From assembly GCA_963718615.1 (NCBI GenBank), contig OY970368.1, forward strand, positions 224,001-288,000: DNA of 64,000 bases, written 5' to 3'. Shown here one piece after another: positions 1-64,000 of this stretch. The position numbers and the translations under genes are program-made. How positions within the stretch are numbered: the stretch's first letter is position 1; each line of letters starts with the position of its first letter. The DNA is from an uncultured cyanobacterium (lineage in GTDB: Bacteria; Cyanobacteriota; Cyanobacteriia; PCC-9006; JAAUQQ01). The notes beneath the pieces are model-generated. The model saw nothing but the letters and a program-made list of their open reading frames with translations, did not search any database and was not told the DNA's origin.

Positions 1-306
1 TCGATTCCCGATCGCATTGACTTCGATCCCTATCCCTGGCAAAGCTTTGCTAACTGGATTTCGTCACAACTCGTCCGCTGGGATCTACAAGGAGATGGCT
101 TAGCAACTAAGTCTATTTCGGAGAAGGGCTATGACCAAGTTGGTCAAAACATTTTCTTAACCAATCTCGCGCGGGATCTCGCAGAAGAGCTGGGACAACC
201 ATCACCTGATGAAATTTATCGAACAGAAACGTTAAAGTTTGACAGCTTTAATCCAGAAAAACCAGATGACTACGTAAAGGAGCAAATCAATAAATATGGC
301 GTTTAG
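1..306 (+). CDS. cynA: Cyanate ABC transporter substrate-binding protein, 3' part (cut by window edge)
   Basis: Frame 1 reads SIPDRIDFDPYPWQSFANWI... to TAG at 304-306; NrtA/CmpA/CynA-type C-terminus; upstream of permease, ATPase and cyanase. Confidence 0.85.
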   Translation, partial: SIPDRIDFDPYPWQSFANWISSQLVRWDLQGDGLATKSISEKGYDQVGQNIFLTNLARDLAEELGQPSPDEIYRTETLKFDSFNPEKPDDYVKEQINKYGV

Positions 307-380
307 GAATGCCAACAAGCAGACAGAATTTAGATGTAGTACACAGAAAGAGTACAAATTTTGTAACGAGGTTTGAATGT

Positions 381-1217
381 ATGGCATTGGGCAATGTGGC
401 GATCGCATCAATTCCCAAAAAACCAGATCCCTGGTTTAAAAACGAGAGTATTCAATCATTAGGGTTGTTTTTGCTTTCGTTGATTTTGTTACTATTGTTT
501 TGGGAGGTCGGGGCGCGATCGGGGCTATTTTCCAAAGGTATGCCAACCGCATCCAAAACCCTGCAAGAGTTTTGGTGGTGGATCACACATCCTTTTTTCA
601 ATAATGGCCCCAACGATCTAGGGATAGGTTGGAATTTATTAATTAGTCTGAGGCGAGTTGCCATTGGCTATCTTTTTGCTTCCCTCATCGCCATTCCCCT
701 TGGTATCTTCATTGGCATGTCTCCCATCGCTTACCGTGTTTTCAATCCTTATATTCAGTTGCTCAAACCTATATCTCCCCTAGCTTGGTTACCTCTCGGT
801 CTTTACATCCTGAGGGATTCGGAGCAGACTGGAATTTTTATCATTTTGATTTCGAGCATCTGGCCAACACTAATTAACACCGCCTTTGGGGTTGCCAATG
901 TTGACCAAGACTATTTAGATGTTGCAAATACTTTAGGTGCATCACGGCTGCGAACAATTATCAAAGTGATTATTCCGGCGGCATTACCCAGCATTGTTTC
1001 TGGCTTACGCATCAGCATGGGCATTGCTTGGCTCGTGATTGTGGCAGCAGAAATGTTGTTGGGAACAGGACTGGGCTACTTTATTTGGAATGAATGGAAC
1101 AACCTTTATATTCCTAATATCTTGGTCGCAATTTTTATTATTGGTCTGGTTGGCTTACTGCTTGATAGCATTTTTGCTGCCTTAGAAAAATTCGTTGCAT
1201 TTGGTCGAAACTCGTGA
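381..1217 (+). CDS. cynB: Cyanate ABC transporter permease (NrtB/CmpB family)
   Basis: Multiple TM segments, [12 protein letters not shown]-like loop (DVANTLGAS), WLVIVAAEM; start 381 preferred, 309 possible. Confidence 0.88.
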
Positions 1218-2098
1218 GTTTAGCATCCGTGAACACGATCCCTTCCGTTGAGCCGATTCATTCTACATCGCAGCTCTCCATTCGTCATCTGACAAAGGTT
1301 TTTTCGGGTAAAAGGGGCTTCTTTAATAGACTGACAGGTAAGACAAGTCCTGATTTTACGGCGCTCGAAGACATCAGCCTCGACATCGAACCGAACACCT
1401 TTGTCTCAATCATTGGTCCCTCAGGCTGTGGTAAATCGACCTTACTTAATATGATTGCAGGGCTTTCTTCAATTAGCGATGGTGAAATTCTGCTCAACAG
1501 CCAGCCGATTACTGGACCCGGTTCAGACCGTGGCATGGTGTTTCAAAACTATGCTCTGATGCCCTGGATGACCGTCGAGCAAAATATTCGCTTTGCGATC
1601 GAAACGGTTCACCCCAAAATGCCGTCCCTGCTCATGACCCGCATGATTAAAGAAAACATTCAGCTCGTCGGGTTAGAAGGATCCGAAGCCAAACATCCCC
1701 ACGAACTTTCCGGCGGTATGCGTCAGCGGGTTGGTATTGCCCGTGCTCTGGCTATCAATCCTCAGATTTTGTTAATGGATGAGCCATTTGGCGCATTAGA
1801 TGCACTCACACGCGGCTTTCTCCAAGATGAGATTGAGCGGATTTGGGAACAGCATCGCAAGACCGTAATTATGATTACTCACAGCATTGAGGAGGCGCTT
1901 TTGTTATCGGATCGCATTGTCATGATGACGCGCGGCCCTGCGGCCAGAATCGATCAGATTCTCGATATCCCTTTCCCTCGGCCACGTGACCGTGAAACCA
2001 TTCAGAAAAACCCTGATTATCACAGTCTAAAAGCCGAAATGGAAAGTCATTTGTTTCGTGAAACTCGAGCCGTTGAAGCTGCCCGTATCCGCAAGTAG
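1214..2098 (+). CDS. cynD: Cyanate ABC transporter ATPase (NrtD/CmpD family)
   Basis: [27 protein letters not shown]; 4-bp overlap with cynB. Confidence 0.88.
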
Positions 2099-2206
2099 TT
2101 GCGCCGTTTTTCAAAAAAGGCGAATGTACTGGTTGCGATCTCACTCTTCAAACGCAAACCATTAGTCTTGCCTTAATTCACTTCTGTCCTAATTCACTAT
2201 TCAACC

Positions 2207-2650
2207 ATGGCTATTTCAGAAATTACCGAACAACTCCTTGCTGCCAAGAAAGAAGCAGGTCTCAGTTTTGCTGATTTAGAAGCCAAATTGGGCTTTGATG
2301 AGGTTTGGATCGCTTCAGTGTTCTATCGACAGGCAAGTGCATCCAAAACGGAGGCAACCCAAATAGTTGAGGCCATCTGTGCACCTCCAGCACTGATTGA
2401 AGCACTCACGGAATATCCGCTCAAAGGATCTCTAGAGCCCGTCATTCCGACTGATCCTCTGATTTATCGACTCTACGAAATTATGCAGGTTTATGGAATG
2501 CCGCTTAAGGCAGTCGTTCATGAAAAGTTTGGTGATGGCATTATGAGCGCAATTGACTTCACGTTGGATGTAGAAAAAGAAGAAGATCCTAAAGGCGATC
2601 GCGTCAAAATTATCATGTGCGGTAAGTTCTTACCCTACAAGAAATGGTAA
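2207..2650 (+). CDS. cynS: Cyanase (cyanate hydratase)
   Basis: [30 protein letters not shown] motifs. Confidence 0.97.
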
Positions 2651-2893
2651 GACTAGCTCACTGACAAATCGCTTAAAACCTGAGTTCTAAAACTCAAAAC
2701 TCTCTCCTTCAAAACTATTCTTTATAGACCTAAACCTTACCCACAAACCTGAAAAAGCCTTTGACTTCTAGGAAAGGAGACAAATCAAAAGTTTGTCAAA
2801 GTTCCTACAGATCGCCTTCAGGCGAGCATGGCTCAGCGTTGTGAGGCCCATGGGATTGAGTTTACAAGGTCCCCGTATTCGCGAATACTGACT

Positions 2894-4132
2894 TCATCTG
2901 TTGCCGTCTTCATTACACCTTCTATTCTGTAACCCCAAGGAGCATCCCCAAACCCGAATCCCCCAAACCAAACCACCTGCACCCATCAATAGGCCCGTGG
3001 CGATCGCACTCCCCTGTTCTTGCCCTAGCAACCAATAGCGACTGTCTAGCAATAGCGTATGGGCGATCGCCAATCCCAACGCCGGAACCGTCAATAAATG
3101 AATCCTGCGCCAAACATTACCCCAGCCTTTTTGGAATCGATCAAAACTGGTGAGCGCAGCGGGGGTGAGGAGCGCGATCGCGCCAAGCCCCAAGGCCACC
3201 CCTAAGCGATGCTGGGGAATTAAAAACTGAACGGTTCGAAAATTCCAGCCCCAATTGAGCGAAAAAATCTGTAGGATATGCAACAGAGCCAATAGGAATG
3301 AGCCCACGCCTAAGCCGCGCCGATAGCGCAGCAATCCCGCGAGTTGTCCTTCTTTCGCCCAATGCTGCACCGGTCGGGCAATCAAGGCCAAGACCAGCAA
3401 CCCGAGCGAACCATAGGCGCTAAACGCCCCACCGTGGCTGTCCCCTGTGCGCAAGAGCAGCGAGAGACCCACCGCCAGGGTTACCCAGCCCCCCAGGCGA
3501 AACAGTTGGCTGCGCTGATCCTGGCTCCAGCGGCTAACGACCCAGCCCATGCCCAAGAGCGTTGGCGTTGTCCCGAGACCAAAGGCCAGCATCAGTAAGG
3601 CCCCCGTCAAAACCTGCCCTGTTTCCGCTGCCCGAATTTGGGCGGTATATAAAAAACCGCAGGGAATCAGCCCCCAGCACAGCCCCAAAAGCAGCGGCGT
3701 CCACCAGCGATTAACCAGGGAAAGTTGCACCATCATCTTGCTGAGGCGGTTGTGTTGCTGTTCGCCTAGTCCGAAGAAGGGAAGACGAGGCAAAAGACCT
3801 GGGGCAATGTAGCCGAGGCTGAGCCAGATCAGGAGAAGACCCGTGGCGATCGCCATCCCCCGTCGCAATTCACTCCCCAAACCCGCCAACTGTCCCCCCG
3901 CCACCAGCAAACCGCCCACGGCACCCAGCCCAGCCCCCACCCAGCCATAGCTCAAAATCCGCCCTAAATTGAGCAGCAGATGAAACCCGAGGGATTGCCC
4001 CCCAGCCTCTGGCCCGAGCTTGGACCCCGAACTCAGCCCCAAGGCAACGGTCACCGGACCACACATCGTGGCACAGTGACCGAAACTACCCAGAAAACCC
4101 AGGCTAAACAGGAGTAACGTATCCAGAATCAT
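2894..4132 (-). CDS. Membrane protein: DsbD_2/TauE-like domain fused to a ferric-reductase/MsrQ-like TM domain
   Basis: N-terminal GHCATMCG and GLIPCG; C-terminal RRGLG..LH, ALTSFD, WRRIH..AH heme-ligand pattern; start at MILDTLL. Confidence 0.7.
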   Translation of the reverse strand: MILDTLLLFSLGFLGSFGHCATMCGPVTVALGLSSGSKLGPEAGGQSLGFHLLLNLGRILSYGWVGAGLGAVGGLLVAGGQLAGLGSELRRGMAIATGLLLIWLSLGYIAPGLLPRLPFFGLGEQQHNRLSKMMVQLSLVNRWWTPLLLGLCWGLIPCGFLYTAQIRAAETGQVLTGALLMLAFGLGTTPTLLGMGWVVSRWSQDQRSQLFRLGGWVTLAVGLSLLLRTGDSHGGAFSAYGSLGLLVLALIARPVQHWAKEGQLAGLLRYRRGLGVGSFLLALLHILQIFSLNWGWNFRTVQFLIPQHRLGVALGLGAIALLTPAALTSFDRFQKGWGNVWRRIHLLTVPALGLAIAHTLLLDSRYWLLGQEQGSAIATGLLMGAGGLVWGIRVWGCSLGLQNRRCNEDGNR

Positions 4133-4142
4133 AGGGGCCAGC

Positions 4143-4649
4143 CTAGGAAGCCGCAGGCACGACAACCTTTACCCTAGCGTCAATCGGTTTTCCATTGTGC
4201 GTTAGGACCTCGTGGCCGTTGGCATTCAGCTCCACGCGAACTTCATGCTCCCCCGCTGGTAAATCGGGGATGTAGTACCAAGGGCCATAGAGCCGGGTGA
4301 CTTTTTCGCCATCGATATACAAATGGGCATGGCCTTCGGTGGTGAGACTGGTTTGGTTAACCCGCTCGGGGGCGAACTCAAAGGCGGTCACCGCTGCCTG
4401 GAGATTCCAGCCCCGCATAGCATCGGGGGTTACCGTCAGCGTTAGCGTCGGCACAGGCTGTTCAGCCGGAATCGCCAACATTTTATGGGGGTTCGGGTGG
4501 GCCATATGGTCGTCCGACTCGGGCATCGTGCCATGGGGCATGTCGCCAGAATGCATGCCTTCCGACTGAGCCGGAGGAGTACAGCTCGCGATCGCCACCC
4601 CCATCCCCAGAACAATCCCCAGGAACGGGGCCAGTTGAGTTCGCTTCAT
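4143..4649 (-). CDS. Exported His/Met-rich putative metal (Cu)-binding lipoprotein
   Basis: Signal/lipobox-like IASC, MHSGDMPHGTM..HMAHPNPH, EGHAHLYIDG, NGH. Confidence 0.6.
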   Translation of the reverse strand: MKRTQLAPFLGIVLGMGVAIASCTPPAQSEGMHSGDMPHGTMPESDDHMAHPNPHKMLAIPAEQPVPTLTLTVTPDAMRGWNLQAAVTAFEFAPERVNQTSLTTEGHAHLYIDGEKVTRLYGPWYYIPDLPAGEHEVRVELNANGHEVLTHNGKPIDARVKVVVPAAS

Positions 4650-4693
4650 GGTATTTGATGGGTTTAACTTCGATTCTGACCAACCCGCGACTC

Positions 4694-5035
4694 TTACCAA
4701 CCGGCTTCGGCTTGGGCCAGGACGTAAGCTGCGACGTTTTCCATATCGTCGGGACTCAATTTACCTTGGAACATGGGCATGGCATTCTTGCCCTTGGTCA
4801 CCTGGGCCACAATGGCTTCCGAAGACAACATGCCATTGGCCTCTAGATCTGCCTTTTTCAGCGTCTTTGCGGCATTCACCACGTTACCGCCGCCCATGTG
4901 GCAAGCGGCACAGTTGGCGCTAAAAACTCTGCCGCCAGCGGCTGCATCGGCGGCGAAGGCGGGTTGACCTGCACTGAAGACCAGGCCGATTGTTAAGGTG
5001 AGAACGAGGGCGATCGCGCTCCAAAACCGTTTCAT
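4694..5035 (-). CDS. petJ: Cytochrome c6
   Basis: Signal peptide ending AFA, CAACH heme motif, GKNAMP axial Met, ends AEAGW. Confidence 0.96.
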   Translation of the reverse strand: MKRFWSAIALVLTLTIGLVFSAGQPAFAADAAAGGRVFSANCAACHMGGGNVVNAAKTLKKADLEANGMLSSEAIVAQVTKGKNAMPMFQGKLSPDDMENVAAYVLAQAEAGW

Positions 5036-5121
5036 AATCAATCTTCTCTCCAAGATTTTTGAATCGCAGTCCATTCGGCTCAGCCCCTGGATGGATGGCC
5101 TAGTCGAGACAGACTGATTTA

Positions 5122-5132
5122 GACAGACTGTC
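5122..5132. promoter_or_regulatory. Palindrome GACAGACTGTC upstream of petJ, candidate PetR (copper) operator
   Basis: GAC-N5-GTC palindrome 87-97 bp upstream of the petJ ATG; imperfect copy at 5108-5118; fits the KAC-N5-GTM PetR motif as recalled. Confidence 0.55.
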
Positions 5133-5214
5133 CTAGCAAACCGACAAACCTCAAACTCTGTCAAAAGACGATCGGTCAAACTTGTAACAAATCCCCATAC
5201 TCTTCTCCCTGTCG

Positions 5215-5721
5215 ATGGTTTACCGAATTCCCCCCCCCGCCCTTGATAACCCCATTTATCTAGAACATCGCCGCTGGATGATTCGGGCCTTGGAATTGGC
5301 AGAAGAGGCGGGGGACGCGGGGGAAGTGCCGGTGGGGGCGGTGATTGTGGGGGAAGAGGGGGAGGCGATCGCCGAGGGAGAAAACCGCCGGGAGCGAGAC
5401 CATGACCCCACGGCCCATGCGGAGGTCGTGGCTTTGCGTCGGGCTGGTGTGGCGCAGCAAAACTGGTATCTCCAGGGCTGTCGGCTCTACGTGACGCTGG
5501 AGCCCTGTCCCATGTGTGCGGGGGCGATCGTCCAGGCCCGCATCAAAACCTTGATCTACGCCGCCGCTGATCCCAAAGCCGGAGCAGTCCGCAGCGTGTT
5601 GAACTTGCCCGATAGTGCGGCCTCGTTGCATCGATTAACGGTGATTGACGGCATTCTGGCGGCTCCGGCCCGTGAACAGCTCCAAGCTTGGTTTGCCCAG
5701 CGGCGACGGCAAAGTCGTTAA
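5215..5721 (+). CDS. tadA: tRNA adenosine(34) deaminase
   Basis: GEVPVGAV, AHAE, TLEPCPMCAGA. Confidence 0.95.
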   Translation: MVYRIPPPALDNPIYLEHRRWMIRALELAEEAGDAGEVPVGAVIVGEEGEAIAEGENRRERDHDPTAHAEVVALRRAGVAQQNWYLQGCRLYVTLEPCPMCAGAIVQARIKTLIYAAADPKAGAVRSVLNLPDSAASLHRLTVIDGILAAPAREQLQAWFAQRRRQSR

Positions 5722-5898
5722 TCAGAATTGGATGGCATTGTCGGACCAAAATTAGGCCAACCCCAAGGGTTTCCGGATGGCTGCGGTGGGCGATCGCAAA
5801 TTGAAACAGTAAGCTAAGGGCATCTACCCAGAACATCCACCCAGAACATCCACGCTCGTATTCCCGTTCCACCGTCTCCACCCCTCTAGGCCACCGCC

Positions 5899-7149
5899 AT
5901 GGCAAATCTCAATATCGCCCTCTCTCCCTACTGGAAAGCCCGGTTCCGTCCCCTCATGAAACCAGCGTTCTGGGCCTCGGCGGGGATTTTTGGCCTTTCC
6001 ATGATTGTGCTCGTGAAAATGTTCCTCCAGCCGGAGCAACTACTAGGCAAGGCAGACGATCAGCGGAATGTCGCGGTGAATCAACAGGCCGATCAACAGC
6101 TCTCTCCCGAAAATCGCGCCGCCGCTGCCGATGTGGATGATCTATCCGTATTACTCAAAGAGCTAGATAAAAACAACACCATTGACGGTTCAGAAGTCAC
6201 GATTACGACCCAAGGCAGCCCCGGTAGTAAATCCTCCTCAGGAAAATCATCCGCCAACATGCCCCAAGCCTCTGCGGCAGGCCAACTGCCGCAGCTGGAA
6301 GTCCCGGATATTCGCTACGGTCAATTTGAAAGCTTGCCACTGCTCAACCTCAATCCAGCCGGGAGCCAGACGGTCAGTATTGGCTCTGGGAGTGGCGGAT
6401 TTCTGGGTCTCAATCCCCTAGGCAATGGCGGTTCCATGACACTACCCGCCGCTTCGAATAATAATCAAAATGGAACAGCCCAAGCTCCATCAGCCCTTCA
6501 ATCAGCCCTCGATCGCTATGCCCCCCAGGCAGCGGGACTGAGTTCCACAGCGACCGAGTCCAGTACAAATTCCGGTTCTCTCAGTCCTACTTCTTTAAGT
6601 CCTGGCTCTCTCAGTCCTAGCACCCTGAGCCCTACCACCCTCAGCGGCATGAATTCTTCTGTCAATTCCGCGACAGCCATCAGCGGAACCACCCTACCCA
6701 CAACGCTCAATACCAGCTCCACCCCTCTCTACTCCACCACAATTACCAATCCGACGGTGTTGCCCAGTTCCTCGCCACGCGCAACAGTTCCGACCGACAA
6801 CGCCTTTACCCAACTCCTTAATCCACAGATTTCTTCGCCCACGGTGAATCCCACCACCGGGCAAACCTTTACCCCCATAAATTCCTCGATTACGCCCGTG
6901 AATCCCCAAAGTTTCACCCCGACACAATCCGTTTCCCCTTCGACCTACAATCCCTATAGCACCACCAACACCCAAACAATTTACTCCACAACGATTGATC
7001 CCAGTGCGCCCGTCTTTCCCCCAGCCCCTGGGACACCGGTCTATCAACCTCAAACGACGACAACTGGCTCATCCGGCTATTTTGTCCCTAGCAACGTTCC
7101 AGGGCAAACCGTTGGCAACGGGCAAATTCGGACCTTTGCCAATCCCTAG
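5899..7149 (+). CDS. Membrane-anchored Ser/Thr/Pro-rich hypothetical protein
   Basis: One N-terminal TM helix, ADVDDLSVLL motif, long low-complexity tail ending TFANP. Confidence 0.7.
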   Translation: MANLNIALSPYWKARFRPLMKPAFWASAGIFGLSMIVLVKMFLQPEQLLGKADDQRNVAVNQQADQQLSPENRAAAADVDDLSVLLKELDKNNTIDGSEVTITTQGSPGSKSSSGKSSANMPQASAAGQLPQLEVPDIRYGQFESLPLLNLNPAGSQTVSIGSGSGGFLGLNPLGNGGSMTLPAASNNNQNGTAQAPSALQSALDRYAPQAAGLSSTATESSTNSGSLSPTSLSPGSLSPSTLSPTTLSGMNSSVNSATAISGTTLPTTLNTSSTPLYSTTITNPTVLPSSSPRATVPTDNAFTQLLNPQISSPTVNPTTGQTFTPINSSITPVNPQSFTPTQSVSPSTYNPYSTTNTQTIYSTTIDPSAPVFPPAPGTPVYQPQTTTTGSSGYFVPSNVPGQTVGNGQIRTFANP

Positions 7150-7157
7150 AAATTCAG

Positions 7158-7583
7158 TTAGAGCAACGGCTTGAGCTTCCGAATTAGCGAAGCTCGGCCT
7201 AGAAATTGGGCTTGCTCCCCTTCAACCTGAACATATAACCGGCCAGCAAACCAACTCCCACGACCGCTGCGGCGATAGATCCTGACGTTCGCCTCTTCCT
7301 CCTCCTCCGACTCAGGTAACCGCTCAACGTTGAGTTCCGCCAGAATTTGCTCCAGCCGATTCCAAAAGCTTTTTTGGCCTTGAATCGGGAGCTCCCACGT
7401 CAGACTGCGATTAAAGTAAGTGCCCAGGATCCCCGCCAACCCACCCAAGACTGTGCCAATCTGTACCGCGATCGGGCTAGTCGGTGAGGTTTCGAGGGCT
7501 TGACTGGCAGTCACGCTGCCAATCAGCGTAGTCATGACAAAGTAGTACAGAAAGGTGGTCCATAGACCAGGGCCAGCATTCAT
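7158..7583 (-). CDS. Hypothetical membrane protein
   Basis: 141-aa ORF with two N-terminal hydrophobic segments. Confidence 0.65.
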   Translation of the reverse strand: MNAGPGLWTTFLYYFVMTTLIGSVTASQALETSPTSPIAVQIGTVLGGLAGILGTYFNRSLTWELPIQGQKSFWNRLEQILAELNVERLPESEEEEEANVRIYRRSGRGSWFAGRLYVQVEGEQAQFLGRASLIRKLKPLL

Positions 7584-7698
7584 GGCAGCAGCGCCGAAAA
7601 CATCACCCTTAGCCTATCAAGTATAGGAAGCCCTGTAGCGATCGGCTTTCCTTTGACCTGAGGGTGTGCTTTCCCTGTCCAGGTTATGATGCCTGGGA

Positions 7699-7905
7699 TT
7701 ACTGGGCTGTTGAATGTTGCCACATTTCACGAGATTCCTGGCGAATCTGCCCAGCAGCGGCGGCGAGCTGTAGCTGAGTAAAGGCGCTCAACTCATCGGC
7801 ATCGTTTTTAAGCTTGAGCAATTGACGCAACTGATCCTCGGCATCCACCGTCAAATAGCCTGTCACCATAGCCTGTCTCACAATGTCACAAATTTTTGCC
7901 ATCAC
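7699..7905 (-). CDS. Small conserved cyanobacterial hypothetical protein
   Basis: V.QA..TGYLT.EAE.QLRQLL...AF..LQ.A...G.I.QESRE pattern recognised from cyanobacterial small proteins. Confidence 0.7.
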   Translation of the reverse strand: MMAKICDIVRQAMVTGYLTVDAEDQLRQLLKLKNDADELSAFTQLQLAAAAGQIRQESREMWQHSTAQ

Positions 7906-8811
7906 ACTTCTACTCCCTAATCAAAGCTAAAACAGCACTCAACGCTAAAACAGCCACAAAAGCAACGCAATTCAAACAAGAAACAGCACAGGAGGCTTGC
8001 CAGGTTAATTCATCACTCCCTAGAAAATCTTTGAGGGCTCTACTATTTTCTAGGGGATCTCAATCGGTATAAAGAGACTTTCAAGAGTAAAAATTAAGAG
8101 AGTTCCAGGGAACTTTCTGTATCACAGGTTTCCGGACAACCCCCAATACAGTCATCCACCACGTATCTCCCCTTCCCTGAGTTTTGATTCATCCAAGTCT
8201 TTTTTTTTACACCGAGGTTAAACCAACGAAATCATCGAACTTAACAATGTTTTTATAGTTTTCATTATCTCATCTCAACCCTCCCTTAGACTGTTAAACA
8301 GAAGACATCATCTATCTTCCGGTAGAATCTCAATTCTGTACCCTTCTCCATGGGCGATCGCTAGGAACCCATATCGCACATATAGGCCAAGAAAGCGGGA
8401 AAAGAATTGAGCTTTGCATGCCTCTAGACGAGATTAAGCTCCAGTTGTCGGATTAAGCACTTGTCGAAAAGATACCGGAAATAGAAAGAACAACCAAGAC
8501 CCTGAACGAGGAATTGAGCTGGAGACACGAATTTCGTATTAATTGGAAATATCTGTACTCACGTAAAATTACCGCCTTTTTAGGGGACTTCCGCCAGCAT
8601 CAAATGGCTGAATTTATGTGGAATCTGAGTTCTCCTCATTTCATGCAAAGTCTCCAGTTATTTTGACGAGGATTGACTACTTAGCGTAATTTTTCGCTAC
8701 AGCAACTCAGTGGAGAAAAACTCGACAAAGATAGCAAGTGACCACCCTGAAAGGCTTGGAGATTTAGCATAAAATCCCTTATCTAAGGAACCACAGTTAC
8801 TTCCAATACAT

Positions 8812-8827
8812 TGTGATTTGAGTCACA
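8812..8827. promoter_or_regulatory. CRP/SyCRP1-type box TGTGA-N6-TCACA
   Basis: Perfect consensus TGTGAtttgagTCACA in the divergent intergenic region. Confidence 0.65.
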
Positions 8828-8966
8828 GGCTTTTTCCTCAACAGTTTTTCCTCAACAGCCAGATTAGCTTCCCCCTGTGCCCTGTGCCCTGCGCGCCCGT
8901 CCGCAGCAGAACCCGTATAAGATCCAGGCAGGACATCTCCACCGATTCTATGCTCCGCTGGTTCTT

Positions 8967-9899
8967 ATGACTTTACCCCTGCCGTTAATTCCCGCCCCAC
9001 CTGAGGGGTTCCGTGCTGGTTTTGTTGGGTTGATTGGGCGGCCCAATGTGGGCAAGTCCACGCTGATGAATCGGCTGGTGGGTCAGAAGGTCGCGATCAC
9101 TTCGCCTGTGGCCCAAACGACCCGGAACCGGCTCCAGGGGATTTTGACGACGGATCAGGCTCAGTTCATTTTTGTCGATACGCCAGGGATTCATAAACCT
9201 CATCATGAGCTGGGTAAGGTTTTGGTGAAAAATGCGCGGGCGGCGATCGAGGCGGTGGATGTGGTGCTGTTTATGGTGGATGGGTCGGTGCCGATGGGGG
9301 GGGGCGATCGCTTCATTGCCGATCTCCTCACCAAGGCTCAGATCCCCGCCCTACTGGGCCTCAATAAACTGGACCAGCAACCGGAGGATAAGGCAGAAGC
9401 CATCGACCAGTCCTATCAAGATCTGGCAACGGCTCAAAACTGGCCCCTGCTGAAGTTTTCGGCGCTGGAGGGCGATGGCTGTGAGGCCCTCCTGGCAACG
9501 CTGTACGATCGCCTTGATCCCGGCCCCTATTACTATCCCCCTGATTTAGTCACGGACCAGCCGGAGCGGTTTATTATGGGCGAGCTGATTCGGGAGCAGG
9601 TGCTGATGCTAACGCGGGAGGAGGTGCCCCATTCTGTGGCAGTGGTGATCGACCGGGTGGATGAGGACGAGACGATTACGCGGGTCCTGGCGACGATTCA
9701 TGTGGAGCGGTCATCCCAGAAGGGAATTTTGATTGGCAAACGGGGCAGCATGCTGAAGGAAATTGGCACGGAGGCGCGCCAGCAGATGCAAAAGCTCATT
9801 GCGGGAAAGGTCTACCTGGAGCTATTTGTCAAAGTTCAGCCCAAATGGCGACAGTCCCGGTTGCAGTTAGAGGAATTAGGCTATCAGGTGGAGGCTTAG
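8967..9899 (+). CDS. era: GTPase Era
   Basis: GRPNVGKS, QTTR, DTPG, NKLD, KH-domain REEVPHS..IGKRG. Confidence 0.97.
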   Translation: MTLPLPLIPAPPEGFRAGFVGLIGRPNVGKSTLMNRLVGQKVAITSPVAQTTRNRLQGILTTDQAQFIFVDTPGIHKPHHELGKVLVKNARAAIEAVDVVLFMVDGSVPMGGGDRFIADLLTKAQIPALLGLNKLDQQPEDKAEAIDQSYQDLATAQNWPLLKFSALEGDGCEALLATLYDRLDPGPYYYPPDLVTDQPERFIMGELIREQVLMLTREEVPHSVAVVIDRVDEDETITRVLATIHVERSSQKGILIGKRGSMLKEIGTEARQQMQKLIAGKVYLELFVKVQPKWRQSRLQLEELGYQVEA

Positions 9900-10015
9900 A
9901 CAGAGGCTTCACTTCCATTAGAGGCGTTGAACTTGGCCCCTTGGGGTGCGACACTCTTAGGAAGCCATTTTGGACCCGTTAGTTTACCTGTACGCCCTTT
10001 GTAAACCCTTGGCCT

Positions 10016-10549
10016 ATGAACATTCTGGAATTTTTTGACCAAAGCGTCGGTAAGTGGTTCTCCCAGCGCACCAGCTATCAGCTCGCGCAGAAAAATCAGT
10101 GGCATCAGTCGGACAAGACCGATGTGTTCATCGAGGCCCTGGGGCAAGGGGTGTCGGAATTAGAGCGGCTTTGTCTGCTCAGCAAGCTTGATCCGGCCCA
10201 GGCCCTTGGGGGGCTGAAGGTGGAGTGGAAGCAGACGCTGTTGCAAAAGGCGGGATCGTCCTATGTGGTGGCGATCGCCCCTTCTCCCAACGATGCCGAA
10301 GGCCTCCTCCTCCGTAGCACCCTTGGCCCTGGCCAGTCGCCGGTTTTGGGTCGGTATATCGTGAATCCTGACGATAGCCTCACCCTGATCTCCGAGAAGG
10401 ATGATCTCTACGTCGAGGAACGGCTTTGGTTTGCTTCTCCTAACCTACGGCTGCGCACGAGCCTGATGCGCCACGGGGCAGATGGCTTTGAGAACAGCTC
10501 GTTCTATTCGGAAATTCGGATGATTCCCCCTCCTGAGAAGGCGGCGTAG
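10016..10549 (+). CDS. Phycobiliprotein lyase, CpcS/CpcU (CpeS) family, CpcU-like
   Basis: EFF..S.GKW.SQRT, EERLWFASPNLRLRTS, SFYSEIR. Confidence 0.85.
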   Translation: MNILEFFDQSVGKWFSQRTSYQLAQKNQWHQSDKTDVFIEALGQGVSELERLCLLSKLDPAQALGGLKVEWKQTLLQKAGSSYVVAIAPSPNDAEGLLLRSTLGPGQSPVLGRYIVNPDDSLTLISEKDDLYVEERLWFASPNLRLRTSLMRHGADGFENSSFYSEIRMIPPPEKAA

Positions 10550-10608
10550 GCGGGTTCACTTCAGGCCGGTTTAATTCAGGTCGGTTTAATTCAGGTAGGG
10601 ACAGGGTC

Positions 10609-12447
10609 ATGGTTCAGGCTTCGATGGCAATAGGAATGGGAAGAATTCTCTGGGGTCCTGTGTTAGGGGCTGTGGTCTTCGGCATAGTGCTGGGGGCGAT
10701 CGCTCAAACCGCCCAGGCCCAAACCGCCCAGGCCCAAACTGCCCAGGTTCCCCAGCCCAGCACCCAACCCCTCTTCCTCGCCTATCCCCCGGCCAATCAC
10801 GAAACCACGTCCGATCGCATTTTTCTCATCGGTTCTGCAGCTCCAGGGGGACCCGTCACGGTTAATGGTCAGCCCGTCAAACGCAGTCAGGGCGGTCACT
10901 TTGCCCCTTCATTTCCGCTTCAGATGGGCGAGAATCAGTTCACGCTCCGCCATGGTTCCGAGGAACTGAGGTTGATGGTCACCCGATTGGATTCGACGCC
11001 AGCAGTGCCTCGGGGGTTAGCCTTTGGCAAGGATTCGCTGGTGCCTGGGGTGGATATTGCTCGGCAGGTGGGGGAGCGGGTTTGTTTTGGGGCGATCGCC
11101 CCTCCCCAATCCCAGGTCGCGGTTAAGCTGGGCAATCAAAGCCTGCTGCTAACCCCAGTCAACGGTGCCGTAGACCTACCGGCCAACTCAGCCATTTTGA
11201 CGGGCCGCAATGCTCCCACAGCCCAAGCCCCAGGGGGACAGTACCAAGCCTGTACCCGCTTTAGTCAAGCCTTAACGATTCAGCCTGTGTATCAACTCAC
11301 CCGCCAGGGCCAGACCCAAACTACGCCTGCACCGGGAAAGCTAGAAATTCTCTCCCCGGAAACGATTACCATCGCGACCGTAACCCCAGACCAAGGGGTG
11401 GCCCGAACGGGACCCAGCACGAATTATTCGCGGCTAACACCTCTCCCCCAGGGCACGCAAGCAGCGGTAACGGGGAAAGAAGGGGATTGGGTCCGGTTAG
11501 ATTACGGTGCTTGGATCAAGGCCAGCGAAGTCTCACTCAGCCCGGCCCCAGTGCCGCCGGAGACCGTGATTCGCAGTTTGAGCAGCAGCGTTAAGGGAGA
11601 CTGGACAGAGGTGGTGTTTCCGCTGCAAACACCCGTGCCCATTCGCATTCGCCAGGATACGCGCAGCCTGACGCTGACGTTGCACAACACCACGGCCCAG
11701 ACGGACACGATTTACACAAGCCAGGATCCGCTGATTGAGCGGCTGGACTGGAGTCAGCCGCGACCGGGTGAGGTTGATTACACCATTCATTTCAAGACGC
11801 CCCAGCAGTGGGGATTCAAAACGCGGTATGAAGGCACCAGTTTGATTTTGTCGCTGCGGCATCCGCCCAAGACCACTTCGTCCCTACGGGGGGTAAAAAT
11901 TTTTATTGACCCCGGTCATGGCAGCGTCAATGATTTGGGGGCACGGGGTCCCAATGGCTATCCCGAAAAGGATGTGGCGCTGAAGGTGTCGAAGCTGGTA
12001 CGGGATGAGCTGCAAAAACGCGGTGCGACGGTCGTGATGGCGCGGGAGGGGGATGATGATTTATATCCTCAGGATCGGGTCGATCGCATGATAGTTGCCG
12101 AGCCCAATTTGGCCCTTAGCATTCACTACAATGCCTTACCGGACAATGGCGACGCGGAAAATACCCAGGGCATTGGCACGTTTTGGTACCAGCCCCAAGC
12201 CCATGATTTGGCTCAGTTTCTCCATGATTATTTGACCCAAAAACTCGATCGCAAATCCTACGGTGTGTTTTGGAATAATTTGGCCCTGACGCGACCAAGC
12301 CTGACGCCAGCGGTGTTGCTGGAGCTGGGATTTATGATTAATCCTGAGGAGTTTGAGTGGATTGTGGATGACAAGGCTCAAACGCAGTTAGCGAAGACGT
12401 TGGCAGACGGGGTGATGCTGTGGGTACAGCGGACCGGGGGATCCTAG
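10609..12447 (+). CDS. N-acetylmuramoyl-L-alanine amidase (Amidase_3) with SH3-like domain
   Basis: Signal peptide; IDPGHG..E, SIHYNA, LLELGFMIN. Confidence 0.92.
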   Translation: MVQASMAIGMGRILWGPVLGAVVFGIVLGAIAQTAQAQTAQAQTAQVPQPSTQPLFLAYPPANHETTSDRIFLIGSAAPGGPVTVNGQPVKRSQGGHFAPSFPLQMGENQFTLRHGSEELRLMVTRLDSTPAVPRGLAFGKDSLVPGVDIARQVGERVCFGAIAPPQSQVAVKLGNQSLLLTPVNGAVDLPANSAILTGRNAPTAQAPGGQYQACTRFSQALTIQPVYQLTRQGQTQTTPAPGKLEILSPETITIATVTPDQGVARTGPSTNYSRLTPLPQGTQAAVTGKEGDWVRLDYGAWIKASEVSLSPAPVPPETVIRSLSSSVKGDWTEVVFPLQTPVPIRIRQDTRSLTLTLHNTTAQTDTIYTSQDPLIERLDWSQPRPGEVDYTIHFKTPQQWGFKTRYEGTSLILSLRHPPKTTSSLRGVKIFIDPGHGSVNDLGARGPNGYPEKDVALKVSKLVRDELQKRGATVVMAREGDDDLYPQDRVDRMIVAEPNLALSIHYNALPDNGDAENTQGIGTFWYQPQAHDLAQFLHDYLTQKLDRKSYGVFWNNLALTRPSLTPAVLLELGFMINPEEFEWIVDDKAQTQLAKTLADGVMLWVQRTGGS

Positions 12448-12454
12448 TCCCGGT

Positions 12455-13135
12455 GACCAGTTGTGGATAGTGACCTGGGGCGATCGCTGTCCAATGCGAT
12501 CAATCCGGCCAATGCGTTGTTCAACGCGCATTGGGTTCCAGGGCATATCGTAGTTGAACAGGACGGCAGAGGTTTGTAAGTTCAGGCCCTCACTGGCAGA
12601 CTCGGTGCAGAGCAGAACTTTGATCTCGCCGTTGCGGAAGCGTTGTTTGATGGTTTCCTTGGGAAGATTGATCCAGTTATTCCCCTGCAAGTGCTCGCCG
12701 CCACGTCCGGAGTAACAGGCGAGCTGGTTACCGTAGAGTTGGCGGAACTGCTCCCGCAGGAAACCCATGGTGTCGGTGTACTGAGTGAAAATGATGGCGC
12801 TTTCGTGCTGGCTGAGTTCCTGGCGCAACAGCGTAATCAAATGGGAAAACTTGGAGTCTTCGCCCGTATTCTCAAATTGGTGCAATAGCGCTTCAAGGTA
12901 CTCAATCTCTCTCGGATCCACGGGTTCTAGGTAGCCCTCTAGGCCATCCAAGATGGCATCATCTGAGGATTTTGAGCTGGTGGGGCCAGGGGGTGATGGG
13001 GATGGAGTCGAGGCAATATTGCAAACAGCCGGGGGAGTTGGGGAGATCCGCCAGTTGGCGAAATTGCTCCCGTTCCCATTCAAGGTCTGGGGGAGCAGGG
13101 CTGTCTGGGGGTGATTCTGGGGGTGATTCTGATGG
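12455..13135 (-). pseudogene. SNF2-family helicase remnant: short N-terminal piece joined to part of the C-terminal helicase domain
   Basis: One frame reads ITPWPHQLKIL; another reads DSKF..IIFTQYTDT, CTESASEGLNLQ, YDMPWNPMRVEQRIGRIDRIGQ; motifs I-III absent. Confidence 0.8.
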
Positions 13136-13821
13136 CCCAAAACTCACCATTGACGCTGTTATAGCCAAAGGCCATATGCACCGGGCCATAGCACTCACCT
13201 TTATGGAGTTTAACGGTGTGCCAACAGAGGGCCTCCCCGCGCTGAAGATGAATATCCTTCAATTGGCACCACCCGTGACCGGCCCGCCAAATCCAAGTAT
13301 TTCGCTTGACCCGAATCCGGTAGTGCCACCCTAACTGAGTCGTCATAGCGGTCATGGCATCAGTGTGAATAAAACCCCGGTCGGCGAGCACAACCACCTT
13401 CACCCCCTGAGGCAATCGGTTGGTGGCTTGGTGCAGCATCTCCTGATACTCGCTGAAGGCAACCGAGGCACTGCGGTGCTTGAGCACTCGCCAGACCACG
13501 GGCAACGCCCGACCTCGGTGCACAACCGCCAGGCGGACTAAGCAATACTGAGCCCAAAAGAGCGAGGTGTCCAAGCTCAGATACAAACACTCCTCACCCC
13601 AATCCGCTAATGCCTTGTATCAACGGTTTGTACAGGCGGTGGACGTTCAAACGACTGTTATGCAACCAGCGGCTTAAACGCCGTTGTTTACTTTGCGCCT
13701 GCACCCCTCGACAGGGGACATAGGGCAGCCACCGCGTCAGGCTAATCTCTCCTCGCTGCAGCAAGGCCACCACACAGCAAGGTACTCCGGCTCTCAAAAT
13801 CAACTTTTGTCAGTCAACCAG
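13136..13821 (-). mobile_element. IS4-family transposase remnant, frameshifted and truncated
   Basis: QRRLSRWLHN, frameshift near 13610, LSLDTS, RALPVVW, LADRGF; C-terminal catalytic Glu region missing; possible element end CTGGTTGACTGACAAAAG from 13821. Confidence 0.8.
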
Positions 13822-14098
13822 CTGTGCAACTGATTGACTCTCCCTGCGATGTGAAGACAAGAACTTGAACAAAGCGTACGACTTACTAAGCGGAATTTGT
13901 GTCAATCTGACCAATAGGATGAAGCTCCAATGGGCGTTGGTTTTTTAAAAGAAGCAAGATAAATGGATCAAGGTCGTAATGACGCCTTGGAAGTTTAGCG
14001 ATTGTGTTTACACTAGCAAAATATACCTTTTTGAGGAGGTTTCAGCATTTCCGGGCCATGAGAATTAATCTAGAATCTTCCCTATCGACGGTACATTC

Positions 14099-15556
14099 GT
14101 GCATCCTTCTCACCAGCGAATTCGTATTCAGTCGCCAGATGTTGACTCAATACGCCGATTGATCGATCACACTTACCTACAGCAGTGTCATCTTGATCTC
14201 AATTCTAAACAAGCGCACTTACATTTACCCAAAACAGGATTGGAACCAGACTCTTCATTACAGCTAGAGCAGCCTCCACTAACAGCACAGCCGCCGCTTC
14301 CGTTCTGTCGTATCAGCGTTGTCATACCGGTGCGGAACGAAGCAGAACGTTTACCCCGTGCGATCGGCGCACTTGCGTCCCAGATCGACGATACCGGACA
14401 GCAGCTCAATCCGTCCTGCTATGAGGTATTGCTCGTTGCAAATAACTGTACCGACCAAACCGTTGAGGTAGCACAGCAGCTAAGTAAACGTTATCCACTC
14501 TTGCAGCTACACATTATCGAAATTGCTTTACCAAAAGAAGTTGCCTGTGTTGGCAAGGCTCGTCAAATTGCGATGAATGAAGCCTATCGCAGGCTATCAC
14601 TCATCGGGCTAGAAGATCGCATTATTGCCTCCACAGACGGGGATACTGAAGTGGCACCTAATTGGATTCACTCGCTGTTCTGCGAGTTTGCAACGGGCGT
14701 AGATGCAGTTGGCGGACGTATCATTACTCAGCGACAAAATCAATCTGAGTTCAGCACTGAAGTATCGCTTTACTATTTACGTCGTTTGGCTCATGCCTAT
14801 CTTGCTGCTCAAATCGCATGTCTACTGGATCCGCAATTGCACGACTGTTGGCCTCGTCACTTTCAGTATTGCGGAGCTAACATGGCGGTCTCAGCCCAGA
14901 TCTATGGTCAGATCGGAGGAATACCGTTTGTTAGGGATGAGGAAGACGTTGCGCTCTATCGCCGATTGCAAAGCGCCGATGCCAAGATTCGCCACAGTCT
15001 TAATGTGCGCGTGCAGACCAGTGCTCGGCTGCTCGGAAGAGCAACCGGCGGACTATCTGCACTACTAACGACGCTATCCTATGTAACTCAGGAGCAGCGA
15101 ACGGTTTGGGTAGAGTCACCTCAGGTGACGGAAGCTCGTATTGTCTTGAATCGAGCTCTCAGAAAAGTCTGGTTAACCTTGCAAGGAGGATATATCTCCA
15201 GCATTCGCGAGTACGAGAGGGTAACAACGCTCCTCGCGAGAAGTATCGGTTTACCAGACTCTCAGCTACGACAGCAAATTGAAACTTCTCCGACATTTGG
15301 TGAGCTTGTAGCAACGCTCGCGGCTAAGCAAGCGGAACAGTTGGATTTGAGTCGATTTGACCAAACCACCGAAATTAGCATTGCCAATATGCATTTGCGC
15401 CAGCGGCTCCAGCAGGCTCGGCAGACCATCAGTCAATCGGGCGCATTGCCGCAGCCAGCGTCAAAGTCGCTGTATGTACAATCACATGCACGCCTGATTT
15501 TAGAAGCGCTCCAGCAGGTCCAGGCGATACCGCTCCTCCCGCCGACTTACTCGTAA
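14099..15556 (+). CDS. Glycosyltransferase family 2
   Basis: VVIPVRNEA, ANNCTD, VGKARQ, STDGDT (DxD), GANMAV, EEDV, TSAR..GRA..G. Confidence 0.9.
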   Translation: MHPSHQRIRIQSPDVDSIRRLIDHTYLQQCHLDLNSKQAHLHLPKTGLEPDSSLQLEQPPLTAQPPLPFCRISVVIPVRNEAERLPRAIGALASQIDDTGQQLNPSCYEVLLVANNCTDQTVEVAQQLSKRYPLLQLHIIEIALPKEVACVGKARQIAMNEAYRRLSLIGLEDRIIASTDGDTEVAPNWIHSLFCEFATGVDAVGGRIITQRQNQSEFSTEVSLYYLRRLAHAYLAAQIACLLDPQLHDCWPRHFQYCGANMAVSAQIYGQIGGIPFVRDEEDVALYRRLQSADAKIRHSLNVRVQTSARLLGRATGGLSALLTTLSYVTQEQRTVWVESPQVTEARIVLNRALRKVWLTLQGGYISSIREYERVTTLLARSIGLPDSQLRQQIETSPTFGELVATLAAKQAEQLDLSRFDQTTEISIANMHLRQRLQQARQTISQSGALPQPASKSLYVQSHARLILEALQQVQAIPLLPPTYS

Positions 15557-16144
15557 TCTATAAAGGCTGCCGACCTGGTCGAGGAAGGCTTCGTGAACCT
15601 GATCGCCGGTGATAGGATAGTCTTCGACAAAAGGCGTCCAGTGGACGAGAACCAGGTGTCCACCTGGCTCTAGATGTTCGGCGATCTTCTTCTGGGCCAT
15701 TTGTAGGTCTGACCCTCCCCAGTAGTAGCCTACCTCTGAAACCAGGGTTAAATCAAAAGTCTGGGAGGGATAATTGTGTGGCACCTGCATCATATCAAAC
15801 TGGACATGGGAGAGCGATTGACAGCGCTCTTTTGCCCTGACCTGAGCCTGTTCTGAAACATCAACCGAGAGCAAAGACTGACAGCGAGCCGCTAGCTTTT
15901 GGGTGAGGACACCAATGGACCCCCCAATTTCAAAGGCAGAGCGGTATTGCTGTCTGGGCAACGCCGCCAGGGTTGCCGCATACTTTTTGGCTTCGTACTC
16001 ACTCGTTTCAAAGTCCCAGGGATCAATATTGGCCGCATACATTTTTTCGAAGTACTCGGGCTGTACGGAAGCGGCATCCAAGTGCTTTGAATCCTGCGGG
16101 GAACCCGGTGAGACATCTTTAGAAGGTGGGGAAGCGAAAGGCAT
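15500..16144 (-). CDS. SAM-dependent methyltransferase, NodS-like
   Basis: YFE..Y...DPW.F..S.YE..KY, FEIGGSIG, SEVGYY, LVHW, GDQVH. Confidence 0.88.
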   Translation of the reverse strand: MPFASPPSKDVSPGSPQDSKHLDAASVQPEYFEKMYAANIDPWDFETSEYEAKKYAATLAALPRQQYRSAFEIGGSIGVLTQKLAARCQSLLSVDVSEQAQVRAKERCQSLSHVQFDMMQVPHNYPSQTFDLTLVSEVGYYWGGSDLQMAQKKIAEHLEPGGHLVLVHWTPFVEDYPITGDQVHEAFLDQVGSLYRLRVSRREERYRLDLLERF

Positions 16145-16869
16145 TAGCGGACCTCTAGGTAAGTTTCGTAGGGCTGAATGAGATTGTTTAGCATTTCGGC
16201 GGTGAGTCGAAAGCCGTTCGGATCGTCCTGAATCAGGTCAGTCGTTTGGGAGCGGTATGCCATTGCGGCGTCAAGCTTAAGACGCATGACTGAGGCGATG
16301 TCCAACCGCCAGCCCTGTTCACCGGGAGGTAAGCAGCGCAGACCCGCAGCGCGATCGCCCCAGATGGAATAGGCTAGCTGTGTCGGGGGGGGTGACCAAG
16401 CGCTTGAACAGTGCTGAACAATATGCCAAGTGGCCTGATGATCGCAGTGCTGATCGAACTGCCAGGGCGAGAGCAGGAGGTCCGGTCGGTAGGGTTTGAG
16501 AATACGATCAAAATCTTCTACTGCCTTCAGAAACTGAGGCTGTCCCGGCTGAGGCACGGCTGTATCTGGCCACCTCAAAAATGTAATGTGGCTTTCTGGA
16601 ACCTCCAGGATTTTGAGGGCGGCAAGGGCTTCTTCTTCTCTGAGTGCTCTAAGCTTGCGAGGAGGAAACTGCTGAGAGTTGGGGTGAGACTGAGCGCCGT
16701 CACTCACAACTACAACCCGGACAGAAACCTGATTCTGCCGAAAAAGGGCGATCGCCCCCCCGCAGCCCAACGTTTCATCGTCAGGATGGGGAGCCACTAC
16801 CGCAACCCGACGAAAACGTAGCAGCAGATCTTCAATCGGTTTAAGCGGCAGCGAGGCGATTACTACCAT
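16144..16869 (-). CDS. PIG-L/LmbE family deacetylase
   Basis: APHPDDETLGCGG, SDG..SHP, R..E, DQHCDH, YRSQ. Confidence 0.92.
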   Translation of the reverse strand: MVVIASLPLKPIEDLLLRFRRVAVVAPHPDDETLGCGGAIALFRQNQVSVRVVVVSDGAQSHPNSQQFPPRKLRALREEEALAALKILEVPESHITFLRWPDTAVPQPGQPQFLKAVEDFDRILKPYRPDLLLSPWQFDQHCDHQATWHIVQHCSSAWSPPPTQLAYSIWGDRAAGLRCLPPGEQGWRLDIASVMRLKLDAAMAYRSQTTDLIQDDPNGFRLTAEMLNNLIQPYETYLEVR

Positions 16870-18077
16870 AGCGCTCTCGCAGGCGGGGTCTGCGATAAAA
16901 CGTATGACCCGACATCGGTCAGCGAGGCATCAAAGGCAGGCTGTCTGAGATACAGCGTCAAGTCTCGAATGATTCTTTCCATTGGATGCGGCGGCAACAA
17001 ACCCTGCGTTCCAATGCAGCGCTCTGCTAGCTGCATCATGTCTATGCAGATCTGTTCAATTGCAGTTCGAACCATATTGCAGTAGCTGACGAGCCTTGAC
17101 CAATCCGAGCGATTCTGAACCGGCATGTCACCGAAAACATCAGCATAGGCTTCAATCTGGGCTGCGCTGCCTCGCAGCCAGAGGTTGCCCTGTTCGAGTG
17201 CGATCGCCATCTTCCCTAGGCGAGCCTGCTGGTGAGGGTGCTCCGTTCGTCCCAAATCCTGTAAATACTTCCGCGTAGCGTCAAATAGAGCCTCCGCACC
17301 GCCTAGCTGCACCGCCGCAAAACGTACAACGCCACCGCTTAGCCAAGGCTGACGGAAGTAGTCGCCTGGCGCGCCGATCAGCTCGCCGGGTCCTAGCTCT
17401 ACACCGGTAAAATCAACTTTGTAGCTTGCGGAGGCCCGCATCCCTGAAGGCTGCCACCAGTCTGGATCTATAGCAACTGTTACCTTCTCCATCGGAACGA
17501 TACACATCTGCCAGGTGCCGTCCGGCAGCGCACCATTCACAAAGGGCCGCTCAACATAGCCGCAGCCCGAACAAAAGGTTTTGCTGCCTTCCAGTCGATA
17601 GCGCCCTCCTTCTAGCGCCTGTAGCTTTACGCCATCAGCAGCTTCAGCATTCCAGATGCCGAAGGCTCGTCCTGCTTTCGCGTCCTGGGCAAAAGCTCGA
17701 ATCTGCGCGGGCGTGCCAAAGGTCTGAACTAGCTGAAGCCCGTTGACATGTCCTTCGAACACTCGTCCTAGTGCCAAATTACCCCGACCTATCTGTTTAA
17801 GAATTTGTAGGAGTCGCTCCGTTTGATTGGCTCGAAATCCGAGTCCCAGTCCTCCCAAGTCCTCTCTGAGTGGCGCGATTAGCAATCCGGCTTCTGTAAG
17901 CCCTTGGAAAGAGCGGCGAGGAAATCCCCCGATCTTATCTACCGATGCTGCTTCTGAAGCTGCAACATCGGCAATTTGAACCGCAACCTCAAAGAGCTGA
18001 TCAGGAGAGGAAAAAGGAGACGATTGTACAGTAGGCTCGCGGCGTTGAAGTTGAGATTGAACAGATGCAACAGTCAT
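16863..18077 (-). CDS. Acyl-CoA dehydrogenase-family flavoprotein
   Basis: GRVFEGHVN, G.KTFCSG, GMRASAS, RDLTLYLRQ; likely start MTVASV at 18077. Confidence 0.85.
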   Translation of the reverse strand: MTVASVQSQLQRREPTVQSSPFSSPDQLFEVAVQIADVAASEAASVDKIGGFPRRSFQGLTEAGLLIAPLREDLGGLGLGFRANQTERLLQILKQIGRGNLALGRVFEGHVNGLQLVQTFGTPAQIRAFAQDAKAGRAFGIWNAEAADGVKLQALEGGRYRLEGSKTFCSGCGYVERPFVNGALPDGTWQMCIVPMEKVTVAIDPDWWQPSGMRASASYKVDFTGVELGPGELIGAPGDYFRQPWLSGGVVRFAAVQLGGAEALFDATRKYLQDLGRTEHPHQQARLGKMAIALEQGNLWLRGSAAQIEAYADVFGDMPVQNRSDWSRLVSYCNMVRTAIEQICIDMMQLAERCIGTQGLLPPHPMERIIRDLTLYLRQPAFDASLTDVGSYVLSQTPPARALW

Positions 18078-18185
18078 AGTTGTGGTGGTTGTAAAGCGCT
18101 CGCAGATAAAAGGTCTAGCATTAACTCGGAGAGTTATGAGAAGCCAGGTAAGACCGTTTTCCCCAGTTCTCTCAGTCGATTCAAA

Positions 18186-18266
18186 ATACCCTTCCTTCGG
18201 CAAACAAGCTGCACAAACAAGTCCGTTGTGGCCAGCACCTATCACAACAACATCGTAACTTTCCAT
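18186..18266 (-). pseudogene. N-terminal relic of a CrtO/phytoene-desaturase-like FAD oxidoreductase
   Basis: MESYDVVVIGAGHNGLVCAACLPKEGY Rossmann start; similarity ends after ~27 codons. Confidence 0.6.
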
Positions 18267-18549
18267 GCAGTCAGTTCCCTTCGCAGGAGTGAGATACGCC
18301 TATGACAAGCGCTGCTTCCTAATTAACAGAGATTTTCATGCTCGACGCTCTATCGAAATACAGAGATGCGGGATGGGAAAGGTTTCACTTAGAAGATATT
18401 CAGAAAGTAAGAAAAAACTCATGCCAGTCCACGTAGCATGAGTCTGACCCGATGTTGCCTCGGGCAGCTATTCCCCTAGGGAAAGAATATCAATCGTCAG
18501 AGCATATACCGCCGCGCGATTGGGTGGATGAGCGTCAAGACCAAGCTTC

Positions 18550-18765
18550 AGACCTAGAGTGGGCCATCGATTGGGAAATCATGAAAGACCGATACTGGAA
18601 CGATACAGACGAGGATGGCGATCGCAAACGTCGCCGCCAAGCGGAATTTCTGGTCCATCAAGCCGTACCCTGGTCACTAGTCCGCGCCGTCTGCGTCATC
18701 GATGCCAATATCTCCGCCCAAGTGAAACAAATTTTGCAACAGCACAGCCAAAACACGGCGGTAGC
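18550..18765 (+). pseudogene. darT: DarT (DUF4433) DNA ADP-ribosyltransferase, C-terminal fragment
   Basis: IDWEIMKDRYWNDTDEDGDRKRRRQAEFLVH..VPW; N-terminal YH motif region absent. Confidence 0.75.
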
Positions 18766-19098
18766 GCTCGGGCTCAAATCCAAGTTTTGCCCCAGGGACG
18801 AGAAGAAGCAGAACGTTTTCTGCAAAAGCCGCAATCTGAGCGAGGTCAATATCTAGAGCGTGTAAGTCAGCTCATCCAAGGTTTTGAAACGCCCTACGGC
18901 ATGGAGATGCTAGCCACTTTGCACTGGATTGCTCAGGAAGACCCAGAGGCAACCCAGAATGTGGATGTTGCGATTCAGCGTGTTGAGGAGTGGAGCAATC
19001 GGAAGAAAAATCTCTTCAAGCCACGCCATCTAGAAACTGCATGGAAGCATCTTCAGAGACAGGGCTGGTTCGAGGCGAAAGCAGCTACCCCCCAGTAA
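18760..19098 (+). pseudogene. darG: DarG antitoxin, C-terminal fragment (macro domain deleted)
   Basis: AQIQVLP..EEAERFL..ERVSQLIQGFETPYGMEMLATLHW..W..RK..F...AW..L..GW. Confidence 0.75.
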
Positions 19099-19147
19099 AA
19101 GCAAACAGCTTTAAGAACTGTATGGCGCTGGCGCTATCCTTGTAGCT

Positions 19148-20869
19148 ATGGCCACGCTCAACTTCAACACCACCAACGCCACCTTTCGCCAACTCCTCGG
19201 CAATGGGCTCACCTACCATGTCCCCCCCTTCCAGCGCGACTACTCCTGGGGCGAAGACGAATGGGACGACCTCTGGCAGGACATCACTGCTCTATTTGAA
19301 GCAGACGGTGACCCCGCCCACTACATGGGCTACCTAGTCTTACAGTCCTCCGACAGCAAGCATTTTGACATTATCGACGGCCAGCAACGACTCACCACCC
19401 TCAGCATCATGGCGCTGGCGGGCCTGTCCTATCTGAATGACCTCGTGGCCGCCGGACTTGATGCCGATAATAACCGCCGTCGCAAAGAGCAGCTTCAGAA
19501 CAGCTACATTGGCTACGTGGATCCGGTCAGTCTCGTGCCGCGCTCCAAGCTGTCGCTCAACCGCCACAATGACCGTTTCTACCAAACCTACCTAGTGCCC
19601 CTAGAACGCATTCCCCAGCGGGGCCTCAATGCCTCTGAGCACCAACTCCGCAAAGCTTTTAGTTGGTTTAAAGATCCTCTCAAAAGCCGGTTTGGCACAG
19701 AGCCCGACAGCGGTAAAACCTTTGCTGCGTTTCTCGACGCCCTGGTCGATAAGCTATTCTTCACCGTCATAACGGTCACCGACGAACTCAACGCCTTCAA
19801 AGTCTTTGAGACCCTTAATGCCCGAGGGGTGCGCCTCTCCTCCACCGATCTACTCAAAAATTACCTCTTCTCTCTGATCAGCACCGCAGATACCCACGAG
19901 ACCGAAGTTCAGAGCCTGGAAAACCTCTGGGAAAGAATTGTGGGTCTCTTGGGCAGCGAAAGCTTCCCTGAGTTTTTGCGAGTGTTTTGGAACAGTCGCC
20001 ATCGGCTAGTCCGCAAGACCGATTTATTTAAGGCCATTCGCCGCAACATCACCACCCGCGAGGGGGCTTTTACCCTAGTCCGCGATCTTGATTATTGCGC
20101 CGACATTTATGCTGCCCTCCGGGACGCTCAGGACGACCGCTGGAACCCTGATGAGCGTGAAGCCCTCCAGCAGCTAAAGATGTTTGGCGTTCGCCAGCCG
20201 CTATCCATGCTCTTGGCCTGCTACCAACGGTTCTTTTCTGTGGACCGACGCTCGTTTACTCGCATTCTTAGCGCGATCGCCGTGATCTCGCTGCGATACA
20301 ACGTTATCTGTAGCCTGCCCACCCACGAACAGGAGACCCTGTATAACGAAATTGCCTGGAAGGTCTCTGATAGCACCTACACCAGCTACTCCCAGATACG
20401 CGAGGCTCTCCAGCGCGTCTATCCAGACGACCCACAATTCAAAGGAGCCTTTGCTGAAAAAGAGCTACGCACCACCAACAGCCGCAATAAAAAGATCGTG
20501 CGTTACATCCTGTTTGCTCTTGAGAAGCAGCGTTCTGGCCAAGATTTTGACTTTGAAAGCGCCACTTACAACCTAGAGCACATTCTGCCCGAGCATCCCT
20601 CCGAGGATTGGGCTTACATTGAAGAAGCCAAACAAAACCGGCTGATCTATCGTCTGGGTAACATAACGCCCCTCGAAACAGCCCGCAATCGAGATTTAGG
20701 CAACGGTGACTATGCAACCAAGCGAGCTGCCTATCAGCGGAGCGACTTTCAGATGACCCAAGCCGTGGCCGAACGCTACGACACCTGGGATGAACAAAAA
20801 ATTGAGGCTCGGCAGAAACACATGGGCGATGTAGCTGCTAGCATTTGGCGGATTGATTTTGGCGATTAA
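19148..20869 (+). CDS. DUF262 + DUF1524 (HNH) protein, GmrSD/SspE-like nuclease
   Basis: VPPFQRDYSW, IIDGQQRLTT, FETLNARG; LEHILP...LGNITPLE..RN. Confidence 0.88.
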   Translation: MATLNFNTTNATFRQLLGNGLTYHVPPFQRDYSWGEDEWDDLWQDITALFEADGDPAHYMGYLVLQSSDSKHFDIIDGQQRLTTLSIMALAGLSYLNDLVAAGLDADNNRRRKEQLQNSYIGYVDPVSLVPRSKLSLNRHNDRFYQTYLVPLERIPQRGLNASEHQLRKAFSWFKDPLKSRFGTEPDSGKTFAAFLDALVDKLFFTVITVTDELNAFKVFETLNARGVRLSSTDLLKNYLFSLISTADTHETEVQSLENLWERIVGLLGSESFPEFLRVFWNSRHRLVRKTDLFKAIRRNITTREGAFTLVRDLDYCADIYAALRDAQDDRWNPDEREALQQLKMFGVRQPLSMLLACYQRFFSVDRRSFTRILSAIAVISLRYNVICSLPTHEQETLYNEIAWKVSDSTYTSYSQIREALQRVYPDDPQFKGAFAEKELRTTNSRNKKIVRYILFALEKQRSGQDFDFESATYNLEHILPEHPSEDWAYIEEAKQNRLIYRLGNITPLETARNRDLGNGDYATKRAAYQRSDFQMTQAVAERYDTWDEQKIEARQKHMGDVAASIWRIDFGD

Positions 20870-20883
20870 ACCCAATCCTTCGG

Positions 20884-20985
20884 TCACAAGTCACCCAACA
20901 ACACCCGCATCGCCTTCAACGCGGGTCGCTTCTTCCCATTCGTCACCTTGGCAAACCAATAGTGCGCCTCCTCATCAATGGGTAT
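20884..20985 (-). pseudogene. C-terminal fragment of a small defence-island-associated protein
   Basis: Manual translation DEEAHYWFAKVTNGKKRPALKAMRVLLGDL*; upstream sequence turns AT-rich and hits a stop. Confidence 0.45.
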
Positions 20986-21108
20986 CAGTACAAGAATCTT
21001 GTAAAGTCTCACTTGATTCTAGAGTGTAAAATAACACTCAACCTCAGCATCCCCAGGAAATGAAACCAGAGTTCTGGCACACCTGATTGTTAATAACTCT
21101 CTTTTCCG

Positions 21109-21771
21109 TCAACGCTTCAGCGCCAACGTCAGCCCATCGGCAATGGGGACCAGACTCAAGGCCACCCGCTCATCTCCATGGAGCATTTGGTTAAACTCCC
21201 GAATCGCTACCGTGCGGGCGTCTGTATCGCTGGGATCCGCCACGCGCCCAGACCAGAGGACATTATCAATGGCAATTAATCCGCCCGATCGCACCAGTTG
21301 CAAACATTGCTCGTAGTAGCGGGGATAGTTACGTTTATCCGCGTCGATGAAAGCAAAATCAAAGCTCCCGGCCTGTCCTTGCGCCAAAAGCTGGTCGAGG
21401 GTGTCTAGGGCGGAGCCGAGACGGAAGTCTATTTTATGCTCAACCCCCGCAGCGGCCCAGTAGCGCTGGGCGATCGCCGTGGCTTCCGGATCCACATCAC
21501 AGGCAATGACCTGACCCGCTGGGGGCAGCGCCAAGGCTACGGATAAACTGCTATAGCCTGTGTAAACGCCCACCTCGATCGTGCGCTTTGCGCCTAGTAA
21601 CTGCACCAGCAAGGCCATGAACTGCCCCTGCTCCGGGGCGATTTGCATGATGGCTCCTGGCAGGTCTTGGGTTTCGGCCCGGAGTTTTTGCAGGATTTCC
21701 GGTTCGCGTAGGGAGTTGGCTTGGAGGTAGGTGTGGAGTTCGGGGCTGAGGTTGAGGGTTTTGGGGGTCAT
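21109..21771 (-). CDS. O-methyltransferase (Methyltransf_3, CCoAOMT-like)
   Basis: MQIAPEQGQF, EVGVYTGYS, FIDADK, IDNVLWSG, PIADGLTLA; start MTPKTL. Confidence 0.92.
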   Translation of the reverse strand: MTPKTLNLSPELHTYLQANSLREPEILQKLRAETQDLPGAIMQIAPEQGQFMALLVQLLGAKRTIEVGVYTGYSSLSVALALPPAGQVIACDVDPEATAIAQRYWAAAGVEHKIDFRLGSALDTLDQLLAQGQAGSFDFAFIDADKRNYPRYYEQCLQLVRSGGLIAIDNVLWSGRVADPSDTDARTVAIREFNQMLHGDERVALSLVPIADGLTLALKR

Positions 21772-21876
21772 GGGGTATTGGGGTATTGGGGTGGGATTTG
21801 AAGATTGGGGTCTGGGGTTATTTTGGCAGATGGAATTGCGGGGAGAGCTTGCTAAGCTGGAGGGGGGATATGAATC

Positions 21877-22449
21877 ATGGGAGAACTGCGGATGAGTGGG
21901 CGATCGCAACAAGTTAAGACCTGGGTTAGAAGCCTGGGCAAGACCCTGGCTCAGACCCTGACTCAGACTCTGAAATCTGGCTTGATTTTGGGGGTTGTGC
22001 TGCTGCTGCTGACGGGCTGTGGGGCGCGGGGGCCGGAGAGTAAGGTGGTGAAACGGGCGATCGCCATCGAGTTTGAACAAACCCAGCAAGCTTTGAGCCA
22101 GCAACTGCGCACGCCTGTTCCCAAGTTTAAGATTGAACGGGTATCAGTCAAGAACAAAACGCCGTTGCGGCTCGAGGGACTGCAAGGCTTTCGGGTACAG
22201 GGGGAGTATGACGCGAATGTGAAATTTCCGAAGCAACGCTACGAACAGCACCACAATCCCTTTGATGTGTATTTGCAACAGCAGTCGGATGGGGAAACCT
22301 GGCGACTCGCAATTCCTCAGAAGGGCAAGGGGGAGGTCGCGGCTCGGCCTCAATGGACAACCTATCAACTGTTTGAGCCTAAGCCGGAGAAAACAGCGGT
22401 AAAGAAAGTTGAGCCTAAACCGATTCAAACAACAGACCCGGCTGCATAA
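21877..22449 (+). CDS. Hypothetical lipoprotein
   Basis: LLLLTGC lipobox; NPFDVYLQ..G.TWRLA. Confidence 0.75.
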   Translation: MGELRMSGRSQQVKTWVRSLGKTLAQTLTQTLKSGLILGVVLLLLTGCGARGPESKVVKRAIAIEFEQTQQALSQQLRTPVPKFKIERVSVKNKTPLRLEGLQGFRVQGEYDANVKFPKQRYEQHHNPFDVYLQQQSDGETWRLAIPQKGKGEVAARPQWTTYQLFEPKPEKTAVKKVEPKPIQTTDPAA

Positions 22450-22568
22450 GTTTTGGATTCCTAACGTATAGACCTATAGCCTTAGGGCATAGGGCGTTTT
22501 TGGGCCTGGTGGGCGATCGCCGACTGGGCCTTTTTTATCGATTGACGCTGATTCCTGCCCATAAAACT

Positions 22569-22985
22569 ATGACTGGCGAAACCCATTTAGAGACATTATT
22601 GCGATCGATGCAACCAGCGTTACATCCGGGAGAATTCGTATTCTGTACCTTACCCGATGAAGCCCGTGACCTCCGCTGGATTCTGCGCCAATGTGCAGAA
22701 TTTGAGCCCATTGGACAATTTCGGGAGGTGGAGGGCTTGACGGTTATTGTAGAACGCTGGCAGGCAGAGAAAGCCAATTTGCCCTATGGTACTGTGTTCT
22801 CCAGGATTACCCTCACCGTCCATTCGAGTCTGGATGCGGTGGGATTTCTTGCCAAAATCACAACTGAGTTGGCTCGGCATCAGATTAGCGTCAACACGGT
22901 TTCAGCCTATTATCATGACCATTTATTTGTGCCCTGTGGTCGAGCGCAAGACACCCTAAAAGTTCTAAACAGTCTCGCTTTCTGA
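22569..22985 (+). CDS. ACT-domain protein (DUF2241/ACT_7)
   Basis: MTGET.L..LL.SM.P.L, ITLTVHSSLDAVG, YYHDHLFVP. Confidence 0.85.
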   Translation: MTGETHLETLLRSMQPALHPGEFVFCTLPDEARDLRWILRQCAEFEPIGQFREVEGLTVIVERWQAEKANLPYGTVFSRITLTVHSSLDAVGFLAKITTELARHQISVNTVSAYYHDHLFVPCGRAQDTLKVLNSLAF

Positions 22986-23058
22986 CCCGCCATGGACGAG
23001 GGGCGAACTCATGTTCACCCCACAGGTGTTAGACCAACCTAGGCCAACCTAGGCCAAC

Positions 23059-24039
23059 CTAGGCCAACCAGCGGGCCGCATCCTTGGCGTGGTAGGTCAA
23101 AATCAGATCTGCCCCCGCGCGCTTAAAGCTGGTCAATGTTTCAAGTACAACTCTTTCCTCGTCGATCCAGCCGTTCAGCGCCGCTGCTTTCACCATGGCG
23201 TATTCACCCGAAACGTTATAGGCCGCGACTGGCAGTTCCGTGATTTCCTTAATGCGCCAGATGATGTCCATGTAGGACAGCGCCGGTTTGACCATGACAA
23301 AATCGGCCCCTTCTACAATGTCCAGCTCCACTTCCCGGAGCGCTTCGCGGCCATTGCCGGGGTCCATTTGGTAGGTGCGGCGATCGCCAAACTGGGGACT
23401 CGAATCTGCCGCATCCCGGAAAGGACCATAGTAAGCCGATGCATATTTCGCTGAGTAGGCCATAATCGGCGTATCCGTAAATCCGGCCCCATCCAGCCCT
23501 TCACGAATGGCCTCCACAAAGCCATCCATCATCCCCGACGGTGCAATGATATCGGCTCCGGCCTTAGCCTGAGACACGGCAACTTTTTTGAGCAGTTCTA
23601 GGGTGGGATCATTCAAAACCCGGCCCGTCAAATCGCCGGTTTCCAAATAACCACAGTGACCATGGCTGGTATATTCGCAAAGACAGGTATCCGTCACCAC
23701 CACCAAATTCGGCACCGCTTCCTTCACTGCCGTGGTGGCCTTTTGAACAATGCCACAATCATGCCAAGCGCCGGTGGCTTCTAGGTCCTTGCTATCAGGA
23801 ATTCCGAACAAAATCACCGAGGGAATGCCGAGGTCATACACCTCCTTGGCTTCTTCGACGATCTTGTCGATGGAGAGTTGATACACCCCTGGCATCGACT
23901 TCACTTCTTGGGCGACCCCTTCCCCCGGTACCGCAAACAGGGGATAGATAAAGTCGTTGACGGTAATCGTGTTTTCCCGCACCATGCGGCGCAGGGTTTC
24001 GGTTTGGCGCAAACGGCGGGGACGATGGCTAGGAAACAT
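23059..24039 (-). CDS. hemB: Porphobilinogen synthase
   Basis: [44 protein letters not shown]. Confidence 0.98.
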
Positions 24040-24128
24040 GGTGGTTTAGAAGAGCGTTTTGCTATGGCTGTTTTTGTATAGTCTAGAATCCCCGTGTCTC
24101 TCCCTAGCCCATGTTCACGTAACGTTCT

Positions 24129-25007
24129 ATGAATACATCCGTGAAAAAATCCGTGAAGACATCCGTTGCCGAGAATTTGCCCGAGGGCTTTGTCTGGGGT
24201 GCGCGCACCTACCTCATGGGAATTCTCAACGTCACCCCCGATAGCTTTAGCGATGGCGGGCAGTTTCATGAGCGGGAGAAGGCGATCGCCCAGGCCCATC
24301 ACCTCCTCCAAGCCGGAGCCGACATCCTCGATATTGGGGGCCAATCCACGCGCCCCGGTGCTGAGCAAATTTCGCTCCAGGAAGAACTCGATCGCACGAT
24401 TCCGGTCATTCAAGCCATTCGAGCCCAGGTGAGTGAGCAGATTATGATTTCCATCGATACGACGCGGGTGGAGGTTGCACGGGCGGCGATCGCAGCAGGG
24501 GCTAACTGGCTCAACGATATTTCTGGGGGAACATTTGAACCCGAAATGCTCAAACTTCCCGCAGCGCTAGGGGTTCCCCTGATCCTGATGCACATTCGCG
24601 GTACCCCCCAGACGATGCAGTCGCTGACGGACTACGAGGATCTCATGGGCGAAATCACAGACTTTTTCCAAACGCAAGCTCAAGCCGTTCTGGAAGCGGG
24701 TGCTCAACCGGGACAAATCATTCTCGACCCTGGGATTGGCTTTGCGAAAACCTATGAGCAGAACATAGAACTTCTTAGGGAACTGGGGCAACTGCGAGAC
24801 CTAGGCTATCCGCTGCTGGTGGGTCCCTCGCGCAAAAGCTTTATTGGTAAGATTCTCGACCAGCCCGACGCCAAACAGCGAGTTTGGGGAACAGCGGCGG
24901 CTTGCTGTGGGGCGATCGCCACCGGAGCCGATATCCTGCGAGTCCATGATGTGGCTGAGATGCGGGATGTTTGCCGGGTAGCGGATGCCCTTTGGCGATC
25001 GCCCTAG
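24129..25007 (+). CDS. folP: Dihydropteroate synthase
   Basis: MGILNVTPDSFSDGG, DPGIGF, SRKSF, RVHDV. Confidence 0.97.
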   Translation: MNTSVKKSVKTSVAENLPEGFVWGARTYLMGILNVTPDSFSDGGQFHEREKAIAQAHHLLQAGADILDIGGQSTRPGAEQISLQEELDRTIPVIQAIRAQVSEQIMISIDTTRVEVARAAIAAGANWLNDISGGTFEPEMLKLPAALGVPLILMHIRGTPQTMQSLTDYEDLMGEITDFFQTQAQAVLEAGAQPGQIILDPGIGFAKTYEQNIELLRELGQLRDLGYPLLVGPSRKSFIGKILDQPDAKQRVWGTAAACCGAIATGADILRVHDVAEMRDVCRVADALWRSP

Positions 25008-25148
25008 TCAACAGGCTTGGCAGCCTGGGTCACTGCTAGGATGGGAACCACCGCCGCATTCGCTTCGGAGCACCACGAAAAGCTTGCTCTATCCCCTATC
25101 ATGATCATCTACGTCCCAGTGGCCATGTCTTAGGGGTCAGTCTCATTT

Positions 25149-26222
25149 ATGTCTTGGTGGCAAAAACTCAAAACCAACCCCCTCGCCCGCTTCGGTGCCA
25201 CGATTCTGCTGATTCTCTACATCGCGGTAATTTTTGCAGACTTCGTCGCGCCCTATAGCCCCTACGAGTTTCAGCCCAACGGTTCACTGCTGCCGCCCAC
25301 GCCGATTTATTGGAAAAATGCCCAGGGTGACTTTATTGGTCCTCACGTCTATCCCACGATGCAGGGGCCGGTGGACTTGGACACGGGCGATCGCCCCCTC
25401 CTCGTCGATCGCGATCAACCCTCACCCATCCGGCTTTTCCCCAAAAGCAATGCCTACAAACTTTGGGGCCTGATCCCGCTGAATCGGCATTTGTTCGGCA
25501 CGGTAGGACCGGGACGGTTAAATTTACTCGGGACCGATGACCAGGCGCGGGATCAGCTCAGCCGGTTGCTCCATGGGGGGCGAGTGAGTTTGTTTGTGGG
25601 GGTGGTGGGGACGGCGATCGCCTTCCCCCTCGGCATGTTGATCGGCGGCATCGCGGGTTACTTTGGCGGCTGGATTGACGGCACGCTCATGCGTCTGGTG
25701 GAGGTGCTGATGACGATTCCCAGCCTGTACCTATTGGTGGCGCTAGCGGCGATTTTGCCACCGGGGTTGAGCAGTGCCCAGCGGTTTTTGCTGATTGTCT
25801 TGATTACATCGTTTATTAGCTGGTCGGGTCTGGCACGGGTGATTCGAGGGGAGGTGCTGTCGCTCAAGCAACGGACGTTTGTCCAGGCCGCCAAGGCCAT
25901 GGGGGCCAGCAGTTTTTCAATTATTGTGCGCCATATCCTGCCCCAAACCGCGACCTACATCATCATTGCGGCGACGTTGACGATTCCTAGCTTTATTGTC
26001 ACGGAGTCAGTCTTGAGCCTTGTGGGCTTAGGCATTCAGCAGCCGGATCCCTCCTGGGGCAATATGCTCTCCCTGGCGACGAATCCCTCAATTATGGTGC
26101 TCCAGCCCTGGCTGATTTGGCCCCCGGCGGCGTTGATTGTGCTGACGGTTTTAGCCTTTAACCTATTGGGTGATGGTTTGCGGGATGTGCTGGATCCGCG
26201 TAATTCCCAGACTTCTTCCTAG
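25149..26222 (+). CDS. Peptide/nickel ABC transporter permease (OppC/DppC family)
   Basis: LGTD..RD, FVQAAKAMGAS, PSWGNML, FNLLGDGLRD. Confidence 0.92.
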   Translation: MSWWQKLKTNPLARFGATILLILYIAVIFADFVAPYSPYEFQPNGSLLPPTPIYWKNAQGDFIGPHVYPTMQGPVDLDTGDRPLLVDRDQPSPIRLFPKSNAYKLWGLIPLNRHLFGTVGPGRLNLLGTDDQARDQLSRLLHGGRVSLFVGVVGTAIAFPLGMLIGGIAGYFGGWIDGTLMRLVEVLMTIPSLYLLVALAAILPPGLSSAQRFLLIVLITSFISWSGLARVIRGEVLSLKQRTFVQAAKAMGASSFSIIVRHILPQTATYIIIAATLTIPSFIVTESVLSLVGLGIQQPDPSWGNMLSLATNPSIMVLQPWLIWPPAALIVLTVLAFNLLGDGLRDVLDPRNSQTSS

Positions 26223-26247
26223 AGGGAATCAAGGAAGAAGTCTGGGA
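26205..26247. terminator. 16-bp perfect inverted repeat between convergent genes, likely bidirectional terminator
   Basis: TCCCAGACTTCTTCCT-N11-AGGAAGAAGTCTGGGA. Confidence 0.65.
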
Positions 26248-26259
26248 TAGTTTTAATGG

Positions 26260-27900
26260 TTAATAAAGGAGGGGTAAGGTCTCAAACTCGGCGAATTCAG
26301 ACTCCAAATGCCATTGAGTTTGGGCGCGATCGCTCTCTTTCAACAAAACGGCACATCCATCAGATATCGTGGCTGAGCCCGGTGTGTCGTTGTCACAAGC
26401 CGGATCCATCGCTGTAAACTCACCAGACCGCCACAGACTTTTACCTTCTAGAAAGCTATGTTCCAAACTGTTGCGAGCTAATTTTTTGAGATCTTTGTAA
26501 CCCAGACCATATCGACTAGCCGCGAGCAGATACTCATTGCTCAGATCGATGCGGGAGATCCCTTCATCATCAGACGCCAGCGTTATGGGGATTCCCGCTG
26601 CCCAATACTGCCGGAAAGGATGCTCTTCACCCTTCACATCCAAAATCACTTCATTGCTGGTAAGGCAGATTTCAACCAGTACGCCTCGCCGCCGCATCTC
26701 GGCCATGAGCTCCAAAGGATTATCCTCATAAAGCACATCAACCCCATGGCCAATGCGCTGGGCCTGGGCATCTTCTACCGCCTGACGAATATGAAAGCGC
26801 AACTCATGGGGGGGGACTAATCCGAGGGTTAATTCCCCGGCATGGAGCGCGACTTTGATATCAGGATATTGGCTGCGGAGGAACTTCAACATCTCCATCT
26901 GCAAGGTATAGTCCCGAAGGGCGAGGGGATGATCTTCCGGTGCGACTAGATTGAGCCCAACCACATGGGGATCCGCCTTCGCTAACTCAAAGGCATAGAG
27001 CAATTGAGCAAAGACCTCTACAGGACTTTTTGTACGAGTGGTTTGTTGCAGATAGCGAACGGTGACCTGACAACCAGGCTGGGCAGAGGCCGTGCCGCAC
27101 CCTAGGGTTTTAGGCAGTTCACGGTTGAGCTCCGCGAACTCCTGGCTACCTTTGTTGATAAGGGCCATTAAGCCCCGATCGAGCAGTTGTTGTCGCATTT
27201 TCGCGAAGTCACGATTCCAGCCTATGGTTCGGCCCAATTGACGCACTTCGCTGCCTTGGACGGTCAGCATTAATTCTAGATAGAAAATATGCTGAGAAGC
27301 CGCACGGTTCGCAACTTCCGCGACCATGTCATCTTGACGAGAAGGGGAGGATGAAATCGCAGAAAAGCCTGCAAATGCTTCAAAAAATTGATCATGGCCA
27401 GATTGCCCCGCAAAACTGAGGTTGCGGGTAGACCATTGATTGACTAGGGCGTCATAGGTTTCAGTGCGGTTCAATAATTCGGATGCGGGGAAATAGGTGC
27501 TACTCTGACCGCAGGCGCTGGGTTCGACTAAGGTTTTGGCACTGGGATCAACACAGTAGCCATCTTCGGCGGCCCATTTGAGGTAATTCTCCGCATAAAC
27601 GGCACCGCTCAGATGACTGTGGATGTCGCCCCCTTTGGGCATACGCTGGACAAAGGCACGCAGGAGAGAGGGGCGATCGCGGTGTTGTTCAAACCAGTCG
27701 GACACTCGGGATTCCGATCGTTGGGTTGTGCGCTGGGTTGTGCGTTGAGTTGTGCGCTGGGGGGCGGGTGCTTCTTGGGCTGCGACACCTGAAACGAGCA
27801 AGCTAGACGCGAAAAACAATCCCCAAAACAAGGATGATTTTGACGGTAGTAGGTGCATCGATAGACATCCTTGGTTGGGGTAGATACGACTCGGTTCCAT
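26260..27900 (-). CDS. Secreted adenosine deaminase-family amidohydrolase
   Basis: Signal peptide (..VSGVAA/QE), PKGGDIHSH, LHAGE, RIGHG, EICLTSN, SDD; start may be 27858. Confidence 0.85.
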   Translation of the reverse strand: MEPSRIYPNQGCLSMHLLPSKSSLFWGLFFASSLLVSGVAAQEAPAPQRTTQRTTQRTTQRSESRVSDWFEQHRDRPSLLRAFVQRMPKGGDIHSHLSGAVYAENYLKWAAEDGYCVDPSAKTLVEPSACGQSSTYFPASELLNRTETYDALVNQWSTRNLSFAGQSGHDQFFEAFAGFSAISSSPSRQDDMVAEVANRAASQHIFYLELMLTVQGSEVRQLGRTIGWNRDFAKMRQQLLDRGLMALINKGSQEFAELNRELPKTLGCGTASAQPGCQVTVRYLQQTTRTKSPVEVFAQLLYAFELAKADPHVVGLNLVAPEDHPLALRDYTLQMEMLKFLRSQYPDIKVALHAGELTLGLVPPHELRFHIRQAVEDAQAQRIGHGVDVLYEDNPLELMAEMRRRGVLVEICLTSNEVILDVKGEEHPFRQYWAAGIPITLASDDEGISRIDLSNEYLLAASRYGLGYKDLKKLARNSLEHSFLEGKSLWRSGEFTAMDPACDNDTPGSATISDGCAVLLKESDRAQTQWHLESEFAEFETLPLLY

Positions 27901-27982
27901 AGGGATGTATACAACACATAGCCCGATCGCAGCAACGGAGACGACCAGAATCTTTCTGACCCCTTAGCCCGCTGATGGATTC

Positions 27983-30571
27983 CTAGCGGTGGGACAGAAG
28001 CTGAAATTTGTAGCCTGTTTTAACCTTGGCATCCGGGACGACTTTGAGGAGACCCATAGTACGCGACTTAGGCTTAGTGACTCTAAACTGCACAGGACCT
28101 GTAATTCCCTCGTGACTGAATTTGGGATTGGCAAGATATTGCTGTAAGACCGCTCGCTCGCTCGGTTTTACGGATTGAAACAGATTGAATCCTAAGGCAT
28201 TGAACCCTAAGGCATTGAATCCTGTAGGAGACGCCTGCTTAATCTCCCGCAGGCCTTCGGCAATGATGTTGGTGGCATCATAGGACATCGCAGTCCGCCA
28301 GGTCACCGGCCCTCCCCAGAGCTGCATCGCCTTTTGCAGGAAGGGATGGTTTACCGGTAAATTTTCGGGCGTCCAGAGGCTGGGAATCACCATGCCCGCC
28401 ATGGCAGCTTGGCCTTGCTCAAGCGTGAGCTGGGTGTAAAACGAAGGGCTGCCGTAAAGGGTCAAAGGTTTAGGTTCTTGGGCATTGATACGGGCTAGGT
28501 CAATCCCGTTTTTTAGGCGATCGACATGGGTGGCGATGACAATGGCTTGGGCGTTTGTTTTTGCAATTTGTTTGATCGCCTGCTCAGGCGAAAAATCGGG
28601 TTGCGCAAAGTCACAATTAACATCCACAATTGTGCCCTTGAACGTTCGCATGAAATCTTGTCCAAAAGACGCGTTATCTTCGGCAGAGGTATCCACACAA
28701 ACCGCAATGGTTTGATCCCCGCGACGTTGCATATAGGCCGAGAGCATTTGGCTCACCGTCACCATATCTGGCACCATGCGGAAGGCATAGGGATATTGCT
28801 TGCCAACGTTATAGAAACTTAAATCGGCAGCGAAGCTCGTGGGGGTCAACATCACCAGCCCTTTTGGGTTATAAACCTTCGCACCTGCCATTGAAGCATT
28901 GGTTGCATTGTGGCCAATGACGGCTAGGATGTTGCGATCGCCCACAAATTGCTGAGCCAGTTGTTTAGAAAGCTCGGTGTCGTTGTCATCGTTCGCAATC
29001 ACAACCAGCAGTTTTTTGCCCTCGTTAGAACCCTCATTGAACTGGGTTTGAGCTTGAGCAACCCCTCGCAGCATTTCCTGGGCAACATCCACATTGCTCC
29101 CAATTGGAACACTCACAACAACGGTGAAATGGGCCGTTTGATTGGCCAGAATTCTAGCATTGTTAAGATAGATGCGGGTTTCTGGATCGTTGCGGTTTTG
29201 GCGCAATGAGGTCTCAAATTCCGTTACCGCTGCTTGCCAGTTTTTCTGGGCACAAGCGCTGCTCCTTCGCTGTTTAGCGTTTTCCTGTTTCGATAAGGGA
29301 ATTAACAAGTCCTCGCAATGGCTGATGCGCGAGGCTAGCGTCCAGGCCCAAAAGACTTGGGAGCCCCACCATCCTACCCCCAGTAAAGCCGCAAAAAGGC
29401 AAAGGCTAAAAAGGACAATCGTCCGCTTCCGCCGTTGCCGTCGGTACTGAAAGCTGGGTGCAGACGGATTTTGAAAAATGACCGGTAGCCAGGTCGCCTG
29501 GGGATAGGTCTGGCTCAGGTCCTGAAGTCGCTCTCGGGCATGGCGCACTGCGAGGTGAAAGGCCTCTCCCGCTTGAAACGCCTGCAAAAAGTAACGCAAA
29601 AAGTCATGGGCTGCATCATCCGGAATCGGCTCCCGCATGACCACCACGTTAGGGACATGGGCCGAACTGACCCCTTGGGCCAGTCCCAGGCCATCGCAGG
29701 AATTAAAAATCGCTAATTTGAGTCCCTTACGCACCGCCACGGTTAGGGCTTCGGTGAGCTCCCGAATCGGAACCGTTGTATTTCCGAGGCCAAGGCTACC
29801 CCCGCCAGAGTCCCCTAGATGATCGCTGGCACTATGCCCCGCAAAGAGCAAGACATCCCAGCTCTCGTAGAACAGGGTGTCTTTGAGGAGAGAAAGCGTG
29901 GGATTTGCTAAACATCGGATCTGAGCATCGGGAAATTGCTGGGTTAGGGTTTGGAAATCGGTTTCGACATCCAGTTGGTCGCAGAGACCTAGAATCACCA
30001 GGATTTTGAGGGGCGATCGCAACATTTTCTCCTTTCCCCCCTGATAGGGAGCCGCCAAGACCAACTCTGCATTGGGACGCACTTGGAAGAGGGGCCAATA
30101 ATGCCAGGGCAGACGTTGCAGGATTGGATCATCCGTTTCAAGAATCAACCGCAGCGGTTCGTTGATCCGGGCTCCATCAATCAGGTCCTCCCGCAAATCC
30201 CGGAAACTAGACTGCTCAAACCACAGCAGCAGCAGTTCCTCCACGCTCTTTCCCTGCTGTTTCACCTCATCCCAGAGACGCTGTGTATTTGAAGTTTGGG
30301 AAAAATTAGTCTTTTGATAAGAGGGAACAATCACCCGGTGCCAGCGCCAGCGTGTTGTTTCACCTAAAGCGCGATACGCCCGCTGCCATGCCCCATACTG
30401 CTCAAACAGGCCTGGGGCTGGAGGCAGTTGATAGGCTATTTTTCTAAAGGGCTGTTGCCCTTCCTGAGCCAGTTCGAGGGTGGCTGAAAAGCCTTGAGCC
30501 ACCGTTGTTCCCGCAGAAATTTTCAGAACTGCAACTTTCCCCGGCTGATTTTTCCCTGGCTGATTGAACAT
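27983..30571 (-). CDS. CHAT-domain protein with TM helix, TPR-like segment and periplasmic-binding (PBP1/Leu-binding) domain
   Basis: FAGHS, FNSCDG, WLPVIFQNP; TM helix; ETRIYLNNA; VSVPIG..EMLRGVAQAQ; WRTAMSYDA. Confidence 0.85.
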   Translation of the reverse strand: MFNQPGKNQPGKVAVLKISAGTTVAQGFSATLELAQEGQQPFRKIAYQLPPAPGLFEQYGAWQRAYRALGETTRWRWHRVIVPSYQKTNFSQTSNTQRLWDEVKQQGKSVEELLLLWFEQSSFRDLREDLIDGARINEPLRLILETDDPILQRLPWHYWPLFQVRPNAELVLAAPYQGGKEKMLRSPLKILVILGLCDQLDVETDFQTLTQQFPDAQIRCLANPTLSLLKDTLFYESWDVLLFAGHSASDHLGDSGGGSLGLGNTTVPIRELTEALTVAVRKGLKLAIFNSCDGLGLAQGVSSAHVPNVVVMREPIPDDAAHDFLRYFLQAFQAGEAFHLAVRHARERLQDLSQTYPQATWLPVIFQNPSAPSFQYRRQRRKRTIVLFSLCLFAALLGVGWWGSQVFWAWTLASRISHCEDLLIPLSKQENAKQRRSSACAQKNWQAAVTEFETSLRQNRNDPETRIYLNNARILANQTAHFTVVVSVPIGSNVDVAQEMLRGVAQAQTQFNEGSNEGKKLLVVIANDDNDTELSKQLAQQFVGDRNILAVIGHNATNASMAGAKVYNPKGLVMLTPTSFAADLSFYNVGKQYPYAFRMVPDMVTVSQMLSAYMQRRGDQTIAVCVDTSAEDNASFGQDFMRTFKGTIVDVNCDFAQPDFSPEQAIKQIAKTNAQAIVIATHVDRLKNGIDLARINAQEPKPLTLYGSPSFYTQLTLEQGQAAMAGMVIPSLWTPENLPVNHPFLQKAMQLWGGPVTWRTAMSYDATNIIAEGLREIKQASPTGFNALGFNALGFNLFQSVKPSERAVLQQYLANPKFSHEGITGPVQFRVTKPKSRTMGLLKVVPDAKVKTGYKFQLLSHR

Positions 30572-30708
30572 CTATAATTTCCCCAGACTCGTTATAATCC
30601 AACTCCCCAGGGACAATGACTTGAGAATCCCCCTGAGATAATTTCTTGAGATGCCTCCTTGACATGTATATCTGTCTCTCGGGAAAAATTTATTTATATG
30701 CTCCTTGA

Positions 30709-30939
30709 ATGGGGTTCCCAGTACCTGAAGCTAAAACTGTGATGACCCACTTGCCTCCGCTACCGACGGCGATCGCCCTAGCCTTCCTCCACTGCGCCAT
30801 TGGCACCGTCGCCGCCGTCATTGCCCAGCGCAAGGGTCGAAATTTTCAGCGTTGGCTGGGAATGGGTTGGATTTGTGGCACACCGTCCCTGATTGCCGCA
30901 CTATGGTTAAAGGAAAACGATTCGGATGTCTCATCTTGA
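30709..30939 (+). CDS. Small membrane protein
   Basis: Two hydrophobic helices around AQRKGRN..W. Confidence 0.6.
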   Translation: MGFPVPEAKTVMTHLPPLPTAIALAFLHCAIGTVAAVIAQRKGRNFQRWLGMGWICGTPSLIAALWLKENDSDVSS

Positions 30940-30978
30940 GTGTTTTTCAACCCTTTTGTATTGTGCCTTGCTTAAACC

Positions 30979-31971
30979 ATGGTTCTGATCCGGATTCCTA
31001 AGGGCTGGGAGATTTCTGAAAATTCCATCAGCAATGAAGCTGCCTTTTTCAATCGGCGACGGTTTATAAGGAACTTCCTTGGGGCAGGGGTGGCGATCGC
31101 CGCCACCCCCCTTCTCACCGCTTGCCAATCCAGCGGCTCTGAACCCAACATTGACCTTAAAGCGACCCTCGATACCCCCGAAGTCGGCGGTTTTCAGCGC
31201 AATCCGGTCTTTAACGAACTCGATCGCCCCCTCACTAAACGAGAGCTCGCCGGTCAATACAACAATTTCTACGAATTTGGCGGCACCAAAACCATTTGGC
31301 CCAAAGCCCAGGCACTGCCGACGGAGCCCTGGACCGTTGAAGTGACCGGCTTAGTCAACAAACCCCGCAGCTTTGACCTTGACGCCCTACAAAAGGAATT
31401 CACCCTGGAAGAACGGCTCTATCGCTTCCGTTGTGTCGAAGCTTGGTCCATGGCGGTGCCCTGGCTGGGGTTTCCCATGAAGGCACTAATCGACAAGGTT
31501 GACCCCAAACCCGAAGCCAAATTTGTCCGTTTCGTCTCGTTCTACGACCCCAAAATCACCACCGGCCCCCAACTCTACTCCAGCTTTTTGCCCTGGCCCT
31601 ACACCGAAGGGCTTCGCATTGAGGAAATGGCTAACGAGCTAGCCTTCTTTGCCCTCGGCATTTATGGACGGTTGTTGCCCAAGCAGCACGGTGCACCGAT
31701 TCGAGCGGTGTTGCCCTGGAAATATGGCTTTAAGGGAGCCAAATCCATTGTCAAAATTGAATTTGTGGCGGAACAGCCCAAAACCTATTGGAATACACTT
31801 CAGCCCAGTGAGTATGCCTTCGAAGCCAATGTAGAACCGAAAGTGCCCCATCCCCGGTGGTCCCAAGCCCAGGAGCGGTTTATTGGCAAGGGGCCAGGGC
31901 TAACCTGGGAGGAGCGCCCAACGCTGCTGTACAACGGCTACGAGAAATTTGTGGCGAATTTATATGCTTAG
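30979..31971 (+). CDS. msrP: Protein-methionine-sulfoxide reductase catalytic subunit
   Basis: Tat NRRRFI, YNNFYEFG, RFRCVEAWS, PWKYGFK, HPRWSQA. Confidence 0.95.
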   Translation: MVLIRIPKGWEISENSISNEAAFFNRRRFIRNFLGAGVAIAATPLLTACQSSGSEPNIDLKATLDTPEVGGFQRNPVFNELDRPLTKRELAGQYNNFYEFGGTKTIWPKAQALPTEPWTVEVTGLVNKPRSFDLDALQKEFTLEERLYRFRCVEAWSMAVPWLGFPMKALIDKVDPKPEAKFVRFVSFYDPKITTGPQLYSSFLPWPYTEGLRIEEMANELAFFALGIYGRLLPKQHGAPIRAVLPWKYGFKGAKSIVKIEFVAEQPKTYWNTLQPSEYAFEANVEPKVPHPRWSQAQERFIGKGPGLTWEERPTLLYNGYEKFVANLYA

Positions 31972-32057
31972 TCTGGCCTAGAAGAACGACTGTTTGTGAC
32001 TGTCCTATTAGATTGACCCCTTTGCAATCCAAGACCAACCCTTATCGGCTAAGCGCC

Positions 32058-32999
32058 ATGTACCTTGATGCCCAGCAGTTTTGTGAACCGAGCCTAGAAG
32101 ATGCGATCGATCGCCATCCGCTTGTGGTTCGCCCCGATATTCCGTTGGGGGAGGTGGTGGTGCAAATGGGTCAGTGTCGAGTATTACCGCCTGAAACACA
32201 CCACTGCGGTTCGAGCTGCGCGATCGTTCTCGATGGCGAATCTGTGGTTGGCATTTTGACGGAGCGGGATGTGGTGAGGTTTGTGTCTCTTCAGTTGCCT
32301 AGCTGCGATCTGCCCGTGAGCGAATTTATGGCCAGTCCGGTGGTGACATTGCCGGAAAAAGATTTTCGGGAAGTTTTTTCAGCGCTTTTTCTCTTCCGTC
32401 GTTACAAAATTCGCCATCTCGTACTTGTCGATGAAGAACAGCGATTGCGGGGGGTGGTTTCCCAAGACAGTATGCGCCACGCCATTCGACCGGCGAATCT
32501 GCTAAAAATGCGGCGGGTATCTGATGTAATGACAACGCCTGTGGTCCATGCCTTTGAATCTGCCTCGGTGCTGAGTTTGGCTCAGCAGATGACTAAGCAC
32601 CGGGTGAGCTGTGTGGTCATTATCGAGGAAGATCCAGAGTTTGACCTGCGTCAGATCGGTTTGATTCCCGTGGGCATTGTGACGGAGCGAGATATTGTGC
32701 AGTTTCAGGCCCTGCGCTTGGATTTGGCTCAAACCCCGGCCCGAGCGGTCATGAGTACGCCGCTGTTTTTACTCAGCCCCAAGGATTCGCTGCTCATGGC
32801 CTATGAAGAGATGCAGCGGCGTTGGGTTCGGCGACTCGTGGTGTCCTGGGATTGGGGCAAGGGGCTAGGTATCGTGACGCAGACCAGTCTGCTACGTATT
32901 TTTGACCCCATGGAAATGCATAGTGTGATCGATACGTTGCAACAAACGGTGAATGAGCTCCAGGCGGAGTTGCAAGCGCTAAAACAGCACCATGGCTAG
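32058..32999 (+). CDS. Four-CBS-domain protein with C-terminal coiled coil
   Basis: GILTERD, GIVTERD, GIVTQTS repeats. Confidence 0.85.
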   Translation: MYLDAQQFCEPSLEDAIDRHPLVVRPDIPLGEVVVQMGQCRVLPPETHHCGSSCAIVLDGESVVGILTERDVVRFVSLQLPSCDLPVSEFMASPVVTLPEKDFREVFSALFLFRRYKIRHLVLVDEEQRLRGVVSQDSMRHAIRPANLLKMRRVSDVMTTPVVHAFESASVLSLAQQMTKHRVSCVVIIEEDPEFDLRQIGLIPVGIVTERDIVQFQALRLDLAQTPARAVMSTPLFLLSPKDSLLMAYEEMQRRWVRRLVVSWDWGKGLGIVTQTSLLRIFDPMEMHSVIDTLQQTVNELQAELQALKQHHG

Positions 33000-33400
33000 G
33001 GTTTGGCTCTTCGCGAGTCGTTATTTATCTGGGCTAATTGCTGAAGTTTGATGAAGCCTAGAAGTTGTTTTAAGCTGCGTTGATCCCGCATATATGCAGA
33101 CTTAGCGCAGGTTGGGTTTGAAGAAAAATAGAAGTGTGCGAGGGAGAGATGCGATCGCTCCCCTATCATTCTGCGCAAAACCACAGTCACTTTAGACAGC
33201 AATTAACTAGAAGTAGAAACGTATAAAGAACAACAAAAACTGTTTTTACTTTTGGAACCAGCTTTGGGCGGTGGCTATGATGCATGCAGTTGGGTCAAGC
33301 GCTTCTTGACAAGAACCCAACTCCAACATAGTCAGCCAGATTGCATCTTTATCATTTCACTTGCAGTTCTTCTAATCATTACTTCAAAGCTTCTCACCTC

Positions 33401-34183
33401 ATGACTAAGATCACTCGTCTTTTAGGTATTTTTGTACTTCTGTCGATTACTTCCTTTGCAAATGTAGCTAAAGCTGGCGATCAGAAGCCTTCCGAAAGTA
33501 GCTCTAAGAACCAGTCTGTAACCGAAGTCGAGAAGTCTAGTCAAGACAAGACCGAGCAGGAAAAGGCTAAGCAGGAAAAGGAAAAAGCGGAAAACGAGAA
33601 AGCTGATAAAGAAAAGGCTGACAAGGAAAAGGCCGAAAAAGAGAAGGCTGACAAGGAAAAGGCCGAAAAAGAGAAGGCTGACAAGGAAAAGGCCGAAAAA
33701 GAGAAGGCTGAGCAGGAAAAGGAAAAGGCCGAAAAAGAGAAGGAAAAGGCCGAAAAAGAGAAGGAAAAGGCTGATAAAGAAAAAGCTGACAAGGAAAAGG
33801 CTGATAAGGAAAAGGCCGACAAAGAAAAGGCTGAGCAGGAAAAGGAAAAGGCTGATAAAGAGAAGGTTGACAAAGAAAAGGCTGAGCAGGAAAAAGAGCA
33901 CTCCCAGGAGAAAGAATCTGAGCATAAAGAGGAGGGCGATCGCGAAGGCCATGATGAGCACCACGGCAGCTACAACATAGGAGATATGGATGACCACGAT
34001 TCGTCTCAAGAACATAGCGATCGCCACGAAGATGAATCTGATAAATCTGGCTCGCCTGAAGTGAAATCAGCCAACCCAAATGTAGGTTCAACCAATAACT
34101 CCGTATCCGTCCCGGAACCCAGCCTACTGCTTGGTCTAGGGGTTGCAGCCCTCGGCGCGAAGCGTGCCCGCAAGCGTCAGTAA
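33401..34183 (+). CDS. PEP-CTERM exported protein with KEKA(D/E) repeats and His/Asp-rich segment
   Basis: Signal peptide; C-terminal VPEPSLLLGLGVAALGAKRARKRQ. Confidence 0.88.
   Translation: MTKITRLLGIFVLLSITSFANVAKAGDQKPSESSSKNQSVTEVEKSSQDKTEQEKAKQEKEKAENEKADKEKADKEKAEKEKADKEKAEKEKADKEKAEKEKAEQEKEKAEKEKEKAEKEKEKADKEKADKEKADKEKADKEKAEQEKEKADKEKVDKEKAEQEKEHSQEKESEHKEEGDREGHDEHHGSYNIGDMDDHDSSQEHSDRHEDESDKSGSPEVKSANPNVGSTNNSVSVPEPSLLLGLGVAALGAKRARKRQ
33555..33897 (+). repeat. Coding tandem repeat of ~15/30-bp units (AAGGAAAAGGCTGAC/GCCGAA)
   Basis: Purine-rich repeats encoding KEKAD/KEKAE. Confidence 0.9.
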
Positions 34184-34242
34184 GGTGAATTACACTGAAT
34201 CTGCTCAGCAGTTCAAACTAATAATTAAGTAAACTTACATGA

Positions 34243-34279
34243 TCCTGGTAGTGATTTTCTGCCAGGGTCATTCCTTTTT
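34243..34279 (+). terminator. Probable intrinsic terminator after the PEP-CTERM gene
   Basis: CCTGGTAG-loop-CTGCCAGG stem followed by a T-rich tract. Confidence 0.45.
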
Positions 34280-34284
34280 AGAAG

Positions 34285-34513
34285 TTGACAAATGTCGAAC
34301 AGCCTCCTGTTGTTGGTCAGCCTCCAGTGGAAGAACCCTCGACTCCTGATATCCCTTCTGTTGGTATAAACACTCCCGAGGTTTCTAGCTCCTACGAGGC
34401 ACCGCCCGAAGAGCCAACTGTAAAAAAAAGTGCCGGAACCCAGTCTGTTGCTTGGTTTAGGTATCGTAACGCTTGGGGGTCGAGTGCTGCGTAAGCGCCG
34501 CCAAGATGCTTAA
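34285..34513 (+). pseudogene. 5'-truncated, frameshifted second PEP-CTERM gene
   Basis: Pro/Glu-rich stalk, A8 run at 34422-34429, then out-of-frame VPEPSLLLGLGIVTLGGRVLRKRRQDA*. Confidence 0.75.
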
Positions 34514-34580
34514 GCCTAACCGGGCATTTGCCCAGAGAAGCACAAGACTGAGACGACGTTCAGCCATGGAATAGCCTTGA

Positions 34581-34616
34581 AGCCCCGGTCATCTCTTCAT
34601 GGAGAGCCGGGGTTTT
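34581..34616. terminator. Stem-loop (terminator or REP-like)
   Basis: GCCCCGG...CCGGGGT followed by T-run. Confidence 0.45.
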
Positions 34617-34762
34617 CCTATGGATGGTTCTGTGAATCGTGGGATCAACAAGGTTTAGGAAAGAGCCTGCTGAGGGGTGAGAGCGTGCCCTGGTGTACTC
34701 TTTTTTTGCGCCCTTTTCGCGGTAGGATCGGCGAGTTACAACATTTGTGAACCAGTTGAACC

Positions 34763-35152
34763 ATGGCTGAGCGACCTATTAAACGATCTGAACGCGCTGA
34801 GCGTGGTGAGGGAGAGGAGCGCAAGGAGGAGCGGCGCGAGGAGCGTCGGGATAGCGGCGGCAAGAGCGGCGGCAAGGGCCGTGGCAAGGGCGGACGGGGG
34901 AGAGGTGAGGGCGATCGCGAAGAGCAAAAGCAGCCTGTGAATCCGGCGCTAGTACGGGGTCCCAAGCCTGGTTCGAAGAAAAAGGAAGCGCCTAAGCCAG
35001 AAGTGGCGGAAGCGGTGAGCGACGCAACCGCTGAGACAACGGAGGTTCCTACCGAAGAAACTTCCACCGAAGCAACTTCCACCGAAGCAACTCCCGCAGA
35101 AGAAACTTCCACTGATGAAACTCCCGCAGAGGAAACTCCGGCTGACGCCTAG
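34763..35152 (+). CDS. Hypothetical low-complexity protein (basic/Gly-rich N-terminus, acidic tail)
   Basis: MAERPIKRSER..NPALVRGPKP; ETSTE repeats. Confidence 0.7.
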   Translation: MAERPIKRSERAERGEGEERKEERREERRDSGGKSGGKGRGKGGRGRGEGDREEQKQPVNPALVRGPKPGSKKKEAPKPEVAEAVSDATAETTEVPTEETSTEATSTEATPAEETSTDETPAEETPADA

Positions 35153-35336
35153 GGGAGCGGTGCGTTGAGCATGGTGAGTGGATTATATTGATGATTTGGG
35201 GCGATCGCTAACGGTTTGGCGATCGCCCTAATTTGATTGCAGTACCCAAAATACCCAGAGAATTTTGGCAAAATGGACGGATGGGTTCCGTGATTCTCGG
35301 GATCTAGGAATAGTTTCCCGTTCTGGATTGACGCCC

Positions 35337-38300
35337 ATGGCCCGCAAAAGCCTCCAGGATCTGATTCGTCAACGGCAGCGATCGACCTTTGTGGGTCGGG
35401 AGGCGCAGCTTGAGTTGTTTCGAGAAACGGTGCGCAATCCACGGGTTGAGCTGGATGGGACGCGCTATTTTGACCACCTGATTTTTAATATTTGGGGTCA
35501 GGGCGGTGTGGGTAAATCGACGCTGATGGGGCAGTTTCAGCAGATTGCCCAGGGTTCTGGGTTGGGGGGCGCTGATTTTGTCAGGGTGTCGATGGATGAG
35601 GGGATTAAGGCGCTGCCGGAGATGCTGGGGCGGTTTGCGGATCAGCTCGCGCAGCAGGGGCTGCCGCTGCCCAAGTTTGCGGAGCGGTACAAAACCTATC
35701 GGGAAAAGCGGGAGGAAGTGGAAACGGATCCGGAGGCTCCCCAGGGGTTTGCGGCGTTTTTGGGTCGGACGGTGACGCGGACGGGGTTGCGATTGGCGAA
35801 GCAGGTGCCGTTGGGCGGGGATGCGTTGGCGGAGCTGGTGGACGATAAGGCGTTGGTGGACCAGGGGGGCGAGTGGGCAACCTATCTGTCGCGCAAGCTG
35901 AAGAATAAGGACGAGGTGATTCTGCTGCGGGAGTCGGAGCGGGTGTTGACGCAACTGTTTCTAAAGGACTTGGAGGCGGTGGCGGCGAAGCGGGATATTT
36001 TGTTCTGTTTGGATACCTATGAGGAGACGGGTGAGTTTTTGGATAGCTGGCTGCGGGCGCTGCTGACGGAGGAGCAGTATGGGGCGGTGCCAACTAATGT
36101 GGTGATGGTGATTGCGGGGCGGGCGGAGCTGGACCGAAACCATTGGGCGGAGTTGGGCGATTTGATTGTGCGGTTGCCGCTGGAGCCGTTTACGGAGGAG
36201 GAAGCTCAGGGCTTTTTGGCGCGGAAGGGGATTGTCGATGAGCGGGTGGTTGAGGTGATTCTGGAGATTTCGGGGCGGTTGCCGTTGTTGATGGCGACGT
36301 TGGCGGAGGAGTCGCCGGAGGATGCAGGGTCAGTGGGGGATGCGAGTGGGACGGCGGTGGAGCGGTTTCTCAAGTGGGTGGATGATCCGGTGCAGCGGCA
36401 ATTGGCGTTGGATGGGGCGTTGCCTCGGCGGCTCGATCGGGATGTGGTGGCTTGTTTAGTGGGAGAAGATCGGGCGGAGGAGCTGTTTGCTTGGTTGAAG
36501 GGGCGGGCGTTTGTGCAGGAGAAGTCCGATGGTTGGCGGTATCACGAGGTGGTGCGCAGCCAGATGTTGCGGTATGTGCGCAAGCAGTCGGAGCGGGATT
36601 GGAAGGCGCGGCAGGGGAAGTTGGCGGCGTATTTTGGGGAGTTGCGGCGGGGTTGGAGCTTTCTGAGGATGAGGCTTGGAAGGATGAGCAGTGGCAGGGG
36701 TTGCGGCTGGAAGAGTTGTATCACCAGCTTTGTTCCGTGGGGAATTTGGGGTTGAGTGAGGCGATTAATGGCTTTTTGCGGGCGCTGAAGGCGAAGCGGG
36801 GATTTGCGGAGCGGTGGGCGGGGGTGATGGGGGAGGTGGGGAAATGTTGTGAGGCGGGGCGGGTTTTGGAGTGGGGGGAGCGGTTGCGGCGGGATGGGTT
36901 AACGGCTTATGAGGAAGATCGGTATAGGGAAGCGATCGCGATGTTTTCTGCGGTTTTGGGGCGGCAGGAATTGCAGGAGGGGATGCGGGCGGTTGCTTTG
37001 GCTTGGCGGGGGGAAAGTTATCGTTTGGATTCGCAGTATGAGGCTGCGCTGAAGGATTTGAATCGTGCGATTGAGCTGGATTCGGAATATAAATGGGCGA
37101 TCGCCTCACGAGGCTTCACTTACCGATTGATGGAACGCTGCGAAGAAGCCATCACTGACTTTAGCCGTGCGATTGAACTGGATTCGGAATATAAATGGGC
37201 GATATTCCAACGCGGCTACACTTACCAATTGATGGAACGCTACGAAGAGGCCATCACTGACTGCAGCCGTGCGATTGAGCTGGATTCGGAATATAAAAGG
37301 GCGATCTTCCTACGCGGCTATACTTACCAATTGATGGAATGCTACGAAGAGGCTATCACTGACTACAGCCGTGCGATTGAGTTGGATTCGGAAGATCAAC
37401 TTACAATTGCTTTTCGTGGCGGAACTTACCGATTGATGGAACGCTACGAAGAGGCCATTGCTGACTTCAACCGTGCTATTGAGCTGGATTTGGAAGATGA
37501 CTGGGCGATCGCCCAACGCGGCGAAGCTTACCGATTAATGGAGCGCTACGAAGATGCTATTTCTGATTTTGATTTTGTACTAAAAATTGATCCTCAAAAT
37601 ACCGACTGCCTGAATGAAAGAGGTTTAGCTCATCAAGCAATTAAAAATTATGAAAGGGCTGTAGAAAACTTCAACCTTTGCATAGGCATTGATTCAAACT
37701 ATAAATGGGCTTTCAGAAATCGCGGATACACTTACCGATTAATAGAGCGCTATGAAGAGGCCATAACTGACTTTAGCCGTGCCATTGAGCTGGATTCGGA
37801 ATATCAAGAGGCGATCGCCCAACGCGGCGAGACTTACCGATTGATGAAGTGCTACGAAGATGCTATTTCTGATTTTGATTTTGTACTAAAAATTGATCCT
37901 CAAAACACCGACTGCCTGAATAAAAGAGGTTTAGCTCATCAAGCAATTAAAAATTATGAAAGGGCTGTAGAAAACTTCGACCTTTGCATAGGCATCGATT
38001 CAAAATATAAATGGGCTTTCAGAAATCGTGGCGACACTTACCAATTGATGAAACGCTACGAAGAAGCCATCACTGACTACAGCCGTGCCATTGAGTTGGA
38101 TTTGGAATATCAATGGGCGATCGCCTCTCGCGGCAAAACTTACCAATTGATGGAACGCTATGAAGATGCCCTTACCGACTTTAGCCGTGCCATTAAGCTG
38201 AATTCGGAAGATAAAGGGGTGATCTTCCAACGTGGCCTCACTTACCAATTAATGGAACGCTACGGAGATGCAATCTCTGACTTCAGCCGTGCCATTAAAC

Positions 38301-39181
38301 TGGATTCAGAATATGAGTGGGCAATCTTTCTACGCGGCCAAACTTACCAATCAGTGGAACGCTACGAAGATGCCATTACTGACTTCAGTCGTGCTATTAA
38401 ACTGAATTCGGAATATAAAGGGGCGATCGCCCAACGCGGCAAAACTTACCAATTGATGGAACGTTACGAAGAAGCCATCACTGACTTTAGCCGTGCGATT
38501 GAGCTGGATTCGGGATATAAATGGGCGATCGCCCAACGCGGCAAAACTTACCAATTGATGGAACGTTACGAAGAAGCCATCACTGACTTCAACCGTGCGA
38601 TTGAGCTGGATTCGGAATATAAATGGGCGATCGCCCTACGCGGCGAAACTTGCCGATTGATGAAACGCTATCCAGAAGCCCTAACCGACTTCACCCGCGC
38701 CACTGAAATCGACCCCGAATACCGCTGGGCCATCCAACACCAAGCCGAACTCCACCTCCTCACCCACCACCCCCAAACCGCCCTCCCCAGCATCAACCGC
38801 GCCCTCGAACTCGACCCCGAATCCGACTGGTTCCACTACATCCGCGCCCTCACCCACCTCACTCTCAAAAACCCCACCGCCGCCCAAACCGACCTCACCC
38901 AAGCCATCCACCTCTGCCAACAAGAATTCAACCAAAACAAAGCCGACTGGCACGACAAATTCAACCTCCCCCTCTATCACCTCGTCGCCCAAAACCCCCA
39001 ACAAGCCAAAACCCTCTACCAAACCGCCCTCAACCAAAACCCACCCCTCGAAAAAATCAAAGAAGCCATCCGCGACCTCCAAGACCTCCTCACCATCCGA
39101 CCCAACACCCCTCACGCCCCAGCCTTCCTCAACGCCCTGGAAAAAGAGTTGCAAAAGAGACAACAGCCTAACCCCTATTGA
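35337..39181 (+). pseudogene. STAND/AAA NTPase + ~19-TPR protein split by a 1-nt frameshift near 36650 (pseudogene or sequencing error)
   Basis: FVGRE, GQGGVGKS, FCLDTYE, IAGR, GRLPL; adding one G to G4 at 36649-36652 gives a continuous ~1281-aa ORF. Confidence 0.8.
37060..38730 (+). repeat. 102-bp TPR-encoding tandem array including a 306-bp block duplication
   Basis: HIP1 copies at 37097, 37505, 37811, 38117, 38423, 38525 and 38627 are all spaced by multiples of 102. Confidence 0.92.
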
Positions 39182-39281
39182 CCCCTAAAAAATCTGGCCA
39201 GATCCACAAGCCGACCCCCCAAAGCCGCCAAAAATAGCCGGTGTCTCCCCACCTCTCGAACATCCATGATCCTTTGTAAAA

Positions 39282-39355
39282 CGGGACTGGCGCGACTCGA
39301 ACGCGCGACCTAGCGCTTAGGAGGCGCTCGCTCTATCCAGCTGAGCTACAGCCCC
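39282..39355 (-). tRNA. tRNA-Arg(CCT)
   Basis: GGGGCTGTAGCTCAGCTGGATAGAGC..CTCCTAA..GTTCGAGTC..CAGTCCCG cloverleaf. Confidence 0.96.
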
Positions 39356-39528
39356 AAGAGATAAAAGTTGTTACCCATTATAAAAACCCGATCCAGACTT
39401 CACATCGGCCAAACCCCTGATGAATCAGATTAAGCCTTAGATCTCAACCCGCAAATCCCCCTTTTTTGTAGGTTTTTTTGTGGGCAGTTCTAGGCAAAGT
39501 CCTGGGGATCCGCATCCAACCCGCCCCG

Positions 39529-40107
39529 CTAAAATCGCGTCCTGGTGCGATCGCTCCCTTCCCACAGCGCCCCCTGAAGCTGACTCCACCGAAAATCCGC
39601 CTCTCTAAGATGGCTCTCCCGAAAATCCGCCTCCACACCATAGATCTGCGTTAAATGGGCCTCAACCAAATGCGCCCGCCTCAACTTCGCTCGATACAGC
39701 CAAGCCCCAATCAAATCCGCCTGGGTCAGCGTGGCATCCGTTAGATCCGCATCACAGAGATGGGCTTCCCGCAGATTGGCATTGCCTAGATTGGCCCGCA
39801 GGAGCTGAGCCCGGTTGAGAATTGCCCCTCGCAAATTGGCATCCCAGAGATTGGCCCCAATCAAATTGGTATCGCTCAGGTCTGCCCCTTGCAAATTGGC
39901 TTGGCGGAGATCCGCGCCGGTTAGGACGGCACCCCGCAGTTGGGCTTCCTGGAGATTGGCTCCTGCAAGATTGGTCCCCACGAGCGATCGCGCTGGATCC
40001 AACGCCAACCCCATCAACTCCGGCTGCACCAGAGGAAAATCCCGCCGCCAAGCGGTCCACTGAGCGAGCCCCTGGTTGAGTAAGGCCACATGCCGGGGAT
40101 TTGCCAT
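39529..40107 (-). CDS. Pentapeptide repeat protein
   Basis: A(D/N)Lxx repeats; MANPRH..LL.QG..W..WR N-terminus. Confidence 0.9.
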   Translation of the reverse strand: MANPRHVALLNQGLAQWTAWRRDFPLVQPELMGLALDPARSLVGTNLAGANLQEAQLRGAVLTGADLRQANLQGADLSDTNLIGANLWDANLRGAILNRAQLLRANLGNANLREAHLCDADLTDATLTQADLIGAWLYRAKLRRAHLVEAHLTQIYGVEADFRESHLREADFRWSQLQGALWEGSDRTRTRF

Positions 40108-40110
40108 GGC

Positions 40111-40749
40111 CTACTCCTTGCTGAGGTGCAATTCAGGGCGACCGGGAAGACTTTCGATCGCAGCGGTCACCGCCGAAGCTGCTGCCAAAATCTCCCGCTC
40201 GGGTCCCCCCAGATACAGTCGCCCAAAACTGCCCACGGAGGTGACATGCAAAATATTGATACTGGCAGCCTTTTCCGCTTCGTTGGCGGCGAGGGAGGCA
40301 TAGGCCGCAGGCTGAACCTCAAAGACAAAGAGGGTTTGTCCCGCCGTAATCATCATGCCGCGACAACTGCGGTTGATCAGTTGGGCATGGTGGGGGTCGA
40401 TATTGCGAATAATCTGGTTCGAGACGACGCGAGGCTTGAGGCTGTCTTGGCGACTGACACCGAGCTTGCTGAGGATAGCCTCCCCGGCGGCGCGGACTTC
40501 TCCTTGGTTGCTGGCGTGGATTTCCATTAAGCCATACAACCGCTCCACAAACAGCACGCCGGGGCGCACCACAGCGGCTTTCATCGCCACATCCATCAGC
40601 CGGTTGACCTCTAGACCCGGAGAAACCTCGATCCACAGGGACGCATCACCGGGCAAGGGCAAAAAACCCAGGGACACCGTTCCGACAAAGGCCGCATGTT
40701 GGGACTGGAGGTTGTCAATATAAACGTAGCTACGCAGTTCGATACCCAA
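40111..40749 (-). CDS. ccmP: Carboxysome tandem BMC shell protein CcmP
   Basis: [47 protein letters not shown]; TTG start gives 212 aa. Confidence 0.9.
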
Positions 40750-40922
40750 AACAAGTCTCTCAAGAACGGCTCTAGGGGCGGCCAGGAATAGCCAGTGGGA
40801 GGCAATCTGTGGGATCACACATGGGATCACAGGGACTGCGATCGCACCGGCTTTCTATTGTTGCAGATTTGTGGGGCAGATCTTGAATATGCTGGTGTTG
40901 TGCCCTTACCAACCCTTGCATC

Positions 40923-41792
40923 ATGTGGGATGAAATCGCTCGCCAGATTAGCCAGGTTACGGCCCGTCCGTTTGCGCTGTGCGATCGCCAGTCCGTCGGG
41001 GGCGGCTGCATTAACCAGGGCTATCGGATCGAGGGGGAGGGGGGCGATCGCTACTTCGTCAAACTCAACCAGGCCAGCCAAATCGCCATGTTCGAGGCCG
41101 AGGCCCTAGGGCTCAAGCAAATGGCAGCGGCCCAGGCCATGCGGGTGCCGCGACCGATTTGTCTTGGTACGGCGGGCGGCTCTGGTTATCTGGTGCTGGA
41201 ATGGTTGGAGCTGGGGGGACGGGGGCAAACGGGTTGGGCAGAAATGGGGCGGCAGTTGGCGCGGCTGCATCGGTTGGCGAGGAGCGATCGCGGCTTCGGT
41301 TGGCAGCGCAACAATACCATCGGCTCAACCCCCCAGATCAACGACTGGACCCCAGACTGGGCCGAGTTTTGGGCCGAGCATCGCCTGGGCTATCAACTGC
41401 GGCTGGCTCAGCGCCAGGGGGGGCGGTTTGCCGGGAGCGATGACCTCCTGGCCCGGATTCCCGCCTTGCTGGCAGGCCACCATCCAGAACCTTCCCTGGT
41501 CCATGGCGATCTGTGGTCGGGCAATGCAGCCGTGATGGCGGATGGGACGCCGGTGATTTTTGATCCGGCGGTTTATTATGGCGATCGCGAAGTCGATCTG
41601 GCCATGACCGAACTCTTTGGCGGTTTCCCCGCCGCGTTTTACCAAGGCTACGAAGAAATCTGGCCCCTGCCATCAGGCTACGACCAGAGAAAAACTTTAT
41701 ACAACCTCTACCACATCCTCAATCACTTCAATCTCTTTGGGGGCGGCTACGGCTCCCAAGCCCAGCGGATGATGGAACAGTTGCTGCGATAA
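40923..41792 (+). CDS. Fructosamine kinase family protein
   Basis: GGGCIN, FEAEA.GL, LVHGDLWSGN, DPAVYYGDRE.D. Confidence 0.93.
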   Translation: MWDEIARQISQVTARPFALCDRQSVGGGCINQGYRIEGEGGDRYFVKLNQASQIAMFEAEALGLKQMAAAQAMRVPRPICLGTAGGSGYLVLEWLELGGRGQTGWAEMGRQLARLHRLARSDRGFGWQRNNTIGSTPQINDWTPDWAEFWAEHRLGYQLRLAQRQGGRFAGSDDLLARIPALLAGHHPEPSLVHGDLWSGNAAVMADGTPVIFDPAVYYGDREVDLAMTELFGGFPAAFYQGYEEIWPLPSGYDQRKTLYNLYHILNHFNLFGGGYGSQAQRMMEQLLR

Positions 41793-42086
41793 TTCCGTCT
41801 TCTCCCCTAGGAACGAGTTGTAGAGAATGCTTGAGTGGCTCTTATGCCGCCGGAATTATCGAAATTTTGTCGAGCTTCGCAAAAACTTTATCCGGAATCT
41901 GCTGATCTCTTTTCCTCGGAAGGGAATACATACGACTAGTAGAACATGTTTTCACTTTGACTGATGACCTCAGTAAATTTTCTGATGAGAACTTTCTCGT
42001 GAGAACCTTCTGATCAAACTTTTTTGGGGTATCGATCGCAACCTTTTACACCGCCATTTACACCACTGATTCAGCAGCCCTCAGCC

Positions 42087-42719
42087 ATGCAATTTACCCT
42101 TGCACAGCAGCGTGTGGCGTTTCTCACCGCTGCCTTTTTGGGGTCTTCCCAAATCACCTCTGCCGTTGCCAATCCTGCCTTTGAACAACAGGAGGTTAAT
42201 CCAGAAAATTTTGTTCTGATGGCCACGCCTTACAACAGTGGCAGTGCCCATCAGCTGACGATCGTGGAACAGCAGCAGCCCAGTCGAGCCTGTTGGAGCG
42301 AGACCGCAGCCAACCCCCATGAGGATAACGAGACCCCTGTTATCATCAATCCGCTGCTCCTCGGCTTTAATTTCAGCGGCATCTGTGGTCGCAGTACCGA
42401 TAGCAATGGCTACTCGATTCGGGTCGGTGGCGAAGACCTGAACTGGCGCTACACCGTGAAGGTCCTGGAATATAACGGTGAACTGATGCTGGTCGGTGTC
42501 CCTACGGATAATCCGGCTGAGGCCAAACTCTTGATTGCCCGTAGTCAGGGTTCTGCCCAAGACTTTTCTAAGCTTGTTTTGGAACCGGGGTGGCGGTTGA
42601 CCAAGCGGGTGTATAACGGCAAAACCCTCGGGCATCTGTATTTAACCCACGATAGTTCCCTTGCGGGTCTGGCAGCACAGGAGGTTCTGGCAGAGCGCCA
42701 ACCCGTTACGGTTCCATAA
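42087..42719 (+). CDS. Exported DUF3747-type protein
   Basis: Signal peptide; EQ....R.CW, PLLL.FNF.GICGRSTDSNGYS, Y.G..LGH.Y. Confidence 0.8.
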   Translation: MQFTLAQQRVAFLTAAFLGSSQITSAVANPAFEQQEVNPENFVLMATPYNSGSAHQLTIVEQQQPSRACWSETAANPHEDNETPVIINPLLLGFNFSGICGRSTDSNGYSIRVGGEDLNWRYTVKVLEYNGELMLVGVPTDNPAEAKLLIARSQGSAQDFSKLVLEPGWRLTKRVYNGKTLGHLYLTHDSSLAGLAAQEVLAERQPVTVP

Positions 42720-43605
42720 AGTCGGTGGGGTCAAGGCCCTGTTGTTGCAATTGGGCGAGAAGTCGAGCCAAGCGTTCCTCGGCGGCATCCGCTCGCTGGG
42801 CTTCACTGTTGGCGCGCTGGGCTTCTAGATTGGCGCGCTGGGCCTGGGCTTCGGCTTCGGTCGGAATCCAATCGCCTTGGGCATTTTGCCAACGCAGCCA
42901 GGGCCGCGTGACGCCCTTGTATTCTCCTTCCCAGAGGCCAAGACCAATCTCAAGATCGGCCAGCCAAATGCGAGGGTTCTCCTCTGCTAGCGGCTGTTCG
43001 CGATACTGGCCTGCCTGCAACTGAAAGAAGTGCAACTGATTGGTATAGCGGCTGTAGACAATGTAGTAGGGAACTTGAAGAATGTCTTCGTAGACTTTCC
43101 ATTTGGCAGGAGGACGGCGACGGGGTTGGGCTAAAAAGTCATCAATCTCAGCGGTCTCAGCGGCTGCCGGATCGATGTCGTCCGTGGTGCGGTAATAGGG
43201 GCCGAGATCTTGCTTTTCTGTCCCCGGCGAGAGTAATTCAACAATAATGCTGGGGGCAACGCCTTCGTCCCAAACCACATAGCTGAGGCGCATATCTATC
43301 CCGCTGTAGAGATAGGGCGTACCCAAGGCCACAAACCAGTCTGGGCGTTTGTGCCAGAGGGGATGGTCAGGGTCGTAGTAAAGATTAATGTCCGTGCCAG
43401 GAAAACGCTCTTGAAAGCCGTATTGCGTCAGTTGAAGCGTGGCACTGAGCAATTCGGGTTGAAGATCATGGTAAACGTCGGGCAAGCCAGGCTCCTGAGG
43501 AAATTCGCTGGGCAAATCATACATCGTCAGGTGTTGGCCCGCAGCCTGAGAAGAGGAGACTTGGGCCTCAGGCTGCTTACTAGATGCAGACAGACGAGAT
43601 TGCAT
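42706..43605 (-). CDS. Uma2-family (PD-(D/E)xK) endonuclease-like protein
   Basis: MYDLPSE..EPGLPD.YH, KRPDWF, VELLSPGT, WLRW; QRA repeat tail. Confidence 0.88.
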   Translation of the reverse strand: MQSRLSASSKQPEAQVSSSQAAGQHLTMYDLPSEFPQEPGLPDVYHDLQPELLSATLQLTQYGFQERFPGTDINLYYDPDHPLWHKRPDWFVALGTPYLYSGIDMRLSYVVWDEGVAPSIIVELLSPGTEKQDLGPYYRTTDDIDPAAAETAEIDDFLAQPRRRPPAKWKVYEDILQVPYYIVYSRYTNQLHFFQLQAGQYREQPLAEENPRIWLADLEIGLGLWEGEYKGVTRPWLRWQNAQGDWIPTEAEAQAQRANLEAQRANSEAQRADAAEERLARLLAQLQQQGLDPTDFMEP

Positions 43606-43686
43606 AGGTTTACAGGAAGCGATATTTGAATTATAGGGCGATCGCCCAACCCCCCGCTCTACCCCAAAACCCCTACCCCAAAACCC

Positions 43687-44454
43687 CTACCGCAAAACAT
43701 TCGCAGCATTAATCCGACTCAAAAACATCTGCAACCGCTCACTCTGCGGCTCCAGCATCACCTGCCGCGCTGGCCCAGATTCTTCGATTTGCCCTTGGTT
43801 GAGGAAAAACACCCGACTGGCGACTTCCTGGGCGAACTGCATTTCGTGGGTCACCACCACCATGGTCATGCCTTCCTCTGCCAACTGACGCATGACCAAC
43901 AGCACTTCGCCGACCAGCTCCGGATCTAGAGCGCTGGTGGGTTCATCGAACAGCATGATTTGGGGCTGCATGCAGAGGGAGCGGGCGATCGCCACCCGCT
44001 GTTTTTGTCCGCCCGACAACTGATCGGGATAGGCCGTTGCCTTTTCCCCTAGCCCCACCTTATGCAAGTACAGCCGAGCCGTCTCTTCGCTTTCCCGCTT
44101 CGATTGGCCCAGGACTTTGCGGGGGGCTAGGGTCAGGTTTTCCAAGACCGACAAATGGGGGAACAAGTTGAACTGCTGAAATACCATCCCCACCCGCTGG
44201 TGGAGATAGCGCAGGGATTTTGCGGGCAGCTGAGGCGCGGAAAGGTCGATGCCATCGACGGTGAGCTGTCCGCCGTTAATTTTCTCTAGACGATTAAAAC
44301 AGCGCAGCAAGGTGCTTTTGCCACAACCCGACGACCCGATCACCGCGATGACCTCACCGGGATAGATGGCCTCCGTGACGCCGCGCAGGACGCGGATTGT
44401 CCCAAACCGTTTTTCAAGCTGGTGAAAGGCGATCGCGGGCGCAGATGGGTTCAT
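43687..44454 (-). CDS. Polar amino acid ABC transporter ATPase (GlnQ/BgtA-like)
   Basis: GSSGCGKS, GMVFQQFNLFPH, LSGGQKQR, FDEPTSALDPE. Confidence 0.93.
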   Translation of the reverse strand: MNPSAPAIAFHQLEKRFGTIRVLRGVTEAIYPGEVIAVIGSSGCGKSTLLRCFNRLEKINGGQLTVDGIDLSAPQLPAKSLRYLHQRVGMVFQQFNLFPHLSVLENLTLAPRKVLGQSKRESEETARLYLHKVGLGEKATAYPDQLSGGQKQRVAIARSLCMQPQIMLFDEPTSALDPELVGEVLLVMRQLAEEGMTMVVVTHEMQFAQEVASRVFFLNQGQIEESGPARQVMLEPQSERLQMFLSRINAANVLR

Positions 44455-44736
44455 GGGAGATGGAGAACCGGCGAGAAAGGACGAAGGCTAAGTCAAAGAC
44501 TCAGTCAAAGACTCAGTCAAAGGCTAAGTCAGACGAGGCGCAATCAAAAGGAATTTATCAAAACCTATCAATTTTCCCCATCCCGGTGAGTAACTCAGAT
44601 TTGCAGGCTATCATAGCGTGACCTTTGCAAATGGCCTCAAAAAACACAAACTTTTTAAGGCTTTGTGCGTAAAATCTGAGACTTGCCTGCATAAGCCAAT
44701 CTTGTAAGCCCACTGAGTAAGCCCACTGAAAAACCG

Positions 44737-45561
44737 ATGATTAGAATCTCTCGTTCCCGTCTGCTGCGACAGTTTTCTTTAGGACTTTGTGGTGTAATTC
44801 TTGTAACTGCGATCGCCGCCTGTAGTGGAACGGGAGGAAATTCTACGGGCGCTGCTGGCGCTGGGGATAATGTTTTGACAGTGGGAAGCGATGCGGCCTA
44901 TCCGCCCTTTGAAAGTCAGTCGGCATCGGGAGATTTTGAGGGATTTGATATTGATTTGTTTCGGGCCATTGGAGAAGCCAGCGGCTTAGAAATTGAGTTT
45001 CAAAATATGACGTTTGATGGTCTAATTCCCGCCCTGCAATCCAGTACGATTGATGCAGCGGTTAGCGCCATGACAATTACGCCGGAACGGGCAAAAACCG
45101 TTGATTTTTCTAGGCCCTACTTTAAGGCGGGATTGGCGATCGCCGTTCAAGATGCTGACGAGTCGGTCAAATCCTTAGCGGATCTCAAGGGCAAGAAAAT
45201 CGCCGTTCAAATTGGCACAACTGGAGCCGATAAAGCCGCAGAAATTGAAGGGGCAAAGATCTCAACCTTTGAAACGGCTCCATTGGCCTTGCAGGAGTTG
45301 TCTAACAAAAACGTTGATGCGGTGATTAATGATTTACCCGTGACGCTTGATGCAATTAATACAGGCAATGTCAAAGGGCTCAAAGTTGTCGGTGAGTTAT
45401 TGACTGAAGAGTACTACGGTATTGCTACCCCCAAAGGCTCCGCTAATTTAGAAAAAATCAACGCGGGACTCAACACCATTATTGAGAATGGTACGTATGC
45501 CACGATTTATCAAAAGTGGTTTGGAAAGGAGCCGGAGCCCTTGCCGGAGCAGGCGCTTTAG
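44737..45561 (+). CDS. Basic amino acid/glutamine ABC substrate-binding lipoprotein
   Basis: IAAC lipobox, AYPPFE, GFDIDL, MTITPER, E.YGIA. Confidence 0.9.
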   Translation: MIRISRSRLLRQFSLGLCGVILVTAIAACSGTGGNSTGAAGAGDNVLTVGSDAAYPPFESQSASGDFEGFDIDLFRAIGEASGLEIEFQNMTFDGLIPALQSSTIDAAVSAMTITPERAKTVDFSRPYFKAGLAIAVQDADESVKSLADLKGKKIAVQIGTTGADKAAEIEGAKISTFETAPLALQELSNKNVDAVINDLPVTLDAINTGNVKGLKVVGELLTEEYYGIATPKGSANLEKINAGLNTIIENGTYATIYQKWFGKEPEPLPEQAL

Positions 45562-45622
45562 GCAAGCTCGGCAGACATGAAGATTGAGCACGCGTTATAC
45601 ATGAGGGGGAAGGGCGATCGCC

Positions 45623-46339
45623 ATGGCGGATTCGATTCAGGTCATTCTTGAGGCATTGCCACGTCTCCTCCTAGGGGCCAAAGTCACCCTTCAGCTCACA
45701 GCCGCCTCCGTGACGCTGGGGATGATTTTGGGATCTTTGTTGGGGATTGCGCGGCTCTCTCGGGTTGCAGGGATTAGCTGGGCAGCGCGAATTTATATCG
45801 ACTTCTTTCGCGGTACGCCCCTTCTGGTTCAGCTCTTTATGATCTATTTTGGGGTTCCGGCATTGGTCCAAAGTGCGGGGCTGAGTTTCTCCTTCAATCG
45901 TTGGACTGCAGCCATTTTGGCGCTGACCCTCAACAGCGCGGCCTATCTGGCCGAGATTGTCCGGGCGGGCATCCAATCCATTGAAGTGGGACAGCGGGAA
46001 GCTTCAGAAAGTCTCGGGTTGAGTCCGCCCCAAGCGATGCTCTATGTCATTTTTCCCCAGGCTTTGCGCCGGATGATTCCCCCCTTGGGTAATGAGTTTA
46101 TTGCCATGCTCAAGGACACGAGCTTGGTCGCGGTGATTGGCTTTGAAGAACTGTTTCAGCAGGGGCGGCTGATTGTGGCCAAGAACTATCGTGCCTTTGA
46201 AATTTATGTGGCAGTGGCATTGGTTTATCTAACGCTCACGGTCCTGTCTTCTTTGCTCTTCAGTCAACTGGAACGCTGGATGAATCCTGCCACAAAATCC
46301 AATTCTGCACCGAGCCTGCCCGTCGCCACCGATCCCTAG
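45623..46339 (+). CDS. Polar amino acid ABC permease
   Basis: FRGTPLLVQ, AYLAEIVRAGI, LKDTSL. Confidence 0.92.
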   Translation: MADSIQVILEALPRLLLGAKVTLQLTAASVTLGMILGSLLGIARLSRVAGISWAARIYIDFFRGTPLLVQLFMIYFGVPALVQSAGLSFSFNRWTAAILALTLNSAAYLAEIVRAGIQSIEVGQREASESLGLSPPQAMLYVIFPQALRRMIPPLGNEFIAMLKDTSLVAVIGFEELFQQGRLIVAKNYRAFEIYVAVALVYLTLTVLSSLLFSQLERWMNPATKSNSAPSLPVATDP

Positions 46340-46549
46340 CCCCCCCTAGCAGAGGATCCAATGATCTCTGTTCTCCCCATTGGTGACGTTTCGCGCGAGA
46401 ATGGGAGCAATGGATATCCGGAACGACCGGTCTCTAGAGCCTCCTCAACGCTGACTTCGCCGTTTGCGCTAGGGTGTAGATCGAGCGTTATCCCCTCACC
46501 GGTGAGTCCACCTGTGTTTTTGTGATGCGTATTTTTTGATTCATCCACC

Positions 46550-47818
46550 ATGCTTAATTTGGACACTAGTTTTGATCTCACCCAGGATGACTATGCCCGC
46601 TACTCGCGGCATCTGATCCTGCCGGAAGTCGGCGTTGAGGGACAAAAGCGCTTAAAAGCGGCGAGCGTTTTATGCATTGGCACGGGCGGCTTGGGTTCGC
46701 CACTGCTACTCTATTTGGCCGCCGCAGGCGTGGGTCGTCTGGGAATCGTGGATTTTGATGTGGTTGACCCTTCCAATCTCCAGCGTCAGGTGATCCACGG
46801 CACCTCCTGGGTCGGCAAACCCAAAATCGAGTCGGCCAAAAACCGCATTCAGGAAATCAATCCCTTTTGCCAGGTTGATCTCTACGAAACCGCCGTAACT
46901 TCAGAAAACGCCCTGGAGATTCTCGAACCCTACGACATCATCGTGGATGGCACCGACAATTTCCCGACGCGGTACTTGGTAAACGATGCCTGTGTGCTGC
47001 TTGGAAAACCCAACGTCTATGGCTCGATTTTCCGCTTTGAAGGCCAAGCGACGGTGTTCAATTCCCAAGGGGGTTGGAAACGCCCAGACGGCTGGCACGA
47101 CCTGAGCAAGGCAGAAAAAGCCGAACTCCGCCACAGGAACAAAGACTGGTTCTACGACGAAACCCTGCCAGGACCCAACTACCGCGACCTCTATCCCGAC
47201 CCGCCACCGCCGGGGATGGTACCTTCCTGTGCCGAGGGCGGCGTGCTGGGAATTTTGCCGGGAATTATTGGCGTGATCCAGGCAACGGAAACCATCAAGC
47301 TAATTCTAGGGAAAGGCCAAACCCTCAGCGGTCGGCTCATGCTCTACAACTCCTTAGACATGAAGTTCCGGGAGCTCAAGCTTCAGCCCAATCCCGATCG
47401 CCCCGTGATCGAAACCCTGATTGATTATCAAGAATTCTGTGGAATTCCCCAGGCTCAAGCTGCTGAAGAGGCAGCCAAAACCATGATCCCTGAAATGACT
47501 GTGACGGAGTTGAAGACACTACTGGATAGCGGTGCTGATGACTTTGTGCTGCTTGATGTGCGCAATCCCCATGAATATGAAATTGCTCAAATTCCAGGGT
47601 CGGTCTTGGTGCCCTTGCCAGATATTGAAAATGGTAATGGAGTTGCTCAGGTCAAGGAGGTGCTCCAGGGTAAACGGCTAGTGGCTCACTGCAAGATGGG
47701 CGGGCGATCGGCCAAGGCGCTGGCAATTCTAAAGGAAAACGGCATTGAAGGCACCAATGTTAAAGGTGGCATCACGGCCTGGAGCCAGGAAGTGGATTCT
47801 TCAGTCCCGACCTACTAA
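46550..47818 (+). CDS. moeB: MoeB/MoeZ adenylyltransferase-rhodanese
   Basis: RYSRH, GTGGLG, SNLQRQ, DGTDNF, PSCAEGG, rhodanese HCKMGGRS. Confidence 0.93.
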   Translation: MLNLDTSFDLTQDDYARYSRHLILPEVGVEGQKRLKAASVLCIGTGGLGSPLLLYLAAAGVGRLGIVDFDVVDPSNLQRQVIHGTSWVGKPKIESAKNRIQEINPFCQVDLYETAVTSENALEILEPYDIIVDGTDNFPTRYLVNDACVLLGKPNVYGSIFRFEGQATVFNSQGGWKRPDGWHDLSKAEKAELRHRNKDWFYDETLPGPNYRDLYPDPPPPGMVPSCAEGGVLGILPGIIGVIQATETIKLILGKGQTLSGRLMLYNSLDMKFRELKLQPNPDRPVIETLIDYQEFCGIPQAQAAEEAAKTMIPEMTVTELKTLLDSGADDFVLLDVRNPHEYEIAQIPGSVLVPLPDIENGNGVAQVKEVLQGKRLVAHCKMGGRSAKALAILKENGIEGTNVKGGITAWSQEVDSSVPTY

Positions 47819-47820
47819 AC

Positions 47821-50520
47821 TCACACTTGATCGAGCCTAGCGCTTAAACGGGTCCTCAACTGCTTACCCAAGGTTTGAACCAAGGGCTCGTCCAAAATGC
47901 CATTGTGAGTTCCAGCAATTTCCAAGACTTCGATTTCGCCTTGCACGATATCATCCCAGCCCAAGAGCGGCATCATCGCCTTTGTGTGTTTATCGATGCG
48001 TTCCGTGGCTTTGATCAAAACCATCGAGAGGTTTTCGGGCTGGGGATCATAGACGAGTTGCATTTGCCAGCGATCGCTCGCCATCAAATGATAGGCCTGC
48101 CACTGAGAAAGCGGTAATCCCAGTTTGAGGAAAAGTTTTGCACTTAGCGTTCGCACATATTCACGGGTACCGATATAGCGATCCCAAAGCTTTTCTTGGA
48201 TATAACTCAAGCCTTGCTGCTTTAACTTTTCCCTGTGGCTCTGTGCCCGATTTTGCGTGGGCAAAATCCGATAACCTCGGCTTAAAAGACTATCCATAAC
48301 AGCGAGAAATGCGACGTCATATCCTCGTTGTCGGAGTCGAGCAGCCACTTCATAGGCTAACATTCCCCCAAACGAAAACCCAGCTAAATAATAGGGACCA
48401 GCGGGATAAATCCTCAAGATCTCCTCAACATAACAATGAGCCAGGGCTTCAACACTGTTCGGCAAGCGCTGATTGCCAATCATCTGCTCGACACCGCCGT
48501 AGATGGGTTGTTCAGGCAATAAATAGGGCGTTAGGGATCGATAAATATGGGCCCCGGACAGTAAAAATAGCGGCGGCAGTTGTCGCACAGGATCGCCCGG
48601 TTGCATAAGGTTTAGATTGACAAAACTCTCGGACGTTCTTGTTGGCTCACAAATTAATAGGGCAATTTGCTCAATGGTTGCGGCATCAAAGAGGCTCGGT
48701 AAAGGAATTGATTTTTGGAATTCTCGACTGATGCGATCGCACAATATCGCCACCTGCAAGGAATGCCCACCGAGATCGAAAAAGCGATCGCAAACCCCAA
48801 AATCAGATCGGTGCAAAATGGCTTGCCAAATTTCAAACAGCCGCTGCTCTACTACGTTTCTGGGTGGAATCGCGGGGTCTTCAGGCAGTAAAAGCGCAAC
48901 ATCGGACGCAGGCAGCGCCTGACGATCAATTTTGCCATTGGGATTGAGGGGTAGACAATCCAATTGTACAAAAATAGCCGGTATCATTTCCAGCGGAAGC
49001 TGCTGACGCAAAAACTCCCGCAGTTTGCTACCGCTAATCGGATGATTGATGGCATCGCGACAAATCAGATAGGCTACGAGCTGACGATCTCCGGCCCTAT
49101 CCTCAGATGCTGTAACAACGGCCTGCCGAATGCTAGGATAGCGGTTGAGAACGGCTTCAATTTCACCCAGTTCAATGCGAATACCACGAATTTTAACCTG
49201 ATAGTCTACTCGACCGATAAACTCCAGATTGCCATCAGCCCAGCGGCGGGCGCGATCGCCCGTTTTATAAAACCGCTGACCCTCCAGCGTGATAAATTTC
49301 TCCTGGGTGAGCTCGGGATTTTGGTCATACCCCCGTGCGACTCCCGCGCCACCAATGTAAATCTCTCCGATTTCTCCCACTTCTGCTGGCTGTTGGGCTT
49401 CGTCATATAAACCCAGGGTCACGCGATCGAAGGGCTGGCCCACCCAACGTTTTTCAAAGGGGCGATCGCGAGGAACGGCGTAGGTCAATGCTAGCGCTGA
49501 GACTTCGCTACAGCCATAGAGCACGCGAATTTGAGCACCCCGAAACACCAGTTTCATTTCTTCGACCAAATCTGCAGGAATTAAGTCTCCTCCCAGAAAC
49601 ACCTGACGAATTCCTAAAAACAGGTTGGGGTCAATGGAATTCGCTTGAATCCAGTTGAGGATTTGGCGCATCAGGCTGGGGACTGTGTGCAGGAGCGTCA
49701 CCATTTTCAGTCGCTCGACCAAATTGGGAATATCCAGAACTTGCTCACGGCTAAAAAGCACCGCTGTGCCACCGCTCAGCAGGGGACTCAGCAATTCAAA
49801 AAACGAAATGCTAAAGGAAAATCTGGCTAAACAGGGAAAAACGTCTTGGGCATTAAATTGAAATTTAGCTTGGGTCGTGAGTAGGTAATTGAGTAAATTT
49901 TGATGTTCAACAATGACACCTTTGGGGCGACCTGTCGTCCCAGACGTATAGATTAAGTAGGCTGCTTGCTTGGGCTCAATAGAAATGTTCAAATTATGGA
50001 TGTCAAAGTGAGCCCAAAGAGGGTCATCTCGGTCTAAGCAAAGCGTCAGCCCTTGATAAATAGGTAAGGTTTGAAGAACAGTTTCCTGAGTTAACAAAAC
50101 TGAGAGTTGAGACTGACTCAGCAAATCGTTAATTCGATGGGGAGGATAGCTCGGGTCAATCGGAACATACGTTCCCCCGGATTTCAAAATTGCCAGTAGA
50201 CCCATCATCAGTTCCAAACGGGGATGAACGCATAAGCCCACTCTGACTTCGGATTTCACGCCCGATTGCCGCAAGAACCGTGCCAATTGATTGGCTTGGG
50301 CATTGAGCGCTTCATAGGTCAGGGACTGATCATCCCATCGGACTGCGATCGCGTCTGGTGATCGTGTAACCTGTCCTTCAAAATACTTGAGAACGGATAG
50401 AGCCGATGTAGGCTGAGTTGCTGAGTGAATGCTTTGGGGTTGCTGGGATGAGAGTTCCCATTGAGTTGTCAATGTTCTCTGATCAAGTATTTCTTGTTCT
50501 AAGACTTCTCTCTCAAACAT
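47821..50520 (-). CDS. Stand-alone NRPS-like enzyme, A-T-TE
   Basis: YTSGTTGRPKG, FYKTGD, VKIRGIRIELGEIE, NGKIDR; T domain FFDLGGHSL; TE GFSFGG...GTH; no C domain. Confidence 0.93.
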   Translation of the reverse strand: MFEREVLEQEILDQRTLTTQWELSSQQPQSIHSATQPTSALSVLKYFEGQVTRSPDAIAVRWDDQSLTYEALNAQANQLARFLRQSGVKSEVRVGLCVHPRLELMMGLLAILKSGGTYVPIDPSYPPHRINDLLSQSQLSVLLTQETVLQTLPIYQGLTLCLDRDDPLWAHFDIHNLNISIEPKQAAYLIYTSGTTGRPKGVIVEHQNLLNYLLTTQAKFQFNAQDVFPCLARFSFSISFFELLSPLLSGGTAVLFSREQVLDIPNLVERLKMVTLLHTVPSLMRQILNWIQANSIDPNLFLGIRQVFLGGDLIPADLVEEMKLVFRGAQIRVLYGCSEVSALALTYAVPRDRPFEKRWVGQPFDRVTLGLYDEAQQPAEVGEIGEIYIGGAGVARGYDQNPELTQEKFITLEGQRFYKTGDRARRWADGNLEFIGRVDYQVKIRGIRIELGEIEAVLNRYPSIRQAVVTASEDRAGDRQLVAYLICRDAINHPISGSKLREFLRQQLPLEMIPAIFVQLDCLPLNPNGKIDRQALPASDVALLLPEDPAIPPRNVVEQRLFEIWQAILHRSDFGVCDRFFDLGGHSLQVAILCDRISREFQKSIPLPSLFDAATIEQIALLICEPTRTSESFVNLNLMQPGDPVRQLPPLFLLSGAHIYRSLTPYLLPEQPIYGGVEQMIGNQRLPNSVEALAHCYVEEILRIYPAGPYYLAGFSFGGMLAYEVAARLRQRGYDVAFLAVMDSLLSRGYRILPTQNRAQSHREKLKQQGLSYIQEKLWDRYIGTREYVRTLSAKLFLKLGLPLSQWQAYHLMASDRWQMQLVYDPQPENLSMVLIKATERIDKHTKAMMPLLGWDDIVQGEIEVLEIAGTHNGILDEPLVQTLGKQLRTRLSARLDQV

Positions 50521-50602
50521 AATTACAATTCTCCTGACTCATCAATTACACCTGACTCAATACTCAAATCAATAGTCTTAGGGCATAGGTCCGGCATAGC
50601 GT

Positions 50603-51808
50603 TTAGGGTGCGGTCTGAACTGCATTAAGGGAGTTGCTATGCAGTGCAATGGGAACCGCTGTTTTTAGAGAAGTCGGCAAAATTTTAGAGGGCGTACGTT
50701 TGTCCTGCTCATCCGCCACGGCTTGAAATAGGGCTTTAAAGTTACCTTCGCCATAACTTTGGGCACCATGACGCTGAATCACCTCTAGAAAAAAGGTCGG
50801 ACGATCCTGTACAACCGTAGTAAAGGCTTGTAAAAGATATCCCTGCTCATTGCGATCGGCCAGAATTTTGAACTGCTTTAATTGTTCTAAATCCTCATTT
50901 AAAAGACCCACGCGATCGCCCAAAGTATCGTAGTAAGAATCGGGAATTTGCAGAAACTCAACCCCCCGCTCCTGCATAACCCGAATCGTCTGGACAACGT
51001 CCTGGGAATGCAACGCGAGATGCTGGACACCAGGGCCACGATGGAATTTGAGAAACTCATTGAGCTGAGACTTTTGGAGGGCCGAAACGGGTTCAACCAA
51101 CGTGAGCTTAAACGTACCGGTTCGATTTTGTAAAGCCTTGGAATTCAAACCGCCGGACTCTGCATGGAGGGTAATTTGATAAAACTCTTCAAGACCCAGA
51201 ATTTGCTGATAAAAATGCACCCACTGCGGTAGGGTTCCCGCCTCTAAACAGATGGCAAGATGGTCAATGTAATTGATGCCAAGGGGCCGTTGCGATCGCC
51301 GATGCTTAATGGTTTTATATCCCGGAAACCACAGCGCTTTATCCGGACTAGACCGTTGAATAAAGCTATGAACCGTATCGCCATAGGCCGCGATCGCCGC
51401 CTTGATTAACCACTGCCCTGATTCGTCCTCATAGCGGACAGGCTCAAGCACAGGCTGAGCACCAGCTTCAACAGCATTTTGGAAGGCAATCACTGCATCA
51501 TTGACTCGAAAGCCAATTTCTTTGACGCTGTCGCCATGGGTGGCAGTGTGATAGGCAACCGGACTATCCGCCTGGGAAGCCCCAGTCAGCAGCAGATTGA
51601 CCTCACCCTGTTGGACCCAAAAGGACAGGCGATCGCTGATTCCTGTTTCGACTCCGGCGGTTGCCAGGAGCTGAAATCCGAGCGCAGAACAATAGAAGTG
51701 AGAAGCCTGAAAGGCACTACCCACATAGAATTCCACATATTCAATTGTCTCAATTTCAAAGGGCAACCGCGAGACAGATACCTGTCCCTTCTGAGAAGAT
51801 GGATCCAT
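50603..51808 (-). CDS. 4-hydroxyphenylpyruvate dioxygenase / hydroxymandelate synthase family enzyme
   Basis: Fe ligands in IDHLA, GVQHLAL and FLEVIQR; GEGNFKALF; YGDTVHSF. Confidence 0.9.
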   Translation of the reverse strand: MDPSSQKGQVSVSRLPFEIETIEYVEFYVGSAFQASHFYCSALGFQLLATAGVETGISDRLSFWVQQGEVNLLLTGASQADSPVAYHTATHGDSVKEIGFRVNDAVIAFQNAVEAGAQPVLEPVRYEDESGQWLIKAAIAAYGDTVHSFIQRSSPDKALWFPGYKTIKHRRSQRPLGINYIDHLAICLEAGTLPQWVHFYQQILGLEEFYQITLHAESGGLNSKALQNRTGTFKLTLVEPVSALQKSQLNEFLKFHRGPGVQHLALHSQDVVQTIRVMQERGVEFLQIPDSYYDTLGDRVGLLNEDLEQLKQFKILADRNEQGYLLQAFTTVVQDRPTFFLEVIQRHGAQSYGEGNFKALFQAVADEQDKRTPSKILPTSLKTAVPIALHSNSLNAVQTAP

Positions 51809-51851
51809 TGGAGATGTGCAAGATATTGAAAGATCTCAAATGCTCATCCGT

Positions 51852-51915
51852 TTGCCAAGTCAGGGATATTCACAAATATGTCAGATCAAATTGCCGAGCT
51901 AGGGATATTCATAAA
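51852..51915. repeat. Two imperfect 25-bp direct repeats, 39-bp period, upstream of the dioxygenase
   Basis: TTGCCAAGTCAGGGATATTCACAAA / TTGCCGAGCTAGGGATATTCATAAA. Confidence 0.7.
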
Positions 51916-52364
51916 CAGGGTTTTCAGCAAAACGCTTTTAACAACACTTCTGCTGTTATGCGGACCTCGTTGGTGATAAAATCTACGCTATCCTCCGGAG
52001 ACTTTTAAAGGAGTTTACACAAACTTCATGAATTAAGCTTGGATTATAAAGGAGAGAGAATTTTCCGTACTTCATCCTCAAAACAAGATGTATCCGTATT
52101 CACGAAAATCAGACTTCTGCGGTCTGCGATACAAAACGGGAATATCTAATCATCAATAGTTTTGGCCTAAACCATAGCCTTAAGATACAAAATCAGATAG
52201 CTGAAGACCAACAAAGCCTTCCCCTATTTCATCAAGCAATAATCTATTTCATCAATCAACAATTTGCGTTAGCAGCAACGACAAAGCCCCCTATTGAACT
52301 TTTTTTGCTCAGTTTTAGGGGGCTTTGGAGCATACTTTGGAGCATACATTGGGCCAATGGGCAC

Positions 52365-53192
52365 CTATACCTTGGAGCGATCGGTCAGAATCTCATACCC
52401 ATCATCCGTCACTAACACCGTATGTTCCCACTGGGCCGAGAGGGCGCGATCGAGCGTCACCACCGTCCACTTATCCCGCAGGGTTTTGGTGTGTTTGGAG
52501 CCTGCATTGAGAATCGGCTCGATCGCCAACGTCATCCCCGCCCGCAGCTTCACATTGGGCATATCCCGCGTCCGGTAGTTAAACACCGAGGGTTCCTCAT
52601 GGAGATTGCGACCTACCCCGTGCCCCGTGTAATCTTCCACAACGCTGAAACCATGGGCTTTGACGTGGTCTTCCACGGCTCCAGCAATATCGAGTAAATA
52701 ATTGCCCGCCTTGACCTGCTCAATGCCTTTAAACAGGGATTCCTCAGCCACCCGAATTAAATCTGCCGCTTCTGGGGTGACCTCACCGACTGCGATCGTA
52801 ATGCAGGAATCTCCATGGAAGCCTTGGTAATAAGCACCGGTATCGACCTTGAGCACATCCCCGGCTCGGATCACCTTGCGCTTGTTGGGAATTCCATGGA
52901 CCACTTCATCGTTAATACTGGAGCAAATCGAGCAGGGGAAGCCTTGGTAACCTTTGAAGCTGGGGGTGGCACCCATGCCGCGAATGCGCTTCTCGGCATA
53001 GGCGTCCAGATCCGCCGTGGTCATGCCCGGTTCCACCATTAAGGAAATTTCCTTCAACACCGTCGCCACGATTTTCGATGCTTCTCGCATGATCTCGATT
53101 TCGCGCTTGGATTTAATTTCCACACCGCGCCGTTGGCGCTGCGCTTGTTGCCCTTTGTTGGGCTGAGCTAAAAGACTACCGAAAATATTCAT
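52365..53192 (-). CDS. map: Methionine aminopeptidase type I
   Basis: VVHGIP, VDTG..HGD, GHGVG..HEEP, IEP, SAQWEHT. Confidence 0.96.
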
Positions 53193-53273
53193 GGCGATCG
53201 CGCAGGGCAAGAAAGATGAGGAGCAAGTTAACAATCCGTATCCTAGGCTAACAGAATCTTGAAGCCCCTGGGT

Positions 53274-53759
53274 TTAGCTCCCTTGGATCGTCAGGGTTCC
53301 CACCATACCCGCTTCCGTATGGCCCGGAACCACACAGCGCAGCCCATAGCTCCCAGACCGCACTGGCACAAAGACCCAATCGGCATAGGCCCCTGCTCGC
53401 ACCTCGATTTCATGAATTGCGCCTTTAACCTCGACGCCTCCCGTATCCACCTTTTGACTCCAGATTCCATCCGCAAAATCCTTGGCCGTGAAGTAATGCT
53501 TGCTAGGACTCGAATTCACCAGATGCAGCTGATACCGTTTGCCCGCTTCAAAGGTCAGGGTGTCGGGGAAAAAGCGGAGGGCTCCTGCTTCATTCCCAAG
53601 CTTCATTTCTACGGGGATGAGGGGTTGCTTGGCTAGGTTTTGAGGAGCCGCAAAGGCCTCGGCCCTCGCCCCTAAACCCTCTCCAGCGAGGAATCCCAGC
53701 CATAGAAGACAAATCATCGCCATCAGCAAACGGAGCAGACGGTGCAACCAGGGGTTCAT
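53274..53759 (-). CDS. Exported cupredoxin-domain protein
   Basis: Signal peptide; H...C.VPGH..AGM type-1 copper ligand pattern. Confidence 0.8.
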   Translation of the reverse strand: MNPWLHRLLRLLMAMICLLWLGFLAGEGLGARAEAFAAPQNLAKQPLIPVEMKLGNEAGALRFFPDTLTFEAGKRYQLHLVNSSPSKHYFTAKDFADGIWSQKVDTGGVEVKGAIHEIEVRAGAYADWVFVPVRSGSYGLRCVVPGHTEAGMVGTLTIQGS

Positions 53760-53856
53760 CTTAGATACCTCTTAAATACCTTGATTTGCAATAAAAGCTA
53801 GACGCCAGGCAGAAAGGTCGATATGATGGAAAATCGTGAGTTTTTGGCACGGAGTC

Positions 53857-54219
53857 ATGAACGCCCAGGCAATTCTTCGCTCCATTGAATCGGAGCACAT
53901 CAAGTCAGACCTCCCCGACATCTATGTCGGCGATACCGTGCGCGTGGGCGTCCGGATTCGCGAGGGAGAAAAGGAACGAGTCCAGCCCTACGAAGGTATT
54001 GTCATTGCCATGCGCAATGGCGGTATCAGCGAAACGATTACAGTCCGCAAGATTTTCCAAGGCATTGGCGTAGAGCGCGTGTTTCTACTCCATTCTCCCT
54101 TAATTGAGAGCATCAAAATCATTCGTCGCGGTAAAGTGCGTCGGGCGAAATTGTATTATCTACGCGATCGCGTGGGTAAAGCCACCCGCGTCAAGCAGCG
54201 TTTCGATCGCAGCCTCTAG
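53857..54219 (+). CDS. rplS: 50S ribosomal protein L19
   Basis: [33 protein letters not shown]. Confidence 0.98.
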
Positions 54220-54392
54220 GTTTATGCCTATGGGCGATCGCGATCGCGACGAAAGGGTGCCTTGCTCTGGCACCATTCCGTGTCATAATGGCGAAGAGCG
54301 AATTTTGACCAGAATTCTGTTGCTCCATTAGCCTCCACCCCTAATGCGGCTCGAAACAGGTTATCCTGAGATTGAATTCGATCTTCTCCCTT

Positions 54393-54465
54393 GCGTCCTT
54401 AGTTCAGTTGGTAGAACGTCGGTCTCCAAAACCGGATGTCGGGGGTTCAAGTCCTCCAGGGCGCG
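54393..54465 (+). tRNA. tRNA-Trp(CCA)
   Basis: GCGTCCTTAGTTCAGTTGGTAGAAC..CTCCAAA..GGTTCAAGTCC..AGGGCGCG. Confidence 0.96.
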
Positions 54466-54522
54466 TTGTGACAGGGGCAAAGGCAACTCAAAACAGTTGA
54501 CACAAAAAGTTGAAACAACGTG

Positions 54523-54551
54523 TTGACAAATGAGTTTCTCCTCTGCACAAT
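54523..54551 (+). promoter_or_regulatory. Sigma70-type promoter for tRNA-Asp
   Basis: TTGACA-17 bp-CACAAT. Confidence 0.6.
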
Positions 54552-54615
54552 GGTAAAGCTGGTAAATGCAAAGGCCAGCGACCACATGCCGAAAGGTAGT
54601 GCCGAAAGGCAGTCT

Positions 54616-54689
54616 GGGACTGTAGTTCAACCGGTTAGAGCACCGCCCTGTCACGGCGGAAGTTGCGGGTTCGAATCCCGTCAGTCCCG
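54616..54689 (+). tRNA. tRNA-Asp(GTC)
   Basis: GGGACTGTAGTTCAACCGGTTAGAGC..CTGTCAC..GGTTCGAATCC..CAGTCCCG. Confidence 0.97.
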
Positions 54690-54725
54690 TTAATCAGACC
54701 GATAGAAACCCGATAAATCTAAAGG

Positions 54726-54754
54726 GCGAAACGAGTTAATCCGTTTCGCTTTTT
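54726..54754 (+). terminator. Intrinsic terminator after tRNA-Asp
   Basis: GCGAAACG-N8-CGTTTCGC-TTTTT. Confidence 0.8.
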
Positions 54755-54836
54755 ACTGTGTAGGATGAATCCCTGGTCCCTGTATGGGTCCCTTATTCTC
54801 CATTCGTTACTCCCTTATCCTTTACACCCTTTCACC

Positions 54837-56288
54837 ATGTCTGTCCGCGTTCGCATCGCCCCCAGCCCCACCGGCAACCTACACATCGGCACCGCTCGTA
54901 CTGCGGTCTTCAACTGGCTGTTCGCGCGGAACCAGGGAGGCACGTTTATTCTGCGCATCGAAGATACAGACCAGGAGCGATCGCGCCCGGAATACACGGA
55001 AAATATCATGACCGGCCTCCAATGGCTGGGGCTGGACTGGGATGAGGGTCCGTTCTACCAAACCCAGCGCCTAGACCTCTATGGTGAGGCGATTAAAATT
55101 CTGCTGGATAAAGGCTTGGCTTACCCCTGCTATTGCAGCGAGCAGGAGCTAGAGGCTATGCGCGAAGGTCAAAAGGCCCGCAAGGAAGCGCCTCGCTATG
55201 ACAATCGTCACCGGAATTTGACCCCAGAGCAACAGGCCGCGTTTGAAGCGGAAGGTCGGGAGCCAGTGATTCGGTTCAAAATCGAGGACGATCGCGTCAT
55301 TCAGTGGGACGACATGGTTCGGGGCACCGTTACCTGGAAGGGCAGCGACCTAGGGGGCGATATGGTGATTGCCCGTCGGGCTCCCGCTGGCACCATTGGC
55401 CAACCGCTCTACAACTTTGTCGTGGTCGTGGATGATGCGGATATGGCGATTACCCATGTAATTCGTGGCGAGGACCACATTGCCAACACCGGCAAGCAAA
55501 TTTTGCTCTACGAAGCCCTGGGCAAGCCTGTGCCCCAGTTCGCCCACACGCCGCTGATCCTGAATTCAGAAGGCCGCAAGCTGTCCAAGCGCGATGGTGT
55601 CACCTCCGTCGCCGACTTCCAGGCTATGGGCTATAGCGCCGAGGCCCTGGCCAACTACATGGGGCTGCTGGGCTGGTCGCCGCCGGAACCCATGACTGAG
55701 CGGTTTACCCTAGCAGAAGCCGCCCAAGCCTTTAGCTTCGATCGCGTCAATAAGGCCGGAGCCAAGTTCGACTGGGATAAGCTCAACTGGCTCAACAGCC
55801 AAGTCCTCCACGCCATTCCGCCGGAAACGCTGGTGGATCAGCTTTTGCCCCTGTGGCAGGCAGCGGGGTATGCGTTCGATGGAGAGGGCGATCGCCCCTG
55901 GCTCACGGAACTGGCTACTCTGATCGGTCCCAGCCTAGTCAAGCTCAACGACGCCGTCGAACAGGTCAGTCTGATCGCCACTGAAACCGTCGAGATTCAA
56001 CCCGATGCAGCAGCATTGCTCCAGCAGGACACCGGCGCTGGAATCGTCCAGGGCTTTCTTGCAGGGCTGGCTGACGCCGCTGCATTCACACCGGATACGG
56101 CCAAAGCCCTGATTGACCAAGTGACCAAAGCCCAAGGGGTCAAAAAAGGCGTGACCATGCGGACGCTACGGGCGGCGCTCACCGGGGCACTCCAAGGGCC
56201 AGACCTGATGCAGGCTTGGATGCTGCTCAATCAGAAAGGCTGGGACAAAACCCGCCTAGAGAAGGCGCTTACCGCTGCCCAAGGTTAG
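54837..56288 (+). CDS. gltX: Glutamate-tRNA ligase
   Basis: [30 protein letters not shown]. Confidence 0.97.
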
Positions 56289-56325
56289 GATATCCAGGAA
56301 TTCTCAAAGGAGTGAGGTCAAAACC

Positions 56326-56844
56326 ATGAGGCGGCATCGGATTCAAACCTGGGTGGGACAGATCGGCTTGGCCCTTGGCTCCTGGGGCGTTGCATTCGGG
56401 CTGGCGATCGCCCCCAACCCGGCCCCAGGACTAGCCCAAATCGCCACGGCTCCCCCCATGTTCACGGACCTGAGCCTCAGTCCTCGGTTTATTCCCGATC
56501 CGACCCGATTGCGCGGTCTCAGCGGGGGCGAGGTGTATACGGAGGCGATCGCCGGTCGCCTCCAAACGGAAACTGGCTCCTGCGTCGGCTTCGTCAACGA
56601 AAAGCCCGACCACGAACTCGTCCTCACCGACTTTTTCAACTACCTCAATGTCCAGGTGCTCAGCCCCGGCGATACCGTCCTGCTGGTGCGAGGAGCTGGA
56701 GGAACCTGGTGTAGTGACGAGCGCACCGAGGCTGGTCCCGGCATTGCGGGCCAATGGCTCCCCGGTCGTTACCAGATCTGGGTGGGCTCCATCGAAAACG
56801 GTCAGTATGTCCCCTATCAGCTTCAGTTCAGCGAAACCCGTTAG
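56326..56844 (+). CDS. Exported hypothetical protein
   Basis: Signal peptide; C.GF...PDH, DT.L.V.G..WC.D, G.Y.IWVG. Confidence 0.7.
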   Translation: MRRHRIQTWVGQIGLALGSWGVAFGLAIAPNPAPGLAQIATAPPMFTDLSLSPRFIPDPTRLRGLSGGEVYTEAIAGRLQTETGSCVGFVNEKPDHELVLTDFFNYLNVQVLSPGDTVLLVRGAGGTWCSDERTEAGPGIAGQWLPGRYQIWVGSIENGQYVPYQLQFSETR

Positions 56845-57004
56845 GGGGGTCTATAATCGAGCGAAAATCTTGCAAACTATCCGGAAGACCGCCTATAGTC
56901 TCCGCAAGATGGGCCAAGGTCGTAATGAATTGAACATAAATCGAACAGTACCCTGAGCCTTTGCGTCGATCTCGCTTACCGTTTACCTCCCCCTCGTTTC
57001 CCCT

Positions 57005-58966
57005 ATGCGATCGCCAGCTTTGGGCACCACCACCCTCACCATGCCCGCCGCTTCTGCGAATCCCTGCTCTCGCTTGGGGGATTACTTGAGGACGGCCTGG
57101 GAAAACCGAGGAGAATTGGCCTTGACCCTAGACTGTGCTCCTCGCGGCGAGGATTTGGTGGTGCTGGTGGAACACCCACTAACGGTACAACCCCATGTGG
57201 TGAATACCTTTGCGGCGATTCAGCAGATTTTGGAGACCGCCCCGCTAGAGCTCTGGCAAGACTGGCTCGGCAGCGTTTTGCCTGTAGCGTCTCTGACGGT
57301 GCATTATTTCATGCGGGTTTTGCAGCAGCCCCAGTATTACGCGGACCAGCGGGAAACGCTTGCGCTTCCTGCGGTAGCCCCTGAATCCTTAAACCCATCA
57401 ACCCCCTTAAAACTAAGCACCACCAGCTCGGCGTTGGCCAAGATCGAGCCATCCCTGGAGGTGGATGAAGAGGAGGAAGTCCTCCTGGACCCTGAAATTG
57501 CCGCTGCCTTTATGCCTGAGGTCGTGTGGCAACCGGGACCGCCGCCGCCCCATCCCTTGGATGCAGAGCTAGCCCTAGAAGATGCTGATTTTGCCTTTGG
57601 CCCGAGCCAAGAACTGGAGGCAGCTTATCTGGAGGAAGACGAAGAAGATCCAGAGGATTTGCCGGAGCGGGACCCCCTGGTGATTCCTCGCTCGGTTTGG
57701 GTCGCGGGATTGGGTCTTTGTCTCCTGGCCTTTGTGGGGAGTTTTTACATTACCTCGCGGCCCTGCTGGTTGCGAAACTGTACGCCGCTGACGCTGGCTG
57801 TCCAGACTGGACAAGAGGCCAACAGCAAAATTCAGGTGGCCAGCACCTGGCAGGATCTTGAACAGGCTAAAGGGGAATTGGACCTGGCCCTCAAACACCT
57901 GCGGGAGGTGCCAGGCTGGTCCTCCTATGGGGAACAGGCCCAGGGACTGCGGACGGGGTATCGCAAGCTATTGCAGTCGCTAACGCCGGTTCAAGACGCC
58001 CTCAAGCAAGCAGAAACCGCCCAGCAAAAAAGTCAGGGGAATCCGCTTGCGGAAAAACAATGGCGGGAGGTCTTGGCCCATTGGGAAGCGGCGATCGCCC
58101 AGCTCAAAGGCGTGTCTCCCCAAAGCCCGCTCTATGCCCTGGCTCAGGATAAGTTGGCCCAGTACGAAGCCCAACGCATTACGGTGCAAACTCGGCTGGA
58201 GAATGAAGCCAGTGGCCAGCAGCTCCTGGACGAAGCCCGCAAGTTTGCCAGCGCTGCGCCGACGCTCAAGGATGATCTGAGCCAGCTAGAATTTTTGCGC
58301 CAAACCCAGAGCGCTCTGCAAGATGCCATGTTTACGCTGCGGAAAATACCTAAGGGAACAACGGCCTATCAGGAAGCGGTGCGGTTGCTATCGCGCTACG
58401 AGGCGGAGCTGTCGATGAATGCAGGGCAGCAGTCGAAGGAAGAATTTATCGTCAATCGCTATCAGGAAGCGCTCTCCCGCGCGGAGTCTGCCAAGGTGGC
58501 TGAATCCCAGGACCGCTGGGCCGACGCAACCGAGGCTTGGCAGCAGGCGCTAGCCAGTCTGCAACAGATTCCCTCGGCTTCGGCCTACTTTGCCCAAGCC
58601 CAGGAGCTCATTTCCAAATACGACTATGCCCTCAGCCAAGCCGAGCAAAAAGCCAATCAGGCAGCGGCATTGGATGATGTCAAGCGCAAAGTCGATAGCA
58701 TTTGTGCGGGCACGCCCCAGGTCTGTACCTACGACATTTCTCCGCAATTGATTTCGGTGCAGCTCACGCTGGAGTACGAGCGAGCGGTGTTGACCGCTGG
58801 CACCCTTGGGGATGACCAAAGTCGATTAGGAGCGCTCAACCACGTTAAGGCGCTGGAAAACTCCCTCGAACAGGCCAGCAACGCCGCCCAAATTCCCCTG
58901 GAACTTTATGACCCTGATGGGGTTTTGGTGGGGGTGCATCAGCCTCGGAGTGATGGCTCGATCTGA
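57005..58966 (+). CDS. Hypothetical bitopic membrane protein with TPR-like helical repeats
   Basis: Acidic linker, TM helix, RPC...C, repeated W..A...L..(I/V)P..S..Y..AQ. Confidence 0.75.
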   Translation: MRSPALGTTTLTMPAASANPCSRLGDYLRTAWENRGELALTLDCAPRGEDLVVLVEHPLTVQPHVVNTFAAIQQILETAPLELWQDWLGSVLPVASLTVHYFMRVLQQPQYYADQRETLALPAVAPESLNPSTPLKLSTTSSALAKIEPSLEVDEEEEVLLDPEIAAAFMPEVVWQPGPPPPHPLDAELALEDADFAFGPSQELEAAYLEEDEEDPEDLPERDPLVIPRSVWVAGLGLCLLAFVGSFYITSRPCWLRNCTPLTLAVQTGQEANSKIQVASTWQDLEQAKGELDLALKHLREVPGWSSYGEQAQGLRTGYRKLLQSLTPVQDALKQAETAQQKSQGNPLAEKQWREVLAHWEAAIAQLKGVSPQSPLYALAQDKLAQYEAQRITVQTRLENEASGQQLLDEARKFASAAPTLKDDLSQLEFLRQTQSALQDAMFTLRKIPKGTTAYQEAVRLLSRYEAELSMNAGQQSKEEFIVNRYQEALSRAESAKVAESQDRWADATEAWQQALASLQQIPSASAYFAQAQELISKYDYALSQAEQKANQAAALDDVKRKVDSICAGTPQVCTYDISPQLISVQLTLEYERAVLTAGTLGDDQSRLGALNHVKALENSLEQASNAAQIPLELYDPDGVLVGVHQPRSDGSI

Positions 58967-59985
58967 TGGGCGGATCAACCAGGGGTCGCTCGACGGACTG
59001 GGGACCTCTCCAGGCACGGCTGCACCAGCGGCTGCGTAGGACGACATCTGCTGCCATCGGCTCCCCGGCCCTACTTTCTCCGGGTCAGGCGCTTCTGGTT
59101 GCGGTCTCCGGCGGTCAAGATTCCCTTTGCTTGGCCCGGTTGCTCCTGGATCTTCAGCCCCACTGGCGTTGGCGATTGGCGATCGCCCACTGCAACCACC
59201 GCTGGCGCACCGACGCCGACGCCAACGCGGCCCATGTGGCCCATCTCGCCGAAGTTTGGCAACTCCCCTATTTTGAAAGAATTGCCGTAGACCCCCCTGG
59301 CAGTGAAGCCGCCGCTCGAACTTGGCGGTATCAAGTGTTGGGTGAATTAGCCCAGTCCGAAGGTTTTGAGGCTGTGGTGACCGGACATACGGCGAGCGAT
59401 CGCGCTGAGACCCTTCTCCATAACCTCATCCGGGGCAGTGGGGCCGATGGCCTGGGGTCGCTTCCCTGGCAGCGGCCCTTGGCACCGGGAATTCGCCTGG
59501 TACGACCGCTCCTGGACCTGACTCGCCAGGAGACTGCGGCCTTTTGTCAGGCGGCCAACCTGCCCGTCTGGGAAGATTCCACCAACCAGGCCTTGCAATA
59601 CCGCCGCAATCGTTTGCGCCTAGCGGTGTTGCCCTATTTGCGAAAGCACTTTAATCCTCGGGTCGACGAGCACCTAGCCCAAACCGCTGAGCTCCTCCAG
59701 GCAGATGTCGCCTATTTAGAACAGCAGGCCACGCAGCTGCGACAGGAAACCGAGACCGAGCAAGGGCTTAACCGCCGCCTTCTAGCCCAGGCTCCTTTAG
59801 CGCTCCAGCGGCGGGTGGTGCGGCAGGTGTTGGGGCAGCATTTGGGGCGATCGCCCAACTATGCCCAAATCGAAAAGGTCGTGGCGTTGCTTACGGCTCC
59901 CAACCACAGTCAAACCGACCCGTTTCCAGGGGGAGCGATCGCCGTTGTCCAGGGAGATTGGGTGGTTTTCCAATCGAAACGATAA
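58966..59985 (+). CDS. tilS: tRNA lysidine(34) synthetase
   Basis: AVSGGQDS, EAAAR..RY, GHTASDRAET, RPLL, EDSTN..RN. Confidence 0.95.
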   Translation: MGGSTRGRSTDWGPLQARLHQRLRRTTSAAIGSPALLSPGQALLVAVSGGQDSLCLARLLLDLQPHWRWRLAIAHCNHRWRTDADANAAHVAHLAEVWQLPYFERIAVDPPGSEAAARTWRYQVLGELAQSEGFEAVVTGHTASDRAETLLHNLIRGSGADGLGSLPWQRPLAPGIRLVRPLLDLTRQETAAFCQAANLPVWEDSTNQALQYRRNRLRLAVLPYLRKHFNPRVDEHLAQTAELLQADVAYLEQQATQLRQETETEQGLNRRLLAQAPLALQRRVVRQVLGQHLGRSPNYAQIEKVVALLTAPNHSQTDPFPGGAIAVVQGDWVVFQSKR

Positions 59986-60000
59986 CCCCCAGGATGGACG

Positions 60001-60999
60001 TTAGGCCATTTCTTGGACGAAGGGAAAGGCGATCGCCTGGGCTTGACGACGCTGGCGCAAGCGCTCAACTAGGGGCCGTTGCCAAGGCTGGGGGAGCAGG
60101 CTCAATCCTAAACCGGCGATCGCCTTCCACCAGCAATCCTGTCGCCCCTGCCAAATCAGTTGACGACCGAGGGGGCGATCGCCCTGTTCGACCAATCTAA
60201 ACCCCAGGCTGAGCCAAGTCTGGGCCAGTCGCGCCCGCCGCAGTTGCTCCAGGGAGCGCTGGGGAAAGCGAAAACTGTCCAGATAGGTGGCCTTATCCTT
60301 GAGATATTGCAACCGGCGTTGTAGTCCTGTTTGAGATTTATGAAACCGATATTCCATCAGTCTGGCGCTGAGGAAATAGGCCCGCTTATGGGCCAGGGCT
60401 AACCGGACTAACAGCTCGTTATCGCCACAGTGCCGCAGATCTGCCCGCAGATAGTCCGCTTCGACCAAAACCTGACGCCGAAACAGGGAGGCACCCAGTT
60501 GCAAACTCTGATAGACAAATGTTTCCGTCAGCACATCCCCTAATGGACCATCGTTGAGGCGGGTGCGGCCCCAACGTTCAGCATTCTCCTCGGTCACTGC
60601 CAAGTCCCGGCGACCCGCTGCATCAATCACCCAATGTCCGGTCGAAACCCAGTCGATTTCGGGATGGGCTTCCAGAATCGTCACGGTGCGTTCGAGGCAA
60701 TCGGGAACCAGGCGATCGTCATCATGAAGCTGCATAAAATACTCGCCCTGGGCCATCGCAAATCCGGCTCGCAGGGTGGGGCTAGGACCCAGCGTCGTCT
60801 GCTGGCGCAGGATACGGATGCGAGGGTCCGTCTGGGTTGCCAGAAATTCAGCCGTGCCATCGTCAGAGCCGTCATCGCAGATAATCAGTTCAAAATCGGC
60901 CAATGTTTGATTGAGAACGCTGGCGATCGCCTGGCTCAAATAGGGTTTGCGATTAAAGGTTGGAATACAAATACTTACTTTAGGACGAGCCTGGGCCAT
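60001..60999 (-). CDS. Glycosyltransferase family 2
   Basis: VSICIPTFNR, CDDGSDDGT, LHDDD. Confidence 0.9.
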   Translation of the reverse strand: MAQARPKVSICIPTFNRKPYLSQAIASVLNQTLADFELIICDDGSDDGTAEFLATQTDPRIRILRQQTTLGPSPTLRAGFAMAQGEYFMQLHDDDRLVPDCLERTVTILEAHPEIDWVSTGHWVIDAAGRRDLAVTEENAERWGRTRLNDGPLGDVLTETFVYQSLQLGASLFRRQVLVEADYLRADLRHCGDNELLVRLALAHKRAYFLSARLMEYRFHKSQTGLQRRLQYLKDKATYLDSFRFPQRSLEQLRRARLAQTWLSLGFRLVEQGDRPLGRQLIWQGRQDCWWKAIAGLGLSLLPQPWQRPLVERLRQRRQAQAIAFPFVQEMA

Positions 61000-61163
61000 G
61001 GTTTTGGAGTGCCTTACAAGAGCAATCGGATTGTTTGACTCAGATTGCCCTAGGGAAATCCCTAGGTGAAGGACCCAGGCCACTGCTGCTCAAGAGTTTA
61101 AGCAAGGCTGCGATACCGCCAAAAGGTCATAAAGGCTCGGGAATTGGGCGATCGCGGCTTGTT

Positions 61164-61457
61164 TTAGAACAGACCCACCCCATGGCGATAAATGACGGGT
61201 AATTCTGTCCCCGTAGCTTCTTCCAGCAGATGAATACTCAAGGGTTGAATTTTGTAGGCCGAGCGAATTTGCCCTCGGTAGTCGGGCAAGGCACCACAGT
61301 CCCGTGGATTATCACAGCGGGTCCGCACGGGAAACAGGACGGCAAAGAGTAAAAAGGCGATCGCGGTATAGCGAGACAGAAACATCTCAGAAATCCTCGC
61401 GGGAAGTATATGCAGCCTAGCAACCCTTGGCTCCAGACGCCAAGTCGGTCTTAGCAT
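61164..61457 (-). CDS. Small hypothetical membrane protein
   Basis: Hydrophobic segment, two Cys, Y.IQPL...LE...G. Confidence 0.45.
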   Translation of the reverse strand: MLRPTWRLEPRVARLHILPARISEMFLSRYTAIAFLLFAVLFPVRTRCDNPRDCGALPDYRGQIRSAYKIQPLSIHLLEEATGTELPVIYRHGVGLF

Positions 61458-61703
61458 TGTTCTTCGCTATAGCTGTCTAGAATTAGCTAGGATTGGCGCT
61501 TGTTAACGCTTCAGTGACCCATGCAGTCACCGATAAGTTACCGATAAGTCACATAGAGCCCTGATGGATTTCTCATTTTTTTGCTTTTCTTGCAAATTAT
61601 TGCTGAATTTGGGCATTATCGAAAATGCCTTGGAAAAGCTGATACACATTGCCATCACACGATTGCCATCACACAGATGTCTATGACACAGGGAGATCAA
61701 CAC

Positions 61704-62732
61704 ATGGGGACAGGGACAACTCATCGGCCATATCCGAGTTTTTCCGTTGTCTTAGAAACTGAAAATTTAGCCCAGGCGGATTTGGCGGGGCTGAGCCAGT
61801 CACTGGCCTGTTTGACAGCGCAGGAGCCCTCGCCCCAACAGGCCCAGGAAGTTTTGCTCATTGACAGTGGTGATACGCCTGCTGAATTGCTAGAGCAACT
61901 TTGTCGGCATTATCCCTGGCTTCAAGTCTTACCGGTGCCAACTGGTGTGAATTATTACCAGGCAAAAATGCTTGGAGCGGAGGCTGCCACGGGAGATATC
62001 GTGGTCTATTACGACTCGGATTGCCTCTATGAGCCCCATTGGCTTGGAACGATGTTGGAGAGCTTTGGGCAAGATCCAGAGGTTCAGGTTGTGGCTGGGG
62101 AAACGCGCACGCGGGGAATGGGGCTCTATGGGACGGCGATGGCGATCGCCTATATTTTCCCTCAATATTCAGGTCAGACCACGCTCCAGTCCAGCGATCA
62201 GTATTTCCTCAACAATGTGGCCTTTCGTCGGGAGTTTCTGCTGGCCCACCCCATTCCTACGGATCTGCCGCTGTATCGGGGCAATTGTGTTGTCCATGCA
62301 CGACAGCTCATCACCCAGGGCTATCCGATTTGGCGACAGCCCCAGGCCCGCGCCACCCATGCCCCCCCGAATGGGTTGACTCACTTTTTCTGGCGATTTC
62401 TGTTGATTGGCTACGACTATTATTGGCAAAAGCGTTTGCTGGATCGGTTGGTGCGTCCACTGCGGACCGAGGCTTCAACCGGACCTGCAAGGGCTTCTGT
62501 TCAAAACCAGGAATCGGCGAGTCCCACGGAAGGTTGGGCGGAGAAGTGGGGGATTTTTCGCGATCGCCTCCAAAAGCTGATCGCCACCGACTGGCGACAT
62601 GCCATTTTCCTGCCGCTTTCGATCCCGGTGATCCTGGTGTCGGCACTGCTGATTTCCTTTGGCTATTGGATCACGGCTCGGCGACCCAGTTATTTAGTGG
62701 ATTTGTATGAGAAGTGGGCGATCGAGACTTGA
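61704..62732 (+). CDS. Glycosyltransferase family 2 with C-terminal TM helix
   Basis: FSVVLETEN, YYDSDC (DxD), NNVAFRRE. Confidence 0.8.
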   Translation: MGTGTTHRPYPSFSVVLETENLAQADLAGLSQSLACLTAQEPSPQQAQEVLLIDSGDTPAELLEQLCRHYPWLQVLPVPTGVNYYQAKMLGAEAATGDIVVYYDSDCLYEPHWLGTMLESFGQDPEVQVVAGETRTRGMGLYGTAMAIAYIFPQYSGQTTLQSSDQYFLNNVAFRREFLLAHPIPTDLPLYRGNCVVHARQLITQGYPIWRQPQARATHAPPNGLTHFFWRFLLIGYDYYWQKRLLDRLVRPLRTEASTGPARASVQNQESASPTEGWAEKWGIFRDRLQKLIATDWRHAIFLPLSIPVILVSALLISFGYWITARRPSYLVDLYEKWAIET

Positions 62733-62853
62733 GGGAAAATTGATAAAAGCAAGCACTGCTCCCGCGCGAGGTCTGCGGCTTGGTAGCCAATGCCGAGATT
62801 GCCTGCATGCAGGAGGGTATCGAAGCCTCGAAGAATCATGAGTTGCTGATACT

Positions 62854-63285
62854 TCAAGACTTCAGTAAGGCAAGGCTGGCTGCAACCTCTTTCGCTTTCT
62901 CTTCAATCACGGCGATCAGCTCTTCTGGAGTACGGGTGTCTTCCTCGACTTTTTTGTTGGGGTTGACAGCTTTGAGATCGTAGTTTTTGGCTTCGATTGC
63001 GTCGCGGGTGACGGTCCAGGCGCGATCGCTATCAGCGCGGGTGGGCAGGAGTTTGAAGAAGTCGGCGAAATGGTCGAGGGTGAGGGGACTTTTTTTGGCG
63101 ACTTTGAGATCGGAGAGGTCGTAATACCAAATGCGCTCGGTGGATTTGCCTTTGGTGAAGAAAACGAGGTTAGTTTTTACGCCAGCACCGGCGCTGGTGA
63201 AGACGCCACCGGGGAGGCTGACGATGCACCACACATCGGCTTCGTCGAGGAGCTTGCGTTTGGTTTGGACAAAGGCTTTTTCATT
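62854..63285 (-). pseudogene. hsdM: Type I R-M methyltransferase (HsdM), C-terminal fragment
   Basis: NEKAFVQTKRKLLDEADVWCIVSLPGGVF..GAGVKTNLVFF..IWYYDL..YDLKAVNPN; SAM-binding and NPPF motifs absent. Confidence 0.8.
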
Positions 63286-63607
63286 GGGTGGCGTTGGGGG
63301 TGGCTCTCCAAATGACTTTGACTTTGCGGACGATGCCCCATTCTCCTTCGTCTTTGCGTTCTGCTTCGGCGCTGGTTACTTGGACGAGGTGGGTGACGAG
63401 GGTGTGTTCGCTAGCGGGAGGGTTTTGGACGAGGAGAATTAGGTCGCCTTGGTTTGCTTTGGCTGCATTGGTTTCGCTGCCTTTTGTATTTGACCAGTTG
63501 AGTTCGACTTCTTTGCCGGTTTGCCAGGTGTCTTGTTCGTAGGCCCAGCAATTAGGGTCGTCAATATTTTTGATGAATTTGAGTTTGTTGAGTGTCAGGA
63601 GGGGCAT
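63281..63607 (-). CDS. Hypothetical protein inside the R-M locus, probably 3'-truncated
   Basis: 108-aa ORF 30 bp after hsdS, running directly into the hsdM fragment. Confidence 0.5.
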   Translation of the reverse strand: MPLLTLNKLKFIKNIDDPNCWAYEQDTWQTGKEVELNWSNTKGSETNAAKANQGDLILLVQNPPASEHTLVTHLVQVTSAEAERKDEGEWGIVRKVKVIWRATPNATQ

Positions 63608-63636
63608 GGTTTTTATTGTTGTATTTGGATACTAGA

Positions 63637-64000
63637 TCAAAGTTCGCCGTTGAAGGCTTGCCGGAGCAGGGCGGCGGGGAGTTGGTTGATGGTGTCGAGT
63701 TGGGATTGGAGGAATTGTTGCAAGCCTTGTAGAAATTTCATTTTACTTCCCAATAATTCAACTATTTCTCTCTGCCTGCTTACAGGCGGAAGCAACACCA
63801 TAATTGATGATAAATTGGCTTGATTGATCTTGTATATCCCAGCGGCAGTTCTTGACTTAGATTCGATATCACAACGAATTAGTGGTGAATCCCATATACA
63901 CTGCAAGTAACTCGGTATTATTATTTCTGGGTTAACCACAACCTCAATCAGAAGATCAGGATATAAGATCGCCCCAAGCCAACGGCTCATTCTACGCCAT
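63637..64000 (-). CDS. hsdS: Type I R-M specificity subunit, 3' part
   Basis: INQ..L....LPP...Q.EIV...LP.ALLRQAF.GEL*. Confidence 0.88.
   Translation of the reverse strand, partial: WRRMSRWLGAILYPDLLIEVVVNPEIIIPSYLQCIWDSPLIRCDIESKSRTAAGIYKINQANLSSIMVLLPPVSRQREIVELLGSKMKFLQGLQQFLQSQLDTINQLPAALLRQAFNGEL

Follow-up and report, generated by a model that had tools for sequence, protein, structure and literature searches.

Two adjacent minus-strand genes of an uncultured cyanobacterium (PCC-9006; JAAUQQ01) probably constitute one small biosynthetic unit that was acquired horizontally. The first encodes a second, non-vertical HPPD paralogue, distinct from the housekeeping HPPD, and the other a stand-alone NRPS-like enzyme with adenylation (A), carrier (T) and thioesterase (TE) domains. 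In our preferred reading, to which we give roughly even odds, the dioxygenase would act like hydroxymandelate synthase (HmaS) and make a non-amino aryl acid, which the A domain would load and the TE release as an ester or oligoester.

Gene layout and composition of the locus

The window, the whole 64,000-nucleotide stretch of DNA analysed, shows the following arrangement around the pair:

46550-47818, plus strand: moeB (NF005646, 768 bits), flanking the A-T-TE gene
47821-50520, minus strand: stand-alone NRPS-like A-T-TE enzyme, 899 aa, no condensation domain (Pfam; TIGR01733, 369 bits, cut-off 317 bits)
50521-50602: 82-bp intergenic gap, GC 0.40
50603-51808, minus strand: HPPD-superfamily Fe(II) dioxygenase, HmaS-signature variant, 401 aa (TIGR01263, 378 bits, cut-off 277 bits)
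51809-52364: non-coding upstream region, 556 bp, GC 0.40
52365-53234, minus strand: map (TIGR00500, 306 bits), flanking the pair upstream of the dioxygenase gene

The preliminary description had reported two co-oriented genes 82 bp apart with an upstream region of about 550 bp, and this layout was confirmed, with both reading frames intact and no terminator-like site found in a scan of the gap. It had also called the pair more AT-rich than its neighbours, and the GC contents of the two genes (0.488 and 0.493) are indeed below the mean of 2081 long ORFs (0.536, sd 0.049), but the effect is modest, corresponding to the 15th-17th percentile. Both flanks of the proposed insertion between moeB and map are present, but the insertion itself is unsupported, as synteny with same-family genomes stops after moeB; neither map nor other downstream genes of the window were found within ~14 kb in genomes G001 and G003. 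The upstream region contains two 25-nt direct repeats (51852-51876 and 51891-51915, 84% alike, 39-nt spacing) situated 44-107 nt ahead of the dioxygenase start codon, of which a genome-wide search at up to 5 mismatches revealed no further copy, and a hairpin with a 12-bp stem (52282-52327) lies directly past map. An Rfam search of 51809-52364 returned no match, and promoter-like sites in this region were no commoner than chance.

Domains and adenylation pocket of the synthetase

The A-T-TE enzyme matches the AMP-binding, AMP-binding_C, PP-binding and Thioesterase domains; the condensation domain PF00668 is absent, and just 44 residues precede the A domain. Its features, all on the minus strand, are:

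48931-50382, minus strand: adenylation domain, residues 47-530, code SIFHFGLALK, YGCSE for YGPTE
49810-49812, minus strand: Ser237 at Stachelhaus position 235, which is Asp in alpha-amino-acid domains (aligned to the LgrA FD motifs and 'FDAS' of Tcp9 A1)
48658-48846, minus strand: carrier domain (PF00550)
48760-48762, minus strand: phosphopantetheine Ser587 in GGHS
47866-48555, minus strand: thioesterase domain (PF00975)
48373-48375, minus strand: TE Ser716 in GFSFGG
48292-48294, minus strand: probable TE Asp743, assigned by position alone
47905-47907, minus strand: TE His872 in AGTHNG

The core motifs of all three domains are intact, in agreement with the earlier statement that the enzyme lacks a condensation domain and keeps the T serine and the TE Ser/His, and the genome carries one gene for an Sfp/ACPS-type PPTase. 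Extraction of the specificity code was validated by the same columns yielding the standard codes DILQLGLIWK, DFWNIGMVHK and DAFWLGGTFK. A Ser at position 235 is not known to us from any characterised A domain.

Among all solved chains, the 126-aa pocket segment best matched the A1 core of the teicoplanin synthetase Tcp9 in complex with L-Hpg (8GIC), which reads DAFHLGLLC in this alignment; 8GIC, 8GJP, 8GKM and 8GLC, ~4 bits over the next match, all represent a single protein, either itself or in engineered or ancestral form, and therefore count as one independent match, and the full A-core scored only 166 bits against Tcp9 A1. The pocket His aligns with Tcp9 A1 His237, reported to bind the 4-hydroxyl of Hpg (PMC10687080), and the Ser with Asp196, reported to contact the substrate amino group (PMC12060904). 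F239, H278 (the 4-OH binder), G301, L322 and K517 (by motif) are shared with Tcp9 A1 (PMC10687080), whereas position 235 is Ser instead of Asp196, positions 236, 299, 330 and 331 are I/F/A/L versus A/L/L/C, YGCSE replaces YGPTE, and only a T-TE tail follows, outside a multimodular line. By descent, the A domain belongs with amino-acid-type, Hpg-like domains. The non-amino aromatic acid substrate proposed in the preliminary description is favoured by Ser in place of Asp235, by the Hpg-like pocket and by the HmaS-type residues of the dioxygenase. Loading of such an acid is not automatic, since the Hpg-type Tcp9 A1 is reported to adenylate a keto acid readily without loading it on the carrier (PMC12060904).

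That same adenylation by the closest solved pocket would suit an atromentin- or ralfuranone-like scheme, in which the A domain loads 4-hydroxyphenylpyruvate (4-HPP) or 4-hydroxybenzoylformate, the TE condenses two units to a quinone or furanone, and the dioxygenase tailors or competes. The A-T-TE order and the missing C domain are indeed shared with the atromentin, terrequinone, polyporic acid and ralfuranone synthetases, and the missing Asp235, the proposed use of a non-amino aromatic acid of the Tyr/Phe pathway and a TE expected to form the release bond fit as well; these non-reducing NRPS-like enzymes are described as loading alpha-keto acids and dimerising them through C-C bond formation (PMC9047271), whereas the dioxygenase partnered with the present enzyme would strip the keto-acid function. 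We nevertheless consider this scheme very unlikely: the TIGR01733 score, over cut-off, marks the A domain as amino-acid-type, it is most closely related to ordinary NRPS modules and Hpg-like pockets, the locus lacks an oxidase to turn mandelate into a keto acid, and the pocket subtype tracks the type of partner dioxygenase (see below), which points to product loading. To our knowledge, the typical keto-acid codes of atromentin/ralfuranone-type enzymes do not resemble SIFH. The analogy drawn earlier thus stops at domain order. MysE-type enzymes of mycosporine-like amino acid clusters are likewise cyanobacterial stand-alone A-T-TE enzymes (~880-900 aa), but the example at locus L077, beside DHQS-like, O-MT and ATP-grasp genes, has an ordinary Ser-type code (DVWHISLIDK) and YGPTE, is 37% identical, and falls outside the Ser235 family described below.

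An HPPD paralogue with HmaS-type active-site residues

The preliminary description had considered that the dioxygenase might be the sole canonical HppD. This was ruled out by a second HPPD in the genome (C1:638440-639525, 269 bits), which is common to five of five same-family genomes tested and is 31% identical to the dioxygenase of the pair. The latter contains the N-terminal and VOC domains of HPPD; its best full-length PDB match was HPPD 1T47 (286 bits), and HmaS of the Amycolatopsis orientalis Hpg pathway (2R5V) scored 229 bits. Its active-site features are:

51260-51262, minus strand: His183, Fe ligand (S. avermitilis, Sav, H187), conserved in the aligned column
51020-51022, minus strand: His263, Fe ligand, conserved in the aligned column
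50783-50785, minus strand: Glu342, Fe ligand, conserved in the aligned column
51089-51109, minus strand: active-site strand KLTLVEP, Thr236 and Val238 for HPPD Pro243 and Asn245 (Sav numbering)
50726-50746, minus strand: C-terminal helix GNFKALF, Phe357 and Phe361 (Sav F364 and F368) kept, HPPD-like

The dioxygenase shares with HmaS the HPPD fold and the His/His/Glu iron site; Thr236 and Val238 correspond to T214 and I216 of HmaS in the alignment to 2R5V 'LTLIEP', and the Ser201 equivalent is kept. The central 86 aa are closer to HmaS (89.3 bits to 2R5V vs 76.9 bits to 1T47), whereas the C-terminal 76 aa are closer to HPPD (83.4 bits to 1T47 vs 44.2 bits to 2R5V); at the positions of the two C-terminal-helix Phe, HmaS presumably has Ile335 and Tyr339. 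In the dioxygenase tree, the query fell within a 9-row clade (99% SH-aLRT) marked by loss of the HPPD asparagine (N245), and 30 canonical P/N-N-F rows formed a clade of their own (99%). All eight clade-mates carry C or V for N245 and I or V for F364, unlike the query, which retains both Phe; being nearer to HPPD overall, it therefore appears to have branched off from HPPD independently. A 4-hydroxymandelate-type product appears likely, though not certain, because the Thr/Val pair matches HmaS T214/I216, yet Phe364 and the HPPD-like C-terminus are kept. F337I in S. avermitilis HPPD, which we placed at Sav F364 via an inferred numbering offset, is reported to give hydroxymandelate (Gunsior 2004 as cited in PMC13260116), and loss of the Asn alone may lead to uncoupled products, with human N241S reported to form oxepinone and its equivalent in the S. 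avermitilis and rat enzymes quinolacetic acid (PMC13260116).

The N245-lost dioxygenases are linked to NRPS-type enzymes: NRPS genes occurred at 10/11 of their loci in the genome set and 10/18 in the metagenome set, versus 0/69 and 0/61 canonical HPPD loci, respectively. At seven N245-lost loci, the code of the closest A domain is DI[FL]H[FL]G..., and in each of these a class I/II aminotransferase gene follows the dioxygenase gene, as in an Hpg-type route. The query has no Hmo or HpgT partner; its end product would be the hydroxy acid.

Recurrence of the pairing in the Ser235 family

Ser235 together with a YG[CS][ST]E motif was found in 81 of the best 120 database matches of the synthetase, and 16 cyanobacterial loci of this family were fetched (10 SIFHSGICMK and 6 SIFHFGLSLK). 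A canonical HPPD adjoins nine of the ten SIFHSGICMK loci and none of the six SIFHFGLSLK loci, where a small HPPD-C-domain-like VOC protein (5/6) and a T-protein-type prephenate dehydrogenase (5/6) are found. Thus, Ser235 enzymes in cyanobacterial loci adjoin 4-HPP enzymes, and the pocket subtype, which differs at positions 299, 322, 330 and 331, tracks the partner enzyme. The query shares with the family Ser235, I236, F239, H278, G301, K517, YGCSE, the T-TE tail and a partner drawn from 4-HPP metabolism, but differs in lacking the N-terminal condensation-domain remnant and TyrA, GT2 and O-MT neighbours, and in having an N245-lost dioxygenase as partner instead of a canonical HPPD or small VOC protein. 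Prephenate dehydrogenase and GT2 genes are absent from the 64-kb window, and no T-protein-type TyrA paralogue was found in the genome.

Since nine of ten SIFHSGICMK loci contain a canonical HPPD, homogentisate-type substrates are plausible in the family, and the dioxygenase of the pair may still make homogentisate in view of its HPPD-like C-terminal 76 aa and a full-length score nearer to HPPD. That it is a working HPPD and the loaded acid homogentisate (2,5-dihydroxyphenylacetate), the acid probably also loaded in the SIFHSGICMK clusters, would also agree with the retained Phe357, Phe361 and helix and with the TIGR01263 score. We regard this as unlikely, because Val replaces the Asn required for HPPD-type positioning, the tree places the query with the N245-lost sequences and not in the canonical clade, its code is of the SIFHFGL type found without a canonical HPPD partner in 6/6 fetched loci, and its four subtype positions follow the non-HPPD subtype.

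The pairing, whose absence elsewhere would have counted against a functional unit in the preliminary description, recurs not only with HPPD at the SIFHSGICMK loci but apparently also among the nearest relatives. The synthetase (branch length 1.0) grouped with P0002/P0003 (99%) and then P0004/P0005 (97%) in a small, early-branching clade (5/99 rows). The contigs of P0004, P0005 and P0247 (1063715, 38132 and 81261) have the same three sizes as those of the P0122-cluster dioxygenases, and a public 757-letter contig from run X6 (33 differences in 705) runs from the 3' end of the dioxygenase gene across the gap into the 5' end of the A-T-TE gene, so that a 95%-alike relative preserves the junction; adjacency within this clade rests on these matching sizes and the one short contig.

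The pair was not found in the seven other genomes of the order, and the dioxygenase branch is long (1.2 changes per column) with deviations at 15/92 highly conserved columns (0-4 in four controls), so that relaxed selection on this gene is possible. These observations, with the long A-T-TE branch and the missing TyrA, GT2 and N-terminal C-remnant of most relatives, would also fit the decay of what was once a larger acquired cluster, leaving the two genes adjacent without present function and with one or both inactive or unexpressed. We hold this to be highly improbable, given that both frames are intact, the metal ligands and the A, T and TE core motifs are all kept, the dioxygenase changes are mostly conservative (e.g. 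D to E, I to L, F to Y), the N-terminal extension is likewise missing in 14/81 family members, and the junction is retained in the 95%-alike relative.

Proposed pathway

Literature searches found no publication describing this pathway type or the Ser235 family and no characterised cluster matching the pair, in keeping with the preliminary description, which had not recognised a described cyanobacterial pathway. Its outline, a dioxygenase-made non-amino aromatic acid loaded and released by the synthetase, gains support from the pocket, the HmaS-type residues and the recurrent pairing. The dioxygenase would draw 4-HPP from primary metabolism and, because it carries the HmaS-type Thr236/Val238 in place of the substrate-positioning Asn, hydroxylate the benzylic carbon to give 4-hydroxymandelate or a close non-amino 4-hydroxyaryl acid rather than homogentisate. 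That the pocket subtype tightly tracks the partner dioxygenase type argues for loading of this product and not of the dioxygenase substrate. The A domain, with its Hpg-type pocket, Asp replaced by Ser and the 4-hydroxyl-binding His kept, would adenylate the acid, which would then be loaded onto Ser587. As there is no C domain, release of the acyl group would fall to the TE (Ser716/His872), which might, more speculatively, join it to a second unit as an ester (giving a linear or cyclic oligoester), transfer it to another acceptor, a hydroxyl or an amine, or hydrolyse it.

Gene organization between moeB and map

The gene pair and the features around it are listed below by position in the window.

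Features of the locus and its flanks
46550-47818: moeB, convergent with the A-T-TE gene and ending 2 bp away from it
47821-50520, minus strand: A-T-TE synthetase gene, open reading frame of 899 aa
50603-51808, minus strand: dioxygenase gene, open reading frame of 401 aa
51852-51876 and 51891-51915: direct repeat of 25 nt in two copies (84% alike, spaced 39 nt), 44-107 nt before the dioxygenase start codon
Upstream of the dioxygenase gene, same strand: map
52282-52327: hairpin with a 12-bp stem, just 3' of map
54393-54465 and 54616-54689, plus strand: two tRNA genes between rplS and gltX

The preliminary description of two co-oriented genes 82 bp apart, with an upstream region of their own of about 550 bp, was borne out, as both open reading frames are present on the minus strand at this spacing and the spacer upstream measures 556 bp (GC 0.40). 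It had also called the pair more AT-rich than its neighbours and inserted between moeB and map. Both genes do fall below the mean GC, but only at the 15th-17th percentile of 2081 long open reading frames, so that they are no outliers and a strong compositional signal is ruled out. An insertion is not demonstrable: genomes of the same family lose synteny directly after moeB, and the pair therefore lies at a breakpoint.

The 25-nt repeat, of which a genome-wide search allowing up to 5 mismatches found no further copy, could be a regulator site, and the hairpin is probably the map terminator. A promoter and terminator scan returned site counts at chance level, and no Rfam elements besides the two tRNAs were found in 46000-55000. 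Two tandem repeats also lie in the 3' region of map, one of 20 nt (52224-52263, 2 copies, 90% alike) and a perfect one of 12 nt (52323-52346, 2 copies of CTTTGGAGCATA). MoeB has 422 aa against a 390-position profile, and matches in genomes outside the family cover only residues 207-422, or 1-175 plus 207-422, which points to a family-specific insert of ~31 aa at about residues 176-206. With 19 phycobiliprotein matches, the source genome is cyanobacterial, and it encodes one PPTase of the Sfp/ACPS type.

An adenylation domain with Ser at position 235

A domain search of the synthetase matched AMP-binding, AMP-binding_C, PP-binding and Thioesterase. The reported lack of a condensation domain holds, as none was matched and only 44 residues precede the A domain, and so does the retention of the T serine (GGHS) and of the TE Ser (GFSFGG) and C-terminal His. 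The TIGR01733 score (369 bits) exceeds the cut-off of 317, and the A1-A10 core motifs are present, with YTSGTTGRPKG, YKTGD, GRVDYQVKIRG... and NGKIDR among the motifs read. The specificity code is SIFHFGLALK, the A5 motif is YGCSE, not YGPTE, and Ser237 occupies Stachelhaus position 235, where alpha-amino-acid A domains have Asp; the extraction is valid because DILQLGLIWK, DFWNIGMVHK and DAFWLGGTFK emerged from the same columns.

The closest solved structures to this pocket were sought with a 126-aa segment in the PDB (E cut-off 1e-3). No match was obtained at E<=1e-10, and the best was Tcp9 A1core (8GIC), then 8GJP, 8GKM and 8GLC, with a small margin over the next unrelated match (37.1 vs 32.9 bits) and with 8GIC only about fiftieth in the full-length search. 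As a section of PMC10687080 describes them, 8GIC is the complex of teicoplanin module 1 with L-hydroxyphenylglycine (L-Hpg), and the other three are engineered or ancestral derivatives. The Tcp9 A1 code read from the 8GIC alignment, DAFHLGLLC, shares F239, H278, G301 and L322 with our A domain. In the binding site as portrayed in PMC10687080, His237 of Tcp9 A1 hydrogen-bonds the Hpg 4-hydroxyl, and in figure 4 of PMC12060904 its Asp196 touches the amino group. A passage of the latter paper reports that a keto acid is adenylated by Tcp9 A1 and not loaded on its carrier, which implies that the pocket shape admits such acids and that loading needs adaptation. The codes DIFHLGLLCK, DIFHLG, DIFHFG and DAFHLG were not found in the literature text searched.

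Like the atromentin- and ralfuranone-type synthetases, ours is an A-T-TE enzyme without a C domain, and it might on that likeness be a dimeriser of keto acids; indirect evidence points to a substrate that differs from an aromatic alpha-keto acid, and we regard an atromentin-like dimeriser as improbable. MysE sits with DDGS/EEVS, O-methyltransferase and ATP-grasp genes and has an amino-acid code, unlike our synthetase, which has no such neighbours; the enzyme of the MAA-type locus L077, with the ordinary Ser-type code DVWHISLIDK, falls outside the Ser235 enzymes. The three other NRPS-type genes of the source genome were ruled out as Ser235 enzymes, all having ordinary Asp235 codes. Outside the window, the source genome encodes a stand-alone A-T-TE protein of 935 aa (DLEDIIAVAK; G000:C1:5629189-5631996, fetched as L029:8190-10997) directly after three GT2 genes, and an X-A-T protein of 1153 aa (DAEDIGTVVK; C1:2375908-2379369).

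A cyanobacterial family of Ser235 enzymes

Among the best 120 matches in a large protein collection, 81 carry Ser235 together with YG[CS][ST]E, and the pattern that defines this (C')-A-T-TE family, S-I-[FL]-H-x-G-x-x-x-K plus YG[CS][ST]E, is found in ours as SIFHFGLALK plus YGCSE. The dominant codes of the 81 members are SIFHFGLSLK (40) and SIFHSGICMK (29). In 67 of them the N terminus is extended by ~100-320 aa, a part of which matches the terminal portion of a condensation domain (PF00668 positions 389-456 in locus L068); the other 14, among them ours with 44 aa, have no such extension. Named members are cyanobacterial (Leptolyngbya, Phormidium, Nodosilinea, Myxacorys, Kamptonema, Halomicronema). 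Within the class sample, family matches at E<=1e-150 were obtained in 39/401 genomes, source included (38/400 others), with no close A-T-TE orthologue above 44% identity in those 400; no counterpart of our A-T-TE gene was found in any of the 7 other genomes of the order (62-93% complete), and a phylum-wide search with the homologue P0005 returned mostly generic NRPS modules.

We fetched 20 loci, 16 of which hold family members (10 SIFHSGICMK and 6 SIFHFGLSLK), and inspection of their neighbours revealed a 4-hydroxyphenylpyruvate dioxygenase (HPPD) gene in 9/16 and a small VOC protein in 5/16, the corresponding gene in our locus being the dioxygenase upstream. A canonical HPPD adjoins 9 of the 10 SIFHSGICMK synthetases, the tenth genome having HPPD and TyrA on another contig, and these loci often also contain a T-protein-type prephenate dehydrogenase and a GT2. 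At the SIFHFGLSLK loci, HPPD was found in 0/6, a ~240-aa protein with weak similarity to the catalytic half of HPPD (39 bits to TIGR01263) in 5/6, prephenate dehydrogenase in 5/6 and O-methyltransferase in 3/6. Two cluster types recur in loci L061-L074 (e.g. L068:6927-14918; L062:6599-14243), one with GT2, synthetase, canonical HPPD and T-protein-type prephenate dehydrogenase, the other with GT2, synthetase, prephenate dehydrogenase, O-methyltransferase and the half-HPPD-like VOC protein of ~240 aa; the synthetase of some loci is bimodular, with about 2250 aa (L065:3359-10126).

In a FastTree phylogeny of 99 synthetase rows, clades with one of the two codes alternate with clades with the other, and the presence of an adjacent HPPD goes with the code. 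Our synthetase groups with P0002 and P0003 (99%) and then with P0004 and P0005 (97%), in a clade of 5 rows next to the main clade of 89. Synthetases P0005, P0247 and P0004 lie on contigs of size 38132, 81261 and 1063715, and the nearest relatives of the query dioxygenase, P0122, P0249 and P0250, lie on contigs identical in size; the matching sizes make co-occurrence of the two genes likely in 3/3 cases, as a statement about shared contigs rather than observed adjacency. Public sequencing run X6 yielded a 757-letter contig over 50444-51148 (33 differences in 705 aligned letters) that extends from the 3' part of the dioxygenase gene across the gap and 77 bases into the synthetase gene, and runs X1 and X3 contain short near-identical pieces of both genes.

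A dioxygenase with residues of both HPPD and hydroxymandelate synthase

The dioxygenase matched the HPPD N-terminal and VOC domains, and its iron ligands and active-site Ser and Gln are conserved in the alignment. It scores 378 bits against the HPPD model TIGR01263 (cut-off 277), a model that does not separate proteins with the signature of hydroxymandelate synthase (HmaS), because the L081 protein of this kind, encoded beside an aminotransferase, reaches 426 bits. Its best full-length match is the Streptomyces avermitilis HPPD 1T47 (286 bits), against 229 bits each for the HmaS structures 2R5V and 3ZGJ. Segment-wise comparison revealed a mosaic: the central active-site segment (86 aa) fits HmaS best (89.3 vs 76.9 bits for HPPD), and the C-terminal 76 aa are HPPD-like (83.4 vs 44.2 bits for HmaS). 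A 30-aa extension takes the place of the usual ...RGNL tail of HPPD.

The same division is seen at single residues. KLTLVEP of the dioxygenase aligns with LTLIEP of 2R5V, placing T236/V238 on HmaS T214/I216, where HPPD has Pro243/Asn245; the substrate-positioning Asn of canonical HPPDs, N245 in S. avermitilis (Sav) numbering (human N241, Arabidopsis N282), is absent, with Val238 in its place, and the Thr/Ile-type pair of HmaS is present. Sav F364 and F368 of the C-terminal helix are kept as Phe357 and Phe361. HmaS has Ile335 at the F364 position, and F337 in Gunsior's numbering is presumably Sav F364, a mapping we take from the offsets and numbering of the ligands; the aliphatic residue by which HmaS replaces this Phe is thus missing here, Phe357 being kept. 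According to the account in PMC13260116, F337I in S. avermitilis HPPD gives hydroxymandelate (Gunsior 2004, cited there), and uncoupled products arise when only the Asn is lost (N241S). Production of homogentisate is the main rival to an HmaS-like reaction, given the HPPD-like character of the C-terminal region and of the two Phe residues; with Asn245 replaced and the central segment closest to HmaS, we consider it unlikely.

Among 131 aligned homologues, P-N...F is found in 91 and N-N...F in a further 10. A quick IQ-TREE phylogeny of 72 rows placed the query in a 9-row clade (99% SH-aLRT) whose other members (8/8) have C or V at N245 and I or V at F364, and the canonical HPPDs, including those adjoining the cyanobacterial SIFHSGICMK synthetases, form a separate 99% clade. 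The query branch is long (1.2), and 15 of 92 highly conserved columns are changed, mostly conservatively, against 0-4 in four controls. A non-functional remnant, which such divergence would fit, seems to us quite improbable for a pair that keeps its iron ligands and its T and TE residues.

A second HPPD is encoded in the genome at C1:638440-639525 (269 bits), so the window copy is not the sole canonical HPPD, a circumstance that would have undone the preliminary proposal. The second copy is 31% identical to the window dioxygenase and common to 5/5 same-family genomes tested (42-55% identity), in which no counterpart of the window dioxygenase was found; a housekeeping role for the latter is thereby ruled out. 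The best 12 class matches to P0122 are all canonical HPPDs in apparent catabolic operons, which is a third, separate HPPD context in the class. Such operons occur in many cyanobacteria (L015:3842-10575 in genome G029; L254-L262) and contain a homogentisate-dioxygenase-like gene, a ~316-aa gene and an acyl-CoA-synthetase-like gene of ~700 aa.

Loss of Asn245 accompanies NRPS genes elsewhere

Among the matches listed from one-genome-per-species contigs (80 loci), NRPS genes lay in the fetched flanks of 10 of 11 N245-lost loci and of 0/69 canonical loci, and among those listed from metagenome contigs (79 scored loci) at 10/18 N245-lost vs 0/61 canonical loci, counts that draw on related, hence non-independent, organisms and in which short contigs make up many of the loci lacking NRPS genes. 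The query's 9-row clade was absent among the matches listed from both scans. At seven of the N245-lost loci, where the code of the A domain most like ours is DIFHFGLMWK, DIFHFGGIIK, DIFHLGLMIK, DILHLGLIIK (three times) or DIFHLGLII?, a class I/II aminotransferase gene follows the dioxygenase gene in 7/7, and a LarA-like gene (lactate-racemase family) comes next in 5/7 (L080, L081, L083, L166, L169). Judged by gene order, the dioxygenase-aminotransferase layout is a predicted Hpg supply route, and the arrangement with LarA may offer another way of turning mandelate into Hpg; the canonical route, as outlined in PMC12060904, consists of Pdh, HmaS, Hmo and HpgT. No Hmo or HpgT operon partners were found between moeB and map. 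The order HmaS-signature gene, aminotransferase, LarA-like gene is carried by Acidobacteriota-type NRPS clusters, e.g. L081:9926-13650.

Proposed pathway and its significance

The domain order, known from NRPS-like enzymes, and the dioxygenase chemistry, known from the HPPD/HmaS pair, are both described already. The preliminary description did not recognise a described cyanobacterial pathway here, and our literature searches agree, having found no combination of HPPD/HmaS and an NRPS-like enzyme in cyanobacteria; nor did they find the set of features described here, namely an Hpg-derived Ser235 pocket tied to dioxygenases of 4-hydroxyphenylpyruvate (4-HPP) in many cyanobacteria, which in this genome takes the form of two genes, one for a dioxygenase intermediate between HPPD and HmaS.

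The reading we prefer, at about even odds, is that the HmaS-like dioxygenase would make a non-amino 4-hydroxyaryl acid, most likely 4-hydroxymandelate, that the A domain, Hpg-shaped and with Ser in place of Asp235, would load it, and that the TE would release it either as the hydrolysed acid or in ester or oligoester form. More tentatively, and with less confidence than in that reading, the locus may be the minimal form of an undescribed cyanobacterial NRPS-like family that arose from an Hpg-type A domain by change of the amino-binding Asp to Ser and that thiotemplates alpha-hydroxy or aryl-acetic acids made on site from 4-HPP; here two enzymes alone would give a 4-hydroxymandelate ester or cyclic oligoester, and the dioxygenase would have evolved towards HmaS independently and by convergence, having reached a halfway point at which the Asn is gone and the Phe remains.

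If confirmed, the change of Asp235 to Ser in an Hpg-shaped pocket, together with YGCSE, would amount to a clear rule by which prediction tools could recognise, from sequence, A domains for a new class of substrates, and acids derived from 4-HPP would provide a chemical theme for the widespread orphan Ser235 family. The dioxygenase would then be a natural HPPD/HmaS intermediate that bears on the choice of ring versus benzylic hydroxylation, and two genes would suffice as an entry to the family's aromatic product, possibly a pigment, sunscreen, signal or polymer decoration.
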